Assembly: GCF_009914755.1 (NCBI RefSeq)
Contig: NC_060947.1
Source of the DNA: the human T2T-CHM13v2.0 reference genome, Homo sapiens
Strand: one strand, 5' to 3'
DNA length: 64,000 bases
The notes under the pieces are model-generated. The model made no database searches and was not told the DNA's origin. It saw only the letters and a program-made list of their open reading frames with translations. Of this stretch, positions 1 through 64,000 are shown piece after piece. Every line of letters starts with the position of its first letter. The stretch's first letter is position 1. The translations under genes were made by a program, and so were the position numbers.

Positions 1-1014
1 ACAGGGATCAGCTATTCGATTCCTTCCACCAGTAAGCAGATAGTGTCACCGAGTTCTTCAATGGCACAGTCCAAGAGCCAGGTCCAGGCCATGCTCCCTG
101 TCGCTCTGCCCCCCTTACCAGTGCCTCAGTGGCATCACGCCCACCAGCTGAAGGCGTTGGCAGCCAGCAAGCAGGGGTCTGCTACAAAGCAGCAAGGGCC
201 CACCCCCAGTTGGTCTGGTCTGCCTCCTCCAGGACTCTCTCCACCTTACCGCCCAGTGCCATCACCACACCCACCACCGCTGCCACTGCCACCACCACCA
301 CCCCCATTCAGCCCCCAGAGCCTCATGGTGTCCTGCATGTCGTCCAATACCTTGTCGGGTAGCACTCTCCGAGGCTCTCCCAATGCCTTACTGTCAAGCA
401 TGACGTCCAGCAGCAATGCTGCCCTGGGGCCCGCCATGCCCTATGCTCCTGAGAAGCTCCCCAGCCCTGCTCTCACTCAACAGCCGCAGTTCGGCCCTCA
501 GAGCTCCATTCTTGCCAACCTCATGTCCTCTACCATCAAAACCCCTCAAGGACACCTGATGTCTGCTCTGCCTGCCAGCAACCCTGGGCCGTCCCCACCC
601 TATCGCCCAGAGAAGCTCTCTAGCCCAGGCTTGCCACAGCAGTCCTTCACCCCACAGTGTTCCCTGATCCGAAGCCTCACTCCCACCAGTAATCTTCTAA
701 GCCAGCAACAGCAGCAGCAGCAGCAGCAGCAGCAAGCAAATGTGATCTTTAAGCCCATAAGCAGCAACTCATCCAAAACCCTGAGCATGATCATGCAGCA
801 GGGGATGGCAAGCTCCAGCCCAGGAGCCACGGAGCCATTTACTTTTGGCAACACCAAGCCCTTGTCCCATTTTGTTTCTGAGCCGGGTCCCCAGAAGATG
901 CCCTCCATGCCTACCACCTCTAGGCAGCCTTCCCTGCTCCACTACCTGCAGCAGCCGACACCAACGCAGGCCTCCTCAGCCACTGCCTCCTCCACGGCCA
1001 CTGCCACCTTGCAG

Positions 1015-1048
<34 letters not shown>

Positions 1049-1146
1049 CTGACCATTCTTCATTCCTTCTGCAGCAGATGATGCAGCAACCCCAGCGTTT
1101 TCAGCGATCAGTGGCCTCAGATTCCATGCCTGCTCTGCCCAGACAG
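1..1146 (+). CDS. MAMLD1: MAMLD1 large coding exon, 3' part (begins upstream of the window); Pro/Ser/Gln-rich with two polyQ tracts
   Basis: Frame 1 is open from base 1 (TGISYSIPSTSKQIVSPSSSMAQ...) to ...SDSMPALPRQ, then phase-0 donor CAG|GTAAGA at 1146/1147. Protein recognised as human MAMLD1. Codons at 304 (Pro), 742 (Val) and 3402 (Asn) have the spacing of the P359, V505 and N662 variant positions I recall for the 774-aa isoform. Confidence 0.96.
703..735 (+). repeat. Coding CAG/CAA tract, Q11
   Basis: CAG CAA (CAG)8 CAA, in frame. Confidence 0.95.
1018..1047 (+). repeat. Coding CAG/CAA tract, Q10
   Basis: (CAG)5 CAA (CAG)4, in frame. Confidence 0.95.
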
Positions 1147-1288
1147 GTAAGACAATCTCATATCTGGCTGTGTTCTTTTGTTTTGGAAGTAACAACTGTG
1201 TTTCATGTTGCCAATATCTGGCTCTGGAGGGTAAATCCAGGCTATAGTTCTCTCTGAGACTGGAAAAGACTCTGAAAAAGTCTACTGA

Positions 1289-1364
1289 AGTCAGCTAATC
1301 CTGTGTGGTTAAAAGCACAGTGTTAATAAGGCCAAGGTTATGGTTTCAGTGCCTGTTCAAGTCA
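1289..1364 (+). mobile_element. Decayed tRNA-Ile(AAT)-like head, probably an ancient tRNA-derived SINE (MamSINE1-like); not a functional tRNA
   Basis: tggttaaaagcacagtgttaataaggccaaggttatggtttcagtgcctgt is colinear with tRNA-Ile TGGTTAGAGCGTGGTGCTAATAACGCCAAGGTCGCGGGTTCGATCCCCGT; stems are broken. Confidence 0.6.
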
Positions 1365-1680
1365 CCTAACTTCCCTAGAAGGAGAGCTGCACCCACAAGG
1401 TGCTCCCGGTGGAAGGAGCCAGGTGGGACAAGTCCGAATACAGAAATGCCTTCCCTGCACTGGGCCATGTAGAAAGACTAGTGAATCCTTCTTAAGATGT
1501 AAGGAAATTGCACTGAAGCATTTAATCTTATCCCTGCTGGCAGAAGGACAAACACTGAGCCTTCTAGAAATGCCACAGCAAACTTTTGCTGAGCAACCTC
1601 AGCATGCCATTTGTCACTGTGCTGGATACTCAGTCAGGTCGTGAAAGGAAAAAGACAGGTATTTGCAAGGTAGTCACTCT

Positions 1681-1812
1681 CATCATCTCCATTTTACAAA
1701 TGAAGAAACTGAGGCTCAGAGAGTTGAAAGACTTGCCCAGAGTCACATAGTTCGCAAGGGACAGAGCAGGAACTTGAAGCCAGGTGGTCTCACTCCAGAG
1801 CCTGTGCTCTTC
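1681..1812 (-). mobile_element. MIR SINE fragment
   Basis: ccattttacaaatgaagaaactgaggctcagagag...acttgcccagagtcacatag core. Confidence 0.85.
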
Positions 1813-1937
1813 TTGAAATTACTTTTGACTTCTCACCCTCCCTCATCTCCTCCAGGCTTTTCAATCATGAAATGCAGCTGATTCCACCTGGGTCGTGTCT
1901 ATCACAGTTCCCAGTTTTCATTTCTGTGACCCCTGCC

Positions 1938-2509
1938 TGTATTAGTTATCTGTGGCTGCATAACAAATTACCCCAAGCACCAGCTTCGAACCATATGCAT
2001 ACGTTACCACCACATCCTGATTTCTGGGTGTTAGGAATCCTGGCATGGTTTAACTGAGTCTTCTGGCTGAGTATCTCCTAAGGCTGCAGTCATCTCAAGG
2101 CTCAGTGGGGAAGGATCTGCTTCCAAGCCCACTCATGTGGTTGCTGGCAGGAAGCAGTTCCTTGCAGGTTGTTGGACTGAGGCCTCGGTTTCTCATGAGC
2201 TATTGGCCAGAGGCCTCCCTCAGTTCCTTGCCACACGGTCTCTTCACAGAGCATCTCACAACATGGCAGCTGGCTTCATCTGAGTGAGCATGAGAGAGTG
2301 TGCCAGTGAAGCAGGGTAATGGGGAGAGAGGGAGGAGGGATAGTGCCAGCAAGTCAGAAGTCACAGTCTCTATGACCTGGTCTAGAAAGTAACATCCCAC
2401 CACTTTTGCTGTATTCTATTCATGAGATGTAAGCCAGAGGAGATTGCATGAGGGTGTAAATACCAGGAGGCAGGGTTCAGTGGGGCCAGGTCACACGTGT
2501 GCCTACACA
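1938..2509 (-). mobile_element. MLT1-family (MaLR) solo LTR
   Basis: Starts tgtattagttatctgtggctgcataacaaattacccc, the typical MLT1 terminus; internal ggctgcagtcatctcaaggctc and ends gcctacaca. Confidence 0.8.
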
Positions 2510-2529
2510 GAATACTCAGTCACCATCTA

Positions 2530-2950
2530 CCATCCCTCCTTCCCATTCCTCTCATCCTTGCCCAAGTTCAGGTCCTCTTGATTCTTTATCTGAACTCATA
2601 CAGTTGACCCTTAACTGGTCTCTCCCAATAAACCATCCATTGCTCTGAGTCGTCTTGCTAAAACAGTGACCTGATCATGTTTTACACTTGCTCAGAAGTC
2701 CCCAGAGGCCCATAAGCTGGCCCCACCAGCCTCCTGGGCCCTTCAGCATCCATCAGGCCCTGCCTTGCACTTTGTTTCTATTACCCAGAAGTGCCTGCAG
2801 CACTTGGCCCACGCTATCTGGTCTCAGCCTTTACTCTGGCCGTTCCCTGGGCCTGGTCATCCCTTCCCACATTTTCTCTCCTGTCCAACACCTGCAGCTA
2901 CTTAGGGCTCAGGCACCATCCCTCCAGGAAGCTTTTCCATGACTGTCCTC
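2530..2950 (+). mobile_element. L2 LINE fragment
   Basis: taactggtctctccc, tgacctgatcatgttttacacttgctcaga and catccctccaggaagctttcc-like L2 3' region motifs. Confidence 0.55.
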
Positions 2951-3335
2951 AGTACTTCCATTTCCCACTGTGCCTCCCTCTTCTGGAGAGTGGTCAAGGA
3001 GGAGATTATAAAGTGCTTGGCCAGAGACCTGGCCCAAGGGAAGCACCTGTCAAGGGCTGACCTCTTATTTAAGAGCTCTGTATGAGCACACCTGTGGCAA
3101 CCCCTAGAGTACAGAGGTTGTGTCTTTTCCATCCAGGTTTCCTGGAGCATAACCATGCAGAGTGCTTGACACCAGGGAGTTGGTCGTTTGATAGACCATG
3201 CGGCAAGCAGAGCTCCCATGGGGGTGGCCGGGGGAGCGGTGTGGAGATAGGCAAAGCACATAGGACACGGCAGGCCACCTGGGGCTCGGGCCCTGGTCTG
3301 CAGTTCAGGAGCACTTTGGTTTGATTTTATTATAG

Positions 3336-3458
3336 GGCTGTTGCCATCTGTTTGCATGGACTTCTGCAGCTAGCTCGGTGAAGCCCCAGCATCAACACGG
3401 GAACTCTTTCACTAGCAGGCAAGATCCTCAGCCTGGAGACGTGTCACCGTCTAACATT
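3336..3458 (+). CDS. MAMLD1: MAMLD1 123-nt symmetric (phase 0-0) exon, GCCHLFAWTSAASSVKPQHQHGNSFTSRQDPQPGDVSPSNI
   Basis: Acceptor ttgattttattatAG at 3334-3335, donor ATT|GTGAGC at 3459, 41 codons with no stop. Confidence 0.9.
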
Positions 3459-4898
3459 GTGAGCCTTTCTGTTTTGTTTTGTCTTCAATTGGGTACATTT
3501 TTGTAGACTGATTGTGTTGTCCCAGAGCTGGATCAGCTGGCTCAGAGGGAGAATTCTTAATTATTGGGGTCATGCAAATCATACCCAACCAATTACCTAG
3601 GTGGGGTTGGAGAAAGTGTTCAGGAGAAAGACCGAACAGTCAAGCTCCCTGGGGCTAGGAGCACAATAAAGGGGGCAAGCGACTTTTGCCAGCAGAGGCA
3701 AGAAGCTGGGTCCCCAAATTGGAAATGCTATTGCCACCAAGAGCTGCCTTTCCAGCCCATGCTGGCCTGTGCCCAGGGGCCAGGCATGGGACCTGGTGCT
3801 TCACCTGCCTCTTCTCATTTTAATCCTCAGAGGCAGGGGCTGTTACCATTCTCCTGAGAGTTGGGGGGAAAGGCACAGAGAAGTGACCGAAGTTGCCCAC
3901 AGTCACACAGCAAGCTGGGGCCAGAGCAGACAATCTGGCTACAGAGCCCACACTCATACTCCCATGCATGGGGCACTGCCTCTGTAGCCTTCTGTTTCCA
4001 CTGTCACCTCTTAACTGTTTCCTCCTCTACAAATCAAGGTGATGATAGGTTGTCTGAGGACTAAGTGTGTTAATACATCTAAAGCACTTTGAACAGGGCC
4101 TGGCATAAAGTATGTGCTGAGAAGGGATTTGCTGTCACGATGACTCTACCTCCTGACCCTGTGCTCCCAGATCTGTTTCATGGGACTAAGATGTGGTTCT
4201 AAAAACCAGTAGCTGTGGCAGGACAGACACAAGCCACGTTATCTCCAGACCCTGTACCCACCATGAGATTGATAGGAGTTGTGCAGCCTCTGAGCCTTGT
4301 GGGCTCCTTTTGCTCTAGGCCCTGCCTCTCCTGGACAACTCCCAGCCTGATGGGAAAGGGGAAAGGGGAAAGGTCCATCCCTGCTTTGCAGACTGGGGAT
4401 CTCACTTTGCTCTTTCTTGAGCTCTCCGGCACTCTCACTCCGCTCCTCTCCCTAGCACTCTGTTCTCTACCTGGTATTCTTCCAGGCCTCCAAGCTGGGG
4501 GAATCTCAACAGTCCTTCTGTTTCTTCTTATGGCCTCTCCCTATTAACTCTAAGACCTAAGAACTCAGCCCTGGTCATTCTTCCAGGGGAGAGAAAAAAA
4601 TAAAGAAAAAAGCGAGTGTTTGAGGCAAGAGCTGGGACCGCTGTAGAAGGACAGATGGTGGCCCCAATGGTGGGGAAGAACATATTTCCCACTTCCAGCA
4701 GGCTAAGCAAACCTCCCAAGTTTTACTGATGGCCAAGCTGAGCCTCAGGAACACTAATTACCTATGATATGGCATTTACTAGCCTGTTACATTTGCCATG
4801 GACGATAATGGTTACCATGGAAAAACTGGACATTCATTTGAATCTGGATCTTTGAGGTTTTGTGCGGGGGGTGGGGGCTTTTTTGGTTTTTGTCTGTT

Positions 4899-5024
4899 CA
4901 TTTCTTTAGAGGCAGGGTCTCACTATATTGCCCAGTCTGGTCTCAAACTCCTGGGCTCAAGTGATCCTCCCACCTCAGCCTCCCAAAGCACTGAGATTAC
5001 AGGCAGGAACCACCGCACCTGGTC
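4899..5024 (-). mobile_element. Alu left monomer (FLAM/AluJ-like)
   Basis: agaggcagggtctcactatattgcccagtctggtctcaaactcctgggctcaagtgatcctcccacctcagcctcccaaa. Confidence 0.9.
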
Positions 5025-5259
5025 TAGATCTTAGTTTTCTAAAGGAGTTATTTTTAAATGTGAGATGAGACACAAACGCTTGAGTAAGCTGAAAAGCCAA
5101 ATCCAGCCTTCTATAGAGGAGCTCATTTTTATGTACAGACCAGCATCTCTCTATTTGGAGGATTTTGCTTTACCAGTTGAGTGAACTATTCAATTTCAAT
5201 GCACCATTCATGTCCACGTAAGGTAAAAGGCAAATGCCACATGACTTTGGGGCAGCTGT

Positions 5260-5500
5260 TTAGCATGGGAGGTTGAGCAAGCAAGGGCACTGGAGGCAGA
5301 CAGAACTGAGGCTCAAGTCTGGCTACAGATGCTGACTGATTCAGGTCCCATGAGCAATGTTACTCAACTCCTGAGCCTCAGCTGAAAATGGGGAAAGGAA
5401 TAGTCCCCTTCACATAGGGCATTGGGAAGGCAAAGGAGATGCTAACCTGAAACTGCTTAGAACGGTGCCCAGCACACACTACAGGCTCAATCAGGGCTAG
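5260..5500 (+). mobile_element. MIR SINE
   Basis: actggaggcagacagaactgaggctcaagtc...ctgagcctcag...aaaatgggg...cttcacatagggc...cttagaacggtgcccagcaca. Confidence 0.7.
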
Positions 5501-6769
5501 GGCAGCCTTGTGGGCTTGGACCTGAAACCTCCGGGGCCTGATGAATTTCCAAATTCAGAACATTTGGGACTTTGGGAAGGTAATGTGGTGCAAATACCAA
5601 ATGTCACACAACCCTCCAGTGTAATCTGAAGCAGTGTTTCATTACTTTTGCAGAGAAATATGAATATTTAAGGAAGTCCAGAGTCAACTTTTGCCCCCAC
5701 ATAAAATTTGGCACCAAATTTACAAAAGTAAAATTGGCTTTCAGAGCTTCTTGGACTTTAAATTACAGATAAGGGATGTGGACCTGGAATTATTAAGGGA
5801 GGGATCTTTAACTCTTTATGGAGTTGCAACACCCAGCACTGGTTTGTCAGATTTTAATGACCCCAAATTGCGTCACTGAATTCCCCACCCTCCCTCCAGG
5901 CTGGGTGATATATCTTGATGTTTAATCAGACTGAGGCAAAATGAATTTTGTTTGCATCATCTGATGTCCCTTCTCCCTGCAGATTACTGGAGATACCTTG
6001 GCGTGTTGCAAAAATCGCGGTTAGGACTTACTTCAGTTTCACTATTCACGACTGCAGAACAGATCTTACATTTACTCAAAGACACAAACAAGTATGTCAA
6101 GGAGATGGGAGTTGGACTGTGGAAGACTGGGGATAGCAAGAGGCAGCCTCTGGCCAGAGTGCCCTCAGTGCACGTGCATTTGAGCCCCACTCAGATCTGC
6201 AGAGCTGGGAGTGTGGTTTCATGGGGAGGAGGGATGTGGATGGAGGCCAGTTGGAATAAGAACAAAAAAAAGCCTGGAATCTGATCCTTGAGGCAGGCTG
6301 TGCAGCACAGAGGGAAGAGGGCAGCTGTGGAGAAATAGACCAAGGAGGCACATGATGTTGTTTTGACAAATATGGAGAGGGTAGAGAAGGGGGAATCAAA
6401 CCTGCCTTGGAGAAGGCTGGATTAAGCCCCTACTGGGTCTGATATGCTTTCTATCTTAAGGATAAGCTTTAGCTTAGGCAGTCGTGAGCACCAGGCAATT
6501 GCAGAGGCAGTGAACTCACCATCTTCCCTTTCTGAGGGGTTGGGCCTATGAAGAGGATCTGGGCAGCTCCCTCTAAAGTGGGGCCTTGGGGAAGCCCCCA
6601 CTATTCCCACCTGTGGCCTCTCTCACCCCTGGTAGACTGAACCCTCCGAAGTGCAGTACTTCCAGCACCCAGGGCCTGAAGATAGATGGCACAGGGCGGG
6701 GGACACAGGGGCCTTACCCTGGGGCCTTGGCAGGGGACAGGCCCTGGGGCTGGGCTCAAGGCCAAGTTC

Positions 6770-6985
6770 AAGAAAGCTCAGACTTTGGATCACTTGGGTC
6801 CAAATCCCAGTTCTGCCACCTTTTCCGCGGGGCAAGCGATTTACCCTTTCCAGGCTTCAGTCTGTAAAATGGAGATACTAGCATACCTATCTCATGGGGC
6901 TGCTGTGAGGATTAAATGAGATGAGGTAACAGCGCTTGGCATAGGGCCTGGTACACAATTATGCTCCATTGATATTAGCTGTCAC
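6770..6985 (+). mobile_element. MIR SINE
   Basis: gggtccaaatcccagttctgccac...gggcaag...tctgtaaaatggagata...tgtgaggattaaatgagatga. Confidence 0.85.
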
Positions 6986-9900
6986 TCTCAGGAAAGTTCC
7001 CGAAACCCAGAACACCAGTAACCCAATGGAATGAATTTAGTCAGCCTCGGCTCAGCATCCAGGCTCCTCTCTGACCCCCAGGGGTGGACGGTGACTTGGA
7101 GAGAAAGGGCAGGGGAGAGCTCAGTCCCTCTGGGGCTGCGTGCTCACGGACAGTCCCTTAGGGGCGTTAAGGAAGACTTTTGCCAGGTGGCTGAGGAGCA
7201 GCCAAGGCAGCAGACACAGGTTGGTGACTCCAGAAGGAAGTAGAGCCGCCAAGCCAGGCTGTGGTTTCCTGAGTGCCCCTGACCGTGGGTAGGGGAGAAT
7301 GTTGTCTTCTCTTCCCTCTAAGCACGGCCAGCTGAACTTCTAGGAGTTACATGGATGCTGAATAACAAATGCAACCACAGGACGACTTTAGGTGGGCAGA
7401 GAGGAGGGGGAAGGAGGAGCTAAGTTCCACCTGCAGCCAGCGTGGATCTGACCCCACCTGCTTGCAGCAGGCTCAGGGGTGCCTGACATTTCAAGACTCA
7501 GGCAGAGGGCTTACTGATACACAGTGACAATGAACAGGGCGGAAAGCGTGTACATGAGTGGCCAGGAAGGAAAGCTGGTCCTGCATAGTCATGGCGCACA
7601 GAGCACGCATCCTGAGGGGATACCTCCCCTCTCTCCTCTCGTTTCCGTCCTTCTTCTGCACCACTGACTCTCACTCCTAAAGCCTCCAAAAAGAATCTTT
7701 GCAGAAACCCAAGATTCCTTTTGGTTTGAACTTCCAAGGCTACACTAGCCCACTCAGTAGGGCATAACCTTTAATTACTGCTGTCTCAATTAGCTCTGCA
7801 AATTAAATTCTTTATATTTGAACCATGACTTTTCATGGAAAACAAAAAGGAACAAACCAGGTTAGTGAGGCCAAGAGAATTTCCGATTCTGATCAAAGTT
7901 ACATCTGCTCCATTTACAACTAGAGTCAGGAGAGGCAGAGACAGCAAGTGAGCCTTTTCCTAGTCTCAGAATCACTCATTAACATTTTCAAAAAGTAATT
8001 ATTATATTACTAAAATACATGACCTCCACCCCAAAATCAGATCCACCACATATTTTCAAGGAAGGGCCTGTCACCTTGGACTTACAGGTCTTCTCCCTCA
8101 CTTCCCTGCATTCCTCTCTCGTTTTGAGAGTAAGGCTTGCGGGAGAGCAATACTGCTGTCTGTGTTCTCAGAGAAATTTTGTCTTTTACTAATTCTGGCG
8201 AGAAACATCACAGATTTTATTTCAAAGGTTAGTCCTGCTAAAATGCAAGAACAGAAGCCTCTAGAGGAATCTCTGTGTTGTCCACCAGTCAAATGATAAG
8301 TAAGGAAGTGCCTCCACTTGCCAGATAAAGGACTGGGGACCAGGCAGATTTCAAAGAGCCCGTGGGTCAGAGCCGGGGCCTGCCCTGTGCGTATTCTCTG
8401 GCAGACAAGGAAATGTTTTCCTGAATGAGCATTCTTATTTTGTATTTAAACATGATGGTACATACAAGCTTAGTTTTACCATTCTTTCTAAATTAAGCTG
8501 CAAAGAGCTGTTTGGTTTCGGGAAACTTTTTCTTAGCTGTTTTGTGTGGAACTATGATTAGACACCGTGTAACATGCATTTTGAAAATTCGGGGACCGAT
8601 ATCTCAGTGTTGAAAATGTTTTGTTTTAACCTCTCTAAATTGCCAGGAAATGAAACCACATGGGCTGTTGAATTTGGGAAACACAGGCTTAGAACTTGGT
8701 ATTAATCTTACCAAGAATCAAAAAAAAGTTTTTTTTTCAGTTTCTTTTTCGGTTTCTAAGGGCCATTAGTGATCCTCCACCTCAAAGCTATTTTTCTTTT
8801 TCAAAAAGCGGAAATTTAAAATGAGCTGCTTGTTAAATGCTAACCTTTTAAATGTCAACATTTTTTTTCTATTAAAAGTTAAAGAATAAGTGAGACGACA
8901 CTTTCAAATGAAGGTGACTTTACATTGTTCCCCTGGAGGAATGAGCCATCAGTTAGTGTGGTCAACCCCAAAACTTACGGGGATGCACAAGGCCGCCTAC
9001 TTAAGATGCATCAGTAGTAGAGATCAATAGATACAATTTTTTTCATTGCTTAGTAACTGGCTTATGAAAGCTGAAGAGGCAATCATTTTCAGAAACCTCC
9101 TGTCAAGTTTTTTGTTTTGTTTTTTGTTTGTTTTGTCTTAACATATCTGAAGAGAAACAAGGAAACTTGCTGAAGTTAGGACACCCAAAATGAGCCCTTT
9201 TAAAAATGAAGTGCACAAATTATTTTATGCTAAGTTAATTAAGACAACCTACTTATTTGTCACTGTAAAGCAAGGCAAGGAATCTCATTGCGCTTTTCAA
9301 AGAACGTAAGAGGACAGAAATAAATCATTGTGTCGTGCTGCTTTAAGCTGTATCTCCTTATGAATACCTACAAACCCAAAACACAGAACACCATATGGAG
9401 CGAGCAGTCCAGTTTTGCGCACACAACAAACATGAAAGAGAAGTGCTGTCGCTCTACTACTACTATGTCCCCAGGTGAAAAGTTCGCAAAATGTAAACAA
9501 GATCTAGAGCAGATGAAACTCACGGTAGACTTGCTCCATTCAGCTGTGGCCCTAACACCTACAGCCAGCACTGTCACTGAGTGCAGGAGTGGATGGTGCA
9601 GAGCGCCAAGGGGAATCAAAGACGTGACCCTTCCATCCAGGTGAGCAAAGGATGAGTACTCAGAGGGCTGGACTGCACCCTCCCCTCCCCATCCTGTGCT
9701 TCTGACTCTCAGATCCACTTCTGACTCTCACTTCCAGCTTCTGACTCTCAGATCCACTCATGGTCCCATATCGTGGATTTATGGAATCCTTTCCCGAGTC
9801 TATTTGTACTTTTAGCCTGTTCTGTCCCTTAGGGATTGACAAATCCCACGATCTGGGCCTGCCCTGTAAAACAACTATGTGGGGCCTGACCTGGCTGCTT

Positions 9901-11189
9901 TTTAGCTTGAAGGGGATAGCAGAGGGTAGAATGCTGGTTACATTTAAAGCACCCTGCTCCCAGATCCAAAAGAAAGTTTCTGCTTTTTCCTAAGGAGTTG
10001 AAACAGTCTGGGATTTTATCTGATTTTGTTATTTTGCCTACAATGACAAACACTGCTTTTGTTTGTTTTATCATGTTGTGTTTTTTGCTAGATGAGTGTT
10101 TATCATGCCGGCTGCACCCATCCAAAGCAGTAAGGTTGTTGAAAGCCAAAAGCAGCAGAAAGGCCCAAAGAGATCACCCCACCTCACCCACAGGCTCACC
10201 TCTGCAGGTGTCTTCAGACAGCTGACTCTTAACTCTCATCTCAGCAACAGTTTCTAAGATAGAGAGTGGAATAAAGAGTCAGCATTCATCCATTTCTTCG
10301 ATGTTTTCTCCTTTACCCCATGTGAACCAAGTTTCTTGGTAACGTGCAGCTAGGACTCACACAGACGAAAAGCACAGAGCCACAGGCCTTGGCTGGGTTA
10401 TTGGAGCTAGGTGCACAGGAAAAATAAAAGTGGGTGCTCCAGGACATTATATATATAGTCCTGGGCTAAAGGTGGCCTTCAGGGCCTGAAAGATGGATAG
10501 CTGTACCTCACTAGGAATTATCCCACCTCTTGCTTTGCTTGTGGGAGCTTTCAGTTTGCAGCTAAAGGCTCAGGTTCCGGCCAGCTTTTTCCCCTGTAGC
10601 ATGCTACCAAATCCGGCCATCTTCCAGTTTTGAGCAGAGGAGGTGAGCGTAGCTGTGGAGACACATATTCTTCTGCAGGCCCATGTCGGGGTGGCCCATG
10701 AAGAGAATTTGCCAAAGCCAGCTGGCTCAGCAGACCAACAGATGAAGGTGGACTACTCATTTGCAATTGTGATTAATGATCATTTATTTCCATGTGACAA
10801 AGCTTTGAACGATGTGGGAGGCCCTCACCCATCCCTGAGTGGGAATAACTGGGAATGATTCCATGACCCTTTCCCTTTATCTGGCAATCCTTTCAAAGAT
10901 GAGCTCTGGAAAATGTGAACAGACAATGCACTCCACTATAGCTTTCTAGTTTCACATCTTCAAACACCAAAATGTTGACACCCATTGGGATGGTTATTAT
11001 AAACACATACACACAGAGAGAGAAAATAACAAGTGATGGTGAGGATGTGGAGAAATTGGAACCCTTGTGCATTGTTGGTGGGAATGTGAAATAGTGCAGC
11101 CACTGTGGAAAAAAGTACGGCAGTTCCTCAAAAAATTACACAGAGAAATACCGTATGATCCAGTGATTCCACTTCTGGGTATATGCCTA

Positions 11190-11502
<313 letters not shown>

Positions 11503-11623
11503 AGAAAGAAAGAAAGAGAGAAAGAAAGAAAGAAAAAGAAAGAGAGAAAGAAAGAAAGAAAGAGAGACAGAGACAGAGACAGAGAAAGTAAGAAAGAAAG
11601 AAAAAAGAAAGAAAGAAAGAAAA

Positions 11624-11683
<60 letters not shown>

Positions 11684-11684
11684 A
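11503..11684 (+). repeat. Complex (GAAA)n/GA-rich microsatellite grown from the Alu tail
   Basis: About 180 bp of almost pure purine, lying inside the Alu TSD. Confidence 0.95.
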
Positions 11685-14600
11685 TTGAAAGCAGGGGCTC
11701 AACCAGTTATCTGTTCATAGCAGTTTTGTTCACAATAGTCAAAAGAGAGAGACAACCCAAATGTCCATCAGCTGGTAAATAAATTTAAAAAATGCAGCAT
11801 GCCCATACAATAGAATATTATTCAGCCTTAAAAAGGAAGGAAATTCTGACATGTGCTATAACATGGATGATCACTGAAGGCATTAAGCTAAGTGAAACAA
11901 GCCAGCCACCAAAGGACAAATATTGTATCATTCCACTCATGTGAGGTCCCTAGAGTAGTCCAATTCATGGAGAAAGGCAGATAGAACTGTGAGTGACAGG
12001 GGCTAGGGGAGGGAGGAAATTAGGAGTGCATGTTTAATGGGGACAGAGTTTCAGTACAGGAAAATGAAAAAGTTCTGGAGATGGATGGTGGTGATAGTTG
12101 CACAACACTGTGAGTGCACTTAATGCCACTGAATTGCACACTTAAAAATTGTTAAAATGGTACATTTTATACATATTTTTACCACAATGAAAAAGTAAAG
12201 GCTGCAATTTTAAAACACTTGCTAGTCCTCTCCTAATCAAAAGCAGTCTTTTCTTTTGCAATAATATTAGTGTACAATCTAAAAGAAGCAGCAAGCTGAA
12301 CTGCTCATTTTCCATCCCTGGTAAGAGCAGTATTTACTGCACATCCACTCATCATGTTGTATGGGCCATCTGGGTTTTTTGTATGTCTTACTGAGGTGCA
12401 TGTTTGTTAAATGCACAGGCATAACCAGAAATAACTTTCCTGGAAAATTGAGCATAATGGCTGTCCCTCTCTTGACATTTTGGAGAAATGATAATACGTA
12501 GGTGGGGGAAACAAAGAAGTGACTGTAAACAAGAACGGACATTATCTCTGCTTCTGAATGAGATGAGAAACCCACTTGCTTCATTAGCTCTCTGGTATAT
12601 CTGCAAGTCTGGAAACACCGGGATGACTCACAGTTTGCTGAGTAATACAGGAGCCGACAGAATGCTGCTAGTGACTCGCCATCTCTGACTGGCTTTCTGT
12701 GCAAACTGTCACTCTAGAGCAAGTGCTAGGCCTTGGAATAGAGTTCTGAAAAAGGTTACGGTTCTCAACTACAGGGAGAACCAGCTCCTAAGGCCTTGAC
12801 ACTGGTACACAAAGTAGGACACCTCTGACCAATGCCAAAATGACTTTTAGAAAGTTCACACCTGGTCATTGTGTCCCTGCTCATGCTCCAGCTCACAAGA
12901 TCTCTGGTTTCTGCCTTTCAGGGTGTGGTGATGTCCACTTCTTCATCAGAGTTCTTTGTGACTTGTCTGCTTCTCCACTTGGTAGTAAACTCCTCAGGCA
13001 TAGGAAGACGTCTTCGCTAGCTCTGTAATGTAAGCTGAATGATCCTTGGAATGAATGAGTAGAATATAGAGGGGAATGAACCAATGAATGAGCTGTATCT
13101 GCTAGCCATTGCGGAATGCTAAGTTTTGGAAACTGTTTTGAGCATTTTAGAGGAAGTATTGATAGACACTCTCAGTCTTCAAGGCTTGGAGGCCGATGAA
13201 CCCATATTCTTGCACTGGGCAGAAAGGAGAACTTTGCATCTGCATGTAGGGCCCATTTACCCACTGACCATGATGCATTTCTCTGGTCCAGTTAAGCTCC
13301 TTATCCTTCTATAGCACTTGTGCAATGTCTGAAAACATGTGATTTCTTCAACTTCCAACAAGTACACAATTTTATACCGCCAGTGGTAATTTGTCCTGGT
13401 GGTTCTGTTGTTTCTGCTGTTGTTGTTGTTGTCGTCATTTAATGCAATTTACAAGGACAAAACAAAACTTCTGGCTGCCATTTCACATACCACAGTGACA
13501 GCTTCACATGGTAAGAAAAGCCAAAAACAGCTAGTTTCGAAATTCAGGCCACTCATTTTATTACTTTTCCCTGATTAAGATTCATTCATACCACTTTGGG
13601 GTGGTGCTGATATTCCTAACATAAGCCAATCGATTTTGGTCAGTTCTGAGAGCAGTGAGTGGTCTTCACTTACACACAGTGTGTTTGTAACTCTGCTATT
13701 TCTTTATGACTAGCACAGTATAAAGTGAACGTTTTTGGAAGGCTGTTAAGCATATGTTCTCCTGGTAGGCTTAAATGTGACTTATAAAAATACTTGATAG
13801 TATATGAACAAGCTCCCACTACTGGTTTAAACCAAAAAAAAGAGGTTTATTTTACTAGTTCATAAGCACAGATTCTACATTCTTTGTGAGAATTATCTTT
13901 TTAGGTTTTTGTTTTTATTTGTTCTTATCATTTTGATAGCCATTTTAATCATTTCTTTTATTCTTTTGTTTGCTTTGTTGACTTTTAATTTGGAAATGTC
14001 TGCTTTGGCAGAATAATTACATCACAAGGAGGCCCTTTCCCCACCCACCTACCCAGAAAGGTCTCCTGACTCCCTTATGCTCTATGAATTGCCCTAGTTC
14101 AAGATTGATACAGATCAAAGCAGCAGAATGGGGTTGAAAGAGCAGCCTCTGGCAATGGCCTTGACCATGTCAATTCCCTGTGCATTCATATAGATCTGGA
14201 ATCATGTAGATCTATTCTGCCCAGCTTGTTCCACAGCAGCTGGTGGGCAGAACCACTCTTCCAAGCCGTGTAGTTATTCTGCACTGCAAGAGGCAAGATT
14301 ACAACCGAGGACTCATTCATTAATAAAATTGTTTAAGTTGGCTTTCTGAATGACAACGTGGTCTCAGGAACTTAAAAGACTTCACCAAGTCCCTGCTGCA
14401 AACAAAAAGTCTGCATTGTGATTTGTCAGAGCTAGATTGACATCCAGTTTAGAGTTTAGAATCCTTCTCCATGCCCCACTTTTGAGACAAATTACAAATC
14501 TTGAGGTTCATCAACATTCTAGTACAATATGACCCCCCAAGGTTTAAGAGCCCTTTAGAGATTTGAAGACAACTGTGATGTTCCCACTAACTCTCCCTCC

Positions 14601-15639
14601 TTCCCCCAGTTCTTTGCCCCTATCTTGGCTGCTGGCCTCTGAACTCATCACAGAGCACTGGAGTGAGGGCCTCTGGGTAAGTAAGGCTCTGCTAAACTGA
14701 TCAAATGCTCCACGTACATTTGTCCCAGTAGAGAGGAAAGCTCCTCTTTTCCAAACAATCTACTTTATTCCTGCTCCCCTACATCCCACTTGCAAGGGTA
14801 GCAGCCACATCCCCCATCTGTCCTGCCCGAGCTCATTGTCCAAGCCAACTCCAGCTCAGAAATTTCCCCCAGAGAAGAGGTTCCTGAAGGCTAAGCATTG
14901 CTCTGTAACCCTGAACTTGATTTATGTCTATTTCTCACTCTCTCATTATATAAAGTTTTTCAAATAATATTAGACTAGGAATTGAGAAAGAGAATGAGCT
15001 CTCACAATTGTTTCTAGAGCCATCACAATCCTACCCAGCAACACCTTTTACGGGCTTTTAATTTTTTTGTTTACAGTTATTACCTTTGAAACCAAATCTT
15101 GACTTTCTGGTATGCTCTTGGACTTTTTAAGGGATTTAAAAATTCAGGAGTTTGATGCCAATAATTGCTTTTATGAGCTAGCATTGCTTCTTTTCTATAG
15201 ATGAATCCCATTTTAAATCATCAATTATTTTCTTCACAGAAACCCACAAAGTACATATTCTAGTTTGCATCAGAATTGAATATGACCCAGAAATTCTTAA
15301 TGTTATTAAGCTAGACTATTGTATCTAAAATGTGTATCACATTCAACTAATGCATATTGAAGATCTTGAGTACCACACTTGAGATCTGAATGAAGAGCCC
15401 AGGATTGTGATATTTGATCCATACTGAATGTATTTGCTAGAGTGCATTGTACAGATGGTTCAGGTGTGTTAGATTTGTCTCTGTAAATGAATTGGTCAGT
15501 AGATAAAAGAACATGACTCAAGGCTGAGCAGGGTTCAGCAGGCCCCAAGCTTCATCATTAAAAATCGGGTGTTTTTTAATATGAGGCTGGCTGTGTAAAG
15601 CAGACCTCATGAACTCAGGGGTCTGAGAGGCCAGGCCAG

Positions 15640-16200
15640 ATTATCAGTTGGGATGTTTTCAGTCCCAATTAGCAGACAGCGCAGTTCACACTGGCTTAAA
15701 CAATAAAGGGGACTTACTGATTCCTGAAAGTTAAAGTCCAGCGGTTGGGTGGACTTCAGGGTTGGTTTGAATCAACAGTTCCTCAGTGTCATCAAAGATG
15801 CTGTTTCTTTCTGGCTGTCTACTCTGCCTTCAGTGGCATGAGCCTCATCCTAAGGCTGGCTCCCCCTTGTGGGCACAAGATAGTGCCAGCAACTCCAGAG
15901 GCTACAAATTTCCTCCTGCCCCATTCAGAGAGCAGGAGAATGGCTTCTAGAATCTCTGTCAGAAGAGCCAGGAAGCTTCTTTCCCAGAAGCCCCCCCAGA
16001 TTTCATGCTTTTTAGTCTGAATGGATCCAACGCCTACTAGCCTACTGTGCTGCTTCATGTCAGCTGTGTCCCCCGCTAGAACCTTGTGTGGAGCCAGGTT
16101 CCTCCTAAGCACAGAGGTGGTATGGGCCAAACGAAGCTGCCTAAATGAAAATGGGGAAAGGTGTCAAGAGAAGGAAGCCTTAGTGCTGGCAACCAACAGT
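15640..16200 (-). mobile_element. MLT1-family LTR (old subfamily)
   Basis: cacactggcttaaacaataaaggggacttactg and ttcccagaagccccccc motifs. Confidence 0.6.
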
Positions 16201-16605
16201 ATTTGTTGCAATCAATCTCTTGGCCATCCTCATTCATACACACCTTCCTTCCCACGCATACACCTCCCAAAATGCCCACACTTAGGGAAAACCTATTTAC
16301 CCCTTTCCCAAAGGGATCCAACTCCAATCCGGAAACCCTAGGTGATGTGTCATCCTCTGAATTTGGTCAGTATATAGCTCTTCATGTTTCAGGGACCACT
16401 GGTCACCATGCTCACCTTGGCATAGAAAGTAAGAGTGCAATAAAAAGAAAAAAAAATTTCAATTGGGAAAGAGGAAGTTGGAAAGCAGCACACGGTGGTC
16501 ACTGATCCATCATCCATATCACATCCTGCTGGACAGCAGTAGCAAGGCTTGACCAGGGGTCAGACTCAGTTTCCTATTCTGTATAATGAGAGGATTGGAT
16601 TAAAT

Positions 16606-16803
16606 TAGTGGTTCTCACATTGGAATGTGGCCTGGAGAGCTTGTTAAAATGCAGATTACTGGGTTCCATCCCCAGAGTTTCTGACTCCACAGATACAGGT
16701 GGGGCCCTGGAATTTGCATTTGTAATAGATTTCCAGGGGCTGCTGCTGCTGCTGCTGCTGCTAGTACAAGGACACCCCTGCCCTTCCACTTTGAGAACCT
16801 CTG
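16606..16803. mobile_element. MER5A hAT DNA transposon with a short internal (CTG)n run
   Basis: Termini tagtggttctca...tgagaacctctg; core gagcttgttaaaatgcagatt...agagtttctgact. Confidence 0.85.
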
Positions 16804-18836
16804 ATTTAGATTATCCTTATGGGCCCTTCTGATTCTGACATTTAGGACTCAGGGATTTTTCTTAGCTATCTCTTCTGCTCTATACTGACTTATGATGGAT
16901 TGTTTTATAAATGGGACACACCCAACTCTACTGTGTGAACAACTTAAAAACATATCATGGAATTCCTGCTTTGGTTTGTAATCTAATTTTCAACAATTGA
17001 GGCTGAAAATGAAGGACACCTTACAGCTTCAGGAAAGTAAATTTTCTGGAATTGAAGAAATTAGAAACAGAAAGATAAAGGCTTTCCCATCCTCCCCAAC
17101 CCCATCTACTACAGCACAGCGGTCTGTGGGATGATTCCACGTGACTGCAGAAAGCAGCTCTTTTCCCAAGGACATCCAACATTTTGCAAGCATTCTCCCT
17201 ATGTGACCCGGGTATTCATTGGGTCTTAGAATAGGAGTAGCACTGGGTGAAGCTGTGACATAGATCAAGTTGGTTTAGGAATTTTGCCAACTTTCTTCCC
17301 CAGGGCCCCTCACCTGGCCAACATCTATTCATCCTCAGGTCACAGCTTAAACCTCATGTCCTCCAAGGAGCCTCCTCTAACCAACGCCCCACCCCAGCCT
17401 AAGTCAGGTTCTCCTGTTCTTTGTTCTCTAGTGTCCTACAATGTTCCTTTATAGCACTTACCAGCCTTTGTTAAAAATCCTCACTGACGTGCTCCACCAT
17501 CTGCCTTGTCCATCAATGTTTTCACAACACAGGTCCTGGATCACTGTAAATGCTCAGTAAATGTGTGTTGCACAAGTGCTATCAAAGGCAGACTGGGAGC
17601 AGATTCCAGTCACAGTATTTTATTACAGTGGTGAACTATCAAGCAATCTATATAACACATCCCACAGTGTATGATTATGCATGCTCCAAAGGAATGAAAC
17701 ATAAGTCTTCAGAAGACACAAACACACAGCTGGAGAGTCCCAGTGTCCCTGGCATCTACAGCCAACTTTTTCATGGCCCTCCCCCTTCTCTCTGGGAAGC
17801 TGGTGCCTTCCAGTGCCCAAGGTATCTCTCTACCAGGCACCCTGGGCATTGGCCCAGCTCCCTCTTCCCCCATGCCCATTTGGGTTGTTGATTGACACTT
17901 AGGTGAAGACAATAGAAGACCCTCCAGCTTACAGAGTGCCCAACTCAGCAGGGCCTGGAGAGCTAATCTGGGTCAACACCACATTTTTCCCCTGAGAAAG
18001 TGGGAGTCCAGCAAGGCTGTAAAATGATGAGCTCCAAATAACAGCCTGAGTCTCCTGACTTCTGGCTGCATCTTGAATGCATCTGCAGGCAGCTTCAAAT
18101 GTGAGAATAAGATATGAACTTATGACACTCTATAGTTTATCACCATTGCTATAATTCTCTGCCACTAAATATAATTTTACCATTAAATCAAACCAAACCA
18201 AACACTTAAAATAATTTCTTTAGAGAAGCCAGATTATTTATTACAAATAACGTCTACAAACTGACTAAAAGTATATCCCACATATATTGAATTTGAAGAC
18301 TGTGCCTAAGTTTAAGGTAATTGATGGATTCCATTCTCATTAGATATTCACACATCAAAAAAGTTGTCTGCTTTCCCAGGCACAGTGGTAGGTTATGCTT
18401 ATGCTCATCGTTTTTCTTCCCAGAGCTGGCTCTTCCTTTGAAACAGACCCATATAAGCCACCCATTTGCTGGGTCGCAAGCCCTTCATGAGGGAGAGAGA
18501 AGTATGGTGGGACACCAGCACCTTCTCTACAGAAACGAGCAGCATGTTTGCTAAGGGCTGCTGGACTTTGGCAGGTAGAGACCATCAGAGGACTCAACTG
18601 AATCCCCTTTTATCAGGAACCCTAGGAGAGTAGAGTTGTCAGGAGTTTCCCCATGACTTACATTGTCTTTTTTAAAACAACCAATTCATGACTGAGGTGA
18701 AGAAGGAAAATAACAGAAAAATATATCTAGCCCAAGAAATCTACAGAATAACAATAAAACTCAGGCAGAAATGAACCCACTGATCTGTGAGCCAAGTGCT
18801 TAAGGGAGGGGTCGGGGCACTTCTCATGTGGCTCAC

Positions 18837-19281
18837 TGTCTTAGTCAGTTCAGGCTGCTATGACAAAATACCATAGGCTGGGTGGCTTAGAGACAATGGA
18901 AATGCATTATGCATAGTTCTGGAGGCTGGGAACTTCAAGATCAAGACACTGGCAGATTCAGTGTCTGGTGAGAGCTCTCTTCCTGATTAGTAGATGGTGC
19001 CTTCTTGCTGCATTCTCATGTGATGGAAGAGTCAAGGTAGCTTCCTTGGGCTTCTTCTTATAAGGGCACTAATCTCATTCAGGAGAGCTCCACCCCATCA
19101 TCTAATCACCTCCTCAAGGTCTTGCCTCCTAATGACATCATATTGTGGGTTAGGTTTCAACATATGAATTTGGGGGGACACAAATACTAGGTGGGTGCAA
19201 AAGTAATTGCGGTTTTTACCATTAAAAGTAATGGCAAAAACCGCAATTACTTTTGCACCAGCCTAATATTATACCACAGCT
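18837..19281 (-). mobile_element. MaLR solo LTR (MLT1A/MST-like) with MADE1 inserted near its end
   Basis: tgtcttagtcagttcaggctgctatgacaaaataccataggctgggtggctta ... catatgaatttggggggacacaaa. Confidence 0.85.
19187..19266. mobile_element. MADE1 (Hsmar1-derived MITE), full length 80 bp
   Basis: ctaggtgggtgcaaaagtaattgcggtttttaccatta-aaag-taatggcaaaaaccgcaattacttttgcaccagcctaa; TA TSD at 19185-19186 and 19267-19268. Confidence 0.95.
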
Positions 19282-19399
19282 CTCTCTGTGGTTGTTCACT
19301 GGGGCAGTGGGGGTGTGGCAGAGGGGTGAGGGAAAAAGGGTTCCCTCGATGTTTGTGGTAGAAAGAAGAGCTAGGTAACCAAGTACTCCTTTTTGTCTG

Positions 19400-19830
19400 C
19401 TTAGGTCTGCCAAAAGTCAGGCACCCGTATCGGGTTAGACATTCAAGGAATGTACTGGGGGAAATGCCTGTGAAAGATAAACAGGGAAGAGCAAGAGAAG
19501 GTGGGGAGAGACTCAGACCACAATGCAGGTGGTCTGTGACAATTGGGGCGAGAAAGAGGATTGGGTAAGAAGAGTCTCAGACAGTAGCACAGTTCAGGAA
19601 AAGTTCAACCAGGCCAATAGAGAGTCCTTGAGCCAAAGTCACCTACTGGAGGAGTCCTGCTCCTCACAGAAATGGGCCTGCATTACTATGCTCACCATGT
19701 TCAGTCATTGGCCGGGAGTACAGCCCAGGCCAAGTGCAGCAAAAATGATGGATCTAAGGGGGAGGCTGCTGGAGGCAATTATGCTTCCCATGGCAGGAGA
19801 TGTCAGCAGCCACTGGTATGGTCACCACAT
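19400..19830. mobile_element. ERVL LTR, LTR16-like
   Basis: gggggaaatgcctgtgaaagataaa, agactcagaccacaatgcagg and gagtccttgagccaaagtcacc resemble the LTR16 family. Confidence 0.55.
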
Positions 19831-20391
19831 CCTTCCATTGGTAGTTGTGGGTGGGAAGGCAGAGTCCCTGGCAGGCAGTAGACAGCTACAGGAACAGAAA
19901 CTGGTGGTAGAATTAGACTGACTACTTTGGATAACAAAGCCAAGGCTGGCTTGACTGGCTGATAGCTAGACTATTTCTTTGTTACTTTGTCACTCAGTGT
20001 TTAGATTGTTGTTTTTCCCCCTTTCCATTGTTTGTCAAATTCCCCATCTGAACCCAGGTCTGGAAAAATAAAACCCTATGCATTTGGAAGAACTTTAAAA
20101 TGAATTAGCTTTTAGGCTTTAGTTGCCATCATAAGCATCTAGAGATATTCAGGCCTCGGAGTTGGGGCAGACTGGAGAAACTAAGGTTATTTGAGAAATA
20201 AGCACACTGAATATTTGGCTTCCTAATTATTCTACAAGGAGTCTAAGTTTTGCCTGCCTTGTGCCTATGAATCACTATTTCTTAATTTTCTTAGTTTCAC
20301 AGAATCAGAGGACATGAATACTGAAAGATATTGGAGGTTGTCTAGTTCGACTACATCATTGTAGGGAAACTGTGGCCATAAAAGGGGAAGG

Positions 20392-20611
20392 TACACCAAT
20401 ATTCCTTATGAATCAAGACATAAAAATCTTCAACAAAATACTAGCAAACTCAACCCAGCAACATTTGTATAAAGGATTATACACCATGACCAAGTGAGAT
20501 TTATCCCTGGAATACAAGGCTGGTTCAGTCTATGAAAAGCAATCAATGTAACACACTATATTAACAGAGTAAAGGACAAAAAATGCATGATCATCTCAAT
20601 AGATGTAAAAA
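20392..20611 (+). mobile_element. Isolated internal L1 ORF2 reverse-transcriptase fragment
   Basis: Degenerate match to KILNKILAN...IHHDQVGFIPGMQGWF...KSINV.H.INR.KDK..MIISID. Confidence 0.88.
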
Positions 20612-23600
20612 GGAAAGGGACTTTCTCAAGTTCACACGGCTAATGGCAAAGCTGAGATTAAAACTCAGGTCATCTGACTTGTAGGCCAGAGTTCTTTATA
20701 CTGGTGAGGGTAGGGGTGGAGGGCTGAACCGGACCTTGCAAGACTGTCCACTGCACTGAATCCTGTACTGAGGGATTTCTGTTTGTTTTTTCATCCTGTC
20801 CTCACAACACCCCCAAGCAGTGGGCTCCGTTGTTATTCCCCCTCCTTTTGCATGAGGAAACTGAGGCTTAGAGAGGTAACACTGGTTGTCTGAGGTCATA
20901 CAGCTGCCAAGTATATGAGGAGCTAAGCCTAGATTTCAGGTCTCCTGCCTTGTCTCTGATATTTTCCAGTGCCCGCCACTGCTCTCCTCACTCAACAGTG
21001 CCACAGGATTAACCTGGTTCCATTGGTTCTCAGATCACCTACTGCCAAGCACAGTGGATGGGCTTTTTGTTGTAAGTGGATGGGAGTGCCCTCCAAATTC
21101 TCTGGAAGAATAGCCTCCTCTCCTGTGCCAGTGTGTGACAATTCTCAGAGCCCCAGCTGTTGACCTCACTGTAATCTGGGCTAAGTGGCCATTTATATAC
21201 ACTAATGACTAGAAGGTCTTTTCAAGGAATGGAGGACCACAAAGAAGCAGGCAGCTCTGGGGAAGCCAGAAGCTGAATGGCTGGGAGGTGGGGCAGGGGC
21301 AGGGGACAGTGGGGATAAGATAGAAACAAGGCTGTTCTTTGCTCCTTGAGAAGCTGGGTAACAAGCTGGCTTGGCTTCTGGTGGAGTCTGGCCCAGTGAT
21401 AGCTCTTGCCTCCTGATGGGACAAAAAAGGGGAGACAGGCATCTCAGAGAATGAGGTGGAGAGAGACACAACTGGGCCAGGACCCAGAAAAGAGAGTTAC
21501 CTTTTTCGTCTCAGACCTGGGCATCCCAGATGGAACCGTGCTGAGCTTCTGGTTAGTCTAGCTTCCTCCAGGTGTGCAACACAGGGGTCCTGCTAGGGAG
21601 CCTTCCCAGTTGAGATTAAGGAGGTTGCTTTCAAAATGGCCAGCTGCCCAAGATTGCACCTCTGTCACTGTTGAGGACAGTGGGGGTAAACATGCCTGAT
21701 GTTCTGCCCTGGAAGGGCTCCAGAGCCTTTGGATTGAAGCCACAAAGGAGGCCTGGCATTTGGCTACCATTCCTTCATCTGGTTCACTATCAAGGATCCC
21801 TCATCTCACCCATTCTGCTCCCCCGTTCTAATGTGGGCTTCCATAAGCCTCTGTCCCATCTTCCAAAATGCAGTCTGGAGAGCGAGGCACCAAGGCTGCA
21901 GGCCATTTGCAGGGCACAGCCCTGGAGGCTAAAGTGGAGGTGCAGTGGCTTTCCTAACACTGGTCTGCATGTTGAACTCAGAAATACACGGTACCCTTTT
22001 CAGCAAGAATCAAAGCAAGGTTGAAACAGGCCAGCAACGTATGGGACACTTTCTTCTCTTCCCTTTCGTGAAATTTGCTTCTCGTATAGATCTGTTTTCA
22101 CCAGGAAATGAATCAAAGCCGCATACTCTGCCTTCCATCCTTCTCTTCTCTTCTCTCTTCAGGTCTTTCAGACCAGGGAAAGTGGCTGCCTTTGGGATAG
22201 TCACAACAAGGTGCCCTGGACTGAAAATTGAGAGTGATGAGTTACACTCTGCCCTGGCTTGGGGCAAGGCCCTTTCCTGCCATGAGTTTCAGTGTCCCCA
22301 CCTACCAAGTGGGGAGTTGGTGTCAGACAATGTTTCTTAGTGGGTGGCATTCCAGGAGTCCACACACAAAGGCTAAGTCCCTGCAAAACAGTGCAGATAG
22401 ATGCTTTCTGTAGGTCTTGCTGACTCTCATACTCTCTGTCTTTAACTCGCTTGGCAATTCTTGAGCAAACCATTGGGCCTCTTCATCTACAGAGAATGAT
22501 GACCTGACTAGGTGATCTCTCATTTCTCCTCAAGTTACAAAAGCGTTAGGGTGGTAAGGAGAGGAGGTGGCCCCAGGAAAACCAGATGGGTCAGAAGAAG
22601 ACAGAAGGTGGAGCCTTCAGTGACAGGAGAGCAGAGAATGATGTCCCCCTCCCATAAATGTAGGGAAGGAAGGATACCAGAAAGGTTACCATGAAAGAGA
22701 GGAGTAATAGGAAAGTACAGGTCATTTGTAGTTGAAATACATACTTGAGTGTCTGTGTGGACCAAATCTGGGGTGGGAAGGCAGGCTTCAAATCCTGAAC
22801 CTCGGAAGGGTCGGCATTCCTGACAAGAGCTCAGAGAGCCAACACCAGACAAACTCTAAGTCCCCTGAAGAGAGTGTGCTGAGCTAGGTACTTGCAGCCT
22901 TGAACCCACCCTAATCCCCTCTGCCTGGAGCACGTCCAGAAGGAGCGTGGTTTGCTGCAGAAAAGACAAGTCAGTTAGACCAAAATTCCAAAGCAACTTT
23001 TTAAGCCTATAAATGATGATGATTTTATATAAACTTGAGTTGTTCCTTCAACATAGCACCATATTTTCTACTTATGTGATTCTGGTTTTCTCTAAAGGAA
23101 ATCTTTTTTTGGAATCCACACCATACATACGGAAGAGTATATAAAACATATAATAATAAAACCAACAGTCATGTACCCACCAACCAGGTTCAGAAATAGA
23201 ACATTCAGAATGTTTTAGAAGCCCCTTGTGTGCCCCTCCCTCTTCCCAGAGATAACAACTATCCTGGCTTCCAAGAGCCAACCCTAGAAATAGACCCTAG
23301 GCTCTGGCAAGCTTTGTGCTCATCCTAGTGAGATCATGCACGTCACCAATCTCTTTAGGTAGTATTCTGTGCGGATTTCCACAGATGGCTCATCTGTTTT
23401 GTGTTGATCCTTATTAGTTTCAATTTTGTCTTTTTAAATATATTTTATGACTTTCTGATTATAAGAGTAATATGTGCTCTTTGTAGTAAACTTGGAAAAT
23501 GCAGAAAAGTGGAGAGAAAACACAAACCTCATGGCATAATACAATATATAAACATTTAATATATAAATAATCCAGAAACAACTACTGTGTGAACACATTG

Positions 23601-23763
23601 GAGTGCAGTATTTCAGTCATTTTTTTTTCTATGTAGAAATATATGTTTCACATTACTGGTATCAAGTTGTGTATATACCTTTTCCCTTTATTGTGGAATA
23701 TAACATTGATGCAGAAAAGTGTGCAAGGCCTATATGTACAGTTTAATAAGGAAGTAAAAAATG

Positions 23764-24096
<333 letters not shown>

Positions 24097-24248
24097 TCAG
24101 GTCAAGAAATAGAATATTGACAACCCCCAAGTAGATCCTCATGTGACCTTCCTGATCCAAGATAATTATTCTGCTTTTCTACATAGCTTCATCACTTATT
24201 AATAGACTTAAACTTGTAATTGCTTCATTTTCAAAACCTTAGTGGCGG

Positions 24249-24572
24249 GGCCGGGTACGGTGGCTTACACCTGTAATCCCAGCACTTTGGGAGGCTGAGG
24301 CAGGCAGATCGCTTGAGCCCAGAGTTTGAGACCAACCTGGGCAACATGGGGAAACCCTGTCTCTACTAAAAACGCAAAAATTAGCTGGGAGTGGTGGTAC
24401 AAGCCTGTAGTCCCAGCTACCTGGGAAGCTGAGGTGGCAGGATCACCTGAGCCCGCCAGGGAGGTGGAGGTTTCAGTGAGCCGTGATTGCACTACTGCAC
24501 TCCAGCCTGGGTGACCAGAGTGATACCCTGCCTCAATACAAAACAAACAAACAAACAAACAAACAAACAAAA
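24249..24572 (+). mobile_element. Alu (J/early S-like) with (CAAA)n tail
   Basis: Full dimer preceded by aaaaccttagtgg. Confidence 0.93.
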
Positions 24573-24577
24573 ACCTT

Positions 24578-24912
24578 GGCCGGGTGTGGTGGCTCACACC
24601 TGTAATCCCAGCACTTTGGGAGACCAAGGTAGGCAGATCACCTGAGGTCAGGAGTTCAAGACCAGCCTGGCCAACATGGCGAAATCCTGTCTCTACTAAA
24701 AATACAAAAATTAGCCAGGCATGGTGGCATGTGCCTGTAATCCTAGCTACACAGGAGGCTGAGGCAGGAGAATCCCTTCAACCTAGGAGGTGAAGGTTGT
24801 GGTGAGCTGAGATTGTGCCACTACACTCCAGCCTGGGCGACAGAGTGAGATTCCGTCTCAAAACAAACAAACAAACAAACAAACAAACAAACAAACAACA
24901 GCAACAGCAAAA
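24578..24912 (+). mobile_element. AluS-like element with (CAAA)n tail
   Basis: Full dimer; aaaacctt before it and aaaaccttagtgg after it. Confidence 0.93.
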
Positions 24913-25929
24913 AACCTTAGTGGAAGACACAATCTAAGCATTTAAGGGAAGAGTCCCAGGCCATTAGTAGATGAAGGCTTTCAGAAGAAGAGAGGTTGAC
25001 CTGTCCTGGTCATTATCTGCCTTCAGCTTCCCGGGAATGTGTAGAGCCCACCACCATCAGGACACTAGCAGAGTTGTGGACATGGTATTGGATATGCAGA
25101 AGAAATATGGCCAAAGAGATTGGACTGCCCTCTGTGTTTTGCTTTCAAGCTCACCACAGCCTGCCTCCAGTACCTCCAGTTCCCAGGTGTAGGGCAACAC
25201 AGAACATCCCTGTGGGGTGAAGTGAGTGGCCTCCACTGATCCGGCCAGCAGGACCAGGAAAGCAGAGCAGGAAATTCACCAGACAAAGGGTCAAGCCAGA
25301 CCTCTTCCAGGGTGGGGGACAGGCAGATGCCTGGGGACACAGAGTCAGAGAGGGGATTCAGAGATCTGCCTGCTCCTTAACCAGCTTCCAGCCCAACCCC
25401 ATTACGCTGACCATGTCCCCCCATTCCACTTTACCTCCCAGATCTGGGAACATCTAGAGCTCCTCCTCCTGAGGCTTGGGAAGATTCTGCCGTATAGACC
25501 ACGATCCTTTCCAGTTTTCTCCTCTGCTGTCTTGTGATTCAGCTTCCTTGGTGCTGTGTAGTCAGTTAATCCTGGTCTATCTGCATTTTAGTTTCATAAA
25601 TTATGATGCTGTTATCTCCTCTCCTATTCTCTCTATCCTGGTGGGATTTTGTCTTTAAAAACAAAACAAAACACAAACTCTTACTGTAGTTTTAATGAGA
25701 CTCTGGGAGGGAGAGAATTTAGATGCTTGCATTAAACTGCTGTCTAATTCCAGAAGTCTCCAAAGGAAATCCTGCCACTCCCTTCTTCGGTTGCCCGAAC
25801 ATGACGGTTAGTTGGATGGCTCCCTTGGAAGCCCAAGGTGCCATCAGGGAGATACTGAGAGAATTTGAGGCTGGGAAGGCAGGTGGGGGTTGGGGTGAGG
25901 GTTATGTTTTGAATATTGCTTCATATTGA

Positions 25930-26200
25930 AGCATTTGTAGTATTTGCGGTTAAGAGCCTGGATTTTCATGTAAGTCAACTCCAGGTTCAGCTTCCAGCTC
26001 TGCCAGTTACATATGGTGTGACTTTGAGCAAGTTACTTTGCTTTTCTGAACCTTATTTTCCCCACCTGTTAAGTGGGGATCATAATGGTACCCATCTTTC
26101 AGGCTTGCCATGGGTATTGAATGTTTCACTTAGTAAACATTTACAGTGTTTCACTCAGTGCCTGGCACATTGTATGTGTTCAATACATGGTAGCTATTGT
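25930..26200 (+). mobile_element. MIR SINE
   Basis: ggttaagagcctgga...agctctgccagttac...gtgactttgagcaagttact...cagtgcctggcacattgta. Confidence 0.85.
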
Positions 26201-26910
26201 CATCATCATTATCGTCATCATCATGAGAAAATAGAAACCTTCCAGAAACTGTCAGGGCAACGATTGCCACAGGCCGTTGTTGGCTACTAAAACTCTAGAC
26301 TCTGGAGAGCCTTGATGCCCTTCCTCTTTTACCCCGTCCCTGATGCTCCCCCAAGTAGCATGATGCCCAGTGGCCCACCAACCTCATTACCCAGCATTGC
26401 TGACAACAGGCACAGCCTTGGTCACTGTGAAAATGCCCCACAGCCTCAACCTCAGAAGTGGGAAGTATACTGCAGATTCACTCTATGCCAAGCACTATGG
26501 GATATCCACAGGAATGTGCCACAGTGAGGTAACTGCCCAGGGGATAGTAATTCCTTCATTTCTTTATACATTATGGATTCTACCATTTTGTTATTGGGTT
26601 ATTTTTCCCCTTGTCAAAGTAGCAATTTATCAGTTGAACTTAATTCTCTAATTAAATTTCAAATCTGAGAATTTACATGATGAAGTGAATTTGATTTTGG
26701 ACCCAGTCAATTTCAGTCAGCCCTAAACATATTTTGAAATGTTAAAGTTAAATTATATACGTTTGTGGAGGAAAAACTCCAGGAAAGCCTAAATTTTTCC
26801 AGGTCTTGCTTAGGGGATACCCTGCTCCAAGAAAACTTTTACAAAATGCAAATTTACAGAACAGATCCACCAAATGGGTGGGATTGGTGCTACCCTAGAG
26901 TTTTCTGTAG

Positions 26911-27256
<346 letters not shown>

Positions 27257-27499
27257 TAGTGAGATTTATCTACCCCCTCCACCCACCATACCACACGTAT
27301 CATAACAGAGGTCCCCCAACTTGGAGTTCTCCTCATTTCAAGGTACAGTTATTATAAAAAGAAGAGGACACCTGGGTCTCACAGCAGCCAGCTCTGCGGC
27401 CATTGCACAGTAGAACCTCAGTGGCCTTACAAAATATTCTTGCTGTTAGTCTACTTACTGCAATAACAAAAGTTTCACTTGGGCACTTTGATCACACAA

Positions 27500-28170
27500 A
27501 GCTTGGCACAGGCTTTGAAATCAGACAATACCTAGGTTCTAGTCTAGGCTCTGGCACTTAACTAATGGGTGATCATGGGCAGGTCGCTTAACCTTTTTGT
27601 GCCTCAGTTTCCTTATCTTTACAATGGGATTATAATAGTACCTCCTTCATAGGATTGTCCTGAGGATTCATTAATTGAAATGACCCTAGGAAAGGGTCAG
27701 TGCCTTACACTGAGTAAGTTCTCAGTAAATATTTATAATATCATCATCATCATCAATTATTATTATTATTAATTTACTTTACCAAAACACAGGTCCTGCT
27801 GAGCCATGTTGGCCAGACCACACCTAGAACAGCATGTCCAGTTTTAGGCTAATCTGTGTAAAATTCAGTGCCTGGACCATTGAAAGGGGCTCGATATATG
27901 GTGGAGGTATTATTGTTAATTAATGCTGCTGCTAACCTTCCTGGAGTGCATACAACATGCCAGGCACTGCATACGTGCTAATTCTATTAGTCCTCTTAAC
28001 CTTTACCACTCTATGAATAATATACAATTATTAATCCCTTTTGCAGATGAGAAAATTAAGGCACAGAAACGTTAAGTAACTCTCCCACAATTACAAAGCA
28101 TGGAAGTGGCAAACCCATAATTCAAGTCTAGACTCTCTTTTTCCAGAGCCTGGACTCTTAGCCACCATGC
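27500..28170. mobile_element. MIR cluster (one + copy ~27500-27740, one - copy ~27930-28170)
   Basis: gcctcagtttccttatctttacaatgggattataatagtacct, and ttttgcagatgagaaaattaaggcacaga. Confidence 0.8.
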
Positions 28171-28173
28171 CAA

Positions 28174-28336
28174 AGAGCTGTGCTGTCCACTGCTGTAGCC
28201 AGCAGTCACATGTAACTATTTAAATTAATAAAAAATTTAAAAAACAAGAATTCAGTTCTTCATTTTTACTAGCCACATTTCAAGTGCTACACACTTCATG
28301 TGGCCAGTGGCTACCATATTGAACAGCACAGCTCTA
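28174..28336. mobile_element. MER3/MER33-like hAT DNA transposon
   Basis: Inverted termini agagctgtgctgtcca...ttgaacagcacagctct; core tagccacatttcaagtgct. Confidence 0.85.
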
Positions 28337-31300
28337 GAGCATTCTATTCTTTCTGGGATGATTCAGCATCAACTCAGGAAGTTCTGTTGGATGGTGATGC
28401 TTACAGAGATTCTGTTTCTTACAAAATCTCAGACTTCAGTTGTACAGCTTTCTTGCATTGTTATTAATAGATGCATACTTATGATATATTGAAATCCCAT
28501 TTGCACTTGGCCAAGTAGGGTAATGGCAAGAAAAAAGCCAAGAAGCGTGACTTACATTACGTTTTCCTGTTTCCCCGGTGCATTATTTCAAATTCACAAA
28601 GTTGTCTCCTATCACCTCTCTTTGATATGGGGCAGGAGGCATTCATCAACTTGCCCAAAAATCCAGGTTCTTCCACATGTCTGCCTTCACCTCTTTGGGC
28701 TATCTGGATAATATTTAGTGCTCTAGCATAGTAACCTCACAAGTGACTTGAACAACGGAGGTTGGCTTCTGAAGTCAGTGAGCCACAGAGGACCTTGGAC
28801 TCTGAGCATCTTTGACACACTCATCAAGTCTCCAGTTCGCTTTCTTGGGTTTTCTCTGCTCATTTCTGTTACATGGTTAGTAAAGGCCAGGGAAAGAAAA
28901 GGTGTTGAGGATCCATTACCTTAATTCCAGAATGATTAAGTCAAGAAACCTACAAGCTCTCAGAAGCCAGTGGAATTAGAGTGCACTACTATAACCTTGC
29001 AAATGTGCATATGCCTCCTTCCGAATCACCAGAGTGGAGATTGGGCCAATATCCAATCTCGTCAATAATTTATAAAGCCAGAGCATTCATCCACTTCTTG
29101 CAAAGCAGCTGAATATCTATGGGGGTTAGTCATAATCTGAGCTCCTTGCACCAGAGCCATTTGAGCTACAGAATAGCACAGAGTGTCACAGAATAGCCAA
29201 AAGTGCAGAGTTATTTCAGTATGAAAGAAGGAGGAGCACCTGACTGCTCCTCGCCATGTGCAGAGGAGGAGCCCATGCATTTCCAAACCCAGGGGTTGCT
29301 TGGTTTCTAGCTTGGTTTCTGTCTGTACCCCATCTTGCTATTGTGTGACTTGAGTAAGCCCATCTCCACTTCCTCATCTTATTAGCTAGGAACAATCTAT
29401 CTCAAATTCACATGTGCACAGAGTTCAGTGCCCAGCACACTAAAGCATGTTCAGTAAATATGTTAGCTGATGTTATTTTCACCATATGATTATGATCACT
29501 CTCTGTTCTACTGATGGGTTTTATAAACCCACCAGCATTGAAAAGAGATGAGTAGATGTGCTAAAATGAGAGTAAAGGCTCAGTTTATCATTGGTGTTTA
29601 TCCCAAAAAAAAGACTAGCACAATGCTCACCAGATTATAATCTCCCAAGTGCCTAGAACATCATGCCAAGCTAGTAACATAGTAAAGTTTATTGAATTTT
29701 GCAAGTATTTGCTGAGCCCTTTGCCTGGGCTAGATACTGTCGGGGCACCAGAGGGATTTAGAGATGATTAAGACTTGGCCCAGCAAGAATGTTCAGTCAG
29801 CCAAGGGTATTCAGCCACAGGAGCTGGACCTGGAAAGAGAGGCAGAATTTCCAGGGTGGAGGAGCTTCATCTCGAAAGACACACAGAATTCCCAGAGTAC
29901 AATCATGGAGAAAGGGCATTCCAGGCTTGGCAAACCAAGGAGCACAAGCACAGAGGGCCGACCACACATGGCAGCCTGTCTGGAGAGCTCCAAGGAGATT
30001 GGTATGACTGGGGGTACGTGACATTATGGAACGCAAAACCTGGCTGCTGAGAGGGTGGATGTGCTTGCACTTGCATCTCTAGTCTTGGTGCGAGCCATTG
30101 GAGGATTTTTCAGGGGAAGGGAAACTGGGCTGACCTGGTTCCAGCAAACTCTCTGACAATCATGAGAAGCCCAGGGTCCAGGGGGATGAGTAAGTGTGAC
30201 CTCCAGGAAACGGGGCACCACTATCAGACTCTATCTGTCCCATGGCTTACTTCTGTGAGATTCGAAATAGTGTAGACCTTGTCAGTCCATGAGCTAGTAA
30301 TTATGCCCACCAATTACTGATTTATTTGCCTTTCTGAGATGTGCAGTGATCCCAAGGACAAAGATGGATTTACCTTATGTTTAGAAACTTCTAGAAGTTG
30401 AAATGTTCCTAACAACCTTTCCTGTGGAGGTTGTACCTCACACTTAGAGTGTGTGATAAGCAGTTTCTTTTCCTAATTAAATAAAATGGAGAAAAGACAC
30501 AAGCATCAGCTATAAAGCTCCCAGTCAGTCACAGTCAAGAGACTGAATCTCATCTCTTTTATTTATTTTTTGTGTTAACTGGGGATTGCATTGGTCTGCA
30601 CAGTGCTTGCTCCCATCCTGCTCCACTTGATTGAGTGGCTCCAGGCCCCCTCTTGATTGCTGCTGAAATAGAACTGCCCACACTGTCGGGGTATCTTCCG
30701 CCGCTGGTCATTTCCATGTGCCATCTGCAGTTTTTTCTGCCTGATGGACTACTGAGGCACTGCGTATGTTATGCTGATGGGGGGTCCTGTTTCTTGACCC
30801 ATCACTAATATCTTGCAAGTCACAGGAAGCTACCAGGGATTCCTGAGCAAAAGCTTAAAATGCTTCAGTTCTCTACAAATAAGCCCCATTCATTGCTTTT
30901 AGAGTGTGTTATCATGGAGCAGACAAGTAATCAGAACCTGAGTAATATTTGCATATTGAGGTCTTCAAAACTCCAGTGTGGCTATAAAATGGTATTTAAA
31001 GTTATCAAGGAGCTAGGTATGCAGGCAGAAAGAACTGTCCATTGTAGAAAGCAATGCCTCTGCTCATGTCCCAGATAACCTTGCTCCAAGGACAAACTGG
31101 AGCTTGATAACATGAAGCTGCAGATGGCCGGTGAGCTCAGCTCTGTACTCACTAACCACCCCATGGGAGGGGCACTGAGCCCTCTATGGTTGGCATAAAT
31201 CCCATTAGAATGGTAAAGAAATCCTTTTCACAAGTACATAGAAATCGCTTGCTAAGATTTCATGGGTTTTCTTGACTTTGTTGTTTTTGTTTGGGTTTTA

Positions 31301-31539
31301 GAGGGTGGGCATGAGTCATCTCTAAAACTGTTCAGGTAGTTAGGTTGTCTTCTTATTCCCATTTTTAAGTATTTATAATTTGTTCTTAAAAATTTGTCCG
31401 GAGGTCCACACCTCCCCTTGGAAAACCTTGCCTGTACTTTTCTTAATGGCACATTTTAAGTTTCTATGTTTCAAAACTTGCTTATCATATAACATGCTAA
31501 TGACTAAACACATGCACACCTCCACACCAATGCAAACGA

Positions 31540-31780
31540 CATGTGGGCTTGGGAACGAGGCAAGCCTGGGTTTGCATCCTGCTCTGCCACTAGTGGGCTG
31601 TATGATTTTGGGCAACTTAGTTAACCTCTCTGGGCCTCATTGGCCTCATTTGTAAAATAAGGGCAATAATAGTCCCTTTCTCATAGATGGCTATTTATAC
31701 AGATCGAATAAGACCAAATATTTAAAGAACCTGGGTTAGTGCCTAAAGCACAGCAAATGCTCAATAAATTCAGTGGTGGC
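31540..31780 (+). mobile_element. MIR SINE
   Basis: cctgctctgccactagtgggctgtatgattttgggcaacttagttaacctctctgggcctca...tgtaaaataagg. Confidence 0.85.
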
Positions 31781-32935
31781 AATTTTTATTGTTATTTCAA
31801 ATATTACATCAAAATATCTACTGAACTATTATCCATTGCAAAGACTTGCCCACAATAGGTGCTTAGTAAGTGTTTATTGCAATAAGTTGAAGTGATTCCA
31901 ACTATGTAGCTTAGATTTCGGGTATGAGTGTTTCCTTCTCCACTGGGATGTTTGCTAATGGACATAGATGATCACTCACAGCTCAGGTATTAAAAGCAGG
32001 AGAGTAGAGGTGTTCCTTCATGTAGAAAGAAGAGCAACTTCTCATCAAGGCAGGCTTCCAGCTGGTCCTTTGGACACCACTGTTGCTAAGCACTTGGTGT
32101 GCTCGTCAGGGTACCAGGGCTCTTAGCAGCCACCCATTTGCGTTTTGCAGCTTTTGCTGACATGGATATCAAGTATGAAGTTATTTTAATTGCCTTTGGC
32201 TGAAAAAAATGGGTCATATGTTCAATATGTTCAATTCTGGTGAAATCCCTGTCTTCTAAAGCATGATAGAAAGGGGAGGTCCCACCCACACACAAGTCCT
32301 AAAATCTTGGGGCCCTAGTGGGGTATAGTTCAACAAGGGCTGCAGCTCAGGACGTGGTTGTTGTGAGATTTACTCGTGACTGTTTGGTTTTGCACTCACC
32401 ATTTGGTTTTGCAGATTCCTCAGCGTGTTCACACACACATACCTACAAACCAGTTTAGAGTTGTGTGCTCCATTGTGGGGGGTGGTCACTGGGGTGGGGT
32501 GGGGTAGGGTGGGATCAGGCTTGGTCAAAGTCATTGCTGATGAACCAGCTATCTGACTTAGCTTTGTTCCCATTTTCAACAAGACAGTGATTTCTCAAGC
32601 CAGGGGAGTCTTCACATGAGATCCATGGATGGGTATTAAGTGGTCCAGAAAACCCCCCCAAATTAGATGTAAAATGTTGGTGGGCTGGAAAGGGGGAGAC
32701 ACCATAAGTGCTTTTTCTGTGGAGAGAAACCATAGCTTATAACTGGTTCTCAAAGAAGTCTATGACCCAAGACAAGCTAAGATCACAAAGCTGTTTGGTT
32801 TCGTTCCACCAAAGCAGTTGGTGGGTATAACCACAACACCCAGATGACCCAGCTAGACACTCAGGGCAGTGACAAGATCAGTCAGAACCATTTTGTGGCC
32901 AAGCAGCTGATGGATTGTTCAATCGGTTGTTGTAG

Positions 32936-33179
32936 ACTCATGTAGACAAAGCCTGCAAGCTTGGGGAAGCCAGGCACCCCCAGGTCAGCCTCGGGCGACA
33001 GCCCCCGTCCTGCCAGGCCCTGGGGAGTGAGTCCTTCCTGCCCGGCAGCTCCTTTGCTCATGAGCTGGCCCGAGTCACCTCCTCGTACAGCACCTCAGAG
33101 GCAGCGCCCTGGGGCAGCTGGGATCCGAAGGCCTGGAGGCAGGTGCCCGCTCCACTACTGCCTAGCTGCGACGCCACAG
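32936..33179 (+). CDS. MAMLD1: MAMLD1 244-nt exon (phase 0-1), THVDKACKLGEARHPQ...VPAPLLPSCDAT; frame-switching exon
   Basis: Acceptor ggttgttgtAG at 32934-32935, consensus donor CAG|GTAAGT at 33180, 81 codons + 1 nt, CpG-richer than the flanking intron. Confidence 0.88.
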
Positions 33180-33280
33180 GTAAGTCACTTCCCCCTGAGC
33201 CTCGCTTTCCTCATCTGTCAACGGGGCACAGTCCCCTGCTCAGCCTGCCCGCCTGCCTCACAGGGTTGTTGGGAGGAACA
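33100..33280 (+). mobile_element. MIR SINE overlapping the 3' end and donor of the 244-nt exon
   Basis: cctagctgcg...caggtaagtcacttccccctgagcctcgctttcctcatctgtcaacgggg...cctgcctcacagggttgttgggagga, compared with MIR core gggcaagtcacttaacctctctgagcctcagtttcctcatctgtaaaatgggg...cctacctcatagggttgttgtgagga. Confidence 0.85.
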
Positions 33281-35917
33281 CAGGAGGTGACAGCTCCGAA
33301 GGTAAAGCTCTGTCCACCCATGAGGGACTTCTAGTGCTTCCTGGGCCTGCTTGTTCTCTACTTTCTGCCCGGCATTCTTTGGCAAAGGGACAACCCAAGC
33401 AAGCAGAGTGCTCCAGGTGCCTCAGCCCCACCTCCAGGGAAATGAGTGGGGGATTGACCAGGGTGCAGCTGCTCTCTCCCTCAGCTGTATGCCTTCCAGT
33501 ACCCCGTTTCCATACCTACCTGCCTGTCTGTCCCTGAGGCCAGACTGGGAACCTGAGGGGGACAGGGGCTGTGCTTCTGCACCTCCGAAGCCCTGCACCT
33601 GATACCTGCCTGCTTGGCACCTAGTGGGTGCTCGGGAACTGCCTCTCCTGCCAGCCATCTGCTGTGGATTCCAAACCCCGCCCAGGACTCCCACACCCTA
33701 GAGGCAGGAAGTTGGATTGCCCTGCTGGAGGACTGGCAGTCTGGGTAGTACAGGCAGAAGGAATCCAAAGCAAGCTTGTCCAAGAGGCCTGTGAGTTGGG
33801 ATCATCCTCTAGATTCTAGAGTCTAGAAGGAATGGCTTGACTTGCCCCCAGAGTCGCATCAGTGGTCATGAGAGCAAGCGGATGGACACCAGCCAGAGGG
33901 GACCTTTGCAGAGAATTGCATCTGGTGCATAAAATATCAATGTGCACAGGATGTCTGCACTATCTGCAGAGAAAACTGGAGACATGAACATTTTCTAAGT
34001 GATAGTGATCAGAAGATGGTCATTAAGCTGAAAGGGCCTCCCAGGATTCTGGCCTTTAATGGAAATTCGGCTTTGGTATGTACAGCCTTGTTCTCTTTAT
34101 CCTGCCTGCCCTGGCCTGGAAGAACAAGCAGTGCTTTCCTTTCAAGGGCTATTGATTTCTCTCTCTCTCAGAGTCACAGAGCTCCTCAGCTGTTCACTCT
34201 TCAGCTGAAACCAGAGAAATCTTGTCCAGCACAAAGCTGCCAGGGAAACAGAATTAGCAAAACGGACGTCGTCCCCTCAGGATGTCGCTGTTTCCACCCT
34301 GGTCTGCCTTGCCTTTCCCTGTCTTTGGAAGCCACAGATGAAAGGATATCAGCTAGCTTGCCTTGAGAATTATTGTCCCTCACCTATTCTCTCTCTTCTC
34401 AAGCCAACAGCTTTCACCCAGCAGTGAAGTGGCAGAGCAGATTTGTGGCCCCAAATCTTCTCTAAGAACCTTGGAAATTGGCCCCACCTGAGGGCCTTTG
34501 AGGGTCAGGCCTGGCATCCACTAAATCCTCCCTGTCAACACAGCCACTTTGTCAGTCCAGCCTGTGAGTCAGTGCGAGACAGAGGATGCAGGCACCACAG
34601 GGGAAGAAGAAAAGCAAGCTGGAAATATATTTGTTTCCTTTGCCCGGGATCATTCCCAGCATCTAAACCAAGTTCTTCCCAGACCGGCCAAGACTGAGGA
34701 GGAGTCAGAATAGAGTTTGCAGCAGTCATAGATCATGTGGGAAGACAGAAAACAAAGGGTAAAAAGAATTTCATATACAGATCTCTGCCGTTTGCTTTCA
34801 GTGGCATTCATTTTGTGAAGCCCCCAGTGACAGCTTCAGACCAGTTCAAACCTGAGGGCAGCATCATTACCATGGGTGAGGTCTCTAGAAGGGCAAGGAA
34901 AGACCCCTAACATAGAAAATGGTGTGGCAGTTTCCAGTTCCCCATTGGGGTCCCATGACTTGACCTTAGGTTTCTGCCAGCACCTGCCCACCCTCCATCC
35001 CTTCACCCTACTGGGTGGTCATTAGAACATTATCTGCTTTGATTGATTTACTTGTGTCCATAAGAGTAGAGACACACGGTGTTATCCCCATGCCCGGAAC
35101 AGAGCCTGGCCCATAGTAGACCCATGACCATGTTTGTTAACTGAGTGACAGAGGGACTGACTGGACTGTCATGTAAGCAATACCTTCCCGTCAGGGTCTT
35201 GGGAAGGTAGGTTCAGGGGCCCCAGAGTTACTGTGGCCCGTATCCCTCTGGCTGCATTCTGGGCAACGCAAAAGGGCAGGTGTTCAGTGGGTTCCACCCC
35301 AGATCTCGGCGTTAACAGTCCACTGGGAGAAGTGGCCCAATTCGTGCTCATTACTCCGAGTGGTCCTGCCTCCCTGCAGGCATTCTGGAGAAGCTGAGTC
35401 ACAGGCTCTGAGAGTTAGGGGGAACTTAGGAAACAATCAAAACTTGCCTGCCATTCATTTTAGGAAGCCGTTGTAGTTTCTGAGGGACGACTAAAGGGAA
35501 TTTTTTCCTAAAAGCATCCATCCGTCCTCCAACTAGGCTTCAGATAGCAGTGTGTATGTTGTCACTATCTATGGGCCATGGCCAGTCAGAGCCCACGGGT
35601 CTCAGGGGGCTCCACCCATGTGGGGGTGGGGGTCCCCACAACTCAGATCTTGAATGTGTGGTGGTCCCATGCAGTATACTATCTTCCTGTCATTGCAAAG
35701 GGAAAGTCAGAAGGGTGAACGAGTTGTTTCTAATTCTGGCTTCCAAACAGTACAAAAGAAGGTTTTTTTCCTTGTGGAATACACTAGTGCTCAACCTTTG
35801 GGACAGATAGCTGAGCACCTTCTGCTGTGTGGCAGGCTGGCTCTCTGTGGGGGCACTCATGGAGCAGTGTCTGCTGGAAAAGGAGACAGGAGTTCCCTAG
35901 CATGGAGGGGTAGATAA

Positions 35918-36095
35918 TCTCCCCGCTCCCTCCCCTCTTCTGTCCTCCCTTCCCCTTCTCCCTCCTCCTCTACCCTCCCCTTTTTCCTCTCCCCTCCCCT
36001 TCCTCCTCCTCCTCTTCCTTCTCTTCCTCTTCTTTATTCTCTCTCCCTCTCAGTCTCCCCTTCCCTCCCTTCCTTCCTCCCTTCCTCCACATTCT
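35918..36095 (+). repeat. Polypyrimidine (CT/CCT) low-complexity tract
   Basis: About 175 bp almost entirely C/T. Confidence 0.9.
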
Positions 36096-38959
36096 TTATA
36101 AAACAAGGCTTTGGATCCATTCACTGCCATCCCCCAGAAGTCTTGTCATTTGAATTCTTGTCTGAGTCAGGATGCTCTCCTCCAAGGGCTCATAGGGCAA
36201 GGAACTTCAGCCCGAATCCGGCTAAAATCCAGGAACATTTTGTGGGCATCTGTCTCAGTCCCCGAATCGTTTGTCCTCTGCCTTTCCCCCGTTGGAGTCC
36301 TTTTGCCTGCTTAAGTGGTTGAATTGGTAATGAGATCATTCTTCCCATGCAGTGGTGAGAAAGCAGCACTCAGGTGATTGCACCTGGGTAAACAGGAGAC
36401 ATTAGCATGTGGTAGCTGGTGAGTGAAGCTGGTGCAGTGCCTGGCGTGGGCTCAGTTGTGCCAGCAGGCAGTGGTGGAGTTTGGGCTCTTTCCCCTCTCT
36501 CCTGCCCAGCACACAACCCCCAGGGACAGGTGGGGGCTTTACAGCTCCCTGGCGTCAGCCTAAAGCTTCTAGAAAGGCATCCCCAGGACTTCCAAGGTTG
36601 CCATCTTGGCTGAGACTGTCTGTGAATGTGGTCCCTTGTCTGACAGTGGGGGCTGGGAGGGGTGTGACAGAGGAAGAGCTGGGCCTTAGTTCTCTGGGGG
36701 TCACCATGAGAGAAGCACACCTGGGCTTGCATAGAACTCAGTGCTGCTTGTCAGTGTCACCTGGCACAACAGGACGTAGTGCCACAGTTGCAGCCCTAGA
36801 AAATTTGACGACCCCTTCATAGCTTTGTTTATAAAAGGCCACACGGCCTAGGCTGTCCTTCATAAGAGAGCAGAAAGCGAGTGTCCCAGTCACTAAGCAG
36901 CAACTTTCAGGCACGGTTTCCTCCTGGTCACTGAAACCATTTGTCATTTCCTGTTTTCTCCATTTTCCAACGATTCTAATTGTCAGTGTCAAAAGGCAAC
37001 AACTGTTTTCTTGGGGCTTATCTTTGGAGCACATTGATTCAGAACAAAGGATGGGAGCCTCCATCTGCAAAACAAAGGAAGCAGCCTCCTCGGGAGGCCT
37101 GGAGAGAATGCTCTGGCTCCTTTTGCCAGGGACAGCAGGACCAGCATAGGAGCAGAGGACTGGCGGTGCCTCTGGACACTGCCGTAAGGTGAAGAGACCA
37201 TGGAGGACCGTCGCTTGCTGGTGGCACCCCAGACTTGAAGATCCTGCAGAGCTGGCCACCGGCACCCAGGCTGGGTGTCAGCAGCGCTGTGTGGCCTTGG
37301 CAGTTTCCATAGTGATAGGCTGGCCAGCTTTTCCATTAGACTCCGGGGTCCTCTGGAATGTGTGCTTCCCGGGATGAAGACGCCCCAGCACCCGCTGAAG
37401 CCTGCCCTGCCCCGGCGTGGCCTTTCCTTTTGTCTGGCACGCCCCTGGGCTTGGCTTTCTCTTTCCGTCCCTCCCTTCGGACTTTACCGCACTTCCCCTG
37501 CTGTTTCCTTAGTCACACTCTCCAGCCTCCATCTGCCCCTGCCCCTGAACCCCTACCTCTGTACAACTGTGTTATTTGATGAAACTAATGCAGCAACCGG
37601 TGGGGATGGAGTTAAGGACCGTTTAGACCTAGCCAGCCACGCAGGAATCTGTCCCCAGAAGCAGCAGAAGCACCTGGTCTGCAGTTAGGAGATACTGTAC
37701 TTCTTAGCCGTGTCACCTTGGGCAAGTCATTTAACCTCTCTGAGCCTCTGCTGTCACATCAGTAAGCTGGGGACTGTAGATCTTCTGCCCTGATGTCCTG
37801 AGACTGGTACAAGAAGAGCCAAAGCGAAAGGACTGCCTTCAGAAATGGCTGCCAACCCTGACCATCTCAGGCAGATCCGGATGGTGTGGCCTTGGGCAGT
37901 GGTCATGTGACCCCCGTGCTCCTCAGTGTCCACATGGGGTGTTGCTAGATGACATAAAATAATGGGTGAGACGTGCTCAGTATAATGAGAGCTTGAGAAG
38001 GCAGATCCCACCCCCCATCCCCACCCCCACCCCTTGCCGCCTTGCCAATGCTTTGGCAGGGAGAGGGCAGCTCCATAGGGCAGCTGAGAAACAGCCCCTC
38101 ACTGCCCACACGGCAGCTCCAGTGGAGGGGGAGGCAGGGACCAGGACAGGAAGCAGGCTAAGGGCGGGATAGAAAAGCAAACCCCAGTCTGGTGGAATCG
38201 CTTCTGGTGTAGTCTTCCCGGTGCCATGTGTTTGTCCTCTCTGCCTTGGCAGGAACCAAGGCCAGGAACTGCTGCCAGGCCTGAGAGCCGGGCACAGTCC
38301 CAAGCACTGGGTCGCTACCCCGCCCCACTCCCACCAGCCCCACTGAGTGCAGAGAAGGGTTCCCAGAAGCCCTTTGCTGGAAAAGCAGGCACTGCACGGG
38401 CAGCCCGTGTTGTAGAGGCAAGTCCTCTGGCATCTTGGGGGGGACACAGACCAGAAAGTGGACTTGGAGCTTGTGCTCCCAGACAGAGCTGCCTTGGTGG
38501 TTGAGAAGGGGAGAGAGATGGCAGCAGTTGAGCAGAGATGGCCGGGCTCCCCTCACTGTGTGGGGTGAGGCTTCAAGCACTGGACTGGGAGTCAGACCTG
38601 GATCCGAGTCACAACCTGACACCAACCGGCTGAGGGTCTCAGAGCAAGTCATGCCTTTTCTGGGTCTGGGGGCCTTCATGTTATTCCCTCCTGGCTATGT
38701 TCTTCCCCTTTGCTCCTTGAGCCGATCCCAGACTGAGTGCTGAAACTGCGGCCTTGAAACTTGGCTCGCTCCTCCCCCTGCCCACCCAGCCAGCTTTCAG
38801 ATGGAGACAGGAAGCTCCTCCCAATTGCCTATGCTGCAACTAGTCAGGAGAAGGGCGGGAGGTTGGCAGTAAGTGTTTGGCTACTCCCAGTGTTGGAGAC
38901 TGTGTCCACCTGACCATGTGATCATCTGGCCGTTCATGCCAGGACCACCAGGAACAAGC

Positions 38960-39465
38960 CTCAGTCCTCTTCTCAATGTCCTTTCCCTATGACAGCCCTG
39001 CAGAGGCTAGGTATCCACCACTACATAGCCCACAGTCTGCTCTGCCCCAGCCACAGCATCCTTGGCTTGCTCAGCCATTCTTTGTCTGGGTAGTTTGAAG
39101 TCCAATCCCCACTCTCATTACTTACCATCCTCTGAATGCAGCCAGTCTGTCTGGGTCTCCCTGAGACTGGCATGCCCAGACTCCTGTGGGTATAGTCTGG
39201 CCAAGGCAGAGTTAGCATAGGACTGTCACCTCCCTCCTTCTACATACTCTGCTTCTATTAATGCAGCCTAATGTTACATTTGTTCTTTTGGTGACCGCAT
39301 CTCACTGCTGACCCATCCTGAGCAGATGGACATCCAAAATGCCTAAAACTTTTTTCTGTGTGCTCTTGCTATTAAGTTCTGTCTCTCCTGCCCCATTCTA
39401 TGCTGTTGCAGTTGTGTTTTTAACCCAGGTGCAGAATCTTACTTTATTTATACCTGTGGAATTTT
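38960..39465 (-). mobile_element. L3/CR1 LINE fragment
   Basis: gtctggccaaggcagag...aggactgtcacctccctc...cttctattaatgcagcctaa...cactgctgacccatcctgagc, typical of antisense L3. Confidence 0.7.
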
Positions 39466-39623
39466 GCTCGAGAGGGTGGGGCATGCATGCGAGTGTATGC
39501 TGGTGTGTTTATTCATGCTTTCTGCTGCACCAAAGCCAAGTCCTAGGTCCCCACGCAGCGATCCTAAGGCTAATTATTAATTGGTAGCTGTAATCTAATT
39601 TGTCTTTTTCATCTTCTGTTTAG

Positions 39624-39708
39624 CAAGAGGAACAGAGATCAGGTCTTATGGCAATGACCCCTGAACGGCAGAATGCATATATCTCCCAACAGATGAGTCC
39701 ATTTGAAG
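39624..39708 (+). CDS. MAMLD1: MAMLD1 85-nt dual-frame exon: (A)RGTEIRSYGNDP* (TGA 39662-39664) after the 244-nt exon, or QEEQRSGLMAMTPERQNAYISQQMSPFE when entered in phase 0
   Basis: Strong pyrimidine tract tgtctttttcatcttctgtttAG, donor AAG|GTAAGC at 39709. Adding exon lengths reproduces the 774-aa length I recall for the short isoform. Confidence 0.92.
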
Positions 39709-41665
39709 GTAAGCAGTTAAGGCCAGTGTTCCCAAAGGGGTGGGCAAGGGGTGCATATGTGGAAGTGGGGTGAGAATTCATTTCAGAGTAAGCAGTTACT
39801 GTGCTTCTGAAAGCATTGAGAAAGAGGAGATCTGAAAATCAGTTAAATAATTCATCCAACTCTAAGAGCAGGATCCCAATTGAAGGCCTGGTCTAAATGA
39901 CTCCAAAATCACCACTTAATTCAAGAGACTGATTTCCCTGAGTCAGGCCCCTTAAAGCAGCTATTTCAATGGGACAGGGAAACAACCCTAGGATCTGGAT
40001 TAGAATCACTTGGGGGCTGCCACACCCCCAGGGCTCTGATCCTGCCCTTCTCCCACACGCACATTCACATACTGCTGCAGTGACCTTCCATTTCTAATGG
40101 GTTCCTGGGCCATCTGTCAGGTATAGGGAATGGAAAAGGGGTTGGGGAGGCTCTGCTTCAGAAAGTTTGTGTCAGGGGCTCCCAGAGCCTCCACAGATAG
40201 ATAGCAGGGGTCCCCACCCTACCATGGCAGCTATAAATGTGATCAACATTTATTGGCCTAGGATACAGCAGTTAGCAAAATGCCTGATGTAGTTCCCACT
40301 CCGTGGAGGTTGCAGGCTAGCCAAGAAGTCATGAGTTCAGCAACCCTTACGCACCAGTGGGATGAGATTGGACCAGGCCGAGGGTAGTCTTGGGAACACT
40401 CAGCATTTGTCTGAGGGCCAGAAGAGGCTGCTTGCCCTCAGACAGGAGGTCAGCATCTTTATTGTAGCCCATGACACCTCTACACCATTGCTCTTCTGGT
40501 CTTATGGAAGACATCTTTGGGCCTGATAACAGCGGAGTCTGTGTCCCACTTGTCCAGGCTGGAGTGCCACATCAGGCACACTCCAGTTGCAGGGACAGCA
40601 CAGACAAGTTTCAGGAAGGCTGGTGGCCTCCAGGAGGTTAACCTTATAAGGCCAGATTGTAACCTAGTTGAAAAACATACACATGCCATGATAATAAAAG
40701 AACCTAGGCACCATTACAAGAGAAAAAATCATTTTTGTAGATACGAGCATGGATTCTTGGGTGGGTCAGACACACTGGGCTTGTGCTCTGACTGCACTGT
40801 CTCCCCTACCTGACCTTGGGTAAACCATAAGACTGCTGCATGACTCAGTGTCCACCCCAAAAAAGTACCGGTAGATATTGGCCACAGTAGATATCAGCTA
40901 GAGTGGACTCTCATGACAATGAGGGGAGATGTATTCCCCATCTTAGGCACCTGGGACTCTACCTTCCATCTTCTGCTCCGTGTCTCTCCATCCCCAGGCT
41001 CTTCAGAACTCAGGGAGTCCAGAATGTCAGCTCCCAGATTTCAGCCTTCAGAAAGGAAACCCATTACCGTTCAGTTGAACAAATGTTGTCTGAGCCCCAG
41101 ATCTGGGCTCAGAGGCCATCTAGGCTATGAGACAAGAGGGGAACAAAGCACCGTCTGCACTCACTCACCACACTCACTTGCTGTCCCAGGTCACATCCAT
41201 CGGGTAGAGAATCTAAGAGGCTGAGCTAGCTCCCGCCACCAGCCCAGCCCACCCCACCTGGCCCCTTCCTTCCTTCTACAAAATATGCACCACCTGTCAA
41301 AGGGTGGGCAGTGCCAGGCCTGCATACAGAGCACTGAGTGTAAAAGCAGACATGGACCCTGACCTCCAGGAGCTTCCAATTTTCTTGAAGAGACAAATCA
41401 GCTGGCATTTCAGTCCAGTGTGATCTGCTCTTGGTGAGCACAGACCTAGGGAGTTGGGGCAGCTTCCCAGAAGAACTGCAGTCCAGGCTGAGGGCAGAGA
41501 AATGAGGGGAATGGCGAGGAATTGGGGAGCAGGGGGGAGCTCAGTAGAGAGCCAAGGGCGGGAGGTGAGAAGTCCGTGTTGGGCCAGGAGCTACCCTCCG
41601 GTGGCCACAGCCCAAGTCGAGGATGCCTTTGGAACTCATCCCCACTTCTCTCTTTCTGTATGTAG

Positions 41666-42735
41666 CCGTCCAAGAACAAGTCACCTCCAAGTGTAGCCGG
41701 ATCAAGGCAAGCCCCCCATCTAGCAAGCACTTGATGCCACCCAGAACTGGGCTTCTTCAGAACAATCTGAGTCCAGGAATGATCCCACTCACCAGGCACC
41801 AGAGCTGCGAGGGCATGGGAGTGATCTCACCAACTCTGGGGAAGCGGCAAGGAATTTTCACCTCCAGCCCCCAGTGTCCCATCCTCTCACACTCAGGCCA
41901 GACTCCCCTGGGCAGACTTGACTCTGTCTGCCAGCATATGCAGAGTCCCAAGGCCACCCCACCAGAAGTGCCCCTGCCTGGGTTCTGTCCCAGCTCCCTG
42001 GGCACCCAGTCCTTGAGTCCCCACCAGCTCAGACGGCCTAGTGTGCCAAGAATGCCCACTGCGTTCAACAATGCTGCATGGGTCACAGCGGCAGCAGCTG
42101 TGACCACAGCAGTTTCGGGGAAAACACCCCTCAGCCAAGTGGATAATAGCGTTCAGCAGCACTCACCTTCTGGCCAGGCCTGCCTTCAGAGGCCATCTGA
42201 TTGGGAGGCACAAGTGCCCGCTGCGATGGGAACACAAGTGCCCCTGGCCAACAACCCCAGCTTCAGCCTGCTGGGCAGCCAGAGCCTCAGGCAGAGCCCG
42301 GTACAGGGCCCGGTGCCTGTAGCAAACACCACCAAGTTCCTCCAGCAGGGTATGGCCAGCTTTAGTCCCCTGAGCCCCATACAGGGCATCGAGCCACCAA
42401 GCTATGTGGCTGCTGCTGCCACCGCTGCTGCTGCTTCTGCCGTTGCTGCCAGCCAGTTCCCAGGTCCGTTCGACAGAACGGATATTCCCCCTGAGCTGCC
42501 ACCTGCCGACTTTTTGCGCCAGCCCCAACCCCCACTAAATGATCTGATTTCGTCACCTGACTGCAATGAGGTAGATTTCATTGAAGCTCTCTTGAAAGGC
42601 TCCTGTGTGAGCCCAGATGAAGACTGGGTGTGCAACTTGAGGCTGATCGACGACATTTTGGAACAGCATGCTGCTGCTCAAAATGCCACAGCCCAGAATT
42701 CTGGGCAAGTCACCCAGGATGCTGGGGCACTTTAA
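41666..42735 (+). CDS. MAMLD1: MAMLD1 last exon, coding part of the long isoform (AVQEQVTSKCSRIK...QDAGAL*); 3' UTR in the short isoform
   Basis: Acceptor cttctctctttctgtatgtAG at 41664-41665. Phase 1 joins G|CC = Ala in frame with ORF 41623..42735; stop TAA at 42733-42735; Pro/Ser/Gln/Ala composition like the large exon. Confidence 0.88.
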
Positions 42736-42985
42736 ATCTGAGCAGGATGCCCATAGAAACCCCCATGGTGACATCACTCTAGGAAGTGGTGTCGATCCAT
42801 ACCCGCAGTTGTCTCCCGTTACAATTTGAGTGGTGTTGTCAGCCCATGCTTATCCCTCTCTCTACCTGTGACAAAATGGAAAGCTGGTGATTTTTCAAGC
42901 TACGTGTACATATTTGAAAATTTTGTAAATGGTTTTCCTAAACATTAATGACAGAAGTATTTATACTTCATTTTGTGACTTTGTA

Positions 42986-42991
42986 AATAAA
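42986..42991 (+). terminator. Proximal polyadenylation signal AATAAA
   Basis: AATAAA with upstream TGTA motifs and a GT/T-rich downstream element (tagagttgtgtttac...ttgttttgtgttt). Confidence 0.65.
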
Positions 42992-43815
42992 GCGACGGCT
43001 TTTGTTTCAGTAGAGTTGTGTTTACTATGCATTGTTTTGTGTTTATTATACAATGTTACAAATATGCAGACCGTGTTGTTTGCTCCAGTGATACCTTGTT
43101 AAGCTAGGTGGCTGAGTCGCTTATGGTTTTAATGCAATGAGCAATGTGGATATGACCAAGAGTTGTTGTGCAAGTTGACAAATGCCAAATAGAAAACCAC
43201 TTGGCCATTTATTTCTATGTTCACTAAAAATCCTATTGCCTTGTGTGATTCTTAATCTCTTTTGCGAACCTTTCAGTCTCCGCTAGCTCTTTCCTAATGA
43301 GCTTTACAGCAGAAGCCGTTTTATCGTTAAGTGCCCCACAGAGACACTTTACCAGGAGGCTGGGAGAGTTCTCCAGATTTGGGAGAGGCGCAGAGACAGT
43401 GTGTGAGCCGAGCCCTGTCTCAGCAATCCACCTGGAGGAGCTAGAGTATCCTCCTCCCTTTACCATTCAGACCGAGAGAAAAAGCCCAGCTTGTGTGCAC
43501 CCTCGTGGGGTTAAGGCGAGCTGTTCCTGGTTTAAAGCCTTTCAGTATTTGTTTTGATGTAAGGCTCTGTGGTTTGGGGGGGAACATCTGTAAACATTAT
43601 TAGTTGATTTGGGGTTTGTCTTTGATGGTTTCTATCTGCAATTATCGTCATGTATATTTAAGTGTCTGTTATAGAAAACCCACACCCACTGTCCTGTAAA
43701 CTTTTCTCAGTGTCCAGACTTTCTGTAATCACATTTTAATTGCCACCTCGTATTTCACCTCTACATTTGAAATCTGGCGTCTGTTTCAAGCCAGTGTGTT
43801 TTTTCTTCGTTCTGT

Positions 43816-43821
43816 AATAAA
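43816..43821 (+). terminator. Distal polyadenylation signal AATAAA
   Basis: TGTAATAAA followed ~25 nt later by T-rich tatgtttttatttttc. Confidence 0.7.
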
Positions 43822-45249
43822 CAGCCAGGAGAAAAGTGCCTCTATGTTTTTATTTTTCAAGGGAGTATTCAGTACCTACAAACCCAAGTCAGGAAGCCTG
43901 CTAGTGGCTTTGGTTCTTTCAGAGGCTGCTCGATGCCTTGTGTGTCAGAAAGAAAGATTCAGCAGTTTTGCATCATGGCAAAGAAGCCTGTTATTTTGGG
44001 GCTCAGCCCCTCATTTTATAGAGGATGAAACAGAGGGGGATGGGAGGTCACAAAGACAACTGCCCCGGGAGCAGGTGTGGGGGAGACTTGCCCTGAGGGT
44101 CTAGACTCTCTGCACCACCGTCCTGTCTCCCTTGCTGAAGACCACACATGCCCTTCTTTGACCAGACCCTGCCACCTGATAGGCCAGGACCTGGTAGGCG
44201 GGTACCCAGGTTTCATGGATGGAACCACATCTCCCCAAAAGTGGGGAGGTAGCTACTGGGATGCACGCCTCCCGCCATGTACTATAGGAGAGCAGCTGAA
44301 GCAACAGTTGGGATCAGATGTAGTCACAATTGAATGCATCATCACATTTATCCCTCTAAGTGGCTGGGAGAGTTGATATCCTCATCCCTAAGGTACAAAA
44401 TGTTCCAATTTGATCAGTGGCTTTCAGGAGCTGAGAAAGGCATGTGCTCTGAGGCAGAGCTGTTATGTCCCGCAGAGCCTAAAAATGCTCTAAGAACATG
44501 CTCCCTGCCAAAATTCTCAATGGCTGTGACAAGGGACAACGATCGACCAATGGGGGTGGAAGCAGACCTCCGCAGTCCAGGGGCCAGAGCTAGGACAGAG
44601 GGGTCGGAGAAAGAGTCATTTTCCCAACACTCCAGCTCTTGGCCAGTCCTCACACAGTCCCCTCCTGCTTCCTGCTGAGAGAGATATCCTCATAGGTCTG
44701 GGTAAAGTCCTTCAGTCAGCTTTCATTCCCTGTCACCAACTTTGTCTCTGTTCTCCCTGCCCGTCTCAGGCAGCACTCCTCAGGAAACCTCTCCAAGAGC
44801 CAGCCTCACTGCAGCGCCCACTATTGTCCCTCTGCCTCAAGTGTCCCATCCATGCCAGGCCCCAGGCAGGCTGCAGCTTTCCCTCAGGGCCACACCAAAG
44901 CACTTGGGCTCAGCTGTGCTGTCCCCCTCCATCACTGAGCTCAGGGGCAGCAGGGGTGGGGTGCCAGGAGGCCCATTCACCCTTCTCTGGCTCTGTGTTG
45001 GACCCACCTGCCCAGCCACTGCTGCTTAGAACCTACCCGCTGGGAAAATGAAGCCCTCCCGGAGGGGCCACCTCAACCTGAGAGCCTCACGGATCACAGT
45101 TGTCCCCACTCAGCTCTGCCAGCCCTCAGAGACCCATAGATAAAAGCTGAGCTTGGCTCGCAGAGCTGGTTCCATCTTCCATTCCCAGAGGGTTCAACTT
45201 CCTACCCCAACCACACAGGGAACCTCAAGGCTGAGCCAGTGTGGGCTGC

Positions 45250-45870
45250 AGTGCAGACCAGCTTCCTGGACACGTCCTGCCACCTGACCCCAGGCTGGCC
45301 TCACTGCCCCTGGCACTCCTGACCCTATCCTCATTCCTCCTGGCAGTGCGTGTTCTGCCATTCCGCTTTCCCTTAGCTGTCCTCTCACTGTACTGTCAGC
45401 TTCTCCTTTTCCAGGTGCCCCCCAGGGGCTTTCCACATGACCCTGTCACCCCACAGCCCATCCAGCACCAATTCCAGCTCTCTGCCACCCTTCAAAGGAG
45501 TGACAGTGCCCTGCTTCACCTCCCACTCACCCCTCAACCCAGAGCAATCTGGCTCCAGTCTTGCCTCCTTCCCCCTAAGTACTCTAGTCACAGTTCCAAA
45601 TTCCTCCTGGTCATAAAGCCAAATGAAGCTTCCTGGTCCTCAGCGGACTTGCCACTTCAGCAGTACTGGACTCTCTCCTCCCAGAAACCTGTTTCCCCTT
45701 GGCTCCTGGAGCCCACACTCTGCTGGAATCCTTCTGCCTCTCTGGCCTGTAGCCTGGCCCTCTCTCCCAACCTGAGGTCCATTCTCTCCTGCTCCTCCAC
45801 AAGATGTTGCTCCTTCCATTACTTCCTCCCTCTCAACCAAAGCTCCTTCATTAGCTCTTTATCTTCTGGT
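45250..45870 (+). mobile_element. Degraded L2 LINE fragment
   Basis: C/T-rich L2 ORF2-like text (ctctctcctcccagaaacctgtttccccttggctcc...cacactctgctgg...ctctctggcc). Confidence 0.55.
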
Positions 45871-45910
45871 TTCTTCCCCTGGGCAGACGAATGGATTCAA
45901 GAGCCTGTGG

Positions 45911-46721
45911 CCCAGCAGCCCAGCACTCCAGGATCTCAGCACTTCAGCATCCCAGTACCCTAGCATCTCAATACCCCAGCACCCCAGCACCATAGTATTC
46001 CAGCACCCCATTGTCCAAGCATCTCAGCACTCCAGCATCCCAGCACCCCAACACTCCAGCAGCCCAGAATCTCAGCACCCTAGCACTGCAGCATCTCAGG
46101 ACCCCAGCACTTCAGCATCCCAGCACACTAGTACTCCAGCATCTCGGCACCCCAGCACCTAGGCATCCCAACACCCAGCACCCCAGCACTTAAGCATCCC
46201 ACCACTACAGTATCTCAACACTCCAGCACCCCAGCACCATAGTGTTCCAGCACCCCAGCATCCCAACACCCCAGCACTTAAGCATCCCAACACCTCGGCA
46301 TCCCAACACCCCAGCACTGCAGCATCTCAGCACCTTAGCATCCCAGTGCCCTAGCATCTCAACGCTCCAGCACACCAGTACTACAGTATTCCAGCACCCC
46401 AGCACTCCAGCATCTCAGCACTGCAGCACTGCAGCACTCCAGCATCCCAAAATCCCAGCATCCCAACACCCCAGCAGACCAGCAGACCAGCATCTCAGCA
46501 CCGCAGCATCCAAGGACTATCCCAGCATCCCAGCAACCCAGCACCTCAGCATCCCAACACCCCAGCATTTCAGCATGGCAACACCCCAGTACCCCAGCAC
46601 TTCAGCACCCCAGTATCCCAGCATCTCAGCGACCCAGTATCACAAAACCTCAGCATCCTAGCACCCCAGCACCCCAGCACCTTAGCACCTTAGCATCCCA
46701 GCATCTCAGCGCCTCAGCATC
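45911..46721. repeat. Degenerate 8-bp tandem repeat, consensus CCCAGCAC/CTCAGCAT, roughly 100 units
   Basis: Continuous 8-nt periodicity, e.g. cagcacccCAGCACTTaagcatccCAACACCC. Confidence 0.95.
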
Positions 46722-47446
46722 TTGATATTCTGGCTGAGGTCAGCGTGGTGTATCTAGTCAGGGTCCTAACTTTCACTTCGCAGGGAAATGCTGCTGGACT
46801 GGTTCTCATGTTGGGCTGAAGCTCTCTAGACCCCTTGAAGACAGCATAAAAGAGCTTGGAGACGCTGGGTGTCCCCCATGGAAGAGTTCACTCTCATCCT
46901 GCTTTGACAACAGCCTTCTCTGGGGTCCCTCACGGGCCCCTCTTTCTTACTGCAAGTTTGTCTCTGAGAAGACTGTGATGCAGAAGTCACTCAGCTGCCT
47001 GTGGCTCCTGAAGAGCTGAAGGTGGAGGCCTGTAGGCCTCCCTATGAGAGGCGCAGAAAAAACCATGATTGCTAGTGGGGAGGTGCTCCCTCTACAACCC
47101 ACTCCATAATCTGCCCCCGCCCAGCTCTGAGGCCAGCCCCAGGGGAAAATGCCAGATCCCCAGGGAGGTGTGTGAGACCTCAGGGGCTCCCTCCTCCCTT
47201 ACAGCAGGCTCAGGCCCCTGGGGGCCTCAGGGCCAAGGTCTGTGGGTAAGCTACTATCTCTCACTTGTCCTCTAGCCACAAAAGCCAGGGAGATCTGGCA
47301 ATGGACATGAGGTTCTGAAGAAGCACATATGACTGGCTTCCTAATGCGTGGTTGTTCAGTGATTCAATAAACACACATGGGCCAGGCATGGGGAAATAGA
47401 CAAACATGATCCCCAACCTCTCCCAGAGTGAACTGGGAGGGAGGAG

Positions 47447-47844
47447 TGTTCATCCCTCAGGATTACACCAGAGAAACAAACCAGCAGGAGATATATATGG
47501 TTTTGGGGGGTCAACAAAGAGGAAAAACCTGGCAAGGCAAGTCCAAAATCATAGGACAGGCTGTCAGGAAGGGCAGCCTGGAACCTCTCAAGCAGGAGCT
47601 GATGCTGCAGTCCACAGGCAGAATTTCTTCTTCCTCGGGGAAATCTCAGCTTTGTTCTTAAGGCCTTTCAACTGATTGGCTGAGGTCTGCCCCTTCCCCC
47701 ACATTCTCCAGGATAATCTTCCTTACTTAAAGTCAACTATTAATCACAGCTACAAAATCCCTTCACAGCTACACATAGATCAGTGTTTGATTGACGAACA
47801 GCCCCTACAGCCTAGCCAAGTTGACACATAAAACTAACCATCAC
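47447..47844 (-). mobile_element. MLT2-family (ERVL) solo LTR
   Basis: ccagagaaacaaaccagcaggagatatata ... agcctagccaagttgacacataaaactaaccatcaca. Confidence 0.85.
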
Positions 47845-49092
47845 AGGGGGACAAATGATGTAAACACATCAACAAATAAAACAGTAACAAGTTAAGGTCT
47901 ATGGAAAAAACACAGAAGGGGCAGAGAGAAAGAAAGCAAGAAGGAGAGTCCCAGTTTGCTAGGGCTTGTGGGAAGTGGGGAGCAGTTCTCTTTAGCTAGG
48001 ATATTTGGGAAAGGCATATCTGAAGGAGTGATATTTGAGCTTAGATTAAAAGATGGGAAGGAGCAAGCCATGCAAAGAGCTAGGATGTTCCAAGCAGAGA
48101 CGGAACAGCAAGTGCAAATGTCAGGAGGAATAGAAGGAGGCTGGTGGGTGGGGTCCAGTGAGCAAGAGGAGGGCAGGCAGGAGAGGGGATGGGGAGGTGG
48201 GCAGGCCCAGACCACCCAGGGCCCTGGAGACTATCCTGATCCAACAAGGGAAGCCTTGAGTCACTTCAGTGTCCATGTGGAGAATGGACCTCAGACTGAA
48301 TGAGGGAGGCAGTAAGGAGGGCCTCTACCTCCAGGGCTTCGCCCTGTGGACTGCGCATAGACATCTCCAACTCAGAAAGTCTGAACCAAACTTTCCATAG
48401 TTCCCCCAAGTCTGGGCATCCTCCTACTCAGTGAAAGGCAGCCATCACACCTCCCTGCCCTGCTCCCGGATGCCCCAAATCCTCTTGGTCTCCAAGTCCA
48501 GAACCTGAGACTTGTCCTTGATGTTTGTCTTTCCCTCACCCTTTCTGTATTCTGGGAAGATGGGGTTTTTTCCCCCAGATGAATCTGTAAAACTTCTGTG
48601 ATCACAATAAAAATTCTGGCAGTATTATTTTCTGGAACATGACAAAGTGATTCAAAATTATTTATCTGGAAGACTACAAAACAAGAATAGCCAGGAAATT
48701 TCTAAAAAGAAAGAAGAAGGAGGAGGAGAAAGAAGGAGGAGGAAAAGGAGGAGAAGAAGAAAAGAAAAAGAACCAAGAAAGGGTTCTAGCTCTACCAAAT
48801 ATTAAAACATATCATGAAGCTATTTAAAACAATATGGTTGTGGATACTGAAAAAGATGTGAATAAAGTGGAAGGAAAATAAATAGAAATGCACATGGGGA
48901 TTGAGACTGTGAAAAAGGCAGCATCTCACATCAGTGAGGGATGTTCAACACCTGGTGTTGGGAAAACTGGCTAGTCATTTAAACCAAACAACTGGGTCCT
49001 CTACCTCACTCCTGACATTAAGATACATTTAGATGATTCAAAGAGTAAGACAGAAAAAATAACACGTGAAAACACTATCAGAAAACAACGTG

Positions 49093-49549
<457 letters not shown>

Positions 49550-49679
49550 TCAGAGAAAAAACATTGCAATTCAGGACACACAGAGGCTATTGTTCCTAAT
49601 ATTTAAAAATAAAAGTAGTGGATTGTCTACAAAAAGATGAAGACAAGAATTTCAGAAAACCAAATACTGCATGTTTTCA

Positions 49680-50201
<522 letters not shown>

Positions 50202-50446
50202 CTAAAATAAAAGTTGGAAAAAAATATAGAAATTTTCTTTGTAATAGCCACAAACTGCAAACAGCCCAGGTGTCTATTAGTAGAATGCATAAACAAACTC
50301 GGGCATGTTCATACAATGTAAAACTACTCATCAATAAAAAGTGATACTTCTCAGCAATGAAAAGAAACTAGCTACTGATACCAGCTACAACATGGATGGA
50401 TTTCAAGTGCTTTATGATGAGAGCAAGAAGCCAGACACAAAAGTGT

Positions 50447-51163
50447 CTATATATATATATATACAGTATATATACGTATATACATACGTATATATACTGT
50501 ATATATACACATATATACAGTATATATATACATATACATGTATATATATACTGTATATATACTGTATATATATACACAGTGTATATATACATATATACAG
50601 TGTATATATACTGTATGTATATATACATGTATATATGTATACTGTATATATATACAGTATATATATACATACAGTATATATACTGTATATATACGTATAT
50701 ATACTATATATACATATATACAGTATATATATGTGTATATACAGTATATATGTATACTGTATATACATATATACAGTATATATATACAGTATATATACAG
50801 TATATATACATATATACAGTATATATATACAGTATATATACAGTATATATACATATATACAGTGTATATATATACAGTATATATACTGTATATATACATA
50901 TATACAGTATATATATATACAGTATATATACTGTATATATACATATATACAGTATATATATACAGTGTATATACTGTATATATACACATATATACAGTAT
51001 ATATATACAGTGTATATACTGTATATATACACATATATACAGTATATATATATACAAGTATATACTGTATATATACATATATACAGTATATATGTAAATA
51101 TACATATATACATGTATATATATACACTATATATATACATATATACATGTATATATTTACTAT
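50447..51163. repeat. TA-rich complex simple repeat (TATATACAG/TATATACTG/TATACA units), ~715 bp
   Basis: Directly visible; accounts for the six-frame Tyr/Ile-rich ORFs. Confidence 0.97.
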
Positions 51164-52881
51164 ATGATTCCATTTATATAAAGTGCCAAAACAGTCAAAA
51201 ATAATCTATGTGGAAAAAATCAACAAAGGGATCCTCTGGGTGACAATGGGGTTGACCGGAAAGGGGCTAAAGGGAAGTTTCTGGGGTAATAGTAGGGTCT
51301 ATATCTTGATAGGGTTATGGGCTACCCAGGTGCATGTATGTGTTTGCCAAAACTCAGAGAATGGTTTCCTTAAGAGCTGAGCATCTGCTTGTAAGTAAAT
51401 TTTACCTACAATAGAAAAATCTGAAATGAATATTGAACTCTAGTTAATGATCTGCTGGAGTGCTTAGGGATGAAGTGTACTGATGCCTGCAACTTACTTT
51501 CATTAAATAAACAAAGATGGTTGATGAATGGATAGAGGGATAGGTAGAGAAATAGGTGATAAAGCAAGTAGAGTAACATCTTAATTGTAGACTCTAGGAG
51601 CAGGGTCTATGGGGATCCACTGTACCTTTCTTCACACTGTTCTAAATATTTGGAGATTTTCATAATAAAATATTGGGGGAAGATAATTTTTAAATACAGA
51701 GGTACTTTTCAAGTACAAATCCAGCAATTGGAGGTGGAAGAAAACAGCCAGAGACCAAGTTTGTATTTGGGAGAAGAAAGAGGGATGGCATTTAATTTTC
51801 CTACAACCGCTTTTCTGAAGCCAGTATAACTTAGCATGAAACCAGGGGAAGAATTCAACAGCTACTTGTGAATGGATAGAGGGATAGGTAGATAAATAGA
51901 TGAAATGAAACAACCAAACAGAATAGTTCACCTATTCTGACAACATTTTACAGAAACTGACTCAACCCGTTGTTCAGCTGTTTTGCTCACCTGAATTAAC
52001 CCTGTATTTTTCATATTTTCAAAATTGTTCTGTTTAAAATTGTTTCCATTTTTATCTTCTTAGTTAAATTACCTCAATAAACATTTATTCATTTGTATGT
52101 ACTACATAAGAAACGGAGGCAGAGCTCTTTCAAAACAATAAGAAAAAGATGAATCACCCAATAAGGAGGAAATGAACAAATGACATGAACCATCACTTAA
52201 TAGGAGAAATACAAATTGCCAACGAATCATAGAGGACCTTAAACCTCCCTCATAATGAAAAGAATGCCAGTAAGACCAATGATGCCCTGTCATGTCATTT
52301 CTATCAGATTAGTCCCCAAAGTAACAACTGATAATAGCCAATGTAGATGAAGCATGAGAACACAGGCCCTCCCTCTCCTTCACTGTTGATTGGAGGGCAA
52401 ACACATGTAACTGTTGTAGGGGCAGTCTGGTAATTCTTGGGACACCTACAACTTTGGTGGTTGTGCCTCAGAGTCACCTGTGGAGCTTTTGATAATACAC
52501 CTGCCCTGGGTCCTAACCTCGAAGAGAATCTATTTTTCCCTACTGCCTGTATAATTGCAGTATAATTTTAAGCTCCAGGATAGAGGTAAACTGATTTGGC
52601 TTTTGACATGATAAAAATGTGTTATAGAGAAAACTTGCATGGGCATTCGAAGATGCATGCACAAAGTTGTGGATTACAGCATCGTTTGACCTAGCCAAAA
52701 ATTAGAAAATTCCCATGTCCAAAACAGGGACTGGTTAATGCCATTCAGTGGAGTATTATGCAGCTGTTAAAAAGCATGCAGGACTTACCATGTGTTGGAA
52801 GTCTGGTTTCCACTCCCCAAACTAGGCTGGAATTCTTTCCAGGCCAACCTGTACCAATTTGAGAGCCTCAAGCATCACCTT

Positions 52882-53589
52882 TGTATGAGTCTGTTCTCAC
52901 ATTGCTATAAAGAACTACCTGAGACTGGGTAATTTATGAATAAAAGAGGTTTAATTGACTCACAGTATTCCACAGGCTGTACAGGAAGCATGGCTGGGAG
53001 GCCTCAGAAAACTTACAATCACGGTGGAAGGTGAAGGGGAAGCAAGCACGTCTTATGATGGTGGAGTAGGAGAGAGAGAGCAAAGGGGGAAATGCTACAC
53101 ACTTTCTTTCTTTCTTTCTTTCTTTTTTTTGAGATGGAGTCTCGCTCTTGCTGCTCAGGCTGGAGTGCAATGGCCCCCGATCTCGGCTCACTGCAACCTC
53201 CGCCTCCCGGGTTCAAGCGATTCTCCTGCCTCAGCCTCCCAAGTAGCTGGGATTATGGTGGTGTGCGCCACCATGCCCGGCTAATTTTGTATTTTTAGTA
53301 GAGACGGGGTTTTGCCATGTTGGCCAGGCTGGTTTCAAACCCCTGACCTCATGTGATCTGCCTGCCTCGGCCTCCCAAAGTGCTGGGATTATAGGCATGA
53401 GCCACCACGCCTGGCCCAGTGCCACACACTTTCAAACAACCAGATATCATGAGAACTCACTATCTCGAGAACAGCAAGGGAGAAATCTGCGCCCATATTC
53501 CAATCACTTCCCACCAGGTCCCTCCTACAATATCAGGAATTACAATTCAACATGACATTTGGGTGGGGACACAAAGCCAAACCATATCA
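52882..53589 (-). mobile_element. MST/THE1-family MaLR solo LTR interrupted by an Alu
   Basis: tgtatgagtctgttctcacattgctataaagaactacctgagactgggtaattt...ccaaaccatatca; 5-bp TSD ACCTT (52877-52881 / 53590-53594). Confidence 0.92.
53107..53416 (-). mobile_element. AluS-like element inside the LTR
   Basis: Antisense dimer; TSD tgctacacactttc / tgccacacactttc. Confidence 0.95.
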
Positions 53590-53646
53590 ACCTTCCTGTT
53601 CACATCTAAAGGTCCAAAAGGAGTCTCAGGCTGTGACTGGATCTCC

Positions 53647-54344
53647 ACTGATTCACCACGGAAGCTTAACCCAATCTTGGCTCCTGAATATTCCCAGATA
53701 CCCTCAAAAGAAAACTCTCAGGAAAACACCACACCTCCTCATTCATCCTCCTCAGAAATGCTGAGAGAGGGCCTCAGTAACTTGACCCTCCAACAGAAAG
53801 TCTGTCCCCAGAGCAGGACAGTGAAGATAAAATCCAACAAAAGAGGCCATTAGATGAAACATTGTTACTTTGAATCCTTACTCAGCATTTATATTATCAG
53901 AATCAATTGATATTTAATTTTGAATATCATCATTTTATGAATTGTTCTTTGAACCTTAGAGTGAGGAAACCACCCTCTCATCCTTCCTCCTCAGGAATGC
54001 CAGTTAAGGGCTTCAGTAACTTGACCATCAGCCCTACTACTAACTAACTACAGTTTCCCTGTACTAGAAGAGCTATTTCAACAGCAGGACTTAGAAAAGA
54101 TCCAACGAAAAAGGCAGCAGAAATGGGACTTGCTGTTTCTCCCCAAAAGAGAACTCTGAGGGGGCCTGAGATTTGGAGTTAAAGATTTGTCTTGCTCATA
54201 AGATGGAGATCAGACTGTATACAGGTATGGGTGTCCATATCCCATTGCAAAAATAACTTCCCAGGTACTGAAAATGATGAAGAATCCGCAAGGAGCAACA
54301 AGATGCAGAATTATGCCAAGGAATCTTACTGGCAGCAGGTTTGA
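53647..54344 (+). pseudogene. Decayed intronless DPPA3(STELLA)/FAM156-family pseudogene with two internal repeats
   Basis: Stitched translation: TDSPRKLNPILAPEYSQIPSKENSQENTTPPHSSSSEMLREGLSNLTL / PTESLSPEQDSEDKIQQKR...QNQLIFNFEYHHFMNCSLNLRVRKPPSHPSSSGMPVKGFSNLTISPTTN* / PVLEELFQQQDLEKIQRKRQQKWDLLF...YRYGCPY / ...NYAKES. Matches recalled DPPA3 and FAM156A motifs. No ATG, three frameshifts, several stops. Confidence 0.72.
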
Positions 54345-55070
54345 GTCAACATCAGTGCCAGTACCAAAACTTTCCACTAGCAATCTTAGGATCACTATGG
54401 GGAAAGCTGCTAGGTTTCTGAAATTGAAGCTTTTTCTCTCCTCAGATGTCTTTCTCCCTTCCATGTTATCTACAATTTAAAGTTATCTACAGAGCTCGGA
54501 TGCCTCTTGGATTGTAATGTGCTTTTTTCCATTTCATGGATTGACCATCCTTTGGCACATCACATGTGTATATTCAGATCGTAAACTCAATAATGAGATG
54601 AAACCGAGCATTATGAGTATGAAGCAGAAGATTGTTGGGGCAAAGGGATGTGGAAATCGATGTTAGTGATTTTACACTGTATCGTTAGGTGACACACAAT
54701 TGCAATAAGGTAAATCTTCTGCTCCATACCAGTCATCTTTCCATTTTCAGCACCAAATGGATGTGTTTAAAGGAACGTGTCATTAAAGTTCAGTTTTGCT
54801 AAAAAAGAAAGTGGCGGGAGCCCTGCACACATACCTGAGACCCACCAAAGTGCAAGCCCCCTCCTCCTTGTTGCTTCTCCCTGCCCAGGGTTCCTGCCTT
54901 GCCCACCCCAGCACTCATTGCATTGCTTCAATGTGCTTTTCCAGTGATAAGAAGGAAAGTGGCACTATTGCTTGTTCTCCAAATCATCCCTGAGGCAAGG
55001 GTGCCTGAAGAAGCCAGGCTAGGCTCCTTGCTTGAAGAAATTGGAGGTGAAGATAACGTGGCAAGACACA

Positions 55071-55072
<2 letters not shown>

Positions 55073-55102
<30 letters not shown>
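55073..55102. repeat. (CA)15 microsatellite
   Basis: Directly visible. Confidence 0.97.
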
Positions 55103-55105
<3 letters not shown>

Positions 55106-55959
55106 TGATATCTTTATAAGAGTTCTTGCCACCTGTGGTAACACAGTCTGCCCATCAGGAAGAGGGTACCCAAGGCTGTTACCAGAGGTTGTCCCTGGGT
55201 GGGGGAAGTGGGGTCCCAATTTACTGTCGTGCGTTCCTGAAATTGGGGCACTCTGCCCTTCCCCGCCCCGGCCCTGCACCCAGAAGGTTTTATTTGTCCC
55301 AGAGTTAGCTGACCTGGCCCATATCTGAAAGGAGCCCAGGCTGGGCCTTCATGGGGTTATTGATTTCGGCACAAGGCTTTCCAAATCCCAGACTGCAGGA
55401 GGCTTTTACCTACCCTGACCCCATATGCCTGGCTTCAGCTCCAGCCCACAGGCCACCTCCACAAGGACAGGCCAGGTCCGTTTCTTTCCTTCTAAAGTGG
55501 ATTTTTCTCCTCTCTCCACCTCTCTTCCTCTGTAGGGCCACAGGTGGAGGCTTTCCCATTAGAAGATCTGGGAGCCTTGCCATGACTGCTGAAGCATCTG
55601 CTGGTTTTCTGTAAATTGAAATCTTCTGGCCACTGAAGATGTGAGGCACGTGGCACAAAGCCTTCTGTGGAAATGCAGCACCACACTCAATAATGTGGCC
55701 CACGGTCAGCAACAAATGAGGAAATGTGTGGCCCTTTCAAAGTGTCATGCAGAGCGCTGGCCTGCCCTGCATGCTGCCTGCCCAGAGCCCTGCCTCCTTC
55801 TGAGTGGCTGTGGCTGCAAAGCTCCTTTGGGGACAAAGGGAACAGACTTGGCACACTGGCCACTCTGGCCTGCAGACAGCAATGGGAAGACTCGGCAGAG
55901 ACCCAGCTGCCCCAGGGCCTCATGGGACTTGGATGCAGTCTGTGAGTCAAGGGACAGCA

Positions 55960-56880
55960 CAGGGCAGCTGTTAAGCACTGGAGCTCTGGCACCAGAGCCC
56001 CCGGGGTTCACATTATGGAGCCACCACTTGTTAGCTGTGGGACCTTGGGCAGGTCAGCAAACCACTTAGCCTCTCTGTGCCTCGGTTTCTCCATCTGCCA
56101 AATGGAAATAAAAATAGTATTATCTCATAGGGCTGTCGTGAGGAGTAAAAGAATACCTACATTCTTCAAAGGATTAAGCATAGAATTACCACAGGAGGTT
56201 CCGGAGTATATAGCCCAGAGAAATGAAAATAAATGTCTGCAGAGACATGTGCCGGAATGTTCACAGCAGAATGTTCATAAGAGCCAAAAGGTGGAACCCA
56301 CCCAAATGTCCATCGACCGGTGGCTAAATGAACAAAATGTGGTCTATGCATATAATGGAATATTATTCAGCCATTAAAAGGAAGGAAAATCTGACACATG
56401 CTACAACTTTGATGAACCTCGAAAACGTTATGTTAATTGAAAGAAGCCAGACGTGAAAGTCCACACATTTTCAATTTAATTCATTTGAAAGTCCAGAATA
56501 GGCAAATCCATAGAGACAGAAAGGAGATAAGTGGTTACCAGCGGCTGTGGGGCTTGGAGGTACAGGGAGTGATAGCTAAAGTGTACGGGGTTTCTTTTAA
56601 AGATGACAAAAATGTTCTAAGATTGTGGCGGTGGTTGCACAACTCTGTGAATAGACTAAAGACCATTCAATTGTACACTTCAAATGGGTGAATTGTATGT
56701 TATGTGACTTCTATCTCAACAAAACTGTTTCTAAAAAATGGAAAATGTTATGTTGCTTTAAATAAGCTGATCATCAAAAAAATAAAATGAAAGTCCTTTC
56801 CCATCGAATTACATTTTAAATAGAGGAATCAGTACGTGTAAAGCCTGAAGAACAGTGCTCAATAACACTAGCTGTTCTCC
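55960..56880 (+). mobile_element. MIR split by an old L1 3' fragment (~56160-56790)
   Basis: MIR core to ...gtcgtgagga, then L1 text (ttaagcatagaattacca, aatggaatattattcagccattaaaagg, aattgtacacttcaaatgggtgaatt), then the MIR tail gtaaagc...gtgctcaataa. Confidence 0.8.
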
Positions 56881-58035
56881 TCCCCTGTAACACTCACCAT
56901 TATGTGTTGGGCATGTCGTGCAAGTTCACCCATGAGAGGATGTGAATGCAGAGCCCAGGCACCTGGTTCCCCAGCTCTGGGCATGGCCTGGCGCTGGCTG
57001 GGCTGCAAGGAACAAGGTATCAGATGGGAATCTTGGCTCAGAGGGAGCCCCTGGTTTGAGGGGCAGAGGCCCACAAGAGAAGGGAGGGAAATGTGGGTCA
57101 AGGGAGGTTCACCCGAGCACCTGGTTTAGAAACCTTCTCCACATTGGCTAGCATCGAAACCAACTTTTCTGTGCATAGATGACCACATTGACCTCTTTTC
57201 CCCTTGCTTCCTTCTCCAGCTTTCCAGGACCACACCGAGGTTTGTCTGACCCTGGAAGCAGAACTCCCCAAGAGAAGCTGGAGGCCAATGCCAACCCCTC
57301 TCTGCCTCACCATTTTGTTTCCCAGTGACCATGTCCACCTGGTGATGCAAGCGGGACCCTTTGCAGCGTGAGATCATCTCTTGGGTAAGAAGCAAAACAG
57401 GAATTGAGTAGTTCCTCCCAACTCTGGCTGTCAGTCATATGAAACCTGCCTCCTTAAGCAACAGGTCCATTCCTTCTGGGGTCACCAAGTGCCAAGCAGG
57501 GCTGACAGCATGGCCCTTGCTCTTCATCTTCCACTCCCCTTATCTGTTTCTCAGCTTTTGCCTTCCAGACATGGCCTTCCTGGCACCTTTCCAATAGTCT
57601 GTCCCCACCATGCCCAGGGACAAGCCCCACCACCCTCATGCTGTTTTCAGCATGCTGTTTTCAAATATGAGTTCAATGCTTTCATTAGTTGCCTCTTCTT
57701 TTTCTTCTTCACTGGAATAATTTGTAATTGTAAAAACAAAATGTCCTTCCTTGGGCAAAACGTCCCTCTAAAAATTTATTAATGTGTTTTTCTCATTTGC
57801 ATTTCCTTGTGGGTGATATTCTATCCACAACATTCCAGAGGCAATATCCCCTGAAATCTTCCAAAAATAACTAGAAGACTAATAACAGTTACAGGAAGAA
57901 CATAACAACAAAGATAGAATCAGCTTTTGATACCTAAAATAGGATTTGTGTCCACAACCAGAAAAGAGTCTTGAAAGCTAGGCTTTATCTACAGATAAAA
58001 GATAAAAGGTTTTTCTTCTAAATTCCACTGGTTCC

Positions 58036-58730
58036 TGCAATGGTCAGGTTTATGTGTCACCTGGGCCAGGCTCTAGTCCCTGGTGATTTCATCAAACACC
58101 TGTCTAGGTGTTGCTGTGGAGGCATTTCATAGCTGTGGACTTGAAGTGAAGTAGAGACTCATCCTCGATGATGTGGGTGGGCCTCACACAATCAACTGAG
58201 AGGCCTAAAGAGCAAAGACTGAGGTTTCCCAGAGAAGAGGCAATTCTATCCCAAGACTGCAGTGTCAGCTCCTGCCTGAGTCTTGGGCCTGCTCGCCTGC
58301 CCTCCAGATTTCAGACTTGCCAGCCCCACAGTCACATAAACCAGTTTCTTAAAATCTGTCTATCTACCCATCTATCTCTATATTAATATCTATCTATCTA
58401 ATCTCCAGTTGATTCTATTCTTTTCTTCTGGGGAACTCTGACTGATGAGATAGGATTTATTTAATGCTTCGATCTTGAGGCTGAGTTTCCAGCCTGCCTG
58501 CCTGCAAATATTGAACTTGCCTAGCTAGCAATCACATAAGCCACATCACCCAAAACCAGATAAGCTCTTTCTTGTTTTTATATATATTTAACACATATAT
58601 ACACACACATATATGCATACACATACACATGTGTGTATATGTGTGTGTAATATGTGTGCATGTGTGTATATATATATGTCTGTGTGTGTGTGCGTGTGTG
58701 CTTTTCTCTGGTAGAATCCTGACTGGTACA
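58036..58730 (+). mobile_element. MLT2-family LTR pieces with TA/CA/TG low-complexity sequence
   Basis: ttatgtgtcacctgggccaggct, aagactgaggtttcccagagaagaggcaattct and an end at gaatcctgactggtaca. Confidence 0.8.
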
Positions 58731-59010
58731 TTTCCCATTATCACATCAAGAACCAAGCCTACTTATTTATATGTTAGGGTAGCAGAAACTCAGAATATGA
58801 TGAAAAAGAGGTGGAAAGCACTCCCTTTCTCCCCGTCCCTCCCATGCCACTTCAGGCCAAAGGAATAGTAGCAAAAGGGAAAAGTCCCCTGAAGGCTATA
58901 TGTGGATGAGGTGCACATCAGGAAAGTGGTTTCTTCCATCTGAAAACCTAGGAAGAGCCCTGCTTTTGGCTCGGTGCCATGTCCAGGACTGTGAGGATGT
59001 TAAGGCCCAG

Positions 59011-59427
59011 TGTATTGGTCCATTCTCACACTGCTACAAAGAAATACCTGAGACTGGGTAATTTATCAAGAAAACGGGTCTAATAGGCTCATCGTTCCGC
59101 AGGCCGTACAGGAAGCAGAAGCAGCTCCTGCTTCTGAGGAGACCTCAGGAAACTTACAATCATGACGGAAGGTGAAGGGGAAGCAGGCACATCTTACATG
59201 ACTCGAGCAGGAGCAAGAGAGAGGTAGGGAGGTGCCATACACTTTTAAACAACCAGGTCTTGTGAGAACTCACTTACTATACAGTACCAAGGTGTGGGGA
59301 GGTGACAAAACACTCATGAGAACTCCACCCCCATGATCCAATCACCTGCCACCAGGCCCCACCTCCAACACTGGGTATTACAATTCAACGTGAGATTTGG
59401 ATGAGGACACAGAGCCAAACCATATCA
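59011..59427 (-). mobile_element. MSTA-like MaLR solo LTR
   Basis: tgtattggtccattctcacactgctacaaagaaatacctgagactgggtaattt...agagccaaaccatatca; TSD CCCAG. Confidence 0.92.
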
Positions 59428-59529
59428 CCCAGCAATGGCTGGGGAGGGGCTGCAGAACTAGGTGTGCAGAGAAGCCCCCTGGGGAAGCAGTGCAGGGAAG
59501 GGGCACAATGACATCCAGGTATGACTTTT

Positions 59530-59918
59530 TTAAAAAATTTTATTTATTTTCTTTTTTTTAACTTTTATTTTAAGTTCAGGGGTACATGGGCAAGTTTGTA
59601 ACATAGGTAAACTTGTGTCGTGGGGGTTTGTTGTACAGATAATTTCATCACCCAGGTATTAAGCCTAGTACCCATTAGTTATTTTTCCTGATCCTCTCCC
59701 TCCTCCCACCCTCCACCCTCTGAAACACCCCAGTGTCTGTGGTTCCCCTCTATGGGTCCATGTGTTCTCATCGTTTAGCTCCCATTTATAAGTGAGAACA
59801 CGCGATATTTGGTTTTCTGTTCCTGTGTTAGTTTGCTGAGGATAATGGCCTCCAGCTCCATCCATGTCCCTGCAGAGGACACAATCTCATTCTTTTTTAT
59901 GGCTGCATAGTATTCCAA
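59530..59918 (-). mobile_element. L1P 3' end, 5'-truncated
   Basis: acttttattttaagttcaggggtacatg...tagctcccatttataagtgagaacacg...tttttatggctgcatagtattcca. Confidence 0.92.
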
Positions 59919-62900
59919 GGTGAGACTTTTAAAAGGATACCATGGAATTGTCAGTCAGCTTGATTCCTCCAGCAGAGTAGAGACTCCTGAGCAAGAAGAG
60001 AGCCATCATGGGACATACTGAAGCAAATTTTTTCTTTGTACAGGTGAAGAGTTTCATGGGTGAAAATGTACAATCCCACTTAGATACTTGATATATCACA
60101 GCTACCAAACTCAGAGCCTCATGAGTATATGGTCTTCTTTACTTCTCTTGCTAACACTCAAGGGGCAGTACTATGGTGTCTTTTTCACACAGGAGGAAGT
60201 TGGCACTCAGGGATGCAGATCGGCTTGCCCAAGGTCATGTCACTGATAAAGGTGGAGTAGGCTCCCATCCCCCAACTCTTAACTGCTGGGCAGTTTAGCT
60301 GTGGAATAGCCAAAGACGACACCCAGATCCTCTGCTCCCTGAGGCGTAGGCGCTACCACTCAGGATGTCTACCTCCGGGTGTTGCTCAAGAGGCAGAAGA
60401 GATACAGCTACAATGGTGACCACCACTCCCTCATTTAACGATAAAGAAACTGCAAAATGAAGATGCAGGGCCTCAGCAAGAGGACCTTTACATGATCCAT
60501 GACAGGCAGAGACTGCCCCTCCAAGGGAGGGCAACTTCTCTGCCAGGATGTGCTAGATGGGGAGTCGGCAGAAGCACTGCCAAGTGGTCCACCAAACACG
60601 CTGAGCTGCTGCCAGCCCTTGGCCAGGTCAGTCTCTGCCTTGCTCCACCCTGAGATGAATGAGTAGCATCACTAGGCCTGGACCTTCAGAGGCCAGTGCA
60701 GATCCCACCACAGCCTGCCAGGCCTACTGTAGGGACAGCGTTTCCGGGATCATTAGCGTGGGGCCACCAGCTCAATTGGAAGGGGGCTATACAGAAGGCC
60801 CTCAGTAACTTTGACCTATCAGTGGGACAGCCCCAGTTGTCTGCATTCCCGTAGGAGGCTCCACAGATGGAACACACGATAAAGTGCAGCAGGGACTTTA
60901 CCAAGCCCCAGCAGGCCTACTGGCTCCTTACTGTTAAATGCCCTTGCTCAAGGACATCCCAGTTGGACAGAAACTAAGCTGGTATGCACGACCAGTGTGG
61001 GTGGCTCTTTGACTCCTGTTCTAACCCTAACAGGCAATTCTGATGGTGCCTGGCACGCACCCACACAATCACAGTGCAGTGTGGGGAGCGTGCTCGTAAA
61101 TGACAGTAGAGCAGAATGCTGTCAATCAAAAGGGTCGGCTGCAAACCCAGATAGTAGGCAGCACTAGAACATCAGAAACACTCCAGAAAGTCTCCAAAAA
61201 TGCTTCTTTAAGAAGCAGATGTCTGATTTGCCCACAGAGTGGACTGGACCCCTCTGCGATTCTTCCAGGTCCCATTCCTGAATGCCTGGAAGATATGGTG
61301 GCCACACGCTCCAAACCACCAAAGAGATTTGTGTTCTGCTGGGATGAAGCTATGATGAGGACAAAGGCCTCAAACACTTGATGTTGTATTTTTCATTTTA
61401 ATCATTGCCAACATTTTTAAGCATGTAAAATATCACCTGGAAATTCTGAGTGATTTGCCTTTGGACTAAAGTATGTTTTCCCCTGAATTTTCTCTTGATG
61501 CCAGTCCTAGTGCTTGCTGTTTTCTGTGTGCACACCAGGCACTGGGCCACGCATTTTTAATAAGTGCCTGGTAAGGGGGAGGGGGAACTTAGAATACCTT
61601 GCCCCTCTGCCAGCCTCTTGAAGATCCTCAGAGCAGTTTTTTGATCATGGAGGAGTCCCAGGCTTGGCCTTTCTTAGTTCTGGGAAAGCGAGGGGAGAAT
61701 CCCACAGAGTCTGACAAAGGCTGCCTGTCTTCAAAACTCCTGATGCACAAAGCTGAGCTGGGCTAGGCTGGGCTCCAGGTCCCAAGAGAGAGGCTCATAG
61801 GTGCCAGGGACAAGCCACTCAAGGCTTGGGGAGAGGAGAGAAGTAGAGCCTGGGAACCCAGCAGGGGCAGCCCAGGGAGCATTCCGTAATCTCTCTGGAA
61901 TAACCAGAAACAAGCGTGCAGCCAACTGCGGGGCCCCAAAGTCACATTTTCCAAAACAACATCTTCAAGACAGAAGTGTTTTGGCTACTTCTTGATATTT
62001 TACATCTTCTCTGGTGAACAGAGGCCCTGTGGTCCAGTAGAAAGGCTAGAGACTGGGTTTCAATCACAGTTCAGTCCCTTTCTGGCTACGTGATCCTGGG
62101 CAACTTAAGTGACTCGATCAAGGCTTTCCAACTAGGAAGGATCAATCCAACAAGGAAATGTTTGAAACCAGTGCTCTTAATCATGATCCTACATTGCCAA
62201 GCAGTGACACCAGGCTGCTGTGAATGTCCAGTATCCAACTGTGGAGAAGGAACCACTTCTTACACTACATGCCCAGGTCTGGGCTCCTCATCTGGCCAGT
62301 ATTATCTCATTTAATCCCTCAACAGATCTCATTTTACAGAGGAGACACTGGAGCACAGAGATATTAGGCGAATTGGCAAGGTCACACAGCTGAGAAGGAG
62401 CAGAGCCTGGACTCAAAACTGGATCTATCTGGCTCCAGAGCCTATAAGGCAATAACGATAGAGGAGGTGAAGATACATGCTGTAGGTTTCAGCAAACATT
62501 TGTTCATTTGTTCATTCATTCACTCATCAGCAAAATGAGATTATGGAATCAAAAAAGTGTGAGTGCCTACTCTGTTCCAGGAGCAGAGAACAGGCCCCTG
62601 GAGGTCTCAAAACAGAAGAGGAAAGAAAAAAGAAGGTGATCCCACCAATATCTTGGCAGAAACAGGGAGATGGGGTTCAGAGATTTCTGTAAGACAAGAA
62701 ATTGCTGGCCAGACGTCTCTCTATGGGAGCAACGCAGAGGCCTAGAGAGAAGCTGGTGATATTGGGGCACTGTTATCTTCCTGATCTCAAGTCTTCAAGA
62801 ATAAGCAATAGCAGTGACAGCAAGGCCATCCTCAAACCCCTTGGAAAATAGAAACCCAATATCCCTCATAAATCTACCATTAAGGCACTCAAAAATGAAG

Positions 62901-63235
62901 TCTGTGGTGCTAGGATGAGGCCCCGGGGGTAGGACTTGTCTGAAATGCTCTGTGAACCAGGCTTTGCACGGAGAGCAGGATAATCAGACCTTCCTGGCCT
63001 TCTTTCCTGGCCTCATTATCCAGAGTTAACAGTTCTAACAGAGAGGGGAGCAACCCAGAGAGCTGACCCAGGTCAAAAGTAACAAGAGAAATGGAGGAAA
63101 AACAGGTAGAATCTTCTCAAGGGTAGAGTATAGCCCATTTCTTTAGGCTGAGTTGTCTAAGGTGCTCTTCTTTACCTTTCTTTTCTTTCAGTTTGATGGT
63201 AATTGACTCAGATGTTTAAAATATAGGTATTAGGG

Positions 63236-63755
<520 letters not shown>

Positions 63756-64000
63756 CTATTTTGGACCAGGTCAGCACCAAAATGTAGTAGGTGTTGGAGT
63801 AACATTGTAGGCAAGCAAACACGGCCTCAGCCCTCATGGAGGTGATAGTCTGCTGGGGAGATAGGCATTAAACTAAACACTCCCCAGAATGAGTTTGACA
63901 GTACAAGTTTGAACAGTGCTGCAAAGTTGAAATGAGGATACTCTGATGGCATACGACAGAGGTACCTGGCCAGAAGGCAGGGGGAGGTCCGAGAAGATTT

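What the first reader, a model, noticed from the sequence alone, without database searches (positions are those of the whole stretch)
53647..54344. Hidden DPPA3(STELLA)/FAM156-family gene relic about 10 kb downstream of MAMLD1
Seen: a diverged internal duplication (tcctcctcagaaatg...gggcctcagtaacttgacc...agcaggac...atccaacaaaagaggc at ~53720-53850, and tcctcctcaggaatg...gggcttcagtaacttgacc...agcaggac...atccaacgaaaaaggc at ~53960-54120) in sequence that does not look like a known repeat. Stitching frames (shifts near 53790, 54060 and 54242) gives repeat 1 (T)DSPRKLNPILAPEYSQIPSKENSQENTTPPHSSSSEMLREGLSNLTL and repeat 2 PPSHPSSSGMPVKGFSNLTISPTTN*...PVLEELFQQQDLEKIQRKRQQKW. Recalled, not searched: human DPPA3 begins MDPSQFNPTYIPGSPQMLTEENSRDD...SSETLIKNLSNLTI, and X-linked FAM156A has two such repeats (...PHPSSWETLVQGLSGLTLSLGTNQPGPLPEAALQPQETEEKRQRERQQ). 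Eroded versions of the F-x-C-x-C-x-x-C motif follow each repeat (FNFEYHHF, YRYGCPYP), and the end NYAKES resembles mammalian STELLA C-termini. Inference: an ancient intronless copy of this germline/early-embryo family, dead in human (ACT in place of ATG, several stops) and possibly intact in other mammals at the syntenic position. The ORF track shows only its first 48 residues, fused to LTR sequence. I do not know whether it is annotated.
Basis: partly seen in the sequence, partly recalled or inferred. Interest (0 to 1): 0.82.

Follow-up and report, generated by a model that had tools for sequence, protein, structure and literature searches.

The report
Dead STELLA/FAM156-type retrocopy near MAMLD1
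A badly eroded, intronless copy of a STELLA (DPPA3)/FAM156-type germline gene lies between MAMLD1 and MTM1 on the human X chromosome; it is an old dead relic, mainly of interest for how old and how large this gene family is.

Summary
The internal repeat exists (59 nt, 78%). Pfam PGC7_Stella hits both repeats (E 2.2e-7 and 0.028) and none of 148 control ORFs nearby.

The element is larger than reported, window 52825-54811. A DNA profile of DPPA3 processed pseudogenes matches it in four collinear pieces, from 5'UTR to 3'UTR. It crosses the exon 1/2 junction without an intron and ends in an A-rich remnant. An LTR with an Alu inside splits the 5'UTR.

It has the two-unit layout of FAM156A/B and aligns with them in single collinear hits. 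There is no flank homology. A 5'-truncated sister copy lies on chr11 (68% identity, E 3e-91).

Most likely it is a very old retrocopy of a two-unit FAM156-type transcript, itself derived from DPPA3 mRNA. It is dead in human: ACT replaces ATG, and there are several frameshifts and stops.

A single duplication shared with FAM156 is the best tree, but the alternative is not rejected. Whether the locus was ever an active gene, or is intact in other mammals, could not be tested. It is a new member of a known kind.

The parts
52825..52881 (+). 5' end of the retrocopy: the part derived from the DPPA3-type 5'UTR, cut off from the rest by the LTR insertion
   Evidence: nhmmer: DPPA3-retrocopy profile positions 17-72 match 52828-52885, E 4.8e-4. 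FAM156-type profile positions 22-81 match 52825-52884, E 0.012. BLASTN also hits the stretch just 5' of the coding part in several DPPA3 retrocopies.
52882..53589 (-). Later insertion: a solo LTR (MaLR THE1/MST-like; that label is recalled, not tested) carrying an Alu at about 53104-53420. It is flanked by the 5-bp target-site duplication ACCTT (52877-52881 and 53590-53594).
   Evidence: The TG...CA ends and the ACCTT duplication are read directly. Both arms and the Alu have copies in unrelated loci. The hub table marks 52885-53056 and 53062-53491 as masked. The two profile matches overlap at model positions 66-72, as a target-site duplication predicts.
53590..53718 (+). The rest of the 5'UTR, then the exon-1-derived N-terminal coding part. 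ACT at 53647-49 stands in place of the ATG.
   Evidence: nhmmer 53593-53791 matches DPPA3 profile 66-265, E 4.9e-20. 53590-53851 matches FAM156-type profile 74-363, 89.2 bits, E 6.9e-28. Pfam PGC7_Stella profile positions 2-50 match residues 84-132 of ORF 53401-53850.
53719..53957 (+). Unit A, the first repeat. It holds the SSS..GLSNLTL motif, then a frameshift near 53790 (about 28 nt missing relative to FAM156-type copies), then a shortened and eroded distal part that ends in the remnant of the CxCxxC region (about 53897-53936).
   Evidence: repeat. (alignment and deletion). Stops TAG 53851-53 and TGA 53871-73. The unit tree pairs it with chr11 unit A at 100/97.
53958..54260 (+). Unit B, the second repeat. 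It holds HPSSS..GFSNLTI, EKIQRKRQQ and the second eroded CxCxxC region (YRYGCPYP).
   Evidence: nhmmer 53974-54125 matches DPPA3 profile 209-355, E 5e-10. 53939-54412 matches FAM156-type profile 538-1011, 74.6 bits, E 1.7e-23. Pfam profile 30-52, E 0.028. Stops TAA 54045-47 and TGA 54157-59. The unit tree pairs it with chr11 unit B at 99/97.
54261..54432 (+). The end of the coding-like part (..PGTEN..ARSNKMQNYAKES) and the start of the 3'UTR-derived part. It aligns with FAM156-type, chr11 and chr10 copies, but not with the profile of younger DPPA3 retrocopies.
   Evidence: BLASTN 54294-54409 matches L018.
54433..54800 (+). 3'UTR-derived part, running to the DPPA3-type polyadenylation region
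   Evidence: nhmmer 54433-54792 matches DPPA3 profile 729-1109 of 1132, E 2.6e-7. 54434-54661 matches the FAM156-type profile, E 4.4e-6. 54431-54700 matches the chrX:51.6 Mb copy, E 1e-11.
54801..54811 (+). A-rich remnant (aaaaaagaaag) at the place where a poly(A) tail would be
   Evidence: Read. It lies directly after the end of the profile match.

Best explanation
Window 52825-54811 (T2T chrX:148,790,825-148,792,811, + strand) is a very old processed, mRNA-derived copy of a STELLA-family transcript of the two-unit FAM156 type.

**Inferred chain of events**
1. A spliced DPPA3-type mRNA was retroposed.
2. That retrocopy, or its transcript lineage, acquired a tandem duplication. The duplicated stretch runs from the last few codons of exon 1 to just past the CxCxxC motif.
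3. Transcripts with that two-unit layout were retroposed again. The copies seen in human are FAM156A/B, a chrX:51.6 Mb pseudogene, an open frame at chrX:54.39 Mb, this Xq28 copy, a 5'-truncated chr11 copy, and a chr10 copy that holds only one unit.

The Xq28 copy then decayed. Its start codon is now ACT, it has at least four stops and several frameshifts, and about 115 nt are missing from unit A. An LTR landed in its 5'UTR and an Alu landed in the LTR. In human it makes no STELLA-like protein.

**Shown:** homology to the family, lack of an intron, UTR content, the two units, decay, the later insertions, and the chr11 sister copy.

**Inferred:** that the duplication is the same event as in FAM156, the order of events, and the age (roughly at or before the radiation of placental mammals).
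For: **Family**
- Pfam PGC7_Stella scores E 2.2e-7 (31.5 bits) on unit A and E 0.028 on unit B.
- Of 150 stop-to-stop ORFs of at least 45 aa in 48975-62742, only these 2 hit that family. The best other hit has E 0.0093. The 150 were taken from 228 such ORFs beyond position 44000, out of 733 in the window.
- In a whole-genome scan with PF15549 this locus ranks 25th of 39 matches, E 3.1e-4.

**Retrocopy**
- A profile of 12 DPPA3 processed pseudogenes gives four collinear + strand matches and nothing else in 64 kb below E 1. They cover model positions 17-72, 66-265, 209-355 and 729-1109 of 1132.
- Exon 2 of the DPPA3 gene starts at model position 201, so the 66-265 match crosses that junction with no intron.
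- An A-rich remnant lies at 54801-54811.
- Two kb of flank on each side of FAM156 and of the chrX:51.6 Mb copy find nothing beside the relic.

**FAM156 type**
- FAM156 and the chrX:51.6 Mb copy show the same doubled profile region.
- A profile built from those two alone scores higher than the DPPA3 profile: 89.2 and 74.6 bits against 63.4 and 30.2.
- Each body aligns to the relic across both units in one collinear hit, E 2e-27 and 6e-35.
- In the register fixed by unit B, similarity to FAM156 continues upstream of unit B: 23 of 45 bases. That is the best of 1389 registers, binomial p 4e-5.
- The best unit tree puts all A units together (76/79) and all B units together (68/80).

**Sister copy**
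- chr11:111.66 Mb aligns to 53771-54747 in one hit: 297 bits, E 3e-91, 637/935 identical. The hit includes the stretch between the repeats.
- The two are each other's only other long DNA match in the genome.

**Not a repeat family**
- A genome BLAST of 53591-54812 finds itself, the chr11 copy and one DPPA3 retrocopy.
Against: - The Pfam score is 0.8 bits under the curated cut-off of 32.3.
- tblastn with present-day human DPPA3 and FAM156A proteins is not significant. E is 0.025 and 0.06-0.2 against the window alone. At genome size there is no DPPA3 hit and E is 50 for FAM156A, and 79 other window hits have E<10.
- No target-site duplication was found around the element. The flanks share no exact word of 6 nt or more.
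- The A-rich tail is only 11 nt.

**The shared duplication is not proven**
- On its own, the stretch between the repeats (53850-53963) is not significantly similar to the matching FAM156 stretch (118 of 3000 shuffles reach the score) or the chrX:51.6 Mb stretch (not significant).
- The in-register signal fades to 15/30 (p 0.002), and to nothing further upstream.
- The AU test does not reject independent duplications (p 0.125 and 0.415).
- Pairwise distances over the repeat do not pair relic unit A with FAM156 unit A.
- The single-unit chr10 copy groups inside the duplicated set (94/96; AU p 0.049 against placing it outside). This needs either a loss of one unit or two separate gains.

The copies also share nearly the same 5' end as DPPA3 mRNA. 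That is odd if a retrogene with its own promoter was the source.
Confidence: 0.8

Rival explanations
1. Former working gene (a unitary pseudogene). On this reading the Xq28 locus was for a time an expressed two-unit STELLA-family retrogene. Its transcripts gave rise to the chr11 and chr10 copies. It then died in the line leading to human and may still be intact in some mammals. This adds a history to the best explanation rather than contradicting it.
For: - The chr11 copy is 5'-truncated, which is typical of retroposition, and carries the same two-unit layout. So a two-unit transcript of this lineage was present in the germline.
- (relic, chr11) share an exclusive branch of 0.13 at 100/99. With the chr10 copy they share a further 0.089 at 94/96, apart from FAM156 and the chrX:51.6 Mb copy. 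That means a source lineage distinct from today's FAM156.
- The Xq28 copy is the only full-length member of that lineage.
Against: - The same tree is expected if all three are dead-on-arrival copies of a third source that has since been lost or changed.
- The relic's end branch (0.24) is no shorter than that of chr11 (0.20), so there is no sign of past constraint.
- RefSeq lists no gene or pseudogene here (hub table).
- No expression data or data from other species could be consulted.
Confidence: 0.3
2. An independent old DPPA3 processed pseudogene. On this reading a DPPA3 mRNA was retroposed to a source locus or to Xq28, and a tandem duplication arose in this lineage (relic plus chr11) separately from the one in FAM156. 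The likeness to FAM156 would be convergent, perhaps helped by the similar short ENS/SEN motifs at the two breakpoints.
For: - The AU test does not reject trees with relic/chr11 units A+B as one clade (p 0.125) or FAM156/chrX:51.6 Mb units A+B as one clade (p 0.415).
- The unit lengths differ: 239 nt here against 354 nt in FAM156.
- The single-unit chr10 copy sits between the two duplicated groups.
- Within the relic, units A and B are as alike (78% over 59 nt) as either is to a FAM156 unit (72-77%).
Against: - The best tree groups A units with A units and B units with B units across loci.
- Unit B starts at the same point in both, within about 10 nt, and in-register similarity continues upstream of it.
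- The best hits of a relic+chr11 profile of the stretch between the repeats fall on the CxCxxC region of FAM156 (E 0.049, opposite strand, at a palindromic GAATCGATTC) and of the chrX:54.39 Mb copy (E 0.4). That is where a shared junction predicts them, but the hits are weak.
- None of the younger DPPA3 retrocopies aligned here (11 in the tree) shows any duplication.
Confidence: 0.15
3. A chance resemblance, or part of a known repeat or transposable element.
For: - tblastn with present-day proteins is not significant.
- The coding-like part is serine-rich and of low complexity.
Against: - Four collinear DNA-profile matches with E as low as 5e-20, and nothing else in the window below E 1.
- A 297-bit match to one other locus.
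- Only two other genomic matches.
- Pfam hits only these 2 of 150 ORFs.
- The stretch is not masked in the hub table.
Confidence: 0.01

Closest known systems
FAM156A/FAM156B (chrX:52.19 and 52.23 Mb in T2T).
   Same: - Intronless, with 5'UTR-, coding- and 3'UTR-like parts collinear with DPPA3 mRNA.
- Two tandem units, each with the S-rich ...LSxLT motif and the EK.Q..RQQ stretch.
- Unit B starts at the same point.
- Aligns to the relic in one collinear hit of 85 bits.
- X-linked.
   Different: - FAM156A/B keeps an open 213-aa frame with an intact CxCxxC motif. The relic has no ATG, has stops and frameshifts, and its motif is eroded.
- The unit is 354 nt there against 239 nt here.
- Identity is only 57.5% (601/1046).
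- There is no flank homology.
- In the tree the relic belongs to a different branch of the old group.
DPPA3 / STELLA / PGC7 (chr12:7.73 Mb, four exons)
   Same: - The ultimate parent sequence: the 5'UTR, the N-terminus (MDPSQ..NP.. against TDSPRKLNP..), the LSNLT motif and the 3'UTR are all homologous.
- Same Pfam family.
   Different: - DPPA3 has introns and a single unit.
- K2P distance to the relic is about 0.64 over model positions 67-265, far more than for the older ordinary DPPA3 retrocopies (0.26-0.33).
- The middle of the DPPA3 profile (positions 355-729) does not align to the relic.
Ordinary DPPA3 processed pseudogenes (for example L004-L009, L011-L015, L019, L026-L028)
   Same: The same mechanism (retroposition) and the same mRNA ends.
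   Different: - They have a single unit, are 70-92% identical to a young retrocopy used as an mRNA proxy, and are found by BLAST.
- The relic is much older, has two units, and is separated from them by a branch of about 0.41 at 100/100.
chr11:111,663,302-111,664,460 copy (L035 positions 4303 to about 5460), not named by any tool here
   Same: - The relic's closest relative: 68.1% identity over 935 aligned bases, with the same junction and the same stretch between the repeats.
- The two are each other's only other long DNA match in the genome.
   Different: It is 5'-truncated, starting inside unit A after the LSNLT motif, and it is autosomal.

Membership tests
Pfam PGC7_Stella (PF15549) | HMM score at or above the curated cut-off (32.3 bits) | tested here: inconclusive
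   31.5 bits, E 2.2e-7, with PF15549.11, which is 0.8 bits short. The protein database's precomputed column lists PF15549.12 for the same window ORF. The genome-wide E is 3.1e-4. This is a broken fragment, so the cut-off for whole proteins is a harsh test.
Pfam PGC7_Stella (PF15549) | Specificity: the hit is not background for this kind of sequence | tested here: met
   2 of 150 neighbouring ORFs hit the family, and they are the two repeats. The best other family has E 0.0093.
Pfam PGC7_Stella (PF15549) | C-terminal CxCxxC motif and an intact reading frame | tested here: not met
   FAM156 and the chrX:54.39 Mb copy have F.C.C..C. At those places the relic reads LIFNFEYH and YRYGCPYP. There are four stops and no ATG. 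It is filed as a pseudogene of the family, not as a member protein.
Processed pseudogene / retrocopy | Collinear with the spliced mRNA across an exon junction, with no intron | tested here: met
   The exon 1/2 junction lies at model position 200/201. The relic match 66-265 is continuous across it. The exon 2/3 and 3/4 junctions lie in the part that aligns only to other intronless copies.
Processed pseudogene / retrocopy | Carries 5'UTR and 3'UTR and ends at the poly(A) site with an A tail | tested here: met
   Model positions 17-72 and 729-1109 of 1132 are matched. The A-rich stretch at 54801-54811 is short, so this part is weak.
Processed pseudogene / retrocopy | Flanking target-site duplication | tested here: not met
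   52775-52835 and 54795-54860 share no exact word of 6 nt or more. Loss is expected at this age, so this says little.
Processed pseudogene / retrocopy | No homology to relatives beyond the mRNA-derived body | tested here: met
   Two kb on each side of FAM156 and of the chrX:51.6 Mb copy give no hit next to the relic, only LTR and Alu hits.
FAM156-type (two-unit) subfamily | Two tandem units of the exon-2-to-CxCxxC region, collinear with FAM156 | tested here: met
   Single collinear hits across both units.
FAM156-type (two-unit) subfamily | The same duplication event (shared junction; A units grouping with A units and B with B) | tested here: inconclusive
   For: 23/45 in register, p 4e-5. The best tree groups A units at 76/79 and B units at 68/80. 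The weak hits fall in the expected place. Against: the junction-flanking stretch is not significant on its own, and the AU test does not reject independent duplications.
Known transposable element / repeat family | Many dispersed copies in the genome | tested here: not met
   A genome BLAST of 53591-54812 finds 2 other places. No repeat library (Dfam/RepeatMasker) was available.

The most novel reading that the evidence does not exclude
The Xq28 element may be the corpse of a once-active, X-linked, two-unit STELLA-family gene. It would have seeded the chr11 and chr10 copies and could still be open in some mammals.

The family may also be older than is thought. The five old human copies sit about 0.35-0.46 substitutions per site from their common node, against 0.10-0.18 for the older ordinary DPPA3 retrocopies. 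Taken at face value, that puts a DPPA3-type mRNA well before the boreoeutherian radiation. This is at odds with the report that DPPA3 orthologues occur only in Boreoeutheria (PMC7686362, passages read).
Probability: 0.25. Interest if true: 0.6.

Novelty: new member of a known kind. Interest (0 to 1): 0.4.

Why it matters
In itself this is a dead pseudogene with no expected function. It matters in three ways.

1. **It escapes ordinary searches.** Protein-based pseudogene searches would miss it: tblastn with today's proteins is not significant at genome scale. RefSeq lists nothing here.

2. **It clarifies what FAM156A/B is.** Together with the chr11, chr10, chrX:51.6 Mb and chrX:54.39 Mb copies, it shows FAM156A/B to be the surviving member of an old subfamily. 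That subfamily is mostly X-linked, is derived from DPPA3 mRNA, and carries an internal duplication. No paper in the searched library names FAM156A together with DPPA3 or with 'retrogene'. Pfam already places both in one family.

3. **It bears on when STELLA arose.** STELLA is held to have enabled global DNA demethylation in placental embryos (PMC7686362 and PMC12221971, passages read). Dating these old copies by their presence or absence across mammals would give an independent lower bound on the gene's age.

Tried and rejected
- **The search for homologous proteins** with the relic ORF returned only the window's own ORF. That database evidently holds no mammalian relatives.
- **tblastn** with human DPPA3, FAM156A and the read-through chrX:51.6 Mb frame gave only weak hits amid 79 background hits. 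Only the conceptual protein of the old retrocopy L008 was significant (E 2.7e-10).
- **Stand-alone tests of the stretch between the repeats** (53850-53963) were not significant.
  - Local alignment with +2/-3 scoring found only a 12-mer: 24 of 2000 shuffles reach the score for FAM156, and the chrX:51.6 Mb stretch is not significant.
  - With +1/-1 scoring, 118 of 3000 shuffles reach the score for FAM156. The chrX:51.6 Mb stretch, the relic's own post-unit-B stretch and its exon-1 part are all not significant.
  - nhmmer with the 100-nt FAM156 pre-junction stretch against the whole window did not find the relic.
- **Pairwise K2P distances** on the profile alignment showed no A-to-A or B-to-B pairing between the relic and FAM156.
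- **AU tests** could not settle shared against independent duplication.
- **Flank homology** was sought by BLASTN and nhmmer, with none found.
- **Target-site duplication of the retrocopy:** none found.
- **Dating from the LTR** was not attempted. It would need a consensus of a retrovirus-like element, and no repeat library is held.
- **Codon-position or dN/dS tests for past constraint** were considered and dropped. About 300 alignable coding bases at 68% identity give too little power.
Full report

Yes. The repeat finder reports 53732-53790 against 53971-54029: 59 nt, 78% identity, spacing 239. A self-BLAST of 53591-54900 gives E 5.3e-9 for this pair. It adds a second block, 53825-53847 against 54093-54115, at 83%. 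All the stitched peptides are present in stop-to-stop frames.

**2. Family**

Pfam PGC7_Stella (PF15549) matches residues 84-132 of the frame 53401-53850 to profile positions 2-50. The score is E 2.2e-7 and 31.5 bits, against a cut-off of 32.3. It matches the frame 53874-54044 to profile positions 30-52 at E 0.028.

As a control I scanned 150 stop-to-stop ORFs of at least 45 aa across 48975-62742. These came from 228 such ORFs beyond position 44000, out of 733 in the window. Only those two ORFs hit the family, and the best other hit had E 0.0093.

The window's genome is held. A six-frame scan of it with PF15549 gave 39 matches, and this locus ranks 25th with a genome-wide E of 3.1e-4.
- The top matches are two inverted copies at chrX:52.19 and 52.23 Mb (261.8 bits).
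- There is a broken copy at chrX:51.6 Mb.
- There are many intronless DPPA3 copies.
- The exons of DPPA3 itself appear on chr12.

**3. The element is a full-length intronless copy of an mRNA**

A young retrocopy (L004) aligns to the chr12 gene in four exons. A DNA profile of 12 DPPA3 retrocopies (1132 positions) was run against the whole window. It gave four collinear + strand matches and nothing else below E 1:

| Window | Model positions | E-value |
|---|---|---|
| 52828-52885 | 17-72 | 4.8e-4 |
| 53593-53791 | 66-265 | 4.9e-20 |
| 53974-54125 | 209-355 | 5e-10 |
| 54433-54792 | 729-1109 | 2.6e-7 |

Exon 2 starts at model position 201. The second match therefore crosses the exon 1/2 junction with no intron.

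The first two pieces are separated by 52882-53589. This block has TG...CA ends and a 5-bp ACCTT target-site duplication, and it has an Alu inside. Its arms recur in unrelated loci. I take it to be a solo MaLR-type LTR; that label is recalled, not tested.

An A-rich remnant at 54801-54811 follows the end of the profile match. No target-site duplication of the retrocopy itself was found.

**4. It has the FAM156 layout**

The same profile matches FAM156 at positions 26-376, then again at 204-330, then at 740-975. It matches the chrX:51.6 Mb copy at 18-337, 228-334 and 720-960. So these are also DPPA3-mRNA-derived and carry an internal duplication.

A profile built from those two loci alone fits the relic better than the DPPA3 profile does:

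| Window | FAM156-type profile positions | Score |
|---|---|---|
| 53590-53851 | 74-363 | 89.2 bits, E 6.9e-28 |
| 53939-54412 | 538-1011 | 74.6 bits, E 1.7e-23 |
| 54434-54661 | 1336-1589 | E 4.4e-6 |

The second match starts about 30 nt upstream of unit B. It runs about 290 nt beyond the point where the DPPA3 profile stops.

As single sequences, the FAM156 body aligns to 53594-54687 in one hit (E 2e-27; 601/1046 identical). The chrX:51.6 Mb body aligns to 53590-54413 (E 6e-35; 475/784 identical). Two kb of flank on either side of each gives nothing next to the relic. The homology is therefore confined to the mRNA-like body, which points to retroposition rather than segmental duplication.

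**5. More relatives**

- **chr11.** A genome BLAST of the relic's DNA found only itself, chr11:111.66 Mb (68% identity, E 1e-48) and one DPPA3 retrocopy. So the relic is not a repeat family. The chr11 locus aligns to 53771-54747 in one hit: 297 bits, E 3e-91, 637/935 identical. The hit covers the end of unit A, the stretch between the repeats, unit B and the 3'UTR. The chr11 copy is 5'-truncated. The search in the other direction finds only the relic.
- **chr10.** The chr10:77.04 Mb copy (L018) has the exon-1 part joined directly to a unit-B-like stretch. Relative to the relic it lacks exactly one unit.
- **chrX:54.39 Mb.** This locus (L010) has an open 147-aa frame with an intact F.C.C..C motif, the junction and unit B. 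It aligns to the window from 53958, E 1e-9.

**6. Trees**

*Unit B to the 3' end (17 rows, 947 columns):*
- (relic, chr11) 100/99
- with the chr10 copy, 94/96
- (FAM156, chrX:51.6 Mb) 86/86
- these five against DPPA3 plus eleven younger retrocopies, 100/100, across a branch of about 0.41

Holding the chr10 copy outside the four duplicated loci costs 7.7 log-likelihood units (AU p 0.049).

*Single units (18 rows, 383 columns):*
- relic A with chr11 A, 100/97
- relic B with chr11 B, 99/97
- FAM156 A with chrX:51.6 Mb A, 99/96
- FAM156 B with chrX:51.6 Mb B, 99/95
- all A units together, 76/79
- all B units together, 68/80

So the duplication clearly predates the relic-chr11 split. A single duplication shared with FAM156 is the best tree. 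Independent duplications are not rejected, however (AU p 0.125 and 0.415).

**7. Junction tests**

Evidence for a shared junction:
- In the register fixed by unit B, the 45 nt at 53925-53969 match FAM156 at 23 positions. This is the best of 1389 registers, binomial p 4e-5.
- For 53928-53957 the count is 15 of 30 (p 0.002), and the signal fades further upstream.
- A profile of the stretch between the repeats, built from relic plus chr11, has its best hits on the CxCxxC region of FAM156 (E 0.049, opposite strand, at a palindromic GAATCGATTC) and of L010 (E 0.4). These are in the right place but weak.

Evidence against, or neutral:
- Taken alone, the stretch between the repeats is not significant.

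I put the shared duplication at about 0.8.

**8. State and age**

The copy is dead in human.
- ACT stands at the ATG position.
- The stops are TAG at 53851, TGA at 53871, TAA at 54045 and TGA at 54157.
- The homologous reading changes frame near 53790, 54050 and 54240.
- About 28 nt, and about 115 nt in all, are missing from unit A relative to FAM156-type copies.

K2P distances over model positions 67-265:

| Pair | K2P distance |
|---|---|
| relic to FAM156 | 0.58 |
| relic to chrX:51.6 Mb copy | 0.52 |
| relic to chr10 copy | 0.45 |
| relic to DPPA3 | 0.64 |
| older ordinary DPPA3 retrocopies to DPPA3 | 0.26-0.33 |

The relic and the chr11 copy differ at 32% of aligned sites. With usual human-lineage neutral rates (my own knowledge, rough) that puts their split around the placental radiation, and the base of the old group earlier still. 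Alignment error inflates such numbers.

**9. What is known**

- RefSeq lists nothing here (hub table). GENCODE could not be checked.
- No paper in the searched library holds both FAM156A and DPPA3, or both FAM156A and retrogene.
- A search for DPPA3 pseudogene names found 6 papers, 5 of them listed. I saw only that listing, and no listed title or abstract start concerns this locus.
- Passages of PMC7686362 and PMC12221971 state that DPPA3 orthologues were found only in Boreoeutheria, and that the gene arose after the split of marsupials and placentals.
- Passages of PMC11523738 show that the name Tmem29/FAM156 is used confusingly in mouse. They give no domain assignment.
- Supplements were not consulted.

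**10. Verdict**

The element is an old, unannotated (in RefSeq), dead retrocopy of the two-unit FAM156 branch of the STELLA family. Whether it ever worked as a gene is open. It is a new member of a known kind, of moderate interest.

Noticed in passing
L035 4303 to about 5460 (= G000 chr11:111,663,302-111,664,460, + strand): A 5'-truncated two-unit copy that is the relic's closest relative (68.1% over 935 nt, E 3e-91). An A-rich stretch lies near L035 5440-5460. In the whole-genome Pfam scan it scored only E 3.05.
   Followed up: yes
L010 1393-1836, minus strand (= chrX:54,394,760-54,395,203): An open 147-aa frame with no stops. It holds an intact F.C.C..C motif, the unit A/unit B junction and unit B of the FAM156 type (Pfam profile positions 73-163, 68.8 bits). 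The sequence just upstream looks like a polypyrimidine tract, so it may be an exon of a gene. Its nearest DNA relative is the chrX:51.6 Mb copy. I could not tell which annotated gene it belongs to.
   Followed up: partly
L018 / L034 (chr10:77.04 Mb, minus strand): An old STELLA-family retrocopy that groups with the relic and the chr11 copy but has one unit only. Either it lost a unit by recombination between the repeats, or it predates a second, independent duplication.
   Followed up: partly
L001/L002 (chrX:52.19 and 52.23 Mb) and L003 (chrX:51.6 Mb): The FAM156A/B coding exon is collinear with DPPA3 mRNA, including 5'UTR- and 3'UTR-like parts (profile positions 26-376, 204-330, 740-975). That makes it a retrogene derived from DPPA3 with an internal 354-nt duplication. 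L003 is a broken paralogue with one TAG within the Pfam-matched stretch; further stops follow downstream in that frame. No paper in the searched library links the two gene names.
   Followed up: partly
Tree (human genome loci L001-L035): The five old copies lie 0.35-0.46 substitutions per site from their common node, and a branch of about 0.41 separates them from DPPA3 and its ordinary retrocopies. This depth is hard to square with a boreoeutherian-only origin of DPPA3, unless alignment error or fast evolution accounts for it.
   Followed up: no
window 50338-51205: Long stop-free frames in all six reading frames (up to 288 aa), in a stretch the hub table marks as masked (50423-51187). It is probably a tandem or low-complexity repeat. 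No Pfam hit.
   Followed up: no
window 55071-55100: A (CA)n microsatellite starts about 260 nt downstream of the retrocopy's end.
   Followed up: no
L020, L021 (chr14:13.4 and 13.6 Mb) and L022 (chr22:16.4 Mb): Three near-identical 5' fragments of DPPA3 retrocopies (profile positions 2-257, about 76% identical to L004). They lie near the start of two acrocentric chromosomes, presumably spread by segmental duplication.
   Followed up: no
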